NCBI GenBank assembly: GCA_964106645.2
Contig: OZ067043.1
DNA length: 64,000 nt
DNA from: Podarcis pityusensis
Taxonomy: Eukaryota
Reading direction: 5' to 3' (one strand)
The notes beneath the pieces are model-generated. The model did not search any database and was not told the origin of the DNA. It was given only the letters and a program-made list of their open reading frames with translations. Of the stretch, positions 1 to 64,000 are shown one piece after another (within the stretch, counting starts at the first letter, position 1; every line of letters begins with the position of its first letter). The translations under genes and the position numbers were made by a program.

Positions 1-582
1 GTTTGCAGAGTGGCAGAAATCTGTGTCAAAGCCTGTGGAATTTTTGCCTATCTCCAAAAGTTCAAATTGCTGGGCATCTAAAGATGCATATGTGGACTGT
101 GTGGCCTGTTCTCTGCTGCTCTGCTGCTCTACCATCAAAGAGAAACACGTATTTTAAAATGATTTCCCTTGAGATGTTGAGGGGTATAAACTTTATAAAA
201 ATGGTACACTATTTTTCACAAAACTGTGCCCAGTGTAGGTTATGATGAATACAAACAAAACATGCATAAGAATGTGAACAGAGGCCTGCTGGGTCAGACC
301 AGGGGTCCATCGTGTCCTGCTTCCTGTTTTCACAGTCGTCCACCATAAACCCAGGACAACACTTGGTTCCAGTTTTACCCCCAGCAACTTAATTAACTGT
401 TCTGTTAAGGAAGTAGATGTACATTCATTGAGTTCTAGAGAAAGCCTTCGGGAATGCACTAGAGTAATGAATACCTGGACCTCCCTTTGTCACCTGGCTT
501 ACAGGTTTTCCTCATGGAAATGTAGAGTCACCTTGGTAAATAGCATTGCTCTCTCTCACGCTAGCTTCCTTTTGCTACCCAG

Positions 583-795
583 CTACTTGAGGCCATGAAC
601 CAAGGGGACCCAAGCAGGCGCCAGCGACGTCAGGCAGAGCGGCTCAAGCCTTATATTGCTGCCCAAATGGATGATCTGCCAGAGACCTTTGTCTTGGGGG
701 ACCAGAAGAGCTATCAAGGCTTCTACAATAAGCCCCTTTCAGAAGACTTGAGCTACCGTTGTTTTGTGCTGGCTTCACTGGAGGATGGGGATACG
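583..795 (+). CDS. PTPRF: PTPRF exon: membrane-proximal ectodomain with furin-type site (LLEAMNQGDPSRRQRRQAERLKPYIAAQ...LEDGDT)
   Basis: AG at 581-582, GTAAG at 796; 213 nt, phase 0/0. Peptide matches recalled LAR (human RRRRRQAERLKPYVAAQ). RRQRR at 616-630 fits R-X-R-R. Confidence 0.95.
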
Positions 796-2915
796 GTAAG
801 GACCACGAGAAGCGAAGGGACTGTGTGCTGCCTAAGACTACCATTAGGGAAGCTTTGTCACAGTGGAACTTTGCTCTGCAAAGCTTAAGCTAATAAAATC
901 AGATGTATAAAACAACTCAGAATCTCCTTCCCCTTCTCCATGCCTCTCTTGCCGGGTGCCTTGCAGTCCATAGGAAGAAAATAGATTATCTGCCCCACTC
1001 TCTGTGCTTCTTCACTTTCCACACCCCTGTAATCTTTAGGATTATCCATTGTTCCAAGCCAGAATGAATAAGGGAGGGGAAATGGTGGATAATGCCATTG
1101 CTTCTGCAAATGTGTAAATAATGTCCACCCATAATGAAGATACTCAAGCCCTTCTGCTCCATCCCATGCTGGGTCTCTCACTTTCAGCCTCATTTACTTG
1201 TAATGGCTCATTAGAGCTGGTCAAATGCTTCATTACTCTTCTGGTCTGAGCACTTGTGTGGCGGACATAGCAAACATGCAGGCAGGAGAATAGAGACCGC
1301 AGAGCAGGCGGAGAAGGTGCCCTTGTGCCACAAGGTTGGGTACTGCATGTACAAGAGTGAATGTGCATAAGAGCACTTTGGCTAGCAGAGCAAACTCTCC
1401 AAGCAACTGGTTTTATTTTGTGGTGCAACTGCAGCTGCCCTCTACATAAGATCTGCTGCCCTCACAAAGTTCTCTGCCAGTTCTTTCTGAAACCTGTGCC
1501 AGGTTGTGAGCTCCAGCTTGGCACTCAACTCAGTCTTCGTGTTCTTAAACTAGAGGAATGAAGCCACAATATCATAAATGGCTGTTGCTGAAAGAACGAT
1601 TGCAGAGCCACAGATTACTTTGTCATTTAGCACTTTATCAGTCTCGTTTCATTTATCACTGCATTATTCTGCATTTCATTTCCCTGTGACTTCATTGGTT
1701 ACAGCCCCCTCCATGTCCCCAGGCATGTGTATATATACATATACCTGTAATTCAGAGTAACACATCATGCATCTAATGGGCTGTAGTTCACAAAAGCTAT
1801 GCCACAGTGAATTTATTAGTCTTTAAGGCACCGCAAATACCTTCCTTGTTTTTGCTGCCCCCTGGAATTCAACATTTATTGTTTTGTTTCCCCAAGAAGT
1901 GTCAAAAATTTAGTTCTAATCTTAGAATTTGGGGAACGTGTAGTTATTTCTCAGTAATGGGCTCTAGAATATTATTTTTTTACTATTCTGCATGTTCTAG
2001 GACTTAGCCCTGCCACTGAACCAGGTTCCAGAGACAAAATGTGGCTCAAATTAAGCCAGGCAGGTGTTTCCTGCTGAGCATCCACAAAAGCAGCTGCTAT
2101 GGGCACGTTTTCTCTGTGTTTCAGAGAAGAGGCTATTTAAGATCTCCGCTTTCAGACTGGCAGAATTTGGTCAACAGGCATCTCCGCAGGGGCTAAAAGT
2201 GAGACCAGTGTACGCCTCTACCTTGAGCAGGGCAACAGGAAGCCTCCACTAGAACAGAGAACATGGTCCTCCCTGAACATACGTCTTCTGGCAGGCATTA
2301 AAAAAAAGATATAAGCATAGCATGTATTGGAACAGAGCCAGCCAATTTTGTATTGCTTTTTTGGTTGCAACTTGCCAGTCCCTTGTATGACTTGGAAGCC
2401 TTTGCATGTTAGAAGCCCCATGTGAATCCTGCTGTATTCAGGGCTTATGCTAGAGCTTCAAGGACAGCCATGAGTTAGTCTGCTGTTCAGTGTGGAACAT
2501 AATGCCCAGTGGGTGTTCCTTGACATATAACCCCCTAGGGTGATGTGTTTATAACGGCATAATAGGTATTATAAACCACTTAGTCACTACCCGCCAGGCC
2601 TGATGCTCAGTTGGCTGCATCTCCAAAGCCTATAATTTGGCTCTTCGTGTGTCTGAGGCTGGCAACTTGTTCTCAGCTGGACTATTCCTTTCTGGCACTG
2701 AGGGAGGCCACTTTCTAGCTGATGTGGTTCTGAATGTTCCATTACTGTGGAGAGAAGGTTTGTTTTCACGATGTCTGTTAATTCCCTGGGTGCTCATGAG
2801 GAAAATTGCAGGTGGGCAGCTTGGGGCTATTGTACCAAGGGACAACTCAGAATTAAGCAAGGAAGAGACCTGATCAATGATCTTTGTCTGCTCTCCTCTC
2901 TCTCAAACTCACCAG

Positions 2916-3067
2916 AAGAAGTATGCAGCCAGCCCCTACTCAGATGAGATTGTGATGGAGGTTTCAGCAAAACAGCAGGATGAACCAGAGATGCTGTGGG
3001 TGATGGGGCCTGTCCTGGCTGTCATCTTAATCATCATCATTGTCATTGCTATCCTGCTCTTCAAAAG
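2916..3067 (+). CDS. PTPRF: PTPRF transmembrane exon (KKYAASPYSDEIV...MLWVMGPVLAVILIIIIVIAILLFK)
   Basis: Pyrimidine tract + CAG at 2913-2915, GTGAG at 3068; 152 nt, phase 0/2; hydrophobic TM helix typical of LAR. Confidence 0.96.
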
Positions 3068-3849
3068 GTGAGCACACGCCTGTGCCCGTGCAATGTGGTG
3101 GTGTCCATGGTGCAGTATTGTGCCAAGCTCAAGAACATTTACAGTGAGCAAACTATATGATAAATCCAAGGACACTGTCTCTTCTGGGGGATGTGGTCTG
3201 AACCTTCCTGAAGGTGTTTCTCAATGGAGCCTGCAAAACAGTGCTATGTAAGGCAAGCCCTAGGAAGGGGTGGGGAGCATGGGATCACATTCAGTGGTTT
3301 CTGCATTTCATTTTGTGCTGAGAAGGTATATACTGGAAGTGAACTGGGGCTGTGTCAGTGCCAGATGAACTGTGAAGCCATAGGACATGGCTTCTGCTTA
3401 GTGGTTCTAGGGTGATGACCTGGATCACCATGCCTCAGATTAAGTAAAAGGCTCTGGCCAACAAATGCCTACATCCCTTGGTTTATTCAGAGGCCTGGTG
3501 CTTTTCCCCAAGTCTTCTTGGCTCCAAGAATGAACCCTCCATGTGGTAACAGGGACCCTTTGTTCCAGAGATTTGTCCTCAGCCTAGTCATAGGTGTTCT
3601 GATCCATGATCTGGGACATGGGTGTCAAGTGCTTGGGCTGTTAAAAGAAGCAGGAGCTGCTCATTTGGTTACAGGGAGTGCTTACTCTCCCATCTTTGCT
3701 CTGGGAAGCTGTCATCATTTTTCTCCAACTAAATGTGCATAATAACACCAAGAGGGGAGGTGACTTTGGGTTATTGCATGCACAATTAGTACCTTTTTGT
3801 AACCTGGATTTCCTCTTTTTTTTTCTATATCTGCTGTCCCTGGATCTAG

Positions 3850-3861
3850 CAAACAAGAAAG
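3850..3861 (+). CDS. PTPRF: PTPRF 12-nt alternative juxtamembrane microexon (gives ...LFK-SKQE-RKR...)
   Basis: Long T-rich tract, TAG at 3847-3849, exon CAAACAAGAAAG, donor GTAGAC; phase 2/2 matches both flanking exons. Confidence 0.8.
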
Positions 3862-5451
3862 GTAGACATCTGCCCTCCTCCCCCCACCCTTACTAATCCT
3901 TTGCTTTGTCTGTTTCACATCCACTGTTTCATCTTGTTAAAAACAGTAAGCATAAGTCTTCCTATCCAGACTAATCTGGCTTTTGGATATTGCTCTGCCT
4001 ACCTAGCCATTGTGGTGTCCTAAACTCCTTTAACCTTCTCTTGCTGTTATATTTAAATAAATGGCTTCACAAGTAAGGTGTGACAGAGTTTTAGAAAATT
4101 CCTTTTCAGTGCATTTGGTGTTCCAGGATTTGTGGGGTTATTTGCCCCCTATATTGATCAAGGATGTGACATTACCATGAGCTGACTCTAGTTCCTTGGC
4201 ATAATCAGCATGCTCTATAAACCAGTTAATAAGGCCTTGCTCTGAGCTGTTCCCTTTTCAGTGTCACTGTGTGTGTCCTACAAAGGTCTCCCACTGCTTG
4301 CTGACTTTGGTGTCTAGCTGATTCTTAGTAAATCTGGAAGTAATGCTGTTACAACAGAGTGACACTGACTTTCAGCAGGAGGCAGGAACCAAAGCAAAGT
4401 CTTAGGCTTATTTCAACAATGGTCCCCTTTGGTGATAAATTCAAGTTGATGCAGGGCTCTTATTTCAGATGTTGTAATGTGGTGGCTGCTTTATAAATGA
4501 CTCCCCACTTCATTCATGCATGTGCATACAGCTGAACAAACTTTTGTTTTCTCCCCTCACAGCACAGAGAGCTCATGAGGCACCATGCTAATTGTGGCAA
4601 TTTCTCCCTTCTACCAAATAGAGTTGTGCCGTCAGGCAAAGTAAAAAAATCCTTTTCAGGGTGCTATCAACAGTGTCTCCAGGTTAATCATAAGTGCTTT
4701 GGGCTTCTGATGTGTTTGAAAGAGCAACATATACACACACCTCTCTGCTGAATTGCCTGCAGGATTGCCGCACAGTGCTCCTTAATACCAGGCTGGGGTG
4801 TTTCTGTTTCTGTTGAATACCCCCTCCCCGTGGCTTAGTTACCCCAGAAAACACATTGCAACTTTAAGAGGCAACACCATATGAGGTTTTTTGGTTTAAT
4901 GGTTGCCACTGGACATCACTGATAACTCTTCTTGTCATGCCAAAATTTCCTGTAAATGTCTCCCATTTAATCACTGAGCAGGTTCATCTCTGCTTAGCTA
5001 GTGAAATCTACTAGGATAAGAGCCTAGGGTGGTGGAGCTGCAGGCATAAATATAGCATGAAGAGACAACAGTGTATTTTATTGTTCCATTAACACACGCC
5101 TGGGGGGCCTTCAGCCACTCAAGACAAGTATTAATGGACCAATAAAATTCACCCTGAAGAGCCCTTACCCTATTATATTACAACTCTTCACATTTTAAAT
5201 AATTTTTTTAATACTTGGCAAAATCTTAAGTATATTCATCCACCACAGGAAATAGTTCCCAACACTGGTGTGTGGAAGATGGAAGTGGAACTGGAGATTT
5301 TGTAAGCCTGTGTCTGGCTCTGGGGAGGGGGTTACCAGTCCCCCTTACAGCTAGGTGCATTATTGAGTCTGCTACAGGGTCATCTTGAAGCTCTCTGCCA
5401 TTTGGTCCATGCCCAGATCTACCTTCTGAGCTGCGCCTTCTCTTCCTTTAG

Positions 5452-5567
5452 GAAAAGGGCCAATTCACCCTCCGCCAAGGATGAACATTCCATTGGCCTG
5501 AAGGACTCCTTGCTGGCCCATTCCTCTGATCCTGTTGAAATGAGGCGACTCAACTACCAAACACCAG
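5452..5567 (+). CDS. PTPRF: PTPRF juxtamembrane exon (RKRANSPSAKDEHSIGLKDSLLAHSSDPVEMRRLNYQTP)
   Basis: TTTAG acceptor, GTAGGT donor; 116 nt, phase 2/1. Sequence is PTPRF-specific rather than PTPRD/PTPRS. Confidence 0.96.
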
Positions 5568-7549
5568 GTAGGTACCACTTGACGGCCCCACAGAGGCCTG
5601 TGCTCCTTTTACTGGCAGAAGTTTGTGATAAGAGAGCCTCTTCTTCCCTTTGCAGTGTTGTGTGCACCTTCTCAGGCTAGGTTCAGAGGCCAGTGTGGCT
5701 CAATACACTGTTGCTCACGTGTATCTCTGACATTGGCAACAGTCAGAATGGGGATGGCAGGCTTTCTGTTGGCTCAATAGCCTGACCATACATGCATCAC
5801 AAGGTGCTGGAAGGCATAGCGTGACAAAGAACAGGCTCTAATGGAGCCCTTGTCATGATTTATCTTATATTCCATAGATAACACTCAGTTTTTTGGCCCA
5901 CATCGTGCTTTCCAGATATGGTCTCAAAATTAGCCAGCAAAAGGAAAGTCCAACATGCCAGTAGGTCCACTGTCAAGTAGCAGATAGGCAGGTTCATGAT
6001 TCAGCTCCTGCAGTGCTTCCAACTCTTAAGGTACGTTTCAGTTGTAATAGATGCTGTTTAGCTGTGTCAGCAAAGCAATCTGTCTTCAACAGAGTCTATT
6101 TCCTAGATTTCTTGCTTTGTGGAGGGCCTCACATCCTCATCTGAGGCAGGATGTGGTTTGCATTCTATCGTGTTAGAGTTGAAGCAACCTATTCCTTCCT
6201 TATTTAGATTGTGGGATTCATGAAGGCTATTGAATGATGTTAGCGGTCAGTGGGGGCTTCTAGCTCAGTACACCCAGACTCTACCTAGCAAGATGTGACC
6301 TGTATTCCTTTTCCTCAAAACTATTTGTCCTCCTATAATAGATTTTGGGGGGAAAGCAGTTGCAGGAAGGGAATTGGAAGTTGTGTCCTGTGACTATGTG
6401 CAGTGCTGCTCTCTTGTCTCTCTTTCTGGGCTTGAGTCCTTTACCTCATACTGCCTTGCAGATGGGTCAGAGGACGGGGGCTTTTGTGGGTTGTACACAC
6501 ACAGCTTGTAGAATTGGGAGCACGACCCACCCTATTAGTGTAAAGTCATTATTCCACCAGATGGTTTGCAGAGTCCAACATGACAGGAGAGTTAGAGGTC
6601 TAGTCCAGAGGGGTCACAGAGAGAAGATAGAGGCATGGACATGGTGCAGAGTTGTATGTGCTAACAAGGGATGTTGCACAAAAGGGAAGCTTGACAAAAG
6701 AAAGCGAGTTAGCCTCATAGTGTATACGCAATCCCCCCCCCCCATATTCGCAGGTGTGACCATACTTGCTGAGCTGCTAGCTTGAGCTTTTGCAGCCTTT
6801 TATCTTCTCAGGTGCCCAGTAGGGAACAATCAGTGTACTAAAAAAGTTCTGGTATTATTGTTTCAGTCTGAGACACTTAGTTGCCTCCACCTAGCCTCAC
6901 CCTCTTCTGTGATGGATGGATGCCTTCTGTGGGCCAGACAGCAGCAACTAAACCCTGAGCAGTCTCATAGTTGATATCCCTTCTGGCAAATGTAGAGGCA
7001 GGAAAGGCCTTGCTCAGTACATAATTAATCAAGCTGCTGTTATTAAATATTAAGCTTATCACTTTAATAGTTTCCACTTTAGACACAGGTTCTTGCGTGA
7101 ATTGTCAGCTCCTTTGTTCTCATGTTCCATTTTGCAGACTTGTGGCAGGTCAGGCAGGGTGATGTCGCTACTAAGTGATTGGGTGAATTTTGACTACACC
7201 TTGGTTCCAAGGCTCTGCTGCTGTCTCATGTAGGAGGGAAGCATGGTCTTGGAAAGCAGCATGTGCTGGGAATAGGAACTCTGTTTCCTGGCCAACAAGC
7301 AAAGCCATCTATCATGTCTGTTGTGGGGAAATCCTCTTTGTGAAATAATCCTGGTTGTACTTGGTGCTTGTCTTAATACATCACCCTCCATGCTGCCGCA
7401 TGTGTAGCAAGCATCAAGTTGCAATTCCCATCCCTAAATGTAGGAATGTGAAGGTTGTTGTGGGGATTTTTGTGCTGCCCTTTGACCCTCCTCTGTCGCA
7501 TCTTTAACTCTTCCCTCAGCAACAGCTAATGGGATTTCTGTTCTTTCAG

Positions 7550-7582
7550 GTGCCAGTGGCCCCAGTTGCCCGAATATCTCAA
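7550..7582 (+). CDS. PTPRF: PTPRF 33-nt alternative cassette exon (G-ASGPSCPNISS-M, LASE-a-like)
   Basis: CTAAT branch-like motif 7526-7530, TTTCAG acceptor, GTTAGT donor; phase 1/1. Resembles the recalled mammalian 11-aa LAR insert SSAPSCPNISS. Confidence 0.85.
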
Positions 7583-8189
7583 GTTAGTTTTCTCTCCTCC
7601 TCCTTTTTCTTCTTCCTCACTATCTTTTCCCCGCCTCTTTCTTTCTCATCTTTTTTGTTCAGTGTCATGAAGGTCAACCTCACTCACCACAGACTTAGTG
7701 CTAACCCTTCTCTTGCTAGTGAGCCAGGCTGCTCCCCACAAACTAGTCTCTGGTGCTACTCACATACAATGCTCCAGCCTGCATGTGAAGAAAGAAAGAG
7801 AGATTAACACGTCACAGTTTTCCAAACAATGAAATTCATAAATCAGCCAGCAAAATTGCAATCTTGACTGAGCACATGAGGCTGCAGCAGCTCTTTCTTT
7901 GGTATGTTATAGGACCCCAACTTAGGGAAGCAAGGCCTGGCTGCAGTTGCAAAGGATGCACTTATATCATGTGGAGGCCATACAGCATCTCCTCCAAAAT
8001 GAAAAGGAAGTGTTCTCTATCCAAATGTAGTCCAGCAAGCTAGGACATGCTCATCCTATCCATATGCTCCTCAGCCACTGTTTTGCAGGCAGCACCTTAC
8101 TGGAATGCCTTAAACCCAAATGTATTTATTTAGGTATTCAGTCATTCTTAAACCCAGTTCAGGTTATGCAGGTATAAAAACAATGACAT

Positions 8190-8575
8190 CATCATCATCA
8201 TCATTATTATTATTAACCACCCTTCATCCAAGGATCACAGGGTGGTTTACAATATAAAACTACAAAAATACATACTATAGTAACAAACAAAAACCACACA
8301 CACAAACAGTTTAAAAGGTCAGATTGTCTAATTAGCCAAAGGCCTGGGAGAAAAGGAATGATTTTGCCTCGTGCCTAAAGATACGTAAGAAAGGCACCGG
8401 GTGAGCCTTCTTGGGGGGCGGCATCCCACAAAGGGGGAACCACCACAAAAATGGCCCATTCTTGTGTTGCCACCCTCTGGACCTATTGTAGAAGAGGCAC
8501 ATGAAGAAGGGCCTCAGATGATGATTACAGGGTCCAGGCTGGTTGATAAGAGGAAAGGTGGTCCTTGAGGTACAA
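8190..8575 (-). mobile_element. L2-like LINE 3' fragment
   Basis: (ATC)n(ATT)n tail followed by sequence resembling squamate L2-type 3' ends (GGGTGGTTTACAAT, AAAGGCCTGGGAG); family assigned by eye. Confidence 0.5.
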
Positions 8576-9980
8576 TACAAAATAATACATGAGAGTAGCG
8601 GAAATTAAAATTTACAAAACCAAGTCCTGCAGATAATTCCATAAAATCCCAACACTTAAAAATGTTTGTGAAAACAAAAAGGTTTTGAGCTGATGCAAAA
8701 AGGATAACTCCATGGGCACTGACCCTTGATGTGGGACATCAAAAGGGGACTTTTGTTCACATCTTAACAACCAGGCGGGACAGTACTGGGAGTGGTGCTC
8801 CTTCAGGGGTCCTGAGTCATGCAGGACTTAATAGGTCAGTGATAGTACATTGGATTGATCTCAGAAATGTATTGGAAACCTGTGTAAATCCCATAGAATT
8901 AGAATAATATGATTCCAGGTGGTTGACCCACTAACCAAATGGGCTGCTGCATTTTCCTCTAACTGCAACTTCTGAACCATCTGCAAGAGTAGTCCCTCAT
9001 GCAGCTGCTCTTTTATTCTTTTGCTCTCTCTGCCTGTGTCTTAATGAATGTGAAGTGCAGTGTGTCACCTACAAATACTGTCTTAATTTTCTGAGCTTCT
9101 GGTGGACAAAGGAGAAGGATGGGATTTTGTTCTATATTGTGCCTATAAAGTTTACTTTGGCTCTGGCCTCCACGGCAAGAGGAAAATGCGGGGGGTGGGG
9201 GCAGGAATTGCTGCAGATTTTACTTCCTATTGATACTTTGAGAATTGCAGAGGAACAGAGATGAGGTTTAACTTGTGAGAAGAACAGATCCTGTCTCTTG
9301 ATTAGGGGCTGGTGTAAGTCTACTTTGTGAGATTGTGCATCATTGCACAGTCATCAAACTCAAGAAGGCTAGATGCACAAAAGCTTACTTTCCAGACCCT
9401 CTTTGCTCCCTACCTATCACTAGGCAAAATATTCTTTGATAAGGAATGGTTTATAATTGCCCAGCTATTAGATACAGGATTTCTTGGTGCCTTTCTTATA
9501 GATGCATGGCTGTGAGTGCTTAAGACTTGTCCTCTGCCTCAGTCACTGAGAACATGAGAGTGGGCTGTTGAGAGATACAGAAAGTGGTCCCAGGGCCCAG
9601 TGAACAATGCTGGCATCTGTTCAGGATCTCTGTATCTGTACTGTAGTGTGCACTGTCTGAATGGAATGCAGGGCGCAGACTCCAAGGGCTTTGTACTTTA
9701 TTGCCTAGGCCCCTTCCAGCCTCAGTCCATACAACAGTATCTTCACCCTTTTTGGCCTGGTATTATATGTGGAAGCCATCTGGCTGGTCGCTGTCTCATC
9801 AGAGCATGCACACATACATTGTGCCATTGCGTGGGCACTGCATGCCATGTTACCTCACTCATGTTCCATCCATCGCGCCACATTGCCATTTGGTCTGCTG
9901 TGCGCATGTGCAGGAACACTCTTCAGCTGTGCAATAACTTCTTACCCTGCTACCTCCCCTCCTTATGTTTGATCTGGTAG

Positions 9981-10078
9981 GCATGCGTGATCATCCTCCC
10001 ATTCCAGTGACGGACCTCGCAGACAACATCGACCGACTGAAGGCCAATGATGGGCTGAAGTTTTCCCAGGAATATGAG
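9981..10078 (+). CDS. PTPRF: PTPRF wedge exon ([32 protein letters not shown])
   Basis: TAG acceptor, GTGAGC donor; 98 nt, phase 1/0. Confidence 0.96.
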
Positions 10079-12206
10079 GTGAGCCTGCTTGGGTGTTTAA
10101 TCTTGGATCTGTATTCTTCCAGACTCAGGGGATGACAACCTGGTGCCCTCCAGATTTCTGGACTGCAACTCCCATGAGCCCCAGTTACGATTTAGAATGT
10201 CTTGATAGCACCAGAATGGTTGCTTTTGTCCTGGACAATAGTTTTATCTGCAGCTCCTCAGCCCAACCTAACACTGCAGAACTTACAAAAGAACTCTGCT
10301 CATAACTGCCCTATATGCTGGAAAAAAGTGTAAAATGTAATGTGTGAACGGTCAAGTGCAGACTTGTTTTGCTTCCAGTATATAGAAAAATATAGATATA
10401 GATTCTCACATTATGTTTTGCACACTTTCTGTTAGTTATTAATTATATTGGAAAAGGTTACACTTTCAGTAGCCTCAGAGTGCTGTTTATGCTGTGATGT
10501 AGGCCAAAATAGTGGTATTGAGAGGCCAGGAATTATGGTGGCTTTTGCAGGCAAACTCCTTCTCTCCACGATGAACCATTTACTAGGCAGATGATTAATT
10601 TGAAAAATTGCTATGTTGGAAAAAGTTCCCTTGTAGCTATTAGAGTCACAGTAGCAGGATAAATGTTTTCCTGTGCTTGCAGCATGCCCTGTAGGGCCCA
10701 CTTCAGCTGTGAGGGGCTTAAATCATAAATAAAACTCTTCTCATATGTGTAGAGGGGGAGGATAAATTGAGGAAGTGTCCTTTTCATGCATTATTGGTCC
10801 TGCTTGAATTGTTATCTTCTTTTGCCCCTGACCTCCCCTTGCAGCAGCATATCTCCCTTGATTCAGGGGATGTGATACAAGCATTGCCCAGAAGGCAAGA
10901 TTATAGAGGCCAGGGAGAAGCACTGGCTGGCTAAAGGCTAGCATGTGAAAGAGGCACCAAAGCCTAGCAAGGTTTGGAAAGACTGTTAACCACACACTGC
11001 TGATCCGCAGTATGTTTTCCAAGAACTCCCAGCTGGGTGAGTGCTTATGAGGCTGTTAGCCTGCCAGGACCCAAAATCCCACATGCAAGCCCATTTCTAA
11101 TTGGGCTCTTGTTTTCATAGATCATTGTGACAGCAGCCATTTTTTTCTGGAGTGTGGTACGAAAGAGGACCATGGACAGCATTAGCTACAATAGTATCAG
11201 GGCTGGTGGGGGTGCTGAGTGTTCTCACTCTTCTAGGGGGCTTCAGTCACACTTTAAAGAACACACTATCTCTTAAAAGTGGTCATTAGATACAATTCTG
11301 ACTTGCAACCTTCCAATCCCTCTCTCTCAAATTCCAGTTTCAAGTAAACATCAGCTGCATTTACCATGATTAAGTAGCTATTAAGGAAGGAACTAATTTT
11401 GGTATATGGATTTTTCTTGGGGATTCTGCTGCCTTGTACCCCTGTCTAAACCATTCATCTTTGTTAAGTCCAGGGCAGGCTGAGTAACAGGAGAGGATTT
11501 TCCCACTAGCGCAGGGAGAAGTTGTACTGAAGCAATACTCACTCAGAAAGTTGGAAAATAAAGAAATAACCCTTTGTTGTTTTTTGTCCTTGTCACTACT
11601 GGAGAAAATTTGAACTTTCAGGCCTAGCAAGCACTTTGATACCACAGGCACTCTGTTAGGGCCATGGCTGTGTGGTGCGGAAGAAGAAATCTAGAATAGT
11701 AGGTAGATGATTCAGGAGCAGTCTTGTGTATCTAAGCTGAGTAGTGGAAGAGCAATATAGTGCTGAGATGTGGGGGTATACTGAGACATTGAGAAGGCAT
11801 TCTTCATCACAACACAGATCACAGTTTTTCCTCTCAGCCTAATCCTGTGAGTTCAAGAACTCAGCTAATTGAACTGGGTTTGCAGCTGGCTGAAGCAGCA
11901 AGAAGGAAAGGGAAAGCAGTTTGGATCAGCCCTTGAGGCTATTTGTGTGCTCATTAATTTGGGTAGAATTGCATGTTATGTTTCTCACACAAACCTAGCC
12001 ACAAAACCGCTGCATAAAGGACATGCTCAAAGCCATAGGTAATTCAAAGGTCTGCATACTTAATACTTCAGCCACAGGGATGGAACAGCATTAGGAGTAC
12101 CTGCTCAGGGCAAAACCTAGCTCATAAGCAAAATAAGAAACACTACAGTTCCTAGCCTCAACTTCAGGACCTCAGGGGTAGTAGTAGAGAAAGTGTGGTC
12201 AAGCAT

Positions 12207-12961
12207 TGAGTGGCGAGTTCCCGCCCCCCACCAAGGACACCAGACACCAGAATTTAAGGCTAAATGGGTGAATTAGGCCACAACTTTATTGAATTCAGGA
12301 ATGAGAGGCATTGGCTTAGGCATTGGTCCTATTGACTATCCGGCTCCAGCCAATTTGCTGGAGACACGGGAAGGGTTAACACCAAAGAGGGGGAGTCTCC
12401 TGCTGAGGCACGTCAACTAGGAGCTCCCCCGGATCACCGCGGGGGTGTGCCTTAGGCCCACACCTCCATAGGCTTCGGACAGGGCCATGCCCCCGGAGTC
12501 CTTTATCGGACTACCCTTCGTTCTCTGGGGGGAGGTGATGGCGTTCCTCCCCACACACACATCCTCTTAACCCCTTCTTACCAATGCCTAACCGCCAATG
12601 CCGAGGAGTTGTGACGAGTTGCTACGAGGTAGGCGAAAAACCAAATGGCTGTAAATTGCCAATTGGGAAAAATTCCTACCATGCCCCTTGCGGCGACAGA
12701 CCAAAGTCCATAGCAAAATCAGATACCTACCTAAAGGGAGGGAGGGTGGGAAAACGTGGGGGCTAGCCGGCAAAAGAGGGCGAGCCCCGGCGCGCCGGCC
12801 CTAAATAGGGCAGGCCACGCCCCCCCAGCCACCCAATTGGCTGGCTGGGTGGACGACGCGGCCGGGATTCCCCTACTCTCGCGGGGGCTGAAACCAGCCC
12901 CCGCTCACGTGGGGTGGGCGTGAAGCCCGCAACCCCACCTCCTGGGCAGGCCGGAAGTGGC
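12207..12961 (-). mobile_element. CpG-rich solo LTR-like repeat (possibly DIRS/Ngaro-type or ERV/Gypsy)
   Basis: Abrupt GC/CpG island in an AT-rich intron. On the - strand in order: ETS, E-box, kB, CCAAT, GC boxes, TATTTA (12802-12807), AATAAA (12285-12290), GU-rich tract. No convincing TG..CA plus TSD; AGTGGC occurs at both ends. Confidence 0.6.
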
Positions 12962-13614
12962 TCTGTGCCAGCAGCCTGCAGAGGGTGTAGCTGCGCTAGA
13001 ATTGGGAGCAGAAAAGGGATTTGCCCAGCAAAACAGCTGCCTGGTGCTGCCAGTGCTGGTTATGAGCCCTTGTGGATCTCAAGTCAGTGTGTCATGACTT
13101 GCACATGGAGTGGAAGTGGCTAGCTCATTGTTGCTCTTGATAGGTCTGGATGTCAAACCACAGAGAGAGCATCTTTAGCTCCTACAGCACACTGAACCTT
13201 GGAGAGAATTTACAGCCAGGGATTAATAGAATTAAATAAGCACAATCACGCCAGCATGTTAATTATTTATCTACACTCTTGCTGTGCTAGAGCAATGCTT
13301 GTATTTGAGCTCCTCCTGTTGGACTGTTGCCTGTACTGCAGACAGGCTGTGCCCACAAGATACTCAAAGCAGGTGGTCTGCCAGACTGTGGATAAATATT
13401 AGGCAACTTTGAGGTGGGGCCAGTCTTCCTCCTCGGCTCAGTGAGTGAGCAAGTGAGATTCCTTCTGTCACCGACTAGCAAGCTGGAGTGCTTCCTCCTC
13501 CCCCCCCCCCCCGCACGGTCGCATGCAAATAGGAAGCAGATGCTGTGTGTTGTGCAGTAAGTGAATTAGCTAGAGCTCTTTTCCTTGTATCTGTCAATGA
13601 GGTGAGAAGTCTAG

Positions 13615-13650
<36 letters not shown>
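13615..13650. repeat. (TGC)12 trinucleotide microsatellite
   Basis: Perfect repeat read directly. Confidence 0.95.
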
Positions 13651-13652
<2 letters not shown>

Positions 13653-13812
13653 ATGATCCTTTCTAGGCTTCCACGTTGCCCCTTCTCTTGGGTTCAAAAT
13701 ATATTCAGGTCTTTGAAACAATTGCAGCATCATGCTCTGACAGATACATTTACTGGAATGTTATACGGTGGTGAGGAACAAGTTTTAGCTTTACTGACCA
13801 GCCATGTAACGT

Positions 13813-15075
13813 GTTGGCATGCATCTGTCTTGGGAGACAATGGAGGAGTGCATTTTTGAGAGTGTAGTCAAACCATAGGACAGTTATAGCACCTGCTGTG
13901 GCTGTAGAGACCGATACGGGAGAGAGATGTTGCAGCTGGGGCAGATGAAGAAGTCCAGCAGTCATTCCTCCCTGCTCACTGCTGACAACCTGACTGCCTC
14001 CAAGCACTGCGGTCATCTGCAAGGGATTCCCACACGGTGGGGTTTATGTTGTCAGCCTCCATGTCTTGTTTGCAGACATCTTGGTCTCCTAACAGGCCTG
14101 GTGACTGAAGCCAGCTCCCCGTAGAGGATGTCCTTGGGGACCCTGCTGTCTTCCATTCTGTGGACACGACCTAGCCAGTGCAGACGTGTCTGAGACAGGA
14201 GTCTAGTTCCTCGTAGAACTGGTCCCTGATCTGTATGTCAGGGCACATAGTGGGAGTGTAGATGCTCAAGACATTAACCAGACAGGAAGTGGTTGAAAAG
14301 CAGAGGGAAAGCAAGCATTCTGAGCCCTCTTTCAGCTGTTCTATTGCAGGCAGATGGGAGTTCCTCATTGCAAAGCCTGTGCCACAAATACGTGGATCTT
14401 CTGGGTTCCCTCATTGCCAGAAGAAGGTGTAAGTTCTTCTCTCTGAGGCAGCCATTTGAAGCGAGTCTGGTCTCCTGTAGATTGGCAACGGCAATGTTGA
14501 GCATTTTCAGCTCACAGTCAATGTTGGCTGTCTTTTGGGAGTTATTGACCTGCAGCAGGTCGGTGGACAAGCCAGGACGCATAGTCCTGAAGTTCCAGCT
14601 TGCTAGGTGAAAGAGAGCTTATTTCTTTTTTGCCTGGTGCAGTTGTTTGGTCTGCTTGTTGAGTGACACCCAGTGAGATACAGTGATCTCTCCCACCAAC
14701 CAAGACAACTCATAGAGCTCATAACTTACACTTGTGCCAATCAGGTTGAGCTTACAACTCGTGTAACTGCTGTCTCCATGTTGTTTTTGCTGCATTTGCA
14801 GCATAAAAGTGATTTCACTGAAGTGCAAGCCTGGGCAATGTTTATGGGGGTCCTGGGCTGCCCAGATGCCAAGACCTCCCTCTTGGCCTCACTGTTGTGG
14901 TCCGAAGGAAAACAGAGCAATACATTTGGCACCAGCTTGGCTGTGGGAGTTGTCGAAAAGAGGCCATTCAACTGGAAAGATGCCATCCACTCCAAAGTTG
15001 TGTAGGTTCAGGTGAGCTGAAAATGCTCAACAAAGGGCTCCACTCCAAAGTTGTGTAGGTTTTACTACCTAGGCA
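13813..15075 (-). mobile_element. RTE-clade LINE, internally deleted (5' UTR + endonuclease N-terminus fused to C-terminus/3' UTR)
   Basis: Degenerate APE peptides (LASWNFRTMRPG...LQETRL, LSIYTPT...DQFYEELDS) are joined near 14200 to LSQTRLHWLGRVHRMEDSRVPKDILYGEL...WESLADDRSAWRQ. 3' end CCATTGTCTCCCAAGACAGATGCATGCCAAC. The 5' boundary is approximate. Confidence 0.8.
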
Positions 15076-17419
15076 TTTTTGGGACTCAGCATTTCCTTCC
15101 CCTAATTCTATCCTGCTGGATAGAATTACAACTCACAGACTGCCATGCACCCTTCCTTATTTGGGAAGCCACAAAGAAGTCAGTTACTGAAGAAGCCCTG
15201 CAGATTCTGCTTAGCTACCACCTGCTAAGGCAATATGTTCATTGTTGCCCCTTGAAATGATAATGAAAGACTAGCAAATGCTTCCAAGCATCTGAGCTGC
15301 ATCTTTTCCAACTCTTCCTTTCCAACCATCTGCCATAGCATTAGAACCTATCAGACACTCTAGCAAGGTGCAGATATTTAGTTGCATGATGATGGTTACA
15401 GCTAGAAAAGAGCAGCATGGCTTGTCCCTCACTATATCTCCTTTCCCCTCTCCAAGTATCCTGCCATGCCTCCCACTTCCAAAATCCTCCTTGGCCATCT
15501 GACCACAGAACAAAGATCCCACTGGGGTTTGCTAAGAGACTGCCTGTCACTTTAAGAGCTCAAAGCAAGTATGACAGCAAGTGTGCAGTAGCAACACCTC
15601 CTGCCCTGCTAATTAATTTGCTCACCCTTCTCTCTTGTCTCCTGTAGCAAGCAGGGTGCAAGTAAGGGAAGAGATCATTGGAGCAGGAGGTACACAACTG
15701 CATACTCAGTCACTGCCATCAAGCTCCTGTGGCAGCGAGGGATTTCTGGAGGGTGAGCTCCTCAGTTTCCCCCAGTTGCTTTCCTTCCAGGCATTCATTG
15801 GGCCCATCAAAACTACATGCAAGTTCCCACAGCCATATCTGCTTACTGTGCTGCAATATGTCTTAGAAGTTGGAAGTTTTCTTTTCAGTGACAGACGTGA
15901 CTCTGCAATTTGACACATTGCCAGTGATTGATTCAGAAGCCATTCTTTCCCCATTTAAGAAGTTTTTTTGACTTTGTATTGGTCAATGGCTGTGTTAACA
16001 TGGGTGCTGCCATCATTAATACACTGGTAGTACACTAATGCACTAGCTTGCTATGGTTATGCTAGAGCACTGCCTGGAGTTCAGGGTTTAGGAATCATAA
16101 CCTCTTGATGGGCACAGCAAACATGCTGGAACCAAACCTTGTAGCTAGCAAGGTTTGCATCATCCCAGCCTGCTAAAAAAGTAGAGACATTGCCAACTTC
16201 TTCTCTAGCTGTGCTCCTGCACCTTTAACAAAAGGAATATTATTAGTCGTTGGACCTGCCAAGAAAAGCTTCACCTGCTGAATTTCTGCTGGCCATACAG
16301 AAAATCTTCCAGGAAAAATGTTGACAACTCTTTATTCAAATTGGTGTCTGTCCCTCCCTTCCTGAAAAATCCCACCCCATACATACATGCTGCTGTTGCT
16401 GTCTTAGACTGGGTAATGTGAGGTTCTTGTTGGGCCCAAATTGCAAGAGTGAATGTGCACATCCCAGTACAGCAAAGCTGTTTTGCCCGTGGACAGAGGA
16501 GAGGAGTTAGGTAACAGTGGGATGAGCCCTTTACTTGGTGTGGCCCATCTGAAAAAAACTGCTTGATGGGTTTCAGCTGCATTTGGGGCACCTCTCTTTC
16601 CCTGCCTTATTTACTCATTTGCCCGCCATTAAGGGGGAAACAGGTGCACATTAATTCATCAGCAGAGTTTAAATTAAATCATTTCACTTCTAAACAAGTC
16701 ACTCATTTGCAGGCGTATTTAATTAGCACTTCTTCACTGCCAGGTGGATGCTGCTTTTCTCACCTGTTTGCCCTCTTATGGGGTCGTTGGTGATAGAACA
16801 TGGGAGATTTTTCACCTCCGCATTGCAGAGCAAGACAATTGCTGTAGTGGTACTGCTGATGCTACACTCTGGGGGATTGGGTGAAGCTATGCCATCCTCG
16901 CCTTTATCTTCCATGTCATTGCAGCCGTCTCAGTGTGACTCTGACTGAGCAGAGGTGTGTTTTGTGCTTCAGACTCTACCCTTAGGGCAAGGCCTCCGGG
17001 AGGGTTCTGAATGAGGCTTTTCTGCACAGAGGTTCTAATCAGTCTAAAGTGATGTGGCCCACTTTATATCCCAGTATAGGACCACATATGGCTCACAGAA
17101 TGAATTAAAACAAATGTGGCTTAAAGGCACACAAGCAATATAAGATTTTTTAAAAAAATAAGTATATTAAAAAGAGCACCAAAAACACTCAGAATACACT
17201 GCCACAGCAGCCAGTAAATGACCAAAGGCCTGTCTAGACAAAAAAGTATTTGCCTGCCAGCTAAAGGAAAGCTGGGTGGGGGGCAGCCTAACCTACTGTG
17301 GAAGAGATTTCCACAATCTTGGAACAACCACCGAGAAGGCCCTCTCTTGTGTCCTCACCAAATGCACCTGTGAAAGTGCACTGTTGCCCATTCATCACTT
17401 TGTATCTTACCAGTGCAAT

Positions 17420-17420
<1 letters not shown>

Positions 17421-17481
<61 letters not shown>
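17421..17481. repeat. Compound (GT)n(GA)n microsatellite
   Basis: Read directly. Confidence 0.95.
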
Positions 17482-17488
<7 letters not shown>

Positions 17489-19362
17489 GAGACATCTTCC
17501 TACTTGTTTGCTGAGGATATTACCATATTTATTGAAATGTGGCCTGAAATATAATATTAGGCTTGGGATGGGCTATATTTGCTATGCCTGTCTTGAGCTG
17601 TAAAAAAATCCTGCCAAGACACAAAATGCTTCCCTACCATTGATTTATTGCAGAGAGAGGATAGTTTACAAAAAACACAAATGGAATTCCTCTCTGCTAG
17701 GGGAAAACAAAAGACATCTGGGTGCCAAATGGACAGGTCCAGGTAGCTATGGACCAGAAACCTGGCTTGTTTCTGTTATGTGTGACATGTGCTTAGTGTG
17801 ACTTGAGCCCTAGCCTTGAGCTGCAGAGAGCTGGGCTGTGTCTACTCCTGCCACTTTGCACTGCACTGCCTGCTTATTACTCTGATAATAGAAGATTATA
17901 GGGTTCCTGTTGGAAACGTCTATTTACATCCTGCATTTCCCAAACCACCTATTAGCAGTGCTGTGATGTCATATCCTCCCTGCTGAGACAGTGGAAATCT
18001 CTTTTATGTGCTGCATTGCTCTTCTTTGAAAGGAATACCCATTGCCACTGAACCTAACATGGGATGCTGTTTTCCTGAAAGGCCTGTGCAATTTCTTGGA
18101 CTTAAACCTGTCATTCCTCCAAGTGAACCAGCCCATGTGCATTTTTGTTTATGACTGCCTCAGCCTGTTGCTCCTGTAATGCAGTGGGAGAAAAGCCCTT
18201 AGACAAGGAAACTTCCCAGCAATGGTTGGGAGGAGTCAGACTAGGAGAAGTGCCAACACTACCTATACTGAGCTGCTTTGACTTTGTTGCTCGTGTGCAT
18301 TCTACTATTCTATAAAGTGCTTGCTCTGGTTTTGCTCAGACAGTTTTGTCTGCCATGCTGTGCCTGTGGGAAACTGAAAAAGCAGCTCTCTGTCCATTGC
18401 AGTCTGTATCATGTAGGACTCTTACCTAAATTGCCATGTCGGGCATGAAACAGATCGCATGCCAAGTGTTAACTGGATATCACAATCAGGTGTTTTAAGT
18501 TTTGCAGGAAAGCAGGCAGTAGTTGCCGACCTAGTCCTGCCAACTACACTGAGAATTGTGGCAAAAACATTGATCAAAGCAGACCAGTGCATTGGATACA
18601 TATGCTTGGATGGGCACAGCTTCTCCAGCATTTGCTCCATGAACCCATGTTGAAGATGCAGGTGTGAGTTCTCAGCCACTCAAAAATGAAGGAACTTGTA
18701 CATAGAATTATAGAGTATGATCCAGCTGAGAGATTTCTCTGGCTGAGCCCACGTAAGAGGAACCAACTGCTAAAGTTCCTATTTAAATTCCACGTGAGTG
18801 CTTCTCCGCAACCTGTTTCCCATAGAAGGCAGGAAGGGAACATTTACTCTGCAGTCCTGTACTTCTGTAGGACGATGTAGGGTTGGATTGTGTTTTTCCT
18901 TCCTTTCATTGCTCTTTAGTTTTCTGGCGGTTGCACATTTGACTTACTGTAAAAAAAACACCTCCCTTTTTACTAGTAGCTCTGGTTAGCCTGACACAGT
19001 AGATATCACTGTGGCAGAAGGGGAGAGAGGACTTAAGCGTTCAGGGATTTGGGTCTGGTTTAAAGGCCAAATTTATATGGTGATCTGCAAAAGGGTCTAG
19101 GTACCAGGGTGGTTGTATCTTTGCTGCAGAGTACTGTTGGAAGGAATTTGCAGGTTTGAAACAACAACTGGAATAAATTATTAACTCTTAATTCACCCAC
19201 AGAGCACGTTCCAAGATGCTTTATTCCCAGATGATTATTTGCCACATCAAGTGGTGGGAAAGCAGCTGGAGAGGTTGCAAGGAAAAGGTTGATTATATAC
19301 ACACCATTTCCTCCCTACATATCATGCCTCACTGGTGTGCAGAGGAGAAAGAGAGACTTGCA

Positions 19363-20008
19363 TTAGAATCATAGAGTTGGAAGAGATCTTTGAGATCATC
19401 TCATCTAGCCTGCTGAATGCACAATTTATAATGCATGATTAAACTACAGCACTTCTGACAGACCTACTGAAATACCTCCAGCAAAGGAGAGCCCATCACC
19501 TTCCAAGGCTCTCTGTTCACTGTCAAAACAGTTCTTACCATTAGCAAGTTTCTCCTAATATTTGGTCAAAAAATGCTCCCTTGCAATTTTCATAAAGGTA
19601 AAGGTACCCCTGCCCGTACAGGCCAGTCGTGTCCGACTCTAGGGTTGTGCGCCCATCTCACTTAAGAGGCCGGGGGCCAGCGCTGTCTGGAGACACTTCC
19701 GGGTCATGTGGCCAGCGTGACGAAGCTGCTCTGGTGAGCGGGCACCAGCACAGCACACGGAAACGCCGTTTACCTTCCCGCTATAAAGCGGTACCTATTT
19801 ATCTACTTGCACTTAGGGGTGCTTTCGAACTGCTAGGTGGGCAGGAGCTGGGACTGAAAGACGGGAGCTCACCCCACCGCGGGGATTCGAACCGCCGACC
19901 ATGCGATCGGCAAGCCCTAGGCACTGAGGTTTTACCCACAGCGCCACCCGCGTCCCATGCAATTTTCATACAATGGTTCTAATCCTGCCATCTGGAGCAA
20001 CACAGACT
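19363..20008 (-). mobile_element. Old CR1 LINE 3' fragment interrupted by a Sauria SINE
   Basis: TAGAATCATAGAGTTGGAAGAG terminus and downstream similarity to the CR1 at 53644; the sequence resumes after the SINE. Confidence 0.7.
19595..19957 (-). mobile_element. Sauria SINE, full length
   Basis: - strand begins GGGACGCGGGTGGCGCTGTGGG, has B-box GGTTCGAATCCC and an (ACCTTT)n tail; 13-bp TSD TGCAATTTTCATA at 19582-19594 and 19958-19970. Confidence 0.92.
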
Positions 20009-20599
20009 CATCCTAGATGCAAACAACACTGTTCATGCCTAAGAGAGAATATATCTACTATACATGTTTGCTTCTGTCCTCAAGCTTATTTTTAAAGATG
20101 TTACAGTATTTTGCCCAATAATGCCTCTAAGACAGTTGGGAGTTGTATTTTTTCACTGGGCCCAGATTTGCAGAGATGCTGCACATCAGAGGATTTACTC
20201 ATGAGACAACTTTCACCAACTCAAGATGAATCACTGCTTTTGACTTTTAGAGAATTCACACAGTGCAAAAAGTATTTAATTGCTGCATTGATTGTAAAGG
20301 GCCAATTCAGTTTTGGGGGTTGACTTTCAAGATAGGCAAGGCTTCCCCCCCCCCCTTTTTTTTTGTCTGCCCAGACTGAATGTGCCGATGGCAAATCAAT
20401 CTGAAAGCTGATTCACAAGATCTCGCATGTGAAACTTTCTTTCCATACTGTTTCACATTCTAGGGTGGCTGGTGTTTATTTCAGAGTTGAAAGGTATACA
20501 TGCACACAGAAGTGTGAAAGCTTGTAATAGTGCCATGAATTGAGAGAGACAGAAAGAACTTGTGTTTTAGCACTCCTTTTCTCCTCTTCTTTGTTGCAG

Positions 20600-20723
20600 T
20601 CGATTGATCCCGGGCAGCAGTTCACCTGGGAGAACTCCAACCTGGAAGTGAACAAACCAAAGAACCGCTATGCAAACGTGATTGCCTATGACCATTCACG
20701 TGTCATTCTGACCTCCATTGATG
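20600..20723 (+). CDS. PTPRF: PTPRF D1 exon ([41 protein letters not shown])
   Basis: CAG/GTAAGT; 124 nt, phase 0/1; KNRY motif. Confidence 0.97.
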
Positions 20724-21150
20724 GTAAGTGTTGTTAGCAGCACCTCATGCTAACAAAATTCTCAGTGCATCAGACCTGAGGTTCAAATCCCCAATTCATG
20801 TGATGTCAAGTAACTGTACCATGTTCCAGCTGGCAGAATAACTTAGAGGGTATCATTCTAGTGGACTCAGTGACCCAAAGAGTTCATGGTTTCCTTACTG
20901 GTTTTTTTCACTGAATCACTTGAGCACATTCTGAGAACCCATGCAAATCAGCCTTTAAACACATTACCATTCTAAAAACTTTTAAGGAAACAGAACTCAA
21001 GCAGCCCGTCTCTGTCAGCAGTCATAATCTAGAGTCACATCTGGGCAGCTTTTGTAGGCACTGATGGTTGGAAGGAGGTACACTTGGGTCTTGGTACTCC
21101 TCCAAATCTGCTACTTAATAAAGGTTGAAGACAGACAATAGCTTCTTCAG

Positions 21151-21690
21151 AGAACATAAGAAAAGCCTGCTGGATCCAGCCAATGGCCCATCTAGTTCAG
21201 CATCCTGTTTCACAGTGACCAACCAGATGCCTACGGGAAGTCCACAGGCAGGATTCAAGCACAAGAGAGCTTTCCCTTCCTGTGGTTTCCAGCAACTGGT
21301 ATTCAGAAGCATTACTGCTTCCAACTGTGGAGACAGAGCATAGCCATTGTGTCTAGTAGCCATTGATAGCCCTCTCCTCCATGAATTTGTCTAATCGTTT
21401 AAAAACAATCAGGCTGGTGGCCATCACTACCTCCTAGGGGAGAGATTTCCATAGTTTAACTATGTGCTTTGTGAACAAGTTCTTTCTTTCTTTCATCTGT
21501 CCTGAATCTTCCAACATTCAGCTTCATTGGATGTCTGCAGCTTCTGGTGTTATGAGACAAGAAGAAAACCTTCTCTATCCCCTTTCTCCATACCATGCAT
21601 ACTTTTGTAAACTTCTATCATGTCACCTCTTACTCTCCTTTTCTCTAAACTAAAAAATGTAAAATGCTGCAAGCTTTCTTGAAAGGTTGA
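21151..21690 (-). mobile_element. CR1-like LINE 3' fragment
   Basis: ORF2 C-terminal peptide FFSLEKRRVRGDMIEVYKSMHGMEK on the - strand; AGAACATAAGAA-type tail. Confidence 0.8.
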
Positions 21691-21844
21691 ATGATCTTTG
21701 CTCCTCCCCGCCCCCCCCCCCGCCTCTTGCATGGTTTACTCCTTCCTTTTCACCTCTGGTAAACAGGTTTGCAGGGTTTTGTCCAGTTTCAGAACTGGAA
21801 AACCCATTTTATCAGTGAAAATTGGGCAGAAGTAAAGTGTGCTC

Positions 21845-22196
21845 CAGGGGTGGAGAGCATTTCCAGACTACAGGCTGTATTCTCCCCTGGACAACCTTTC
21901 AGGGAACACATGCCAATACTGGGTGGCAGCTGAAGCAAAAATGGCAGAGCAGCAAATGTTAATGTTTTACCTTTTGTGCAGCTGACTAGTTACACACACC
22001 CCTTTGTATCCACCACCCAGGCATGTGTAAGGCGTTATCAGAGTTCAATGACACATTCCAGCCAGGCAAAAACACTCAAAGAGAGTGTGGCGCAGGGTCA
22101 GTGAGGGGCATGCCTGGGGAGGGTGTATGGCAAGGACCAGATGGAGAGGTTTGGAGGGCTGTGTTTGGCCCCCAGTCCAGAGGTCCCCCACCCCCA
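21845..22196. mobile_element. Degenerate hAT-like non-autonomous DNA transposon
   Basis: CAGGGGTGG...CCCACCCC-type termini; a related fragment lies near 30090-30183. Confidence 0.45.
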
Positions 22197-22327
22197 GAGT
22201 ACATCAGAGGAAGCCTCTCCCCAACCACTTTCACATCTCTTAACAACTATTCCCTGTAGTACAGTCTGTTTCCACTACCAGCATGGTCCAGGATTCTGGC
22301 TACCCCCTTGTCTTCTCAACCCCCTGA

Positions 22328-22567
<240 letters not shown>

Positions 22568-25500
22568 TAAGTCAGAGAAATGTGGTGCATGTTGATTATG
22601 TGTGTGCAGTGCAGCTGAGATTGGTAGCAGCCTCATATGGTACTGTGACATGGGGCAAGGGGTCCTAAGTGCAGGCCTCTGAGGAAAATAGAATATAACA
22701 TTATAGACAAATATGGTACTAGAATTTTAATGCCAACCTGATCATCAAGCATAGCCTCCCCACCTTGACCAGTTCTAGAAATCCATAACTGAATACTTTT
22801 TCTATCAGATTCCAACGGCCTAAATGAGTGATATGACATGGGGGAATGGTAATTTCTATGGCTGTTTCACAGTCTGATGGAGTTTTTGCTTCATGGTGGG
22901 AATCTTATCCCATAGAGCTACATACAAAGAATAAAAACTCAGCATGGCTTCCTGTGTGAAACAGTGGCTTGGGAGGCAGGGCTGTGGAGCTCCTCTCCAG
23001 CCTTATGCTCAAATGCAGAATGCAGATGTTCAAAGGCATTCAAAGTGGGAGGAAGGAATCGGAACCATTGTGGCAAGTCCCCATCACCTTGCTGGACCCA
23101 ACTTCCATTCATTAGAGGACAAGTTTCTATACAGGCAACAATTCTTCATTTATGTTTGATGTATTTGCACACAACCAACACGTACAAGCAGTGCTGGGAA
23201 CCCAGAAGATGAACCTGGAAATAAGGAGCTCCCTGGACAGTCCTCCTGGCTCACGAGGAGACTTTCCCCAGAGCCCAAAGAGGACCTCAATGTGAGCTGG
23301 AGGGGCACCAGGGCTTGCTCAGCTGATGCACAGGGAAGCAGCAACAGTGGCTGTGCCACCCCACGTCAGCTATTTGGCGGGGAGGTTGAGCAACTCAGTA
23401 AAGCCCCACTGCCCCTCCAGCTCGCAAGGAAACCCTCTTTGGTGGGTCTAGGGTGAGTCTCCATGCAAGCCACTAGGATTCTCCAAGTTGCTCCCCATTT
23501 TACGTATGCATGCAGGGGCCCAGAATGTAGCTACCACATAAATGGAGAGTTGCTTTTTAGTATGATATGTGCTGGCAAAGGGGGCGGGGGAGGCTCTTCA
23601 TGCATAGGCTATTGTGCAGATGTGTCCTCCAACACATGGAGGTCAGACATAACAAATAGTGAGATCTGATTTCAATCCCTATCCCCATGTTTACTCTTTG
23701 AATGTGCACAGGGATTTCTGAAGGGTTCTTTCACCCCCATATAGCTGTGCCCTTCCCAGTTGCCTGGGTGTCACTGAGCTTAAGATGCATGTGTTTAAAG
23801 ATATTCTCAGAGACATGGATTTCAGTGTGGAGAACCTTGGGGGAAGGGTTCCCCAGAAAGTACCATCTTTTGTAGTGAACATTTATGCTCACAGAATATT
23901 TTATGTTTCCATGCCAACCACAGGGCAGGGAGATGTGCACTTGGACTGTGGTTTACTCGTCTCTTTAGTCAAATAGACTTGAGTCAGGAGATTGGAAATG
24001 GGGAATTTGCAGAGAGAGGGAAGTAGCTGAATGAAGGGGGGTGGTGTATGTGGAGGAAGAAAAGACAAACGCAGGCATGTATCCTTCCTTGCTTTGCTGA
24101 GTTTTATTGCTGAAAGCAGAACACCAGTGCTTTGTGTGACAAGAGGACAACAGAACTGAGTTACAGAGAGTGCAATAGGGACCAGTCTTTGCTCCATCCT
24201 AGGCAAAAAGGAATCAACCCCAGATTCTTGTGGAAAAAGCTTGTCGGTATTGATGGATGGTGTGTGTGGGGGTATCTGTTCAGTGTATCTCCCCGTGCCC
24301 CCTTAAGCATTCAGGCAGCAGTGTGAAAGTAGCCTCCTTCGTCGTGGATTTGCACAGCTGTTGCTAAGTCTTTGCCAGTGCCTAATAAGAAATGCTAGGC
24401 TGGATCAGACCAGTGGTCCATATAGTTGACTTCCTGACACTGTCCCCACCCCCAGATATAATAGACATTTTTACAAAGTAGGAATGAAAATGAGAATCTG
24501 TTCTCTGTTGCTATTCTCCCACCATCTGACGTAGTGGCCATTTATGTTTCTTTCCTTCCCATATTTTATCTAGCCTGATTTGAAAACAATTTGTTCTAGC
24601 TGCATAACAGCATTCTGCAGCGAAGTTTGTTTAACTAAAAAACCATTCGTTTTAATTTCAATGAATAGCCTCAAGGTTTATGAAAATTTCTCCTTGTCAT
24701 TCTTCCTATACCATTCTTGATCTCTATCCAGCCCCTCCTTAGTAATGTTTCCCCCCCAAAGCTAAATAACCCTCAAAACCTTTTTCCACAAGGATTATTG
24801 ACCTGTTGTATTTTCTTGTCCTTTTCTGTACCAGCTGCTGTTCTAGAATGTCCCTTTTTTGTGGGGAGGGCAACCAGAGTGATATGCAGTCACCCCAATT
24901 ACTGCCATATACATAAAACAGATACAATAGGGAAGAGGAGGACAGGGGGCTGTTGCACTGTGTTCATTCTAGAAAAAAGCAGAGGTAGGGAATAGATTGG
25001 TTCTGAAAGTGTTTATGAACTTAAAGCTAACCTAGTTTTCTGGGGCAGGTAATGGCTGCTGCAAACATACCAAAGTGGTGGCAACTTTGTGTGCCAAGCA
25101 ACTTTGTGCATGAAGCAGTTCCCCACCACCACTCCAATGCAATTCTTCTCCTTCACGTTTGTCTTGAGAGAGCAAAAATTGCGAGAATAGGTTGGGAGTT
25201 AGTTTGCACAGTTTGCCAAGTAGACGTGCCTCCATGTGCTTGCATTTAAGCAGCAGACACAGTATTTGTCTGTGGTTATTAACTGGGCCATGGAACTCCA
25301 ATACAGGCTTTTCAGTTTTAGAATAGTGCTTGCATTTAAGGTAAACATGAAATGACCCTTTTTTGTGTGTCAGAATAAATGAATATCCAAAGTCCAATTT
25401 GCTTTGTTTTGGGGCTGTCCAGCTATCAGAAGATGCTCCACAGAGTGTGTTTCTCCAAGATAACATGTTCTGTAAGGCCCTTTGGGCACTTGTCTCTCTC

Positions 25501-25995
25501 CTGCCTTGCTGCTTGTTGAGATGCACATTATCTCCTAGTAGCACACTTCCCCTCCTCCCCCTCCTAATTACTTCCTATGAAATGGAGGATGCAGTAGTAC
25601 CCTCAAGGTGACATACTTCATTGAGTTAGCATACCATCCAGTCAAGTATGGTGGGTGGGGAAGATTCACTGACACACTTGTTCCTCTGCACTGAACTGAG
25701 TTCATACCACTACTCTTTAAAAGCCTGCCTTACTACCAGTCACAGATATGATATACAGTATCAGCAATTAGCGACACGAGCTCCAGAAATAGCTTGCCAC
25801 ATTCCAGAGCTGATGCACGCTCTATCAGCAGAGTTCACATAGCGAAAGATGCACTCAGGAGAGCATATTTCGCTATGCGAAATATCCTAACAGTACCCAC
25901 ATCAAGGGAACCATCAATTAAGTAGTCATAGTAGCTTCAGGGTGGAATCAGACAAACAGGTACCTGATGGGTGGGAGTAAAAGATTGATCTAAAC

Positions 25996-26131
25996 CAGGC
26001 ATAGGCAAACTTGGCCCTCCAGCTGTTTTGGGACTACAACTCCCATCATCCCTGACCACTGGTCCTGTTAGCCAGGGATGATGGGAGTTTTAGTCCCAAA
26101 ACATCTGGAGGGCAAAGTTTGCCTATGTGTG
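25996..26131. mobile_element. hAT-family MITE (136 bp)
   Basis: TIRs CAGGCATAGGCAAACT / AGTTTGCCTATGTGTG, quasi-palindromic body, perfect 8-bp TSD ATCTAAAC (25988-25995, 26132-26139). Confidence 0.9.
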
Positions 26132-28918
26132 ATCTAAACGCTAGACTAGCTCTTGGGGATTCTCCAAGTGAAAGGGTTCACTTTTAACATCTCTCTGTCT
26201 TTTTCAGTGCTTGCTCAAGCTTGCCCCTTTTCTTATCTCCAAGCTGTCTCCCAGCCTAGGACCTTTGAGAGCAGTTTCAGATGAGTGCTAGCAGGTAGCA
26301 CTTTCTCAGGCCCAGCAGCAATGCTGTGTGTGGGTATTGTTGCTCTGGACTTCGACCTCGTGGATTTGGGGAGCTCAATGCTTCAAAAGGTTTCCACATC
26401 TTCTGAAGGGCAAGCAATATGGAGGGGGGTATCTGTTTGGTGCCTTGTTATGACCTGCAGGGCCTGGCAGCTTGCTGGTACATATCATCCTCACCTTTCA
26501 TGTTTGCATACTTCATAAAAGCATATTCATTCACTGCCTCCAAAGCTTTTGCAGTTGGCAGCAGAATCAGCAATATGTGAGTCTCCAGGGCCCTGTGTGT
26601 TCTGGGGAACTGGCCCAGACTGCCTTTTCCATAGGAAACTTCCCTTGCACTCTCCCAGTTTCTGCACTGCTCAATAGAAAGTGCCCTGAAGCCCAGGTAT
26701 ATTAGAGACCTCTCATCCCATTTTGCAGACAGTGGGTCTTGGGAATGTGGCCTGCCTGGTAAAGATATATTCTAAACCAGCTGTTCTTCCTTTGTAGCAC
26801 TTTTATTAAGGGGGTCTCCTTATTTTCCCAGCAACTGAGGGAGTCACTGGGCACTGCCAGCAGTAAATGAATTTCCAGGTTGTAAGCGTGTTCGTGACAT
26901 TAATGAGAAGCGAGTGATGCCAGAAGAAAGACTCTCTTATCTGGTTTAGTGCCATCGTGCATCAGCTTCAGCATAAAATTTACAGAGCTTGAAAATGGGG
27001 CATAAACATTATGAGTAAATTTGGCAGAAAATGTGAGTGACTCTTATCTGGTCATGAATAAATAATTTTCAATTACCAGTTTGGGCTTTGCTATTAAACC
27101 CTAGGATAGAGTACTTGAAAGTTTGTTTTGTGTTTAAACATAAACACTGTAGTCTCCCCAGAGTTGGTCAGGAAAAGGGTGACATTTGCTAAAGAAGCCA
27201 GGTCTGCTGGACACAGCCAGGTCTGCGCTGCCATTTGCTATATTAGCTGTCACTTGGGTGAGGCAGCTTACCAGTAAGCCAGACAACAGACCTTCCTTCT
27301 TGAGCACATACTTCTGTGACCTCAGGAGAACCAGGATCTCAGCGACCTGCAGCTCTTCTACAGACTTCCCCAACTGCCCAGGAAGTTGCTTCTGACCTTA
27401 AGCAGTGATTCTGAAGTAGAAGAAGTTGCACCCCAGCAGTTCTAGGGTGCACTTAAATCTCTTATCTAGGAATGTTTACTAAGCCCACCCATTAAAATAT
27501 CCTCAATTAACAGGCGGAACACCAATGATTTCTAATTAGGGTGTTGTTCCATGTCCTCCATTCCCTAGAAACACACACAGCTAATAATTGAGCTTACCAT
27601 TACTTGACAGGTCCAGATGATCCTCATTCATTCTCCCTTGTAGAGGTTCTGTTGTAGCCAGGCTTTAGTTGGGAAGGAGAAATAGGGAGAGGCAGAATAG
27701 GAAGCAGAGTACAAGGGACAGATGGGTGGAAAGGTGAAGCAGGATGTGGAGAGGAATAGCAGTGGACACACATGGAATTTAGTTTTTAAAATATGGAAGA
27801 TTTGGGCAAAGGAACAAGACATCTTCCCTGCCACCTCCCTCCACCATGGAATAGAGGAGCAAGCCTATACAGAGAGCAATTTACATCCAGGAAAACATGT
27901 TAGTGCTTCCCACTAATGCATCTTAGTCAAATGGGAGTGGGAAAATTCGTCCTTGCTGTGTGGACTGCCCACAGCGCAGTTATAGACAGGAAGTACACTT
28001 CCAGGTCTTGGGCTTTGACAGAGAGAGAAGTAGATGAAAATATGCTTCATAGCTTGATGCATCTCTCATATATTTGGCACCTTCCCAGCAAAGCAGCCCA
28101 ATCCTACTTCAGCAGAGAGCAGCATTTTCAGCTATCCTTTAGAGGGGCTCCTTCTAGCAGGCATACACAGGCATTTCTTCGGGGCCTGGAGAAGCTCAAT
28201 ATAAAACTCCCAAAATGTCCATTCTGTGGCTCCATTTGACTCTTTTCTCTTGCTAGACTTTTTTTTTGTTCAAACTGGCTGTCTCAGTTGCCCTTCAAGA
28301 ATCTACTACTCCATCCCCACTTAGAGGATCTTCTCCCCTCCTGCTGTCTCCTGGAGAGGACATTGCCAGTGACCGTCATGGCAGGAACCCTGGCAGATTC
28401 CCAAGCAGAGGATGATAGACTGTGGCCAGGCTTCCCACATTCACCACTGAGGGGGAGGAAAGATCAGTACATTTGTCTACAGACACCAATCTTCTCAAAA
28501 AGCAGGGAAAGGACAGAAAATTACAGGGGAAGAAATTGCTTTTGAATAGACCATTTCTCTCTGTTACACTCCCCTTGCCCATTAACATTCTTGCTCCTTA
28601 TTCCTACCTTTGAGCACCAAGTATCTTGTCTTTCCTTGTTTCCTACCAGACCATCCAGTATTACTGGCCTTTTGCAGAACGAAGTAGAGAGTCAAACAAA
28701 AATACCCACTTGCTTTGTAACCCTCAGCCAAATGCAGTAAAGATGTTTTGCATTTCTATACTACTCAGAGTGTGTCTATGCCAGCCATTGGCTCCTAGCA
28801 GGGGCAATTTGAGTAAGGCGAGAAAACCAGGCTCTGAGGCATCTTAGGGGCATATATGGAGCCCACTGATAACTTCGCCCCCAAACATTGACCCATTATT
28901 TCCTTTTTCTCATTGCAG

Positions 28919-29038
28919 GTGAAGTGTGACCAGTACTGGCCAGGCCGTGGTACAGAGACCTATGGACTGATCCAGGTGACATTGCTGGACACAGTTGAAC
29001 TTGCCACGTACACAGTTCGGACATTCGCCCTCTACAAG
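28919..29038 (+). CDS. PTPRF: PTPRF D1 exon ([16 protein letters not shown]...RTFALYK)
   Basis: CAG/GTAAAG; 120 nt, phase 0/0; KCxxYWP motif. Confidence 0.97.
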
Positions 29039-30298
29039 GTAAAGGAGGAAGGAAAGTGTGCGTAGCCAAGGTCTTGCAAGAGCGCCCAGGAAGTATCTTT
29101 CCCAGAGAGTTACATGAAAGTGCAAGGAGTTATACTGACTCTTTCACAGATGCTTGAAGTGAGAGAACCCATCATCAAATACAGGCTGAAGTGGAAGAGC
29201 CATCTACACACATTTCACTCCCAGCCCAGTGCCATGTGTTCTCATTGTGCTGGTGAACTAACCTGAAGGTTACAATGGCCTGAGGAATTCCGTCTATGGC
29301 TAATTGAGAGCTATTAGCCATGGCTCTCAAAGCAGCTGATAAAATACAGCAAACAACAAATCACAGTGGGCAGCCAAAAATTCAGCATGAAACAAAAATA
29401 GAACAGAACAGATTGTGAACATATTGTGAAAGGAAGTGTATGGAATGAATGAGGAACCACCAGCCAGGTGCCACGTGCAGCCCTGAAGCCTCCAAATCTA
29501 ACCCACAGCCTCCCCTCTTCAGTGTCTCTCTCACACACACACACACACACCCAGCAGCAATTGGGCTTGAAACAGCCTTTCGTCTGAGCAGACAATAGTC
29601 TGTTTTGAAGCCTTAATGTGGGGGGGGGGGGGGCATGAGTGTGCAGAGTTAGAGAGGAAAGAATTAACCCTCCCTTTCCCATGTATTGAGGCCTCACAGA
29701 AAGCAGCCTTCTATTGGCTCAAATGAGAGGCTGTTTCCAAGAGCAATATTTGTTGAGATTGCAGCTGGGGATGGAAGAATTAACTGTCCCCTCCCAATCT
29801 GCAATCACCATAAAGGTTGCCTCTTTCCCCTCTGGGAATTAGGCTTTCCCCCCAAGCCTAATTACTTGTAGGATGGGAGAAGGTGAGTATTAACTTCTGT
29901 GTGTGCCATGTAGGATGGTAGTATGTATCTGCTGTGTGTATGAACACTTGAGAGTATAGTCCTCTCCAGATGTTCAGAATGTGGCTGTATGTGCAGGGAG
30001 CAGCTACAGTCACAAAAGGCTGCTTACTTCGCACAGTCCTCTTCCACAAGTTGGAAGGCATTAAATTTTACCAATTGAAGAGAGCTTTTGTCATCTATCC
30101 CTCTGTTTTGGCCCACCCACCATAGGGCTGTGGCCATGAGGCAGTGCAGCCCTTGGGCTGAAACAAAGGGTTTCCCATCCCTGGTGTACAGTTATCCTGA
30201 GCCCTGAAGTGTCTGAAGGCATGGGATTTCTAAACCAGAGAAAAAGCCCACTGTCCACTGCACTACCACTAGCTGGCATATTTTGGCTTCTTCCATAG

Positions 30299-30453
30299 AA
30301 TGGGTCCAGTGAAAAGCGGGAGCTGCGGCAGTTCCAGTTTATGGCTTGGCCTGACCATGGGGTGCCGGAGTACCCTACCCCGATCTTAGCCTTCCTGAGA
30401 AGAGTGAAAGCCTGCAACCCCCCTGATGCTGGGCCAGTGGTTGTACATTGCAG
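30299..30453 (+). CDS. PTPRF: PTPRF D1 exon with WPD loop and catalytic His-Cys ([23 protein letters not shown]...PVVVHC)
   Basis: TAG/GTAAGG; 155 nt, phase 0/2. Confidence 0.97.
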
Positions 30454-30734
30454 GTAAGGACTAGCAGTATAAAGGAATGGGAAGGGCCTGCCAGTCGCTG
30501 TATTTTGGCAGGGGTGCACCTGTTGGGATTTACAGTCAGCCTGGCGCTGCCGCCGCAAGAGCAATGAAATCAGTATTATAGCCCTCTGCTAGCATAAGCA
30601 GCACTTTGCAGTCAGTGCCCATCATCGCAACACTTAATTCACCATTTTTACCCGAGAAGCAACAACAATATTTTAAAAAAACAGTATGAGAGCAACATTT
30701 CAGAGGAGAATTCTGCATATTTATTATATATTTA

Positions 30735-30826
30735 TTTTATTGCATTTCTATCCTACCTTTTCCTCCAAGGAGCTCAAGGTGGGGTACATGGTTTTTCCTC
30801 TCTCCATTTTATCCTCGCAACAACCA
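30735..30826 (-). mobile_element. MIR/CORE-like squamate SINE 3' fragment
   Basis: CCATTTTATCCTCGCAACAACC CORE-like motif with an AT-rich tail; family assigned by eye. Confidence 0.45.
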
Positions 30827-31902
30827 GTGGCAATAATATTGGTGACAGAAACCCACAAATCCATCTCACATAAAATGCAAGCATACTTTAGCATCCATAA
30901 AATGTGCAATTATTACTCTGTTATTGACTTGCTTCTATTTCCCCCCTGCACCTGAAGGCTTAGGCTAGCTACAACATATTAAAATGAACCTTCAAGGTAG
31001 AATATCTAACTGAACCACACAGCAAGATGAAATATCCCAGCACCATGCATACACAATTCAGGAAACTGTTATGCCTAATCTAAACTTACTGCTCAAACAT
31101 TCATATGCTGCTACAAGTATGTGCATTCACAACACGAAAACATATGGGACACCATTCTGCACAAACATACATATGCCATCTATTTACAGAGCATGACACA
31201 CCATCTGCATGTGCACTCATATAATCTCTTGCTGCACTTCAGGATGGAAAGAAATGACTGCTTCAGCCACAAACATTAGTTCACTAGGAATCAGCATCTT
31301 ATCTGGCCAGTGATTTATCTCTTGTAGCTGAGTGGGAACTATTACTGAACAAACCACTTCATCACTGCAGCTCTCACGAACTCCTTAGAAACGGTATTTA
31401 ATGCTCTCCCTTCATGCTCTGGTTCAGATGGGAGTGGTGTATAATTAACACACGCTCTCTCCCTATTAAAACCCTGTTAGGAATTTGACATGAGCAGCGG
31501 CAAGGAGATGTCCTGCTGTAGAATTCTTAGCTGTCAGACATCACATTTGTTGTTTGTTGGCATGTTTTTGGTTGTGCTGGTTTGTGCACTGGGAGCAGGA
31601 CCAAGTTATACACTTCAAAAAGCCTCCACCAAGGAAGATTTGGGTTTGCTGGTTTTGTAAGAAGCAACATTACTCAGAAAGTGTGCACAGGGTGGGGGCA
31701 GAGAGACCATAGTGCAGAATCCTCATTCCTTTGCTCTATTCAGGTGCGTTAACCTGCCTCTCTGAGGGTTCTTCGGAGAAAGTGTGAACTTGAGGGTTAT
31801 CAGTCCCTGCAGTATGCGGTGGGTTGGGACAGGGCTTGGTGAAGGCTTAGAACTGACTCTGAAGGAAGTACTACTTCATGTTTTTGTGCCATGCTTTTAC
31901 AG

Positions 31903-32188
31903 CGCCGGTGTGGGCAGGACAGGCTGCTTCATTGTAATCGATGCCATGCTTGAGAGGATGAAGCATGAGAAGACAGTGGACATCTATGGGCATGTGACAT
32001 GCATGCGCTCACAAAGAAACTATATGGTGCAGACTGAGGATCAGTATATCTTCATCCACGAGGCCTTGCTTGAAGCAGCCACCTGTGGAAACACTGAGGT
32101 GCCTGCACGCAACCTCTTTGCTCACATCCAGAAGCTGAGTCAGGTACCTCCGGGTGAGAGTGTCACAGCAATGGAACTGGAGTTTAAG
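31903..32188 (+). CDS. PTPRF: PTPRF D1 C-terminal and linker exon ([10 protein letters not shown]...MVQTEDQY...MELEFK)
   Basis: CAG/GTGAGC; 286 nt, phase 2/0; completes HCSAGVGR and the Q-loop. Confidence 0.97.
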
Positions 32189-34208
32189 GTGAGCAGAAGA
32201 GCATTTGCAATTTTTCCACATGTCAACACACAGAGTGATCAAGGGGCTGCTCAGCTGGAACTGGCACCCCTGCCTGTCATCCCCCACAGATCTGTGAGCA
32301 ACTATGAAGAGTTGATTCTTGGGTTGAAGGGAGATTTTCTAGGGATAATGATTCTTTTGTAAATTTCTAAACCAGGTAGGAAGTGATTAAAATATATTTG
32401 CATTGCAGAGTGAGTGTCCTCGACATTTCCCTCCTAGAACGGCAGCTTCTGGCAAGGATATAAAAAAGCAGATTGATATGAAGTTCTCAGCAACATTGCT
32501 TTGCAGAGTGGCTGGAGCTGCATCCAAAATCAGATGCAGATTGGGCATTAGTGGTAATTGATGTCACTATGAACAACTTCGCTGGAAATGCTTCTAGTTT
32601 AAATACTTGAGATGTCAACAGCTCCAGTGCCCCCTGCCTTGCTCCACTTCTACTTCTCCCTAGTATGGAGGAGGAGAGAGGGAGGGCCACTGTCGGGCTT
32701 AGCTGGCATATTGCCTGGTGCAATTTAAGGAAGTAAAGTCCCCTGGTTGTCACAATTGTCATTGCTTGCCAGCACCAACACCCACACTTGTGTCGGCTTC
32801 ACACCAATTTTTTCTTACAGCCTTGATACAGGCTGCAATTTTTGCTAATGCCCACATTCTCCAATGATGTGCATTTGTACAGCAAAGGCTGGGCGGGGGG
32901 GGGGGGGGGAATAGTTCCTGTGGGGAAGCAGTGAAGCATGTAGAGTGTGAAACAGACTGCGGAAGCCCCACTCTACCCTGGGAATAGCCTCTTGCAAAAC
33001 AGCAGCCATGGAGTCAAAATATTGACTTGCTGTGGAAACGGCACAAAGCAAAACAGCATTGCCTCTTTACTCTGAATACTGCTCACACTGGAGGTTTTTT
33101 TGGGGTGGGGATTGGACAAGGCTCTCACCTCCACCTGCACCTATTCCCAATCCCCAATACTTCCCCAAAGGAGAAGTGAACAAGTGGGGGGTGCCATGCT
33201 GCTGCTCCTGGATTCTGACATCACTGCTCAATGAACGTGAGAGAGGTAATGGCAGCAAGCAAGAGCAGCTGCTGTCACTACTTGCTAGATGGCTTGCTTT
33301 GCCCACCACTGGCTTGCTGTCCTCTGCGGGTGAGTGAGCAGAGTGGTAACAGCCTCGCAATGAGAAGAGGAGGAGTTACTGCCGCTTGCTTACTCACTCC
33401 AGAAGAGCCAAGGGGCAAGCAGGTGGCAGTGGATGCTGCTCTTCCTTGCGGCCGCCACCACTCCCAAGAGAGATGATAGAGGAGACTGGTTGAATTGATA
33501 CTGGTGAGGAGAGTGAGCAGCTGTCACTCAGTAGTAGTGGGAACTAGGCCTAGCCTGCTCCCAGTGCCAACCAAAGGGAAAGGCAGACATGGAAGCAGGT
33601 GGCAGCGTCTGCTTCTTACTGCTGATGCTTATTGCCTGGAAAGTGGAGGCAAGTAGGCAGTGATAATGAGGAGGAACAACAGGCCTCTGGCAGTCAGTAG
33701 TAGACCTCAACAGATGTCAGCAGCTCAGATTGCAGCCCTGTTTCTGAAAGCAACTTGGTTGTATGTGCCATGCCATACATCAGAGCAGGAGCCACAGAGT
33801 GAAAGAAGTGGATGGGTAGAGCTGCAGTAAGAATTAAGGGGGAAAGGAGTGGAAAGTGAGTTACATGGAGCAAAACAGATTTCTAAGTCCTCATACAATT
33901 AGAAAGAAACTGGGCAGCACATCCATAAAGGGTCCCCTAACTCTTTCTGGTAGAGAATGTAAAAAATGGTCCTTTTCCTGCCAAGCAAGGAAGCTGTCCT
34001 GCAAGGAGATGAAGCTACTAGGCTAAACAAGGGCTTATCTCCTGGAGCTGTGGAATTAGCACTGAGCAGCTGGGAATGGGTGGCATTTATAGAGGACCTG
34101 TTGGCAGCAACTCTTCCTAGAGCTGCTTAGAAGTATACATGGGGCTTGCTTTCTCCTTCTGAGTAGGTCTAATGAATGGGAGGCACTGCTGGGCTCAACC
34201 TGAGTTTC

Positions 34209-34210
<2 letters not shown>

Positions 34211-34289
<79 letters not shown>
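34211..34289. repeat. Compound (CT)n(CA)n microsatellite
   Basis: Read directly. Confidence 0.95.
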
Positions 34290-34292
<3 letters not shown>

Positions 34293-34726
34293 CAAGGTCC
34301 TGGAGGAGGGGGTGTCCCAATATTAAAGTCCCCTTGAGCTGGATGTTTTCTAAGAAGCAGCCTCTGAAGATAGGGAGCTGTGGAGTTTAACCCAGTTGAG
34401 TCCCAGAGTCCCACTCCCTTTCTTCTTCAGAGGTTTGGGTCCTGATGAGTGCTAACAAACGTCTTAAAATACCAATCTCACAAATTTTGGTATTCTGTGC
34501 AATGTCCTGTGCTGAGGCTCCCTCTAAGCATAGGATATTTCAGTCATGGGCCAGAAGTCACCAGCATGAGACAGAAGGTAAGGGTTGCTCAGAAGAGCAA
34601 GGTACAGGCTTCTAAGCAGGTCAGGAATGATGTTAGAATGAGTGTTAGTAAGGTGCTAATGAGTAAAAGCAAATAACGAGCTCCCAGGGGAAGAATACTA
34701 TAGAGTGACCATAAGTGCCCATCTAA

Positions 34727-34742
34727 GACAGACAGACAGACA

Positions 34743-34789
<47 letters not shown>
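34727..34789. repeat. (GACA)n(CA)n microsatellite
   Basis: Read directly. Confidence 0.95.
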
Positions 34790-34791
<2 letters not shown>

Positions 34792-35227
34792 CTATGTTTT
34801 TAGGTGTACAAGTAAGATGTTTTAAAATGTGCATCTAAAATCTATAGTGTGAACTTGAAGAACAGGGTACGCTCATCATGGAGTTGTGACTGGTTATAGA
34901 TCCCTGCTGAGCTTGTCTCTGCATCATGGGCAAAATGACCCTGCTTTGGCTGAAAAGGCATCCTCCCAGGGTCTTGCCTCCTCAGGACCTTTGCCAGGGT
35001 AGGCAGGAATTTTCTTCCTTTTCAAGGCTGCTGGAATGCCCCCTATATTTCAGCTGGACAGAGGGGCTGATTTAGGCCAGCTCCGTGCATCTTTTGTTAC
35101 CTCCGTCATTATTCTATGTGGCAGAGTGAATAAATGTGCGTACATCATATGGGAGCTGCTCCTCCCAGAGTAGTTACAACTTCTGTGTGCCCCTGTCCCC
35201 CTCTAATCTGTACTTCTCCCCTAACAG

Positions 35228-35406
35228 CTCCTCGCCAACTCTAAAGCACATACCTCACGATTCATCAGTGCCAACCTCCCCTGCAACAAATTCAAAAACC
35301 GCCTGGTGAATATTATGCCCTATGAGCTGACACGGGTTTGCCTGCAGCCAATCCGAGGCGTCGAGGGCTCAGATTACATCAATGCCAGCTTTGTAGATGG
35401 CTATAG
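35228..35406 (+). CDS. PTPRF: PTPRF D2 exon ([32 protein letters not shown]...[12 protein letters not shown])
   Basis: CAG/GTAATG; 179 nt, phase 0/2; KNRL replaces KNRY, a D2 hallmark. Confidence 0.97.
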
Positions 35407-37256
35407 GTAATGTAGTCAATCTAAACAGAGTTTAAAATCTCCTCCTGTGATGTTGCTGTGCTGCTGCTTCTCTGTGTTCTTTTTTTTTTTTTACTTTTCT
35501 TTTTTTCAAAAAAAATGATGCTATTATACGGTATCAGTAGAAATCATAACATTAACCACATCCTAAATATTTCAACATTTCATTAATACATTAAAATAAT
35601 TTTAAACTGAAGCTTACATCCTTAAATAGGCATCTTAGAATTATCATCTGAAATCTAATAAATTGCTAAAATAGTTATGTTCAATATTTAGTTATAAATA
35701 TATTTATAGTATATAAATTACTTTTAAATTTGAATGTAAGCTGGACAGCTCTGTCTTTCAATAAGAGCACAGACAGTAGCCTTTCATTAGCAAACATGGG
35801 GCTTTTTTCAAGCTGCCTATTCCCCAGAGCCTGGGATCCTGATAGAAGTTACCTTTTCCCTCTCAGGCTTTATTAGCCTGGGGGTGACAGGTACTGGCTC
35901 CTGCATCCTCAGCTTTTCATTAGCCAAGATACTGCTGGGAACCAACTGTACAGTTCACCTCCCACAATGGGATTGTCTTGCAAAGTCGTTCACAGTGCTG
36001 CAATAACAGCAACTGAAATGCATCCTGTCACTTGAAAGCAAAGAAACAGTGGGAAGAGCAAATCTGCCTTCAAAATGGACTTGGGGATCCTTGAGGAGGG
36101 CTGCACCTTCTGCATAGGGGCAAAGGAAGCATTGTCCTATAACTTACTCCCTGCCCCCATCTCTGAGACACCCCATGAGGCTACAAAAACAGCTGTGAAT
36201 TGGTAGTGCAAAAGATATCTTAGGAGAGCATTTGAGTGGCAGAGGTCCAGCAACATGGGGAGGCTTTTCAGTGCAAAACAGGAGCCTGATGCCAGGCCTC
36301 TAGGCTGCTGTGCTGGAAACAGAAGAGCAGATGAGGTCCTGGCCACTTATCTGCTTCAGATTTCAAGTGCCCAGAGTGTGTTAGAGCCGCCACCTCCATG
36401 TGTCTGGTGCTGCAAGAGAGCTGCTAAGGTTGGGAGGGGGGCGCTGGCAAAAATGTGTGCCAAAGCAGCAGGTGGTAGCATTTCATGTCCTACCTAAACC
36501 GTCCCTGCAGGCCCCTGTTTATCTCTTCCCGTCCTTCCCTTTGAAGTGAGCAATCGTTCTCCACTTTATCTAAAGAGATCAATTGGCCCAAGGAGCTACA
36601 GACTGCTCTGAAGCTGCATCTTTATTAGCGCCTTTGTTTCTGCCACCTCACCTCCCCCCGCCCCACTCCTGCCTTTTATGATGTCTTATAAATCCACCTT
36701 GGAACAGCTTCCATCTCTGTCCCACACATTACAGCTGTCCTACAACAGATTCATTAATTTTTAGCACCAGTGGAGAGATTAAATGAGAGTGGATAAGGCT
36801 GAGAGCCTAAGACTACATTCAAGGATCTGTAGTGCCCCATAGTGGTAGAATACAGATGGCACAGATTCTCTTTTCAATTTTCTGACTTATTTTCCTACAT
36901 ATCACTGGGGAAACAGGATTCACTGTCTTCACTGGTAGCATATGTCGGGGTCTGTGTATGTATTTGCTAACTACTGTCTAATTTCTGTGAAGTCAGCAAT
37001 GTAGCTAGAGTTTTGCAGTGACAGAAATTCCACCCTTTGGGGTCATGTACAACACGCATACTGTGTTTCCTGCACACCTCAAAGGAACTCACACAATTTT
37101 ACAAAAAGCTTATTGTAGAGTTGTAGCACTACTCTGGTATTATATTTCACCCCACATGTGCATTTTAGAAGATCCAACTGGTGTAATAACATTAGTTACT
37201 CCAACTTATATAATATGCCTCTTCTCACATTGAGTAACTTTGGCTAATTTCTTAGT

Positions 37257-37344
37257 TGTTGTTTAGTCGTTTAGTCGTGTCCGACTCTTCATGACCCCAT
37301 GGACCAGAACATGCCAGGCACTTCTGTCTTCCACTGCCTCCCGC
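37257..37344 (-). mobile_element. Severely 5'-truncated BovB-like RTE insertion (88 bp)
   Basis: Near-identical to 62080-62166; 11-bp TSD AATTTCTTAGT (37246-37256, 37345-37355). Confidence 0.85.
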
Positions 37345-37613
37345 AATTTCTTAGTACCTTTGTGTTAATACTCTACTTTCATCAAGGGACCTCCGATAGC
37401 CTTATTGATCTCATAGTGGAACAGGTGGTTGTGGGCAAGGACTGCAGAAGGAAGCAGCTAGATGCTATCAGAGATCCAGATGTGTGGCACAAGTCCTCCT
37501 CTCCTCCCCCAGCAAGCCCTTTATCTAGTTCTCTAGACCTAACTGCTAAGCATCTCCTTTCCATCCCAGAAGTGTCAGTCATCTACCACTCTGAAATGTT
37601 TGATTCCTTGCAG

Positions 37614-37740
37614 GCAGCAAAAGGCCTACATTGCCACACAGGGACCCCTTGCTGAAACTACAGAGGATTTCTGGAGGATGCTGTGGGAGCACAACTCTAC
37701 CATTGTGGTGATGCTGACCAAATTGCGAGAGATGGGGCGG
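37614..37740 (+). CDS. PTPRF: PTPRF D2 exon ([43 protein letters not shown])
   Basis: CAG/GTAAGC; 127 nt, phase 2/0. Confidence 0.97.
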
Positions 37741-38661
37741 GTAAGCTAGCACCCTCAGCTACCAAGTGATGTCTATTCTAGGGCTGTTTCTCCAGTGAGA
37801 TTCCAGGTGTACAGCCCAGTCTTGGGAGCAAATATTTTGCTTTCATTCTCCTAATGCTAGAGGGGACTGAAGTCACTGCTAAAGGCGAAGCTCATTGCAT
37901 TGAAGTCTTCAGACTGTAACTGTTTTGTGGGAGGGATTCAGTTGCATACGAGTAAATTTAGGTTTGTGCTACTGAAGTGAATTAAAACTCTTGTACAACA
38001 ACAAAAATGACTTTTTTGTGGTGATGGGAAAATGCACCAGAAATATAACAACTGATTGACATGAAGTCATATAACCTCCCCACAAACAAATCAGGTGATT
38101 GCTGAATAAACAGTGAACACTGTATAACCTCCTTGTCAGCTTTATTTAAATAAATCAGAATGTATGCTCAATAAGCACGCAATCTGCAGGAGTCATCCAT
38201 CTCCAGCTACATGGCTGACTAGCTCTGCTGGGACCCAGTTGGTGAACAAGTATCCTCTGCAACCATCAATGTACTTGATCCCCCTGGCCCGCTCAAACTT
38301 TAAGAGGAGCTAGCAGCTTCAGGTTTCTTGCTTTGCCCAGAGCCAGGAAAAAAGGGGCATTTGGGCTAGAACTGAGGTTTTCTACCTAGTAACTTGGCAA
38401 GGAAGAGCAGGCTGATTGCTAATCAGGAAGTCATGGGAAATGGAGGCGTGCAGGAGCAAGGGGAGTCTAATCAATCACATCATGGCAGGAGGGAAGAAAC
38501 AGATCAGTGTCTTGCTGCGCATATTAGAGCATGGAGTTGTGTGGGTATTGTACTACCCAACAGGACAAGATGTCAAAAGGCACCTCACTCTAAAATATTC
38601 AAGCTTCAGTCACATCACACATTTTGACTGTAACAATTCTGACTCTTCCTTTGCTTTTCAG

Positions 38662-38787
38662 GAGAAATGCCACCAGTACTGGCCAGCAGAGCGTTCTGCT
38701 CGGTACCAGTACTTTGTGGTGGATCCCATGGCTGAATACAACATGCCCCAGTACATTCTGCGTGAGTTCAAGGTCACTGATGCCAGG
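38662..38787 (+). CDS. PTPRF: PTPRF D2 exon ([42 protein letters not shown])
   Basis: CAG/GTGAGT; 126 nt, phase 0/0. Confidence 0.97.
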
Positions 38788-39173
38788 GTGAGTACTGCAC
38801 AGCCTACCCTGAATTCCCCAATATTTATTTCCCATTACTGCTCAGAAATTGCAAGTAGCACAGGACGGAAGGGCTTTATCTTCAACGTGCATCTGATTGT
38901 CCATTGCTTTATCACCCTCTGCATTGGTGTTACTGTGTGTCAAGTGGCTGAGACAGCTGGAAAGCAGAAGCAAGGATTTCAGTTGTGTTTATATCTACTA
39001 CACCCTGCTATATAAAACAAAATACTCACTAAGGGGCAAAAGAAATCTGCTTAGGTCGGCTGGGCCTCCCCTCCTCAAGGCTTTTCTGGCACCAGTAGGA
39101 AAGGCCTGACCATGAAGGCTGCCGTGTATTTTGAGAGGATGCAGTGACTATATCTCCCTTTAACCACAACTAG

Positions 39174-39328
39174 GATGGACAGTCAAGAACCATCCGGCAG
39201 TTCCAGTTCACGGACTGGCCTGAGCAGGGAGTACCAAAAACTGGAGAGGGCTTCATTGACTTCATTGGGCAAGTTCATAAAACCAAGGAGCAGTTTGGCC
39301 AGGATGGGCCCATCACTGTACACTGCAG
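39174..39328 (+). CDS. PTPRF: PTPRF D2 exon with WPE loop ([21 protein letters not shown]...PITVHC)
   Basis: TAG/GTAAGC; 155 nt, phase 0/2. Confidence 0.97.
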
Positions 39329-39634
39329 GTAAGCTCTGCTGTTTGCTTGTCCATGGAAGCTGGCTAGGTGCTGTGTGCCAGTGGTGAGGAGGCTGGGGTC
39401 ATCAGGGAAAGCTAGATTACTACTGCAGAGATGGCCTCACCTTTCTAGGTATAGAAGCCATTTCCTTGGTAAAAGGCAGGGGAAATCTCTGCTTTGTAGT
39501 TTTGAGCACACAAAAACATTGTGGCACTTGTAGAGAGATATTTTAGCTTTTGGGAGAGCTTCTTTTGATCTTTGTGATCTTTTGATGCTTCAGTTCCCTT
39601 TCACTGTGTCTCTTTCTCTCTTCCTTATGTGCAG

Positions 39635-39770
39635 TGCGGGGGTCGGACGCACAGGGGTGTTCATCACATTAAGCATTGTACTGGAGCGCATGCGCTATGA
39701 GGGTGTAGTTGACATGTTCCAGACTGTGAAGACCTTGAGGACACAACGACCAGCCATGGTGCAAACAGAG
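39635..39770 (+). CDS. PTPRF: PTPRF D2 exon ([46 protein letters not shown])
   Basis: CAG/GTAAAC; 136 nt, phase 2/0. Confidence 0.97.
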
Positions 39771-41102
39771 GTAAACCACCAGCCACATGCTTGCTGCTGC
39801 ACAGAGGACTGGGGGCAAGCATTTAGGACCAAAACTTTGTTTTCACTTGCTTTCAGTATGGAAAAGGGATGTAACGTTCTCTGTAAGTTGGCATATTCCA
39901 TATAAATCACATCAAGCAGCCACCAATCTGGCCCCCATTCCCATGTTGATGTGTTCTATGAGATATATAGGGTATATACAATCTTCTCCTTTGGCGATCA
40001 CTCATAGCCGAGTAAGATTGTCTTCCATAAACACAGTTTTAACAAAGAGTCCGTAAGTGACTGTGGAGGCCAATTCTGGATCCACACGTCCTTCCACAGT
40101 GGGGACATTGGTTTCTGGGTGGGAGTTGATCACGGTGTAGATTTGCCAAGCATGCCTTCCTCTTAGCACATTTCTCCCTTGCATCCTGAGTTCGCGTGTC
40201 TTCAAAGCCCATGACACCTTTGGTAAAGGCTGTTCTCCAATTGGAGTGCTTGCAGGCAAGAGTTTCCCAATTGTTGGTGTTTATACTACATTTTTTTAGA
40301 TTTGCCTTGAGACACTCTTTAAACCTCTTTTGTTAACCACCAGCATTACGCTAAGCTATGACTGGCACAACTAGTATCTACAGCATCTTCTGAAGCCTGT
40401 AAAAGGCTTTAAAAAGGTGGGACAGCTAGATCAGTCAAGACTGATGAAGCCACATCAGAGCGCCTTCCAGCCAAGATTTCTCACCATGAGTTAAACCCCA
40501 CTCTGGGTTAGTCCCAAAAGGTAGTCATGGTTATACTGTGCAAAAGAACAGTGCCAGCAAGCATTTGCAAAGGATTACACATGGCCAGTGGCTATCCTCT
40601 GGTTAGAACCCATGCTGTTTTCTGGTCTAACTTGATGGCAGCTTGGATTGGCCTCTCTTTCATCTGATCAATGCGACCTGTGATTCTGTGCTGTTCTTTG
40701 TGTAGTGCAAGGATATCAGAACCAGTGGTTGGATGGGTCATGAGACGGAGAGCAGAAATCCATAATTCATCCTCCTTTTTATATAGGACATATTTTACTG
40801 GTGCACCATGAGAGTAAATTACATTGCTAAAAATTCAGTACTTGGGTTTCCCATACAGTCAGCTTGCTGCTCTCCCACCTGCAGTTTAACTGGCGCTTCA
40901 CTCCCAATCTAAGCTTACTGTACTAATATGAGCAAAATGGCCCCTCTTTACATCAGATGCAGGGCTTGGTGCTAGCCAGTTGCCTCTTTTAGAGTGAGGT
41001 GGTGAAGGAGTCCGCTTGCAGGTATTTGCACCATGATGTGATAGAAGTGGTGGTCTCCTTTAGAGGCTTTTTGCTTATCCCATTCTCTTCCTTCTTCCCC
41101 AG

Positions 41103-41171
41103 GACCAGTATCAGCTGTGCTACAGGGCTGCACTGGAGTACCTTGGCAGCTTCGATCACTATGCAACGTAA
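41103..41171 (+). CDS. PTPRF: PTPRF terminal coding exon ([22 protein letters not shown])
   Basis: CAG acceptor ending at 41102, TAA at 41169-41171; canonical LAR-family C-terminus. Confidence 0.97.
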
Positions 41172-42656
41172 CTAGCGCTTTCAGCCAGTTGCAGCGGGAA
41201 TGTCCAAGAGCAGAGACGGGTTCTTCCCAGCCAGCCGCCCATTTGTTAGTCCTTCTGTGCAGATGCTGCTGCTGTTGTTGCAGCATCAAGCCTCCCCATG
41301 ACCAACCAGTTCTGACCACAGTATTTGGGTTCATTGCCACAGCGCCAAAGGTGGGACCAGCTTCTAGCGTTTCCAATTTCCAGATGAATTTCTGTTAATG
41401 CCCCCACTCCTCCTCCTCCCCTTGACAGCATTTCATGGTGAGAGTCACTGGGTGGATGGAATGGGATCTTTTATATATGTAAAATAGTTAAACTTAGTCT
41501 TTTATATCTTTTCTTTTTTAAATTCTTTTGCAAGTCTTAATGTTTTGCTCAAGCAAAACAGAAGAATGGAGGTGGTGGGGTTTGAATTTCCTTTTGCTTC
41601 CCCCGCCCTTAACTCTTTTGTTGTCTCAATCAAGGTGGTGCTGCCCATTTTCGGGCAGCCCCAGGTTAATATTAGTGGCTGGCTCACAGCTCTGGGACCC
41701 TTCCACTCCCTCTTCAGTCCTTTGTAGAATATTCAATTTCACAGAGCTGGAGCCAACTTAATGCTTATTTCTAAAGCCTTTTATTCATAAGCCTGTCTGT
41801 CAGGTGGGACTCCAGCAGCTATTCGATGCTTGGTCCTATTGACATGTGTCCAGTGACCTCATATTTGTCAGCAGATCCCTTATGAACTTTCCATTTGAGG
41901 GAGAGACCCACTGCTTGGGAGTCTCTTGTTAAGATGGGGGGGAAATGTGGCATCCTTGCTGCACAAAAACCAAGTTCCCAAAAGGGACCTGACCGACACA
42001 TTTATTTAGTTCTTTCTGTGCCAGTAGCATCCTGAGGTGCTGTTGCCTAGGCAACTGTGGCCAACCAAGTGCATTGGAGCACCTTCCAAGGTGAAAGAGC
42101 ACAACTCTGGGAAGTCAAGCCTTCCTGCACAAACAACCCCGGCATGGGGGTGCCTTGGCTATTAGGGAGGGAGGGGTGGGATTCTTCAGGTAAGGAATTC
42201 AGTTCTCAGAGGCTGAGTGTAACTATAATTTCTGCTATCCTGTACCACATTTAAAAGTCATTAGAATGCTGTATTTTTCACTATGACAGGATGGTCTAAT
42301 TAACCAATGTGGCAAGGCTACTGGACTTAATTTAACGGTACTATATATTAATACTCCTTATTCTCTCTCACTTGCACTAAAGGCAGGGAGATTACAGCCT
42401 TCTCCCAGGTGCATAGTTCTATAAATAAAGGTGGTGGAAAGGTCTCTAACTATATTATCCAATGTATTCAAATTACATTGAAATCAACAATCCTGGGTTG
42501 GTGATGTTGGAGAGAACATTCATTTTTACCTTGTGAAAGCATAGTGCTGTAGGGGTCACTGTTGTATACAGTCTGTTTTCTATTTGTTAATAAAAATCTA
42601 CAGCATCATTGCATAATTCTTGATGTTAATAAATTTGAATAATCGGGTTTCCTACA
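41172..42656 (+). other. PTPRF: PTPRF 3' UTR (~1.5 kb)
   Basis: Follows the stop codon, lacks recognisable TEs and ends at AATAAA plus a GU-rich element. The exact 3' end is inferred. Confidence 0.75.
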
Positions 42657-42690
42657 TGTTCGTTTTGTTGTCTTGTTTTATTTGCCAGTT
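42589..42690 (+). terminator. Cleavage/polyadenylation signal region of PTPRF
   Basis: AATAAA at 42589-42594 and 42628-42633, followed by a GU/U-rich tract (GTTCGTTTTGTTGTCTTGTTTTATTTG) from ~42658. Confidence 0.8.
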
Positions 42691-43055
42691 AGCGGATAAA
42701 CCTGTAGTTACCCTGGCAGGAGCTCCAAAAGACCACAACTCTGTGGGAGTGAATCCTACCTGTCCATGTGTTAGAAAGCAGAACTCAAACAAAATTATGT
42801 GAAAGCGAAATGCTCTTGCTTGGCCGCTCACACAGACAAGAAAAAGGAGGAACGGCTGGAACTGTTCGCCTTTCAGTAGAAGAAGGGTGTGCCATGAATC
42901 ATTTCCACATGGACAATTTGGCTGCTGAAACAATAGCACTTACATGATGTATCAATAGAATACGGCGTTCTTGATAGGATAGTATGGAAGTGCTACTGTT
43001 TGTAATACACTACATGTGTCATATATGGGAATGTTGAGGGTGGCAGGAGAGGATA

Positions 43056-43251
43056 CAGTGGTACCTCAGGTTACATATGCTTCAGGTTACAGACTCCGCT
43101 AACCCAGAAATATTACCTCGGGATCAGAACAGAAATCGTGCGGCGGCTGCGGGAGGCCCCATTAGCTAAAGCAGTGCTTCAGGTTAAGAACAGTTTCAGG
43201 TTAAGAACGGACCTCCGGAACGAATTAAGTACTTAACCCGAGGTACCACTG
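43056..43251. mobile_element. Tc1/mariner (Tigger-like) MITE
   Basis: TIR CAGTGGTACCTC...GAGGTACCACTG with TA TSD. Confidence 0.9.
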
Positions 43252-43318
43252 TATATTGATTCCTTCCTAACTTGCGCTAGCAAGTTTCTTCACTTAGTAG
43301 AGTACATACCCCCTTTAT

Positions 43319-43841
43319 GCAGCAGAAAACTGGTTGCAGACTCGTATGAGCCTAAGACAATAAACAATTCAATCAGGCTTGCCCTGGTAAGGCCTCTTTG
43401 ATCCCTCCTAAAAGAATAAAGGCACCATAGTCTTATTCATAATTAACAAAAAGTAGTTTTACTCACGATCAGGCAGAGCACAGTGTGATCCCTGAAGGCA
43501 GGCTTTAGGCTTAAAGTTACAAATATGTACAAACAGGTTTACCCCATATGGGAGATAACCTGGGGAGACTGCTGGCTGGCAGCCAGCTAGCAGTACAGTC
43601 CAGGTGAATCAGGAAGTTTGCAGGATGAAAAAGAAGATCGAAGAGAGGGGAGGTGGCTGCGTGACTTGGCCTTTTACTAGGTCTGGAAAGGTCACGCCCA
43701 TCTACTAGTCACATACAAGGAAGGATGCTCCAGGCCAAGAGGGAACAGGAAGTTCGACTGACTGGATCAACATCCCCTGCATGACCACTCTAGGCAAAAC
43801 AGGTAATGTACTTGACTGCTCCCAGTGGATTACATCCCACA
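43319..43841 (-). mobile_element. Probable solo LTR
   Basis: - strand begins TGTGGGATG and has a TATA-like AGTAAAAGG, a pyrimidine-rich start, internal hairpins and an AGTAAA-type poly(A) signal near 43458. Left boundary and TSD not resolved. Confidence 0.5.
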
Positions 43842-44610
43842 TCATACCACCAGTAGCATGAGTTCTTGGCACCCGGGGCCAGCAAGCCACCAACACTGCC
43901 AATGCACCCCTCCACCAAAGCCAAGCAGGGCTGCGCAACCTGCCCACCCACATAGTCATCACCCAAGTGAGCCTCGCTCTTATCTCCCTGCTGCTGCTGC
44001 TACCACCATCTTCCCCCCTGCCCCCAGCTAAATTTACAAACCCTTTATTTAAAAAAGAAAATAGGGATTTACTGTCCAAAACATCACTTAACAGCTTGAA
44101 AAATCTGCATTTTGGCCCCATGTTTACATGCTAAACTTTATCCTAATATTGTTCTAGACATGCACACAACCCTATGCACATACTACATTTATGGAAACAG
44201 GAGGTATTCTCAGAAAGTGTGGGGCAGTAGGAAAAGTTACTGCCGCTCCACACAGCAAGTTGTGTTTCCTTTGTAGTAAGGCAGCTACACAAAACTGCAG
44301 CTACAAAACCTGTGCAAAAGGTTTCAGGGCACAAAAGGGTTTGGATAGGGGAGGTCTCTTCTGCCTTCTCTCCCACAACACTAATACACTGCCTGCCTCT
44401 TGCTATCAAGAGAGAAAGAGAATAGCATCCATGTTGAAAGAAAGGAAACAAACCTTACTTAAATGTTGTTGGTTTTTTTGGAAACTATCCACCATGCTAA
44501 GTGCAAAATTATTCATGGGGTAATACAGGTGCCTGAGAAACAAACTTAACGCTCCCTTTCCCTCCAGATTCCACTGCCAAAGATCTGGAAAGCTACTTTA
44601 TGGGCATGTA

Positions 44611-44822
44611 CAGTGGTACCTCAGGTTAAAGACGCTTCAGGTTACAGACTCCGCTAACCCAGAAATAGTACCTCGGGTTAAGAACTTTGCTTCGGGATAA
44701 GAACAGAAATTGTGCGGCAGCGGGAGGCCCCATTAGCTAAAGTGGTGCTTCAGGTTAAGAACAGTTTCAGGTTAAGAACGGACCTCCAGAATGAATTAAG
44801 TTCTTAACCAGAGGTACCACTG
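44611..44822. mobile_element. Tc1/mariner (Tigger-like) MITE, same family as 43056-43251
   Basis: Same TIRs, TA TSD, highly similar interior. Confidence 0.9.
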
Positions 44823-45429
44823 TATGTAAATGCCATGGGTAGTGTTCAATGAAGTTTTACTTGGAGCAGACCTACTGAAATTAATGGACCTAACTTAAGT
44901 CATGTTCATAAATTTTCATGTGTCTTCTCCAAGTAAAACTTAGTTGAATTACTAAGTAAAGGCAGCTTAAGATGATCATCACCTCCCCTTAGTCAGGATC
45001 CTTCATACATGCATAAACCCACTTAAAAGATCTGGAAACAGCACAAGAGGCGGGGGCAACAACGTGCTTTGCACAGTTTGGGAAGTTTCTAGTAAAGCCA
45101 TGCAAATCTCAAGAAAATGAGCCAAGCCACACATAGCTTGACTGATGCTCCCTATAAAGCGGATACATTTTCCTATATAAGCACTGTTTAGAATCAATTT
45201 TTTTTTTTTTTTTTTTTTTGTACTTGCAAAAGTTGTAGGAAAGCTATGCTAGCATGTTGGAAGTTTTCTTGTTATGTATATTTACAGGCAAAATTCCTGT
45301 AGAGAACAAGCAGATTTTCATTTTCTACTGTTGACCCCCCCTCATGAAGGTCAACCACCTTCAATCTGGAATCCTCACTACCTGTTTTCAGCCCTGAAAT
45401 AAGTCTAATAGAGTGTGTTTAAGAATCTA

Positions 45430-45880
45430 CAGACTATAGTTTCCTGAATAACCACAGTTAGCCACATCATAGCTCTCCGGTCTTAGCTCCCAGGTCTGTT
45501 TCTGGAGCCAATTTATGGTGCCGCTTTTAACTTCCAAATGCGTAGGCTTACAGGGCCTAGGTATCTCAAGGACTACCTGCTGCCAAACAAGCCTGCTCAC
45601 CCTAAGATCTTCATGATGTGCTTTTTTGCACAATTATAAGGTGATCAGGGATATGATTTTTATTTTGTTTTGCAGCATCTTGCTTTTGGAATCTGCCTCG
45701 TGCTGCTATCTTTGTTATCTTTTCATTGCCAGGTAAAGGCTTTTTTAAAAAAATCTGTCTGGATTTGACTTAGGATATGGGTTTATCTGGCTTAAGTGCT
45801 CTTTTGTTTTGCAGTCATCTTCTGTGTTGTTGTATTTTTATTGCTTCATACAACATTTCAAACTTTTGCAAACTGCTCTG
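45430..45880 (+). mobile_element. Old L2-like LINE 3' fragment
   Basis: Degenerate L2-type 3' region (GGCCTAGGTATCTCAAGGACTACCTG...TTTTGGAATCTGCC) followed by a T-rich UTR. Confidence 0.45.
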
Positions 45881-48800
45881 GTAGGCTGTATATACCGGGG
45901 GGGGGGGGGTGTCTGTGTCCCCAAAGACGTTGTTGAACTTCAGTTCCATCATCCCTGGCCACTGGCCATGCTGGCAGGAGCTAATGGGAACTAGAAGTTC
46001 AGCAACAGTTGGAGTATCACAAGGCTTTAGTCCTAGTACCGTTCATGTTAACTATTAATCAGTGCTTCTCAGACTCCTACTTCATCAGCTAAACAGGCCC
46101 AACATTTCCAGCTTCTCATGTAACACAGAATGCATGCAGTTGAGAACTGAGGCTGCATATTGTCTAAATTTTGTTCCAATTTAAAAACCGTCTTTCTTAA
46201 ACAGAGTGACCTATACTGGACACACTATTTCAGGGAAGGTCTCACCCAAGTACCGTAATCTAAGAATTATAATTTTCCTCCTTTGCTGATGCCTCAAATT
46301 GGAGACTGCAGCTAATATTTTAGATGCAAAGGGGGTAGGCAGTTCTGCAAGTAAATCTACTTCCTCTTCTAAAACTAAAAGGGGTGGAGGAATGGGAATG
46401 GAAGGTCAGTTTCAAGCTCTTGTTCCACCCAGTTGCCCATACAGATCATAATTTGAAATGGGAAAACCTAATGTTCCTGACTTCGGAAGGTAAAAGTACA
46501 AGACCTGCAACTACTATTGTTTTTGACATGAGCACTAAGGTAGTTGCAGAGATGCCTATGGATAGTGCACAAGAGGAAGAGAATTAAAAGGCAGCAGGTG
46601 ATATTTTTTTTTTATGGTGATGCAGATTCAAAAAAGGACTTGGTAGAAGTTGTGCCCAATTTGCCACAATATAGGGGCAAAACCTACCCAAAAGTGATTA
46701 TCAAGTAAAGCTGGAAATTCTCTTGCCTGGTTTTATCAGATGAAAAATCAGCCTTTGTGTACTGATCAATCAGAATCTTCTAACCAAGTAAACTCATGAA
46801 CATGCTTTATACTTAATACTGGATTTTTGCTCTGATGTTTGAAAAACAAAATTCTCTAGCCTTCCTACACACGGCTTCATTTTCAGTAAAATGTAGCGTA
46901 AGTCCCATAGTCACGATACAAGCAATGTGAACTAGCAAGAGCTATTTTATGGTGCATATTGTTTCTTATATAACTGGGTGGGGAAGAAGGAATATCTTAA
47001 TTAATGCTTAATTTCTAAATAAAAGGTATGGAGTCAATCTTCTGAATATCATATTTAGGCCTTCTTACATGAAAGCTCTTTCCTTGTCCATAGATGTGCA
47101 AAGAATACTTGACAGGGGGATGGGGCTAGAGATTATGAGACCGTGACATTCTGCACATGTGTAATGGCACATGTTCCTAAATAACACCCTTCAAGTGTCC
47201 TGATTTAAGTGAGACATCCCATTTTGGGGGGCCGTGCTCTCATGAGAGTCACATGGCCCTAAAAAAAACACCACATTTTGGGGGTGGGGTGCTTTTACTC
47301 AAGTCACCTGGCTCTCACAAGATCGCGGCCCTGAAATATGTGTGTTCCAGTTTTCCTCTGGGGCATGTTGGAGAGTATGAAATAAGTGCTGTACAAGACC
47401 TATTGTGATGAAAACAGCAGGGTTAGAAATTGCAGCTCTACCAAGTCAAAATTTTACCTGCCATCACTGCTATTTGAACAGGTAGACACAAAAATGAAGT
47501 CTCAGTAGCCTGCTGCCAACACCTCTACCAGGCTTTAGTTCAAGATCACTTAGTGGCCACAGAACAAAGACATATTCAGCTTTCCTTTTTGGGAGTGTCT
47601 CTTAACTTACTAGTTCTAAACAATGCAAGAGGAAGGAGTTGTCTTTAGACCAGCAGTGCTGTGTTGCCTTGGCCGTCAGCTATTCATAGGCCTGTACCTG
47701 ATGGGAGCTTATACATATTATTTTAAAACAGGCATGGGGAACCTGTAGCCCTTCAAATATCCAACACCCATGAGCCCAAAAAGCAAGACCAGGGATGATG
47801 GGAACAGTAGTCCAGAACAGTGGAGGACTTTGAGCTTTAAAACTGTGACATCAAAATTTGGTGTCCTCTCCCACCTCTCGGCTTCTGTTATTTGTCAGTG
47901 TTGAGGTGCCTTCTTGGCTTGACGCCCAATGCAGCCAAACCAGTTGCACTCCTCTAAATCTGCCTCTGTCCAAAAACACCTAGAGGATGACAAGTCCCCC
48001 ATCCCTGTATTAAAACTAAAAAGTAAAGGGGAAACAACAATGTTACTTGAAGGGAGAAATACATGAAGACATCAGCCAGCAGGAGAAGTATCTTCTAGTG
48101 GCTTTGGGTAATTAACCAGTCTTTAGCCTGCTCAAGAAAGGCAGGTCTTTCCTTCCACTATAATCTTTTCTGGCATTCAAACTCAGTTTAGCCCACATGT
48201 AAACTGATTTGCTGGATGGATTTGAGTTCTGCATGTGTTAGCTTTTCAGTTTGCAAACTGAAAACACACAACCTTTCCTCTGTAGGACTATTCACCCACC
48301 TCTACCTATGCACCCTATGCACCAGTGATGTTGGAGGACATTTTGAGGAAATCAAAATTTTAAAAGGCTTGACAGAGCCAGCAAGTGAAGATCAGTGATA
48401 AGGGGACAGTTTTAAATAAAAGCTCAGGTGGCCTTTATGTGAAATTCAGATCCATAACCCCAAGAAAATATGGAGGAAAGGGTGGGAACATTCTGATACT
48501 GTAGGTCATAATCAAGAATGGCTTTTAGATGATACACGCCAAAGTTTGTGGCACATGCGGAAGTGCTATAATGATTCATCAGGAATTGAGAATAGCAGTG
48601 TCCCCTCATTAACTATCAGGCATGGACTCAATTGCCTTTAGTTGCCAGAGCAACCAAAAGGAACAGAAGAAGTCAAGCTGCTCCAATTAAAGGCAATTTA
48701 ATGTCCCTACTCAGTACACTCATTGTGTAATAATATGTGCAGTCAAGGCATCTCATCAACAAAACTTAGCAAATAGCTGCTTAGGGCAACATCATCCACT

Positions 48801-51800
48801 CAAGCCAGGGACAAAGCTCCACTAAGACTGGAGAGAAACAGCATCTGGCTCAGATTGTCAGGATCCAATTTCCAGCAAAAAATGAAAAATGAGCTGCATT
48901 TTGTGCATTTTAGCTGTTATTTATGTCACCTTAGTTTGCATTGCAGAAAGAGTAGGAAGGAAAAGAGACAGTAGTGAGGAACACTGCTCACTGTTTCATA
49001 AGAACCTAAGATCTCTGCAAGATTAGACCAAAAGTCTATCCAGTCCAGCACCCTGTTTCTTCCAACAGATGCCAGCCAACAGTCTCCAGAAAGCCCACAA
49101 GCAAAGCACAAAGATTTAACCTGCTGTATGCTTCCAGCAACTTATACAAAGAGCTGGCACGCTTCCAAACATGGATTAACATTTTGTTGTCCTAACTATT
49201 CATAGAGCTATTAAACTAGGACTATCTAATATCCATCCAAAATCATCTTAAGGGCCAGACTAAATGCAGTACCATTTACAATATTAGCAGATGTGTTTAT
49301 ATTTTTAAAGAATAAATAACAGGCCGCCTGCCAGGACGGTTCCAATCCAGATCATGGTCTTGATCTACTATTTGTATTGGAATAAAGCCCCCATTCACAC
49401 TTATCATTTCAGAAACCTGGCTCAATAAATCACAGGTGACAATAGTACAATTCCTTCTCCCTCCTCAGCACCAGTCTCTTAAATTAGAATCAGTACAGCC
49501 TCATGCTATCTCCTCCTCCACTGCCATCACTAACCTCTGACCTTTTTCCTTCCCTCTGTGCAACTTAAATGTTCAGTATAGCATTTAAAAAACATGCCTC
49601 TTGTGCTGTACATCTGTTATAGTAATAATTGTGTGGCAATTCAGAAGCTGAGAGTCTGCATCCGCCCACTCTCCATCTCATTAAGTATGAGGGGGTTTTT
49701 ATGCTTTCTCTAACCCAGGACCAGGATGGGGGACCATTGTCAATTGTCCTTCAGGTGTAGATATGCTGCAGTCAAGTTGACTATTAAGACTGCACAGCCT
49801 GACCCATGATATTTGCCCATGAAATACAAGGAGTCTTGCATGACTTGAGCTGTATGCCCTAGCTCATCCCTCTCTGCAGCCTGCTCACTACTGACTATTA
49901 TGAGAACCCACATGGTATGCATTGCTTCAGATGGTTTCCTATAGGTGACTAAATTCAAAAGCCACAGGGAGCAGAACAAGGAAAAAGCAGCACTTACCTT
50001 GCAAACTTCAGCTTCAGAACTCCTGCTGTATCAAGCAAAGGTCTACTGTTGTGCCTTAGCTAATTTATACCAATTGGATACACCTGCTGGGGTTGCAGTG
50101 AAACAAGAAGCAATGTTATTGCAGGTGGAAAAGCAGCTGCCTTAGTCTCAGCAGGATTCTAGAAGACAGTGCTTTAGCTATTGCTCGTGTTATCAAAAGT
50201 CGCCACCCAATATTCAAGAGGTTTCTCTCTATTTAGCAACCTTATTTTTATGACCACCCATCAACATACATTCTCTGTACAGTTTACAGAATGAAGAATA
50301 CAATATTAATATGTAATGTGATTAAAGTGAAACAATTAAAACAGCTAAATGCAGCCTTTGAAAAACCTATTAGCAGCCTTAAAAAAAACCTATCGTTTGC
50401 AGCTGCTGCAGCAGCAGCAAAGCCAGCAAGTGGAAGTGTGAGCAGGTTCAAACCCCTAGCTAAGCATTATCAGTTCTCTCTTCCAGTTTAGCTCATGCAC
50501 TGAGAGATTAGCTATTAGTGAGCATGATTTGTATATGCAAAGTGGCACTGTTCTGAAACTATTCTAAACCCCCTCACTGAAAAGTCACCTCCTGGTATGG
50601 AAAATTGGATGTGGTGCCTTTCTGTTTAGCTGTTCAACTGTTACATTTACACATAGATGTACTATTAGTTCCAAAAGCAAAACCTAATAACTGACAGTGC
50701 AATCATATGTTTATTCAATAGAGCTGATTCCTTGGTAAATGTGCAAAAGACTGCAGCTTGGATGATTTTGTTAAGAGAGCAAGCATCTGAAAATTGTGAG
50801 TTTATTGGTACAGCTCACTCAGTTAAATAATTAATCATATGTTTTGTCAGCTCATCTATTATATTTGTATATGAGTAAAAACAATAGTTCTAAAGCAAAC
50901 CCACCTACTTTTTTAGATGCATGACATCATTTTAGAAGAGACATTCTCTCCTGTCAGACTGAAAGCAGAAAATGTGCCCTAAGATTATGCTTGCCATCTA
51001 CCGTTTTCAATAACTACACGTATGTGTGTTTGTGTATTAATTTAATTCTGTTTAATTAATCACCCATTTCACCTAACTATTCCTTTGTCATTTTCAAACT
51101 CTCCCTTGCACACAGACCACCTCACACCGCATCCTCCTCTCTCCTATTCCACAGCTCCCCTTGCACACACACCCAGTGATGATATCTGTTACTTTATCTT
51201 TAATATTTATAGAATCTTAAGAGCAAGCCTGTCCATTAGCTTGTTCTGAGCTCATACAAGCATCCCAGAGCTGGTGTACTGAGCAGGCCTTGCCCCCCCA
51301 AGCAAGTCAGAGAGCTTAAGAGCTCGTTATACACAGGTTCCACCTGGGTTACCTGGCGCATAAAGAGCTTTTGAGCTCTCTGCCTTGGCCAGCTGTGCAA
51401 TGCTTGTGTGAGTTCGCATGCGAACTCAGATGGCTCTAGGATACTCATGCAAGATCTCACAGGCCCATCTGAATTCCTATGAGCTCTTGTAAGCACATTC
51501 CAAAGCAGGCACACTGAAAAGGCCTTGCCACCCAAGCAAGGCAGAGAGTTTAAAAACTCTTTATCCACCAAGTAACCTTAAGTGGACCTGGTGCAAAGAG
51601 AGATTTTAAGGTCTCTAGCTTGCTTGAATTTAACTTGTGCAATTTCAAACAGCCTGCCTTCAACTGCATATAGCTGAAATTGCACAAAGTAAATGTGCCT
51701 AAGATGCAATTTTACTGTATTCTGCTGATTGAGATCAGGCAACCCTATTGAACAGAGTTGGCCATTTATTAGCTGCAGGCTGTCCAATGTGCATGGACAG

Positions 51801-53643
51801 ACAAGGTTTTCCTATCAACTATGCACACTAGGTATCCTCCAACACTACATTTCTACCCATCTGTAAAGCTAAGTTAACCATGACTTACTTCAAAGAACTG
51901 CTGTGAATATATATGGGATAACTATTATAAATTATTTGCCACACTAGACATGTGATAATGTTTATCTACAGTTGGGACCTGCAACAAAACTGAAGTGGAG
52001 TGCATCTGTCTGGATTCTAGTCAGCCCCTCTCCAGTTTTCCATTTATTAAAAATCTCAGGAAATTATCCTTCTGTGGCCCCTGAGCTCTCCCCCCTTCTT
52101 ACAGGGGGATTTACTCATTTAAAAAAAATATATCTGAAAACCTTGTGGTTTCTCTGAGCCTGCTGATACTTCCCTCCTGTGTGTGGATGGTGCTGTTCTG
52201 GCTACATAAGAGTCTACACTGAGTTTGACATTAGAATATACTAGGATACCAGACTGCCTGTCTGGTAGAATTAAACTGAGGAAGATGAGATTTGGTGACA
52301 AAATAAGTAACTCTGAGCTCTTGATAACCAAGTTTAGCTTCCATATTCCATATGTCCACTTATTATTTCTCAGGAGTTTAGATGTTCTCCATTTTTTGCT
52401 AATTCCCACTTTATGTCTGCTCAGGTAAGGCAAGCAGCTGTGAGAGGAGGCATTTTACCTCACCTGCAAATTGGTCCCAGTGGGGCTCAGTGGATGCTAG
52501 ATTTTGTTCTGCCCAGATGCAGGGAGAATAATTAGAATAAGCTTATTACTCCCCAGGTCTGAACAATTTCCTTTCATTTTCATATTTTGCATACACCTGA
52601 AAGGAATGTAGATAAATAAGTAAGTAAATAAATTGAAATGTGTAGAGGAAATAATGGACCCACAGTCTTGGGGCCTATTTTCAAAATGCTTGTTTTTAGT
52701 CCTGAAGTGTACTATGGTTCTCTGGATTCTTTATGCAGGGCAAGCCATCAATGCTTCCAGAAAAGCTGTACATGCATCCTTCTTCTGTTGCTTTAATGAC
52801 TGGCTTAGTACAGCAGCAGAGTACTAACATGCTAATTATTTTTGGCAAGTAGAAAATTGCTTGGGGGTGGTGAAAATCCACTATCCAGCCATGAAACTGA
52901 AACTCTTCTATCTACCACTAGTCTTATCTATAAATGACTGTTCTTCAATCAGATAGCAATTCCAAACGAGATAGCAAAATATTAAGAGAATAGCCCATCC
53001 TGGAGAGATCAGGTCAGAATGAGAAGATCCACTGCTGGCTAGCTGAATCCATTTCAAGCCTTCTCCTCTATTTATTCAGTGCACAGTGACAGCCTGTCTA
53101 AATAAACTATTGATGAGAGGAAGAGTGGGGCATACATTAATGTAATGAACAATAAATGGTGTGAACCACAAGAAAGTCTAATGAACATGCCAGATTTCAA
53201 GCTCACTACCACCATTTTGGATGCAGTGACCTAAAAGTGTTAGGAATACATTTTCTGAATTCAACACAGATGTTCTACTTGATCTGAAGTATTTAGCAGC
53301 TACCACCCCTGAATACCATTTCTGTGATGAATTCACTTGCCACCGGTCTGCAGTTCTGCTCTGACAGCAGCAATAAATGAACCTCACAACACTAAATAAT
53401 AAAGCACTATCCTATCCCATCCTTTCTTCAAAGATTGCCTTCACTTTATTCACTGGGGTCATGGCTAGAGCAAAGGCTCCATGAGTTAAGGCTTTTATAT
53501 ATATATATAAAAAGTGAGGACAAATGTGTGGCATTTCAAGAGAAAGATGGGAGGGTAAAGTACTCCTTGGATTACTAAGCCAGGGGAGGCTCATGTCTCT
53601 AAAAAGCAAGTCAGCAAATTGAAGCAAGTTCAAAGATGTTATC

Positions 53644-53965
53644 AGAATCATAGAATCATAGAGTTGGAAGAGACCACAAGGGCCATCGAGTCCAACCCCC
53701 TGCCAAGCAGGAAACACCATCAGAGCACTCCTGACATATGGTTGTCAAGCCTCTGCTTAAAGACCTCCAAAGAAGGAGACTCCACCACACTCCTTGGCAG
53801 CAAATTCCACTGTCGAACAGCTCTTACTGTCAGGAAGTTCTTCCTAATGTTTAGGTGGAATCTTCTTTCTTGTAGTTTGGATCCATTGCTCCGTGTCCGC
53901 TTCTCTGGAGCAGCAGAAAACAACCTTTCTCCCTCCTCTATGTGACATCCTTTTATATATTTGAA
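53644..53965 (-). mobile_element. Young CR1 LINE 3' fragment
   Basis: (ATTCTATG)n tail; intact peptide FKYIKGCH...RTRSNGSKLQERRFHLNIRKNFLTVRAVRQWNLLPRSVVESPSLEVFKQRLD. Confidence 0.92.
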
Positions 53966-55219
53966 GTTTAGTTCAACTTTTATATATCAGAAGTTTAGTT
54001 CAACTGGAGTTTTGCTCATGCCCCACAAATATGTGCTTATATCAACTTCACTCTGAGCGCATAGCACTAGTGCAGGTAATCAGAAACAAATCAAGCTAAA
54101 TATACTCCCATCAGGGGAAGTTATGGTACTCCCACCCAGTATCCAGAGTTACTACAGTATATGGGAATAATCCCACAATAATCAGTATGTGTAATGGATC
54201 ACTTAAGTGGGCAAGATTAAAGTGCTCAGAATGAAAGTGCTCCCCCATTTTATGTATGTCTTGAGAGGAATTTCTCAGTACTTTTCACAACAATATTCTA
54301 AATGAATCAATATTTTGTAAGGTTCTCAATGGCTTCCTCCCCTCAGCTATCCCTCCAAATAATGCAGTTACCAACAGATGAAGCGGGGGTATTGGTGTTG
54401 CATTTCCTTATCTGGAACTGCACCATAGAGTACACCTGTTGGTGGGACTCAATTGCTACAGGGATTTGCCATTTTTAATCTTTTTATGTGCTCTCTTACT
54501 AAGGTGTCCTCAGATCTAAGCACAGCCAGGGAGGGCTGGCACCCTACTGTTCATCTTAGCTGCATGAAAAGTCTTGGGACAGATTAACAATGACATTTTA
54601 TGCACGCCCTGGGGAAACCCTTGTTTAAAAATGGGAAGTTGTACATTTATCTTGGCAGGGGTAGAGCGCTGGTCAAGTTAAACCAGTTAACTGATATTTT
54701 GTCCTCTTTTCAGATCTGAGGAAAAACTGTGGCTTACTGATAACCACAAATTGGCAAAGCATTCAGTTGCACAACCTCCTGATTTTTGTATTTGGCCCTG
54801 CGGTCCTTAAAACATCTGAATCTTCTACTGCGTTGGGAACCGAAGTCCACCATTCTGCATCTGTAAAGTGGTCTCCAACAGAAATAGGAGTATGAGGCTT
54901 CTCTTATGTCTGCCAGAATAGCTGATAATGTTTTACTGATTGCATTACCTGGGCAGTCTGACCATTCTTTTGAGATGGTAAATACTTTAGTTCTTGCATC
55001 TAGGTCACTGGCCCACCCTATTCATACATAAATATGCCCTTAAGGCAAGATTTGAAAGCGAAAGAACTATTGGGGAAGTGTTCTCCAAGATATCTCCTTT
55101 TGTAGAGGAAATATTTGGAGTAATGAGGAGAGCCAGAGATGGCTTTTTGTGATTGTTCTGTGTGCTAAAATAATGTGTAATTTTCTCAGGGAATATTTCC
55201 TAAATTTTGATGGATGAAG

Positions 55220-55371
55220 CATGGGCATAGGCAAGGGGGTGCGGGGGGCAGGGAGGGGCAGTTGCCCCCCTTAAATCAATATAACTCAATAAAAATACAT
55301 AGCAAACTGAGGTTCTGCGCCCCCCAACAAAAGGCATGTCCCCCCTAACAAAAATCCTAGCTACGCCCATG
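55220..55371. mobile_element. hAT-like MITE
   Basis: TIRs CATGGGCATAG / CTACGCCCATG; TSD not recognisable. Confidence 0.6.
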
Positions 55372-56383
55372 AGTTCAATCTTCTGACTTGAAATTGGGTG
55401 TCCCAATTTCAAGGCTTTGTTCCCCTCTCACAGTGCTGCCCTGGCAGTGAGTGAGAATGGCAACAGCAGATCGCAGAGGCCACGCAGGGCCTGAGACTTA
55501 CCTGCCATCCACGCAGTGGATTGGACTCTCCAAGGTTGGTTCTTTGGATCAGATCTGCATGGATTTTGCCTCTCTTCCCCTCGCAGTTTGGTGATCTGCA
55601 AGCTTGATGGTCCGGCCTGATGATGTCATTCACCAGGGCACCTTCGAGAGAGACGGGGGGGGCAGGGATTAAAAGGGCTGCAGTGCAGATTGGAGCTGGC
55701 AACGGCAATGGTTGAGTCCTGAGCAACTAGCAAGATGGATAAGAGAGCAGAGGGAAAGGGAACGAGGGCTGATGCCTAGTGCTAGGGTCTCATCCGGTTA
55801 TGTGTGAGGTAATGAAGAGATGGCAGTAGTGCCTCTGAGCATGTACTGAGTAAGTGTGCACCTATTTCCTCCACCACCCTTTCCCCCCAGTCAGAAACAC
55901 CTTGCATTCCTCAGATGAAAATGTCCTGATTTTCATCTGAGTGATGTTGGAAGGTATGAATTATTAGTGTTTTATTACTTCCTTTTCTCTCCATCTCCTA
56001 GCTATCACTCTGCCCAAGCCTTTTGTATTCAAACATTTCCCTGATACATCTGGGCCTCCATTTCACCCTGCCATATCCCTAAAAACACTCTTATGCAGAA
56101 ACAGTAGCCCCCCCCTCCATCTAGCCCTGCCACTATAATGAAGTGTAAGCTACTGACCCAGGCCTCAGGCATTAGTTGCCAATAGGGAGCATGTGTTTGT
56201 GAAACATGTGAATGGAGACATGTGCACTAGGAAAAATATATTCCCAGCCCTTCCAAATGCTCTATTATTCTCATGCTGAATTGAGACCTGACCAAGGGTC
56301 AATTCTCATATAATGAGTGTGGCACCATTGCTGCTTCCCATACCGCTTTAACACAGGCAGGACATGCTAAAACAGGCTAATAC

Positions 56384-58231
56384 TGTCAGGTGTGCATGCA
56401 GGAGCCAGGCCCTGTGACCAATAGGACTCTGCAGGACTGGAGCCTTCCTAAGTTGGATACTAGCCCGGTGCCTTTGGGACTGGGGGGTGCGCTGCCTGAT
56501 GTCCGGGATGGGTGTGTGTATCATCGCAGCCGGCTCTAAATTCCAGAGGGGCTGCTCCGGACCCAGGTCCTTGAGCAGTGCCATGATGCGTGAACTGCCG
56601 GACATGGGGGATACGCGAAGACACTGCAGCTATTGGCCTGAGCTTTCTGGTAGCCAGGGGTTCGGGCGGACATTAAGAAGTACGTGCGGTCCTGTGAGAC
56701 TTTTGATCGGACCAAGGTGCCACGGCAGAGACCCTTGGGGCTCCTCCAGCCATTACCCCCCCCCCCCACAGGCCATGGTCAACACTTTCTATGGACTTCA
56801 TCGTGGACCTCCCTGTGTCCAAAGGACAGTTGGTCATTCTGGTGGTGGTGGATTCACTCACCAAGATGGCACACTTCATCCCAGCTCTAAGCCTCCCCAC
56901 AGCGCAACAGACAGCCCACTTGTTTCTTGAACCCATGTTCCGGCTACATGGGCTCCCAGATGCGGTGATCTCCGACAGGGGTCCCCAGTTCATGTCCCAG
57001 TTCTGGGCGGCCTTCCTCAAGGGACTGAGTATTGAGAGGCGCCTCTCTTCCGCATACCACCCTCAAACACCTGGCCAGACGGAGAGGGTTAATCAAGTCC
57101 TGGAGCAATATCTCCACTGGTTCCTGAGCTATCATCAGGATGATTGGGTGGACCTTCTGCCACTGGCTGAGTTTGCCTATAACAACACCTGCCATGCCTC
57201 CACGGGACAGAGCCCTTTCTACGCTAACTACCGGCGGTGTCTCTTGTGCCTTCCGCCAATGATCGGGTCTCCCACATCCAGGAAACACAAGCTGACCTGA
57301 TACGGCACCTAGCGAGAGCCAAGGCAGATTATAAGGCGCAAGCGGATTGACAGCGCCAGCAGGGGCCCACGTTCCAGGTTGGGGATAAGGTCTGGCTGTC
57401 GTTGGAGCACCACCGCACTGGACGTCCGTCGGCTAAGGTGGACCAGGGACCATTCACCACCCTGCAGCAGATCAATCCGGTCGCCTACAAGTTGGAACTT
57501 CCCCCCTCCCTGAAGATCCACCCAGTGTTTCACGTATCCCAGCTGAAGCATTGCCCCACCGCCAGTCCAGGTTGACGGCCATGATGAGTTCCAGGTCGCC
57601 CAGATTCTGGACTCGAAATGGCTCCGTGGCAAGCTCTACTGTCTAATTGACTGGGTGGGCTACGGGCCAGAGGAACAATCGTGGGAGCCGGCCGACTTAG
57701 TGCACATGCCCACCAAAGTACGGGCCTTCCATCGGAGGTTCCCAGACAAGCCTGGGCCATGGCCGGGGATGGAACCCCATTTTCCTATGGGGGGGGAGTA
57801 CTGTCAGGTGTGCGTGCAAGAGCCAGGCCCTGTGACAATAGGACTCTGCAGGACTGGGGCCTTCCTAAGTTTGTTCTGAAGAGGCAAGGCGCGGCCACAC
57901 AGATGAGGCCAATTGGTAACTCACAGCACCTGGTGGCAAGAGCAGGGAAGGGATATAAGGTCAGCATTTTCCCTTCAGCTCTTTGCCACAACAACACGTT
58001 CCCTGCCTTTCTGCGTTTGACTCCTTGACTCTCGGACCCTTGACTTTGTGACTCCTTGCTTCCTGACCGTCGGACGTTTGGCTTCTTGACTCCCGGATCT
58101 CTAACCCTAGGAATCTAGGCTTTCTGACTCCTGTCTTCTGGACTCCCGTTCCTGCTCCCACCCCGCTATCTTGCCCCCGGTCCCAACATCCCCAGCCGGG
58201 ACTTTGATCGCCCGTGAACCGGACCGTGACA
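56384..58231 (+). mobile_element. Gypsy/Ty3 chromovirus-type LTR retrotransposon, deleted and decayed
   Basis: TGTCA...TGACA termini, 5-bp TSD AATAC (56379-56383, 58232-58236), PPT at 57789-57801, 3' LTR 57802-58231, 5' LTR remnant 56384-56454. Confidence 0.93.
56455..57790 (+). pseudogene. Integrase (HHCC + DDE core) and C-terminal chromodomain remnant of the Gypsy element
   Basis: CHDA*TAGHGG..., MDFIVDLP...ISDRGPQF...YHPQTPGQTERVNQ, IHPVFHVSQLK, and EFQVAQILDSKW...WVGYGPEEQSWEP; multiple stops and frameshifts. Confidence 0.9.
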
Positions 58232-58510
58232 AATACCATAAAATTGGCTTTTGGGTGTTCTGCCCCAGAGTCTTACCAGGTAATAACTCACAGAACCTCT
58301 CTATCTGCTTAGGAATTTTTCAGATGTAGCTTCTACATCCCTGCTCTTCGCAAAATATTATCTTCCTCACACTTTCCATCTCCTATGGAACAGCACAAAC
58401 ATCCTGCTTGTTTAAGTAGGCAGGAGAGGAGAATGGGTGCAAGAGCCAGGGGAAGAATGGGATGGTGAATCTGCATTCCCCTTGTGATTGAAGGAGAAAG
58501 AAGAGTATTC

Positions 58511-59117
58511 TAGACCCTCCAAGTGTCCCTATTTTCCAGGGACAGTCCCGCATTTACAGAAGTCATCCTGGTTTCTGATTTTATCCCTGAATGTTCCACT
58601 TTTCCTTAGGATGTCCCTATTTTAATCGGATAAATGTTGGCAGCTATGGAGTTATGCAACCCCCCAAGCCAAGAAGATAAGTAACTATACAGCTTTTAGA
58701 AGATATTGGAAGGCAGCCATGTATAGGGAAGTTCTTAACCTGAGGTACCACTTTAGTTAATGGGGCCTCCCGCTACCGCCGTGCGATTTCTGTTCTCATC
58801 CTGTAGCAAAGTTCTTAACCCAAGGTACTATTTCTGGGTTAGCAGAGTCTGTAACCTGAAGCGTCTGTAACCCAAGACCTCAGTTTAAGAACAGCCCTGT
58901 TTACAAACTATTCAGTTTACGAACTCCACAAAACCGGAAGTAGTGTCCCGGTTTGCAAACTTTACCTCGGTCTAAGAATGGAAGCCGAAGGGTGGAAGGG
59001 CACTGGTGGCGGGAGGCCACATTAGGGAAAGCGCACCTCGGTTTAAGAACGTGTTCGGTTTAAGAACAGACTTCTGGAACGGATTAAGTTTGTAAACCAA
59101 GGTACTGTACCACTGTA
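58511..59117. mobile_element. Composite of three truncated DNA-transposon MITEs (hAT-like + two Tigger-like)
   Basis: 58511-58728 has TGTCCC-rich subterminal repeats; 58729-58875 is the reverse complement of the 44611 family; 58876-59117 is a related family ending GTACCACTG-TA. Confidence 0.7.
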
Positions 59118-59942
59118 CTGAGAAGGAGCAAAGAGTGTTACAATATCACAGGTTTCTTTTGCTATGACATACCACATAATAAAGATGCATGAGACCAAGA
59201 ATAATGGCACAATCCAGCTCATTCTAACTTTAAATCTGTAAATGCCTGAGTCACATATACACTCCTTCTTATTCAAGCATTTTAACAATTTTGCACTTAA
59301 TGTACAAGGAAAAATACCATCAAATAATTCAGTCCACTACTTTAACATGTTCTTGAATAAAAGGCCCAGTTTAGTTGCATGTTTCCCAATATTCACATAC
59401 CACTGAAACATCCTCTTCTCTCCCTTCCAGATCACCCTTTTTAGCATGCTTTAGCTGAATCTGTGCAGCCTCTTTTCAATCTTTCTTTCAATCTTTCAGT
59501 CTTTGTTTTCCTCACTTCTATAATGTTTCATTCCTTTCATATTTTTTAGCTTTTTCTCACTCCCTCTTGATTCTCTTAATGTCTTCTGCATTTTATCTGT
59601 AGTTTGCCTTCTGCATTCATACCTAATGCAATTGCACTCTTAGAAATTCTCTCTAGCAGCATATCTGAGACACTTTGAAGGTAAATTACATCTATAAAGC
59701 AAGGTCCCTGGAGACTTTAATAGCCCATTTCTCTTCTATTAGACTGAATAGAAATACTCATGAGCAAGTAAAAGCGACCACTTCCTTTCACAAATAATTC
59801 AGCATTCTACCTCAGGGGCTGTGGGGCAAAGAGGGAACCAGAAATGGATGTACCCACAAATTTACATTGCTCTAATCATCTCACAAGACTGATAACACAA
59901 ATCCCCAACAATGGCTGTTTATGAAAGTACTTTGTACCTGCT

Positions 59943-60407
59943 CAGTGGCATAGCTAGCCGCTTGGGTGCCCGGGGAGCAGGGCGAGCTGCCCATGGGAGC
60001 GGGGTGAGCCATCCATGGGGCAGGGCAAGTCGCCTATTGGGGGGGCAAGCCAAGGCAGGGTGCGCTGCATGGAGCCTCTCAACTGTAGGGTGGCTGAGAC
60101 GGCGGGCAGATGCAAGCCCCATGCTGCTGTTTCAGGCAGCGCCTGGAGCCTGCAGGCACCCAAGCCACCACGTCACTCCCAGGAGAGACGCACAGCTCGG
60201 GCATGCTGCAGGCCCCGCGGTAAGCGCCGGCCCCCGCGGTGTGGCGCCCAGTGCCAGCCGCGTTTCGTTGCGTTTGTTGACTGAACTAAAAAGTTTAGTG
60301 AGCCCAATTTAAAAAAAAAACCTCACATTTTTGTCATTTTGTCACCCTCCTCAATGATGACACCCGGAACAGCCCACACCCATCACACACCCCTTTCTAC
60401 GCCACTG
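59943..60407. mobile_element. GC-rich hAT-like non-autonomous transposon
   Basis: TIRs CAGTGGCATAG / CTACGCCACTG; degenerate 8-bp TSD TACCTGCT / TACTTACT. Confidence 0.75.
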
Positions 60408-61293
60408 TACTTACTTATATGTCTGGCAGGCTGGGCAACAAATAGCCCATGGCTTACATACAACACAAGTAACAGCCAGAGCTCCTGTTATTATCCCAAG
60501 AATGCCAAACTTCATTTTTCTAAAAGTCACATTCTAGTCCTCATGGTTAAAGAGAAAAGATGGAACATGTGATGTTAATAAAAAGTAAAGAATCTGAAAC
60601 ATTAAACAAAAAGGCTGCAAGTCATTTGTACTTATGCTCTAGTGATTTTTAAATTCCTCCATTTTTAAGATCAGAGGATTTCACCACCACAGCCATTCTT
60701 TACAACCAGGCTCATTCACATAAAGAAGGCATCCTGCAGCATTTCCTCACTGAAGCTGTCACATAAGCCACTGTTCCAGCACTGTAGTCTGGTATAATAG
60801 TGGCTCTTGCATTCTGGAAATGTTAGTGACCTGAAGCTACAATTGCAGTTCACCTATGAGCTATTTCTCTGAAAGTGAGGTCTGGTTTGTCATTTGCCTC
60901 TCTCACTCTCCTTTGGTGTGGGAGTAGTTGTGTTTTCCCAAGGCAAATCCACAACTGATCTGTTCTTCCCAAATCAGAAGTAAATGTGCAAAGGTACAAA
61001 ATGGCATAGTCTGTTAGCTAGATGTCCTTTAGGCATCATCGGGAGAAAATATTCTTGGTATAGTGTAGGCCATTTTTGTGGGGGCGTGGGGATGTTCATG
61101 AAAGTGAAAGAACACCACTTATAGCCTATAGCTTCCAGCTAAAACCACTCCAATGTCAATCATTTAGGACTGACAACCTTTTAGAACCTGTCAGCACAAT
61201 TGGAGATTTTGGCAAGAGTGACCTGGGCACCAGCCATTCTGATAGGTCTTCCCCCTCCTGCAACTCCCCCCCCCCCCGAAAGACGAAATGTGT

Positions 61294-61296
<3 letters not shown>

Positions 61297-61327
<31 letters not shown>
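61297..61327. repeat. (CA)n microsatellite
   Basis: Read directly. Confidence 0.95.
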
Positions 61328-61329
<2 letters not shown>

Positions 61330-61583
61330 TAATCCAGATTGTTGCACCATGGCAGTGCTGAAAAGCACTGAATATATAATTTTTACAATTAAGTAAATTA
61401 AGGCAAATGTGATTTGTGATTTGAAGCCAGAGGTCCATTTGCTTATCTGTGCCCGTAAAGCTAAAAAAAAACAAAAAACAACAGAAATTTGGGTTTGCAC
61501 AAGAGCAGTTCAAGCCAGGAAAGGATTTGGAGTTGTTCCCATGCCAATTTGTTTCTTCCCCATTACCTTTCACACCTCTTGTA

Positions 61584-61930
61584 AGGTAAAGGTAAAGGGA
61601 CCCCCAACCATTAGGTCCAGTCATGACCTACTCTGGGGTTGCAGCGCTCATCTCGCTTTATTGGCTGAGGGAGCCGGCGTACAGCTTCCAGATCATGTGG
61701 CCAGCATGACTAAGCTGCTTCTGGCAAACCAGAGCAGTGCACGGAAGCACCGTTTACCTTCCCACCGGAGCAGAACCTATTTATCTACTTGCACTTTGAC
61801 GTGCTTTCGAACTGCTAGGTTGGCAGGAGCAGGGACCGAGCAACGGGAGCTCACGGCGTTGCGGAGATTCGAACCGCAGACCTTCTGATCGGCAAGTCCT
61901 AGGTTTAACCTACAGCGCCACCCGCAACCC
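61584..61930 (-). mobile_element. Sauria SINE, full length, second subfamily
   Basis: Same architecture as 19595-19957; 13-bp TSD CACACCTCTTGTA (61571-61583, 61931-61943). Confidence 0.92.
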
Positions 61931-62079
61931 CACACCTCTTGTACTGCTAGGCTAATTTTTATTTTTAAATGTTTTTGTGCAAGAGGAATTCTGTGAAAAG
62001 GAGCTGCTTAACAAAATTAAGATACACATAAAGGACAGTCTGCATCCTTTCCTTTGGGTTGACAGAAACAAAAAGTGGC

Positions 62080-62213
62080 TTGTTGTTGTTGTTTAGTCGT
62101 GTCTCACTCTTCGTGACTCCATGGACCAGAGCATGCCAGGCACTCCTGTCTTCCACTGCCTCCCGCAGTTTGGTCAAACTCAAGTTGGTAGCTTCGAGAA
62201 CACTGTCCAACCA
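62080..62213 (-). mobile_element. BovB-like RTE LINE 3' fragment
   Basis: Peptide LDSVLEATNLSLTKLREAVEDRSAWHALVHGVTKSETRL with a (CAA)n tail, resembling the BovB C-terminus. Confidence 0.85.
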
Positions 62214-64000
62214 TTCTAAGTAGATTCTAAGTAGAAGGCTTAGGGTAAAAAAACAGCTAGTGCCAGGAAGATATCTGGCTGGGAAAGAAAATTGGAACCA
62301 TCAAGTGTCTTCCTCCAGTACACACTTCCCTTCCTCCTGCCTGACTGCTGGTTTGAATTTGAAGATTCAAAATTTATTCTTCCTCTTTTGTGGTGGGAGG
62401 AAGGTCTTCACTCTTTAGTCCATGCTGTTAGTGTTTTCACCTTACTTTCTGATGTTTTAAGATGTGCCCCCTCACTTTTGGTATCAGAGCTGAGCTGAAG
62501 GGGAGGGGCATCATAAAACAGTGAAGTACATAGCTAAGGCAGGGGAGGGAGTAGATTTTGCTCCCCAAACTTATTTTAGAGTAAAAGGTTAATCTTCTCA
62601 CCACCACTACCCTACTTTATATTCAAACTATCACTGAGCATTTAATACACGTGTGCATTTGGTTAGGCCCTTAGTCTCTTCAACTTTCTGCCACCTGCTA
62701 TTTCCTCAGCTCCTTTGAATGTGTACGCTCTTTCTGCGTGTACTCAAGTGTGTACTCACTTTCTTTAGACAACTTGACCAGTTTTGCACTCCTACCAAGA
62801 ACACACAAACTCTTTCCCCTTTCATTAGCTCATTTTTTATCTCACTCTTCTAAACCATCTTTTTCTGTTCTTGTTTTCCTCAGACCCCTCTCTGCCTTAT
62901 CCAACCTTCCCTCAGCTTTCCATTTCTGGAATACCTTCCTTTAGCCTCCATGTGTTCAGGCTGCTTACCTGTGAGTGCTGCTTCCTCCTGGGACCTCTTC
63001 CTGTTGAGCTTTCCAGTCCATATTCTCCATGTGAGAGATTTTGTTTTGTTTTGTTTACTTCATCTGGCAAAGTTGGAGCAATATGAAGCCACAGCCTAAT
63101 AATCTCCCTCAGCAGATGGAATGTTCACAGAAACTGTTAAACCTCACAGTAGCTCAGCCAACTCAGGAACCAGAGGCTTCATTGCCACTGCTTTCAAAAT
63201 TGACACAAAACCTCTTAGAAATGCACCTGGGATTAGAAAACTGGGATTAGAGAAGGCTGATAAACTAATGTAGCTTAGCAAAAAATAAAAATGCATAAAT
63301 CCACAGAATAAAAAAGAGATATGGGTCATGTAGTTCAGCCCTGAAGTACAAACATAGCCAAAGAAAGAACACTTTGAATTAATTGGTTTAAAATATGCAT
63401 CTGCTCAAATAAAGGTATTATTTCAAACAATAAAACATTATTGCAAAATCAGATTGCAATCGATTCAATTTGTTCCACATAGAAGGTTCAGATATGATCC
63501 AAATCTAGGGGGTGGGGGAAAACTCTCCTACCCCTTGCCACTTAAAGTAATATTTTCATTTATTAGTTTCGCCGAAGGCAGAAAGTTCCTCTCACTCATT
63601 CTGGCTATGATTGTGTCTGAGAGCAGGAATAATTCTGGTCCCTTCAAACAGCTGTCTACTGCTGCCCTCTTGCTGGTTTTTAATAAGTAATCTCCAGCCA
63701 GGAGCAGCCATGGTAACAATAAATGTGTCACCAGCCTTACATGCTTCCTTTGGTGGTGATTCTAGACCATTTATCATCATAAAAAATGGCTTGTGTCATC
63801 CTGAATGATATTAAAAGTTGCTCCAGGACTTTAGTAATGAAACAACGTGCCTGCCAGACCTATGGAGAAGCTGAGAACACACAGCGTTTCCCTCACAGCT
63901 AGTCGTCAGTCATCTGCTTGCTCTCTCAGGATAACCAAAGTTTTTAGACCGTGTCTATGGAAGTCTTTGGAGACCAGCCAGCAACATTTTATTAACTTGT

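Follow-up and report, generated by a model that had tools for sequence, protein, structure and literature searches.

A credible candidate for a poly(A)-tail-gripping RNA hairpin in an abundant LTR-like repeat of a lizard genome

A 53-nucleotide RNA hairpin is encoded on the minus strand of the 64,000-nucleotide stretch of lizard DNA analyzed here (hereafter the window), inside a 757-nucleotide repeat unit, and the segment that encodes it is the most widely shared part of the repeat family to which that unit belongs. Judged by its predicted structure and position, the hairpin is a credible candidate for an RNA stability element that grips the poly(A) tail of an amniote mobile element. We tentatively favor a reading in which it is a strand-specific module in the R-like part of a recently active and abundant LTR-like retroelement repeat, where it would most likely act as a single-domain ENE. 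Triple helices of the ENE type have been shown to shield certain RNAs from decay, namely viral lncRNAs, MALAT1 and the RNA of a plant retrotransposon. An ENE is a stem-loop whose U-rich internal loop, bordered by G-C pairs, clamps poly(A) through five U.A-U triples and A-minor contacts (PMC7583470). More than 200 ENEs have been predicted and approximately 10 tested, with examples in RNAs of transposable elements (TEs) from plants, fungi and slime mold, as well as in a stickleback retrovirus (PMC7583470). The criteria by which ENE architecture is judged below are taken from three papers (PMC7583470, PMC12501189, PMC13541005).

The initial annotation of this DNA proposed the hairpin from its letters, and the proposal stands: the letters are exactly those it gave, and both the minimum free energy (MFE) and the centroid structures computed with RNAfold are the structure that it described. 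Specifically, a G/C-rich lower stem of 6 base pairs (GGUAGG/CCUACC), which opens with two G-C pairs, leads into an internal loop made of AAUUUUUC on the 5′ side and UUUUUCG on the 3′ side. Above this loop, an upper stem of nine positions with one U.U (CCAA.UGGC/GCCA.UUGG) is capped by an apical loop of 8 nucleotides, AAUUUACA. ENEs carry tracts of about five U residues on both strands of the loop, and here two U5 tracts oppose each other in the MFE and centroid structures alike. The C-G pair that closes the upper stem directly adjoins the 3′ U5, one extra C separates this pair from the 5′ U5, and on the lower side the stem is set off from the U tracts by AA and CG spacers. The hairpin has a predicted free energy of -21.7 kcal/mol, a value equaled by 4 of 200 shuffled sequences, and it is unchanged within larger folds of 436 and 522 nucleotides, where its pair probabilities are 0.95-1.0. 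Because T5 tracts flank the upper stem on one strand, rather than T5 on one side and A5 on the other, the segment is no simple DNA palindrome, which favors a strand-specific RNA reading.

Only in part do these features justify the label of ENE architecture that the initial annotation also applied. The U-rich internal loop between two stems, the G/C-rich lower stem, the location within a repeat and the placement on the sense strand upstream of a poly(A) site all accord with it. The spacers beside the U tracts weaken the case, as does a search of Rfam 15, which yields no match at E <= 10 either for 12 kb of sequence or for the 161-nucleotide region alone; the hairpin is not a recognizable member of the curated ENE models. 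Interrupted A-minor stems occur in the lower domains of double ENEs, and bulges are also present in double-domain ENEs (PMC7583470, PMC12501189, PMC13541005).

Judged from its sequence, the unit has the layout of a Pol II promoter and a poly(A) site of canonical type, with a long R-like region that contains the hairpin (Table 1). Indeed, the TATA-like box (near 12815) and the AATAAA (12290-12285) that had been placed on the strand of the hairpin are both there, on the minus strand. Transcription would start near 12787, which puts the hairpin approximately 105 nucleotides downstream of the predicted start site.

Table 1. Coordinates of the hairpin, the long-range helix and the repeat unit that carries them
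Feature	Position	Strand	Basis
LTR-like repeat unit, 757 nt, lineage-specific insertion	12206..12962	-	Empty-site contigs of two other organisms; depth jump
CCAAT-box palindrome CCAATTGG, upstream of TATA-like box	12833..12840	-	Sequence, motif count
TATA-like CTATTTAGG	12809..12817	-	Sequence; bin 12786-12829 is one of the family's conserved blocks
ENE-like hairpin	12628..12680	-	RNAfold; inside the two highest-depth bins of the repeat family
Hairpin, lower stem	12675-12680/12628-12633	-	RNAfold
Hairpin, 5′ U5	12668-12672	-	RNAfold
Hairpin, upper stem	12658-12666/12641-12649	-	RNAfold
Hairpin, apical loop	12650-12657	-	RNAfold
Hairpin, 3′ U5	12636-12640	-	RNAfold
Single-stranded linker from hairpin to long-range helix, 12 nt	12616..12627	-	436-nt and 522-nt folds
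Long-range helix, 5′ arms (9 + 9 + 12 bp)	12580..12615	-	BLAST inverted repeat; folds
Long-range helix, 3′ arms	12277..12327	-	BLAST inverted repeat; folds
AAUAAA poly(A) signal	12285..12290	-	Sequence; no well-supported variant among those listed at these positions
Predicted cleavage region (CA 12270-12269) and GU-rich downstream element UGGUGUCUGGUGUCC, U5-like tail	12225..12270	-	Usual poly(A)-site layout

In linear sequence the hairpin is 338 nucleotides from AAUAAA, so its proximity to the poly(A) site rests on a predicted long-range helix. BLAST of the unit against the window reveals an internal inverted repeat, in which four occurrences of CCAATGCC form the two inverted pairs that make this helix. 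In the 436-nucleotide fold (12700-12265), the 5′ arms pair with the 3′ arms to give 30 base pairs with probabilities of 0.96-1.0, the same helix is predicted in the 522-nucleotide inferred R, and the hairpin stays an independent domain. The helix would close off the roughly 330 nucleotides between the hairpin and AAUAAA. Across the end of the helix, the base of the hairpin would thereby come within approximately 20 single-stranded nucleotides of the predicted cleavage site.

How, then, might the hairpin grip a poly(A) tail? Cleavage would be expected approximately 15-20 nucleotides past AAUAAA, and the new tail would begin approximately 8 nucleotides from the 30-bp helix. With the hairpin 12 nucleotides from the other side of this helix, the tail could fold back into the U-rich internal loop, where the 3′ U5 (12640-12636) would pair with five A residues by Watson-Crick interactions and the 5′ U5 (12672-12668) would engage them by Hoogsteen interactions. 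Further A residues, located upstream, would pack onto the lower-stem G-C pairs. A triplex formed in this manner would be expected to slow deadenylation of the element RNA.

The same helix admits a different interpretation, one we consider doubtful, in which a conserved RNA structure of the R region performs another job. By occluding the sequence immediately following AAUAAA in the repeat's 5′ copy, the helix and the hairpin might regulate poly(A)-site use. Alternatively, the U tracts, held single-stranded, may serve as an upstream enhancer or as a docking place for U-binding proteins such as Fip1, hnRNP C or HuR, or the structure may act in strand transfer, dimerization or export as in retroviral R. 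In retroviruses, poly(A) signals are regulated or juxtaposed by structures such as the poly(A) hairpin of HIV-1 and the RexRE fold of HTLV-1, which brings AAUAAA and the cleavage site together; U-rich upstream elements are known to enhance 3′ processing. As in those retroviral structures, the long R fold of the lizard unit would bring distant parts to a poly(A) signal whose surroundings are partly paired. The outermost 3′ arm (12285-12277) begins at the last A of AAUAAA, the whole of R is strongly structured (z = -5.14 for the 436-nucleotide fold), and the family's conserved blocks coincide with the hairpin, the helix arms and the poly(A) signal, all of which agree with such a role. However, none of these jobs calls for a pair of equal U5 tracts opposed between two stems, the specific signature of an ENE. 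The HIV-1 and HTLV-1 structures lack an opposed U5 internal loop, and no Rex- or Rev-type protein is known for the lizard unit.

The boundaries and age of the unit can be read from the DNA of other organisms. In DNA contigs from two related lizards (runs X1 and X3), position 12205 is joined straight to 12963 with 0 shared letters, and thus the unit comprises exactly 12206-12962 and has no target-site duplication (TSD). The 757-nucleotide unit is therefore a lineage-specific or polymorphic insertion. Summed contig depth in the same two runs is 77 and 98 in the flanks and reaches up to 443,000 within the unit, and the likeness of X1 contigs to the unit spans values from more than 99% to less than 90% (334/751/1213/866 contigs across that range). 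The family, with thousands of copies, must accordingly be very abundant and include both young and old members. The copy in the window is young and near an active master, given that two related organisms lack the insertion and that hundreds of contigs show a likeness of 99% or more. A (CAG)n microsatellite is located just upstream of the unit (13617-13660, minus strand).

Depth within the unit is far from even. At a likeness of at least 80%, the bins that contain the hairpin (12610-12697) have the top depth in both X1 and X3, exceeding other parts of the unit by 2.6- to 17-fold. The bins that hold AAUAAA and the 3′ helix arms (12258-12345) rank second in X3 and third in X1, and in X1 the bin with the 5′ arms (12566-12609) is slightly deeper than those of AAUAAA and the 3′ arms. 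The interior of the domain closed by the helix is mostly lower in depth and peaks locally at 12434-12477. The best-supported variants listed include none within 12513-12681 other than a one-base deletion at 12590, located on the 5′ side of the 12-bp helix and present in approximately 18% of the depth; a further 202 variant-letter and 51 indel rows, the majority, lie outside this selection, which makes it weak evidence.

Diverged members of the family show which features of the hairpin persist. Three subfamily fragments, each represented by a loose-end consensus, share the 3′ half of the hairpin and differ in its apical part. The letters of the lower stem are kept in all three, and the 5′ U tract reads U5 or U6 in two fragments, whereas the third has a shortened U4G. 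Refolding recovers this layout in the fragments; the loop is larger, and the upper stem contains a 2x2 mismatch. This pattern represents conservation of architecture and not covariation, because the subfamily changes that are visible add mismatches and do not compensate for one another.

Could such a shape have arisen without function? A liberal ENE descriptor (a lower stem of 5 bp or more, a U5 tract on each side, an upper stem of 6 bp or more allowing one mismatch, and spacers of no more than 3 nucleotides) finds only this site in the 64-kb window, against an expectation of 0.24 per dinucleotide shuffle, and 19% of the shuffled windows contain at least one site. When the descriptor is made as strict as the hairpin itself (a lower stem of 6 bp or more and an upper stem of 8 bp or more), the expectation drops to 0.025 per 64-kb window, and 2.5% of shuffled windows contain a site. 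A relaxed structure descriptor returns approximately 30 chance hits in the window that are unrelated to the hairpin. No further copies of the hairpin are present in the 64-kb window by exact or 3-mismatch search, by BLAST with a word size of 9, or by the strict and relaxed structure descriptors. Thus, a single window would rarely contain the ENE shape, yet a genome of this size should contain hundreds by chance. Shape alone consequently proves nothing, and the case must rest on context and conservation.

These expectations bear on an explanation that we judge unlikely, namely that the hairpin is a look-alike carried as a neutral passenger, and that its wide sharing reflects the history of the family, with its mosaic subfamilies and recent bursts, instead of selection on the U-rich loop. 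In agreement with it, the single hairpin has a z score of only -2.46, the subfamily variants weaken the upper stem, and the RNA reads described below reveal no strand-specific expression. Yet the hairpin segment exceeds the rest of the unit in depth by the margin given above, and youth alone does not explain its abundance, because the contigs range so widely in likeness. Moreover, the 5′ U tract and the lower stem persist where the apical part has been replaced, and the location of the hairpin near the poly(A) site by way of the 30-bp helix would have to be an independent coincidence. If the hairpin proves not to bind poly(A), it would serve as a useful caution that the ENE shape arises by chance at a measurable rate, and that conservation within a repeat family is no proof of function.

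Conservation could also act on the DNA, an explanation we regard as improbable. The unit is studded with CCAAT/ATTGG motifs of the NF-Y type (9 in 757 nucleotides versus approximately 1.5-1.8 expected, and no more than 7 in any of 300 shuffles), and LTRs with arrays of NF-Y sites are known. The core of the hairpin might be one such site, its stems a by-product of inverted boxes. Consistent with this idea, the palindrome CCAATTGG of the promoter occurs again in the upper stem (12659-12666), TGCCAA repeats are also present, and GCCAAT is kept, at a shifting position, in the apical part of all three subfamily variants. However, six of the nine CCAAT/ATTGG motifs are partners in predicted stems, which is enough by itself to explain the enrichment, and most of the boxes are downstream of the predicted start site. 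Furthermore, the T5 tracts and the GGTAGG/CCTACC stem fall outside any CCAAT site, and T5 tracts repeated on one strand are not expected of a protein-bound palindrome.

The class of the element is a separate matter. The initial annotation called the repeat LTR-like, a description that holds only loosely: the ends of the unit read AG...AA on the sense (minus) strand, and neither the TG...CA termini nor the 4-6 bp TSD of an integrase-type solo LTR or ERV is found in the sequence or at the empty site. In addition, the end of the unit (12206) is joined head-to-tail to a unit start by 2 reads in each of two RNA runs. The lack of a TSD, the lack of TG..CA ends and the end-to-start joints together argue against an ordinary solo LTR made by an integrase. 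The pattern better fits a split-repeat unit of a tyrosine-recombinase element (DIRS/Ngaro/PAT-like) or tandem LTRs, and the end-to-start joint would be expected equally from tandem LTRs. No internal region or recombinase gene of the element was seen. The last 25 nucleotides were considered as a primer-binding site and rejected as such, given that the empty site places these bases inside the inserted unit; judged by eye, they also do not seem to fit a tRNA 3′ end. The 9-bp arms with their 8-bp spacer were likewise set aside as a tyrosine-recombinase core site, as they are approximately 280 nucleotides from the unit ends.

In one bulk and one single-cell RNA library, reads from the family are sparse. 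They scale roughly with DNA abundance over U3 and R, and form no pile of read starts or ends. Their orientation ratio is only about 1.3:1 in a library that we take to be stranded, since an unrelated partial match in it reaches approximately 10:1. From reads of this kind, drawn from unspecified tissues and from an RNA organism (C) without this insertion, no LTR-driven sense transcript is seen. Two RNA peaks within the unit were rejected as expression of the element, because they are partial matches of about 50 nucleotides to other abundant transcripts. In one bulk RNA run, approximately 300 reads match only 12275-12326 and approximately 85 match only 12795-12849, at approximately 80-85% likeness, before running into unrelated sequence, and these reads are strongly strand-biased. 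One or more abundant transcripts of the related lizard contain sequence distantly related to the blocks near the poly(A) site and the TATA-like box.

The single-domain ENE of the KSHV PAN RNA type is one of the known systems closest to the lizard hairpin, if the latter is an ENE. Both are stem-loops with five U residues on each side of the loop and a G/C-rich lower stem that could offer A-minor contacts, and each precedes a canonical poly(A) site in a unit of Pol II type, predicted from sequence in the lizard. The lizard hairpin differs in having 2-nucleotide spacers (AA and CG) by its lower stem, an extra C before its upper stem and no Rfam match. It is also far from AAUAAA in the linear sequence, and would be close only via the predicted long-range helix.

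Tycowski and colleagues are reported to have described, in 2016, ENEs in LTR retrotransposons and further TEs from plants and fungi. To our knowledge, the stickleback retrovirus is the only animal mobile element with a predicted ENE. As predicted for the lizard unit, the motif resides in the 3′ part of the retroelement RNA in plant and fungal TEs such as Arabidopsis Evade/Copia93 (PMC12501189) and in the stickleback retrovirus (PMC7583470), and some ENEs of LTR retrotransposons are inside the LTRs (PMC13541005). The expected pay-off is protection from deadenylation and higher mobility; the Evade ENE blocks deadenylation by CCR4a and raises mobility (PMC12501189). In Evade, G-C pairs are positioned directly beside the U tracts, where they are essential (PMC12501189), whereas the lizard hairpin has spacers on its lower side. 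Furthermore, most plant TE ENEs are double-domain, unlike the single lizard hairpin, and the lizard element resides in an amniote and looks different in class, with no TSD and no TG..CA ends.

The blunt-ended MALAT1 and MEN-beta triple helices also deserve comparison, being vertebrate (and also lizard) RNA structures in which U-rich motifs clamp an A tract. Many MALAT1-like loci are reported for Anolis (Zhang et al. 2017, cited in PMC7583470). In contrast to MALAT1 and MEN-beta, the lizard hairpin lacks a genomic A-rich tract, C/G interruptions of its U tracts and a downstream tRNA-like structure, and has a normal AAUAAA instead. ARAGORN detects no tRNA-like (mascRNA) structure, such as would direct RNase P processing, in 11500-13500, and neither an A-rich tract in the sequence nor an Rfam hit is present. 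The absence of the A-rich tract and of the tRNA-like structure rules out a MALAT1-type module.

On paper, then, the lizard hairpin resembles known ENEs; it would represent a new host group, with the long-range delivery helix as its own twist. The initial annotation had gone further in suggesting a possibly undescribed ENE class, and this is not borne out, because ENEs in TE RNAs, including that of the stickleback retrovirus, are already described (PMC7583470). Only the group of hosts would be new here. In its fullest form, which we hold to be rather unlikely, the proposal is that a single-domain ENE-type clamp in an active or recent amniote retroelement is delivered to the tail by a conserved 30-bp helix, is present in thousands of copies through lacertid genomes, and possibly acts as a portable stability module for host transcripts that end in such repeats. 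If true, a working ENE in a young lizard repeat would extend this strategy of host evasion to amniote transposons, and the thousands of copies would constitute a natural variant series for structure-function work. It would also prompt the question of whether host genes become more stable when they end in a repeat of this type.

Searches beyond the repeat family give no support to the further suggestion of a class shared across vertebrate retroelements. The proposed relative with a GGAAGG...CCUUCC stem in CR1 elements is not found in the window, and the only match of this kind in the public collections scanned is antisense within a long ORF of an unrelated metagenome contig. This locus (L002) resembles GGAAGG...CCUUUCC, but was rejected as a relative of the hairpin since it is antisense inside a 636-aa ORF. 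A two-anchor hairpin pattern recovers three metagenome and three bacterial-MAG loci from public collections, none of them like the element by BLAST, and the viral collection contains nothing with either of two hairpin patterns. Four of the recovered loci were dismissed as a single unrelated family (L003 522-573, L004 1219-1269, L005 2581-2632 and L006 749-800). They have near-identical stretches of approximately 80 nucleotides between AGGAATTTTTC and GGTTTTTCGCCT, show no convincing ENE fold and are unlike the lizard element by BLAST; their contigs are from one ENA metagenome, one 'uncultured bacterium' MAG and two Deinococcota MAGs. Used as protein queries for copies, the ORFs that span the hairpin gave no word-sharing candidate, and nine ORFs had no exact entry. 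A scan for bacterial promoters and terminators was empty and is irrelevant here.

The remainder of the window holds several other features. A 169-aa frame at 56791-57297 (plus strand) encodes an integrase core domain (Pfam rve, E = 1.2e-9) closest to Ty3/gypsy-type integrases, and is an old LTR-retrotransposon fragment unrelated to the 757-nucleotide unit. As a route to lizard contigs this fragment leads only to amphibian and metagenome eukaryote sequences, its best relatives being just 64-65% identical. Open frames at 31784-32359 and 38416-39012 (plus strand) match the protein-tyrosine-phosphatase domain (Pfam PF00102, E = 2.5e-19 and 1.5e-4), and are exons of a receptor-type PTP gene on the plus strand, which places the repeat unit upstream of these exons and on the opposite strand. 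Short SINE-like repeats with 84-92% identity occur in direct and inverted orientation (37266-37349, 62088-62171, 43054-43263, 44609-44834 and 58731-58872), including two tandem-adjacent copies approximately 1.56 kb apart at 43-45 kb. Finally, the dinucleotide microsatellite arrays at 17421-17483 and 34211-34296 are mutually complementary and appear as many inverted-repeat pairs, and the array at 17.4 kb translates as Cys-Val and then Glu-Arg repeats, corresponding to TG- and then GA-type sequence.
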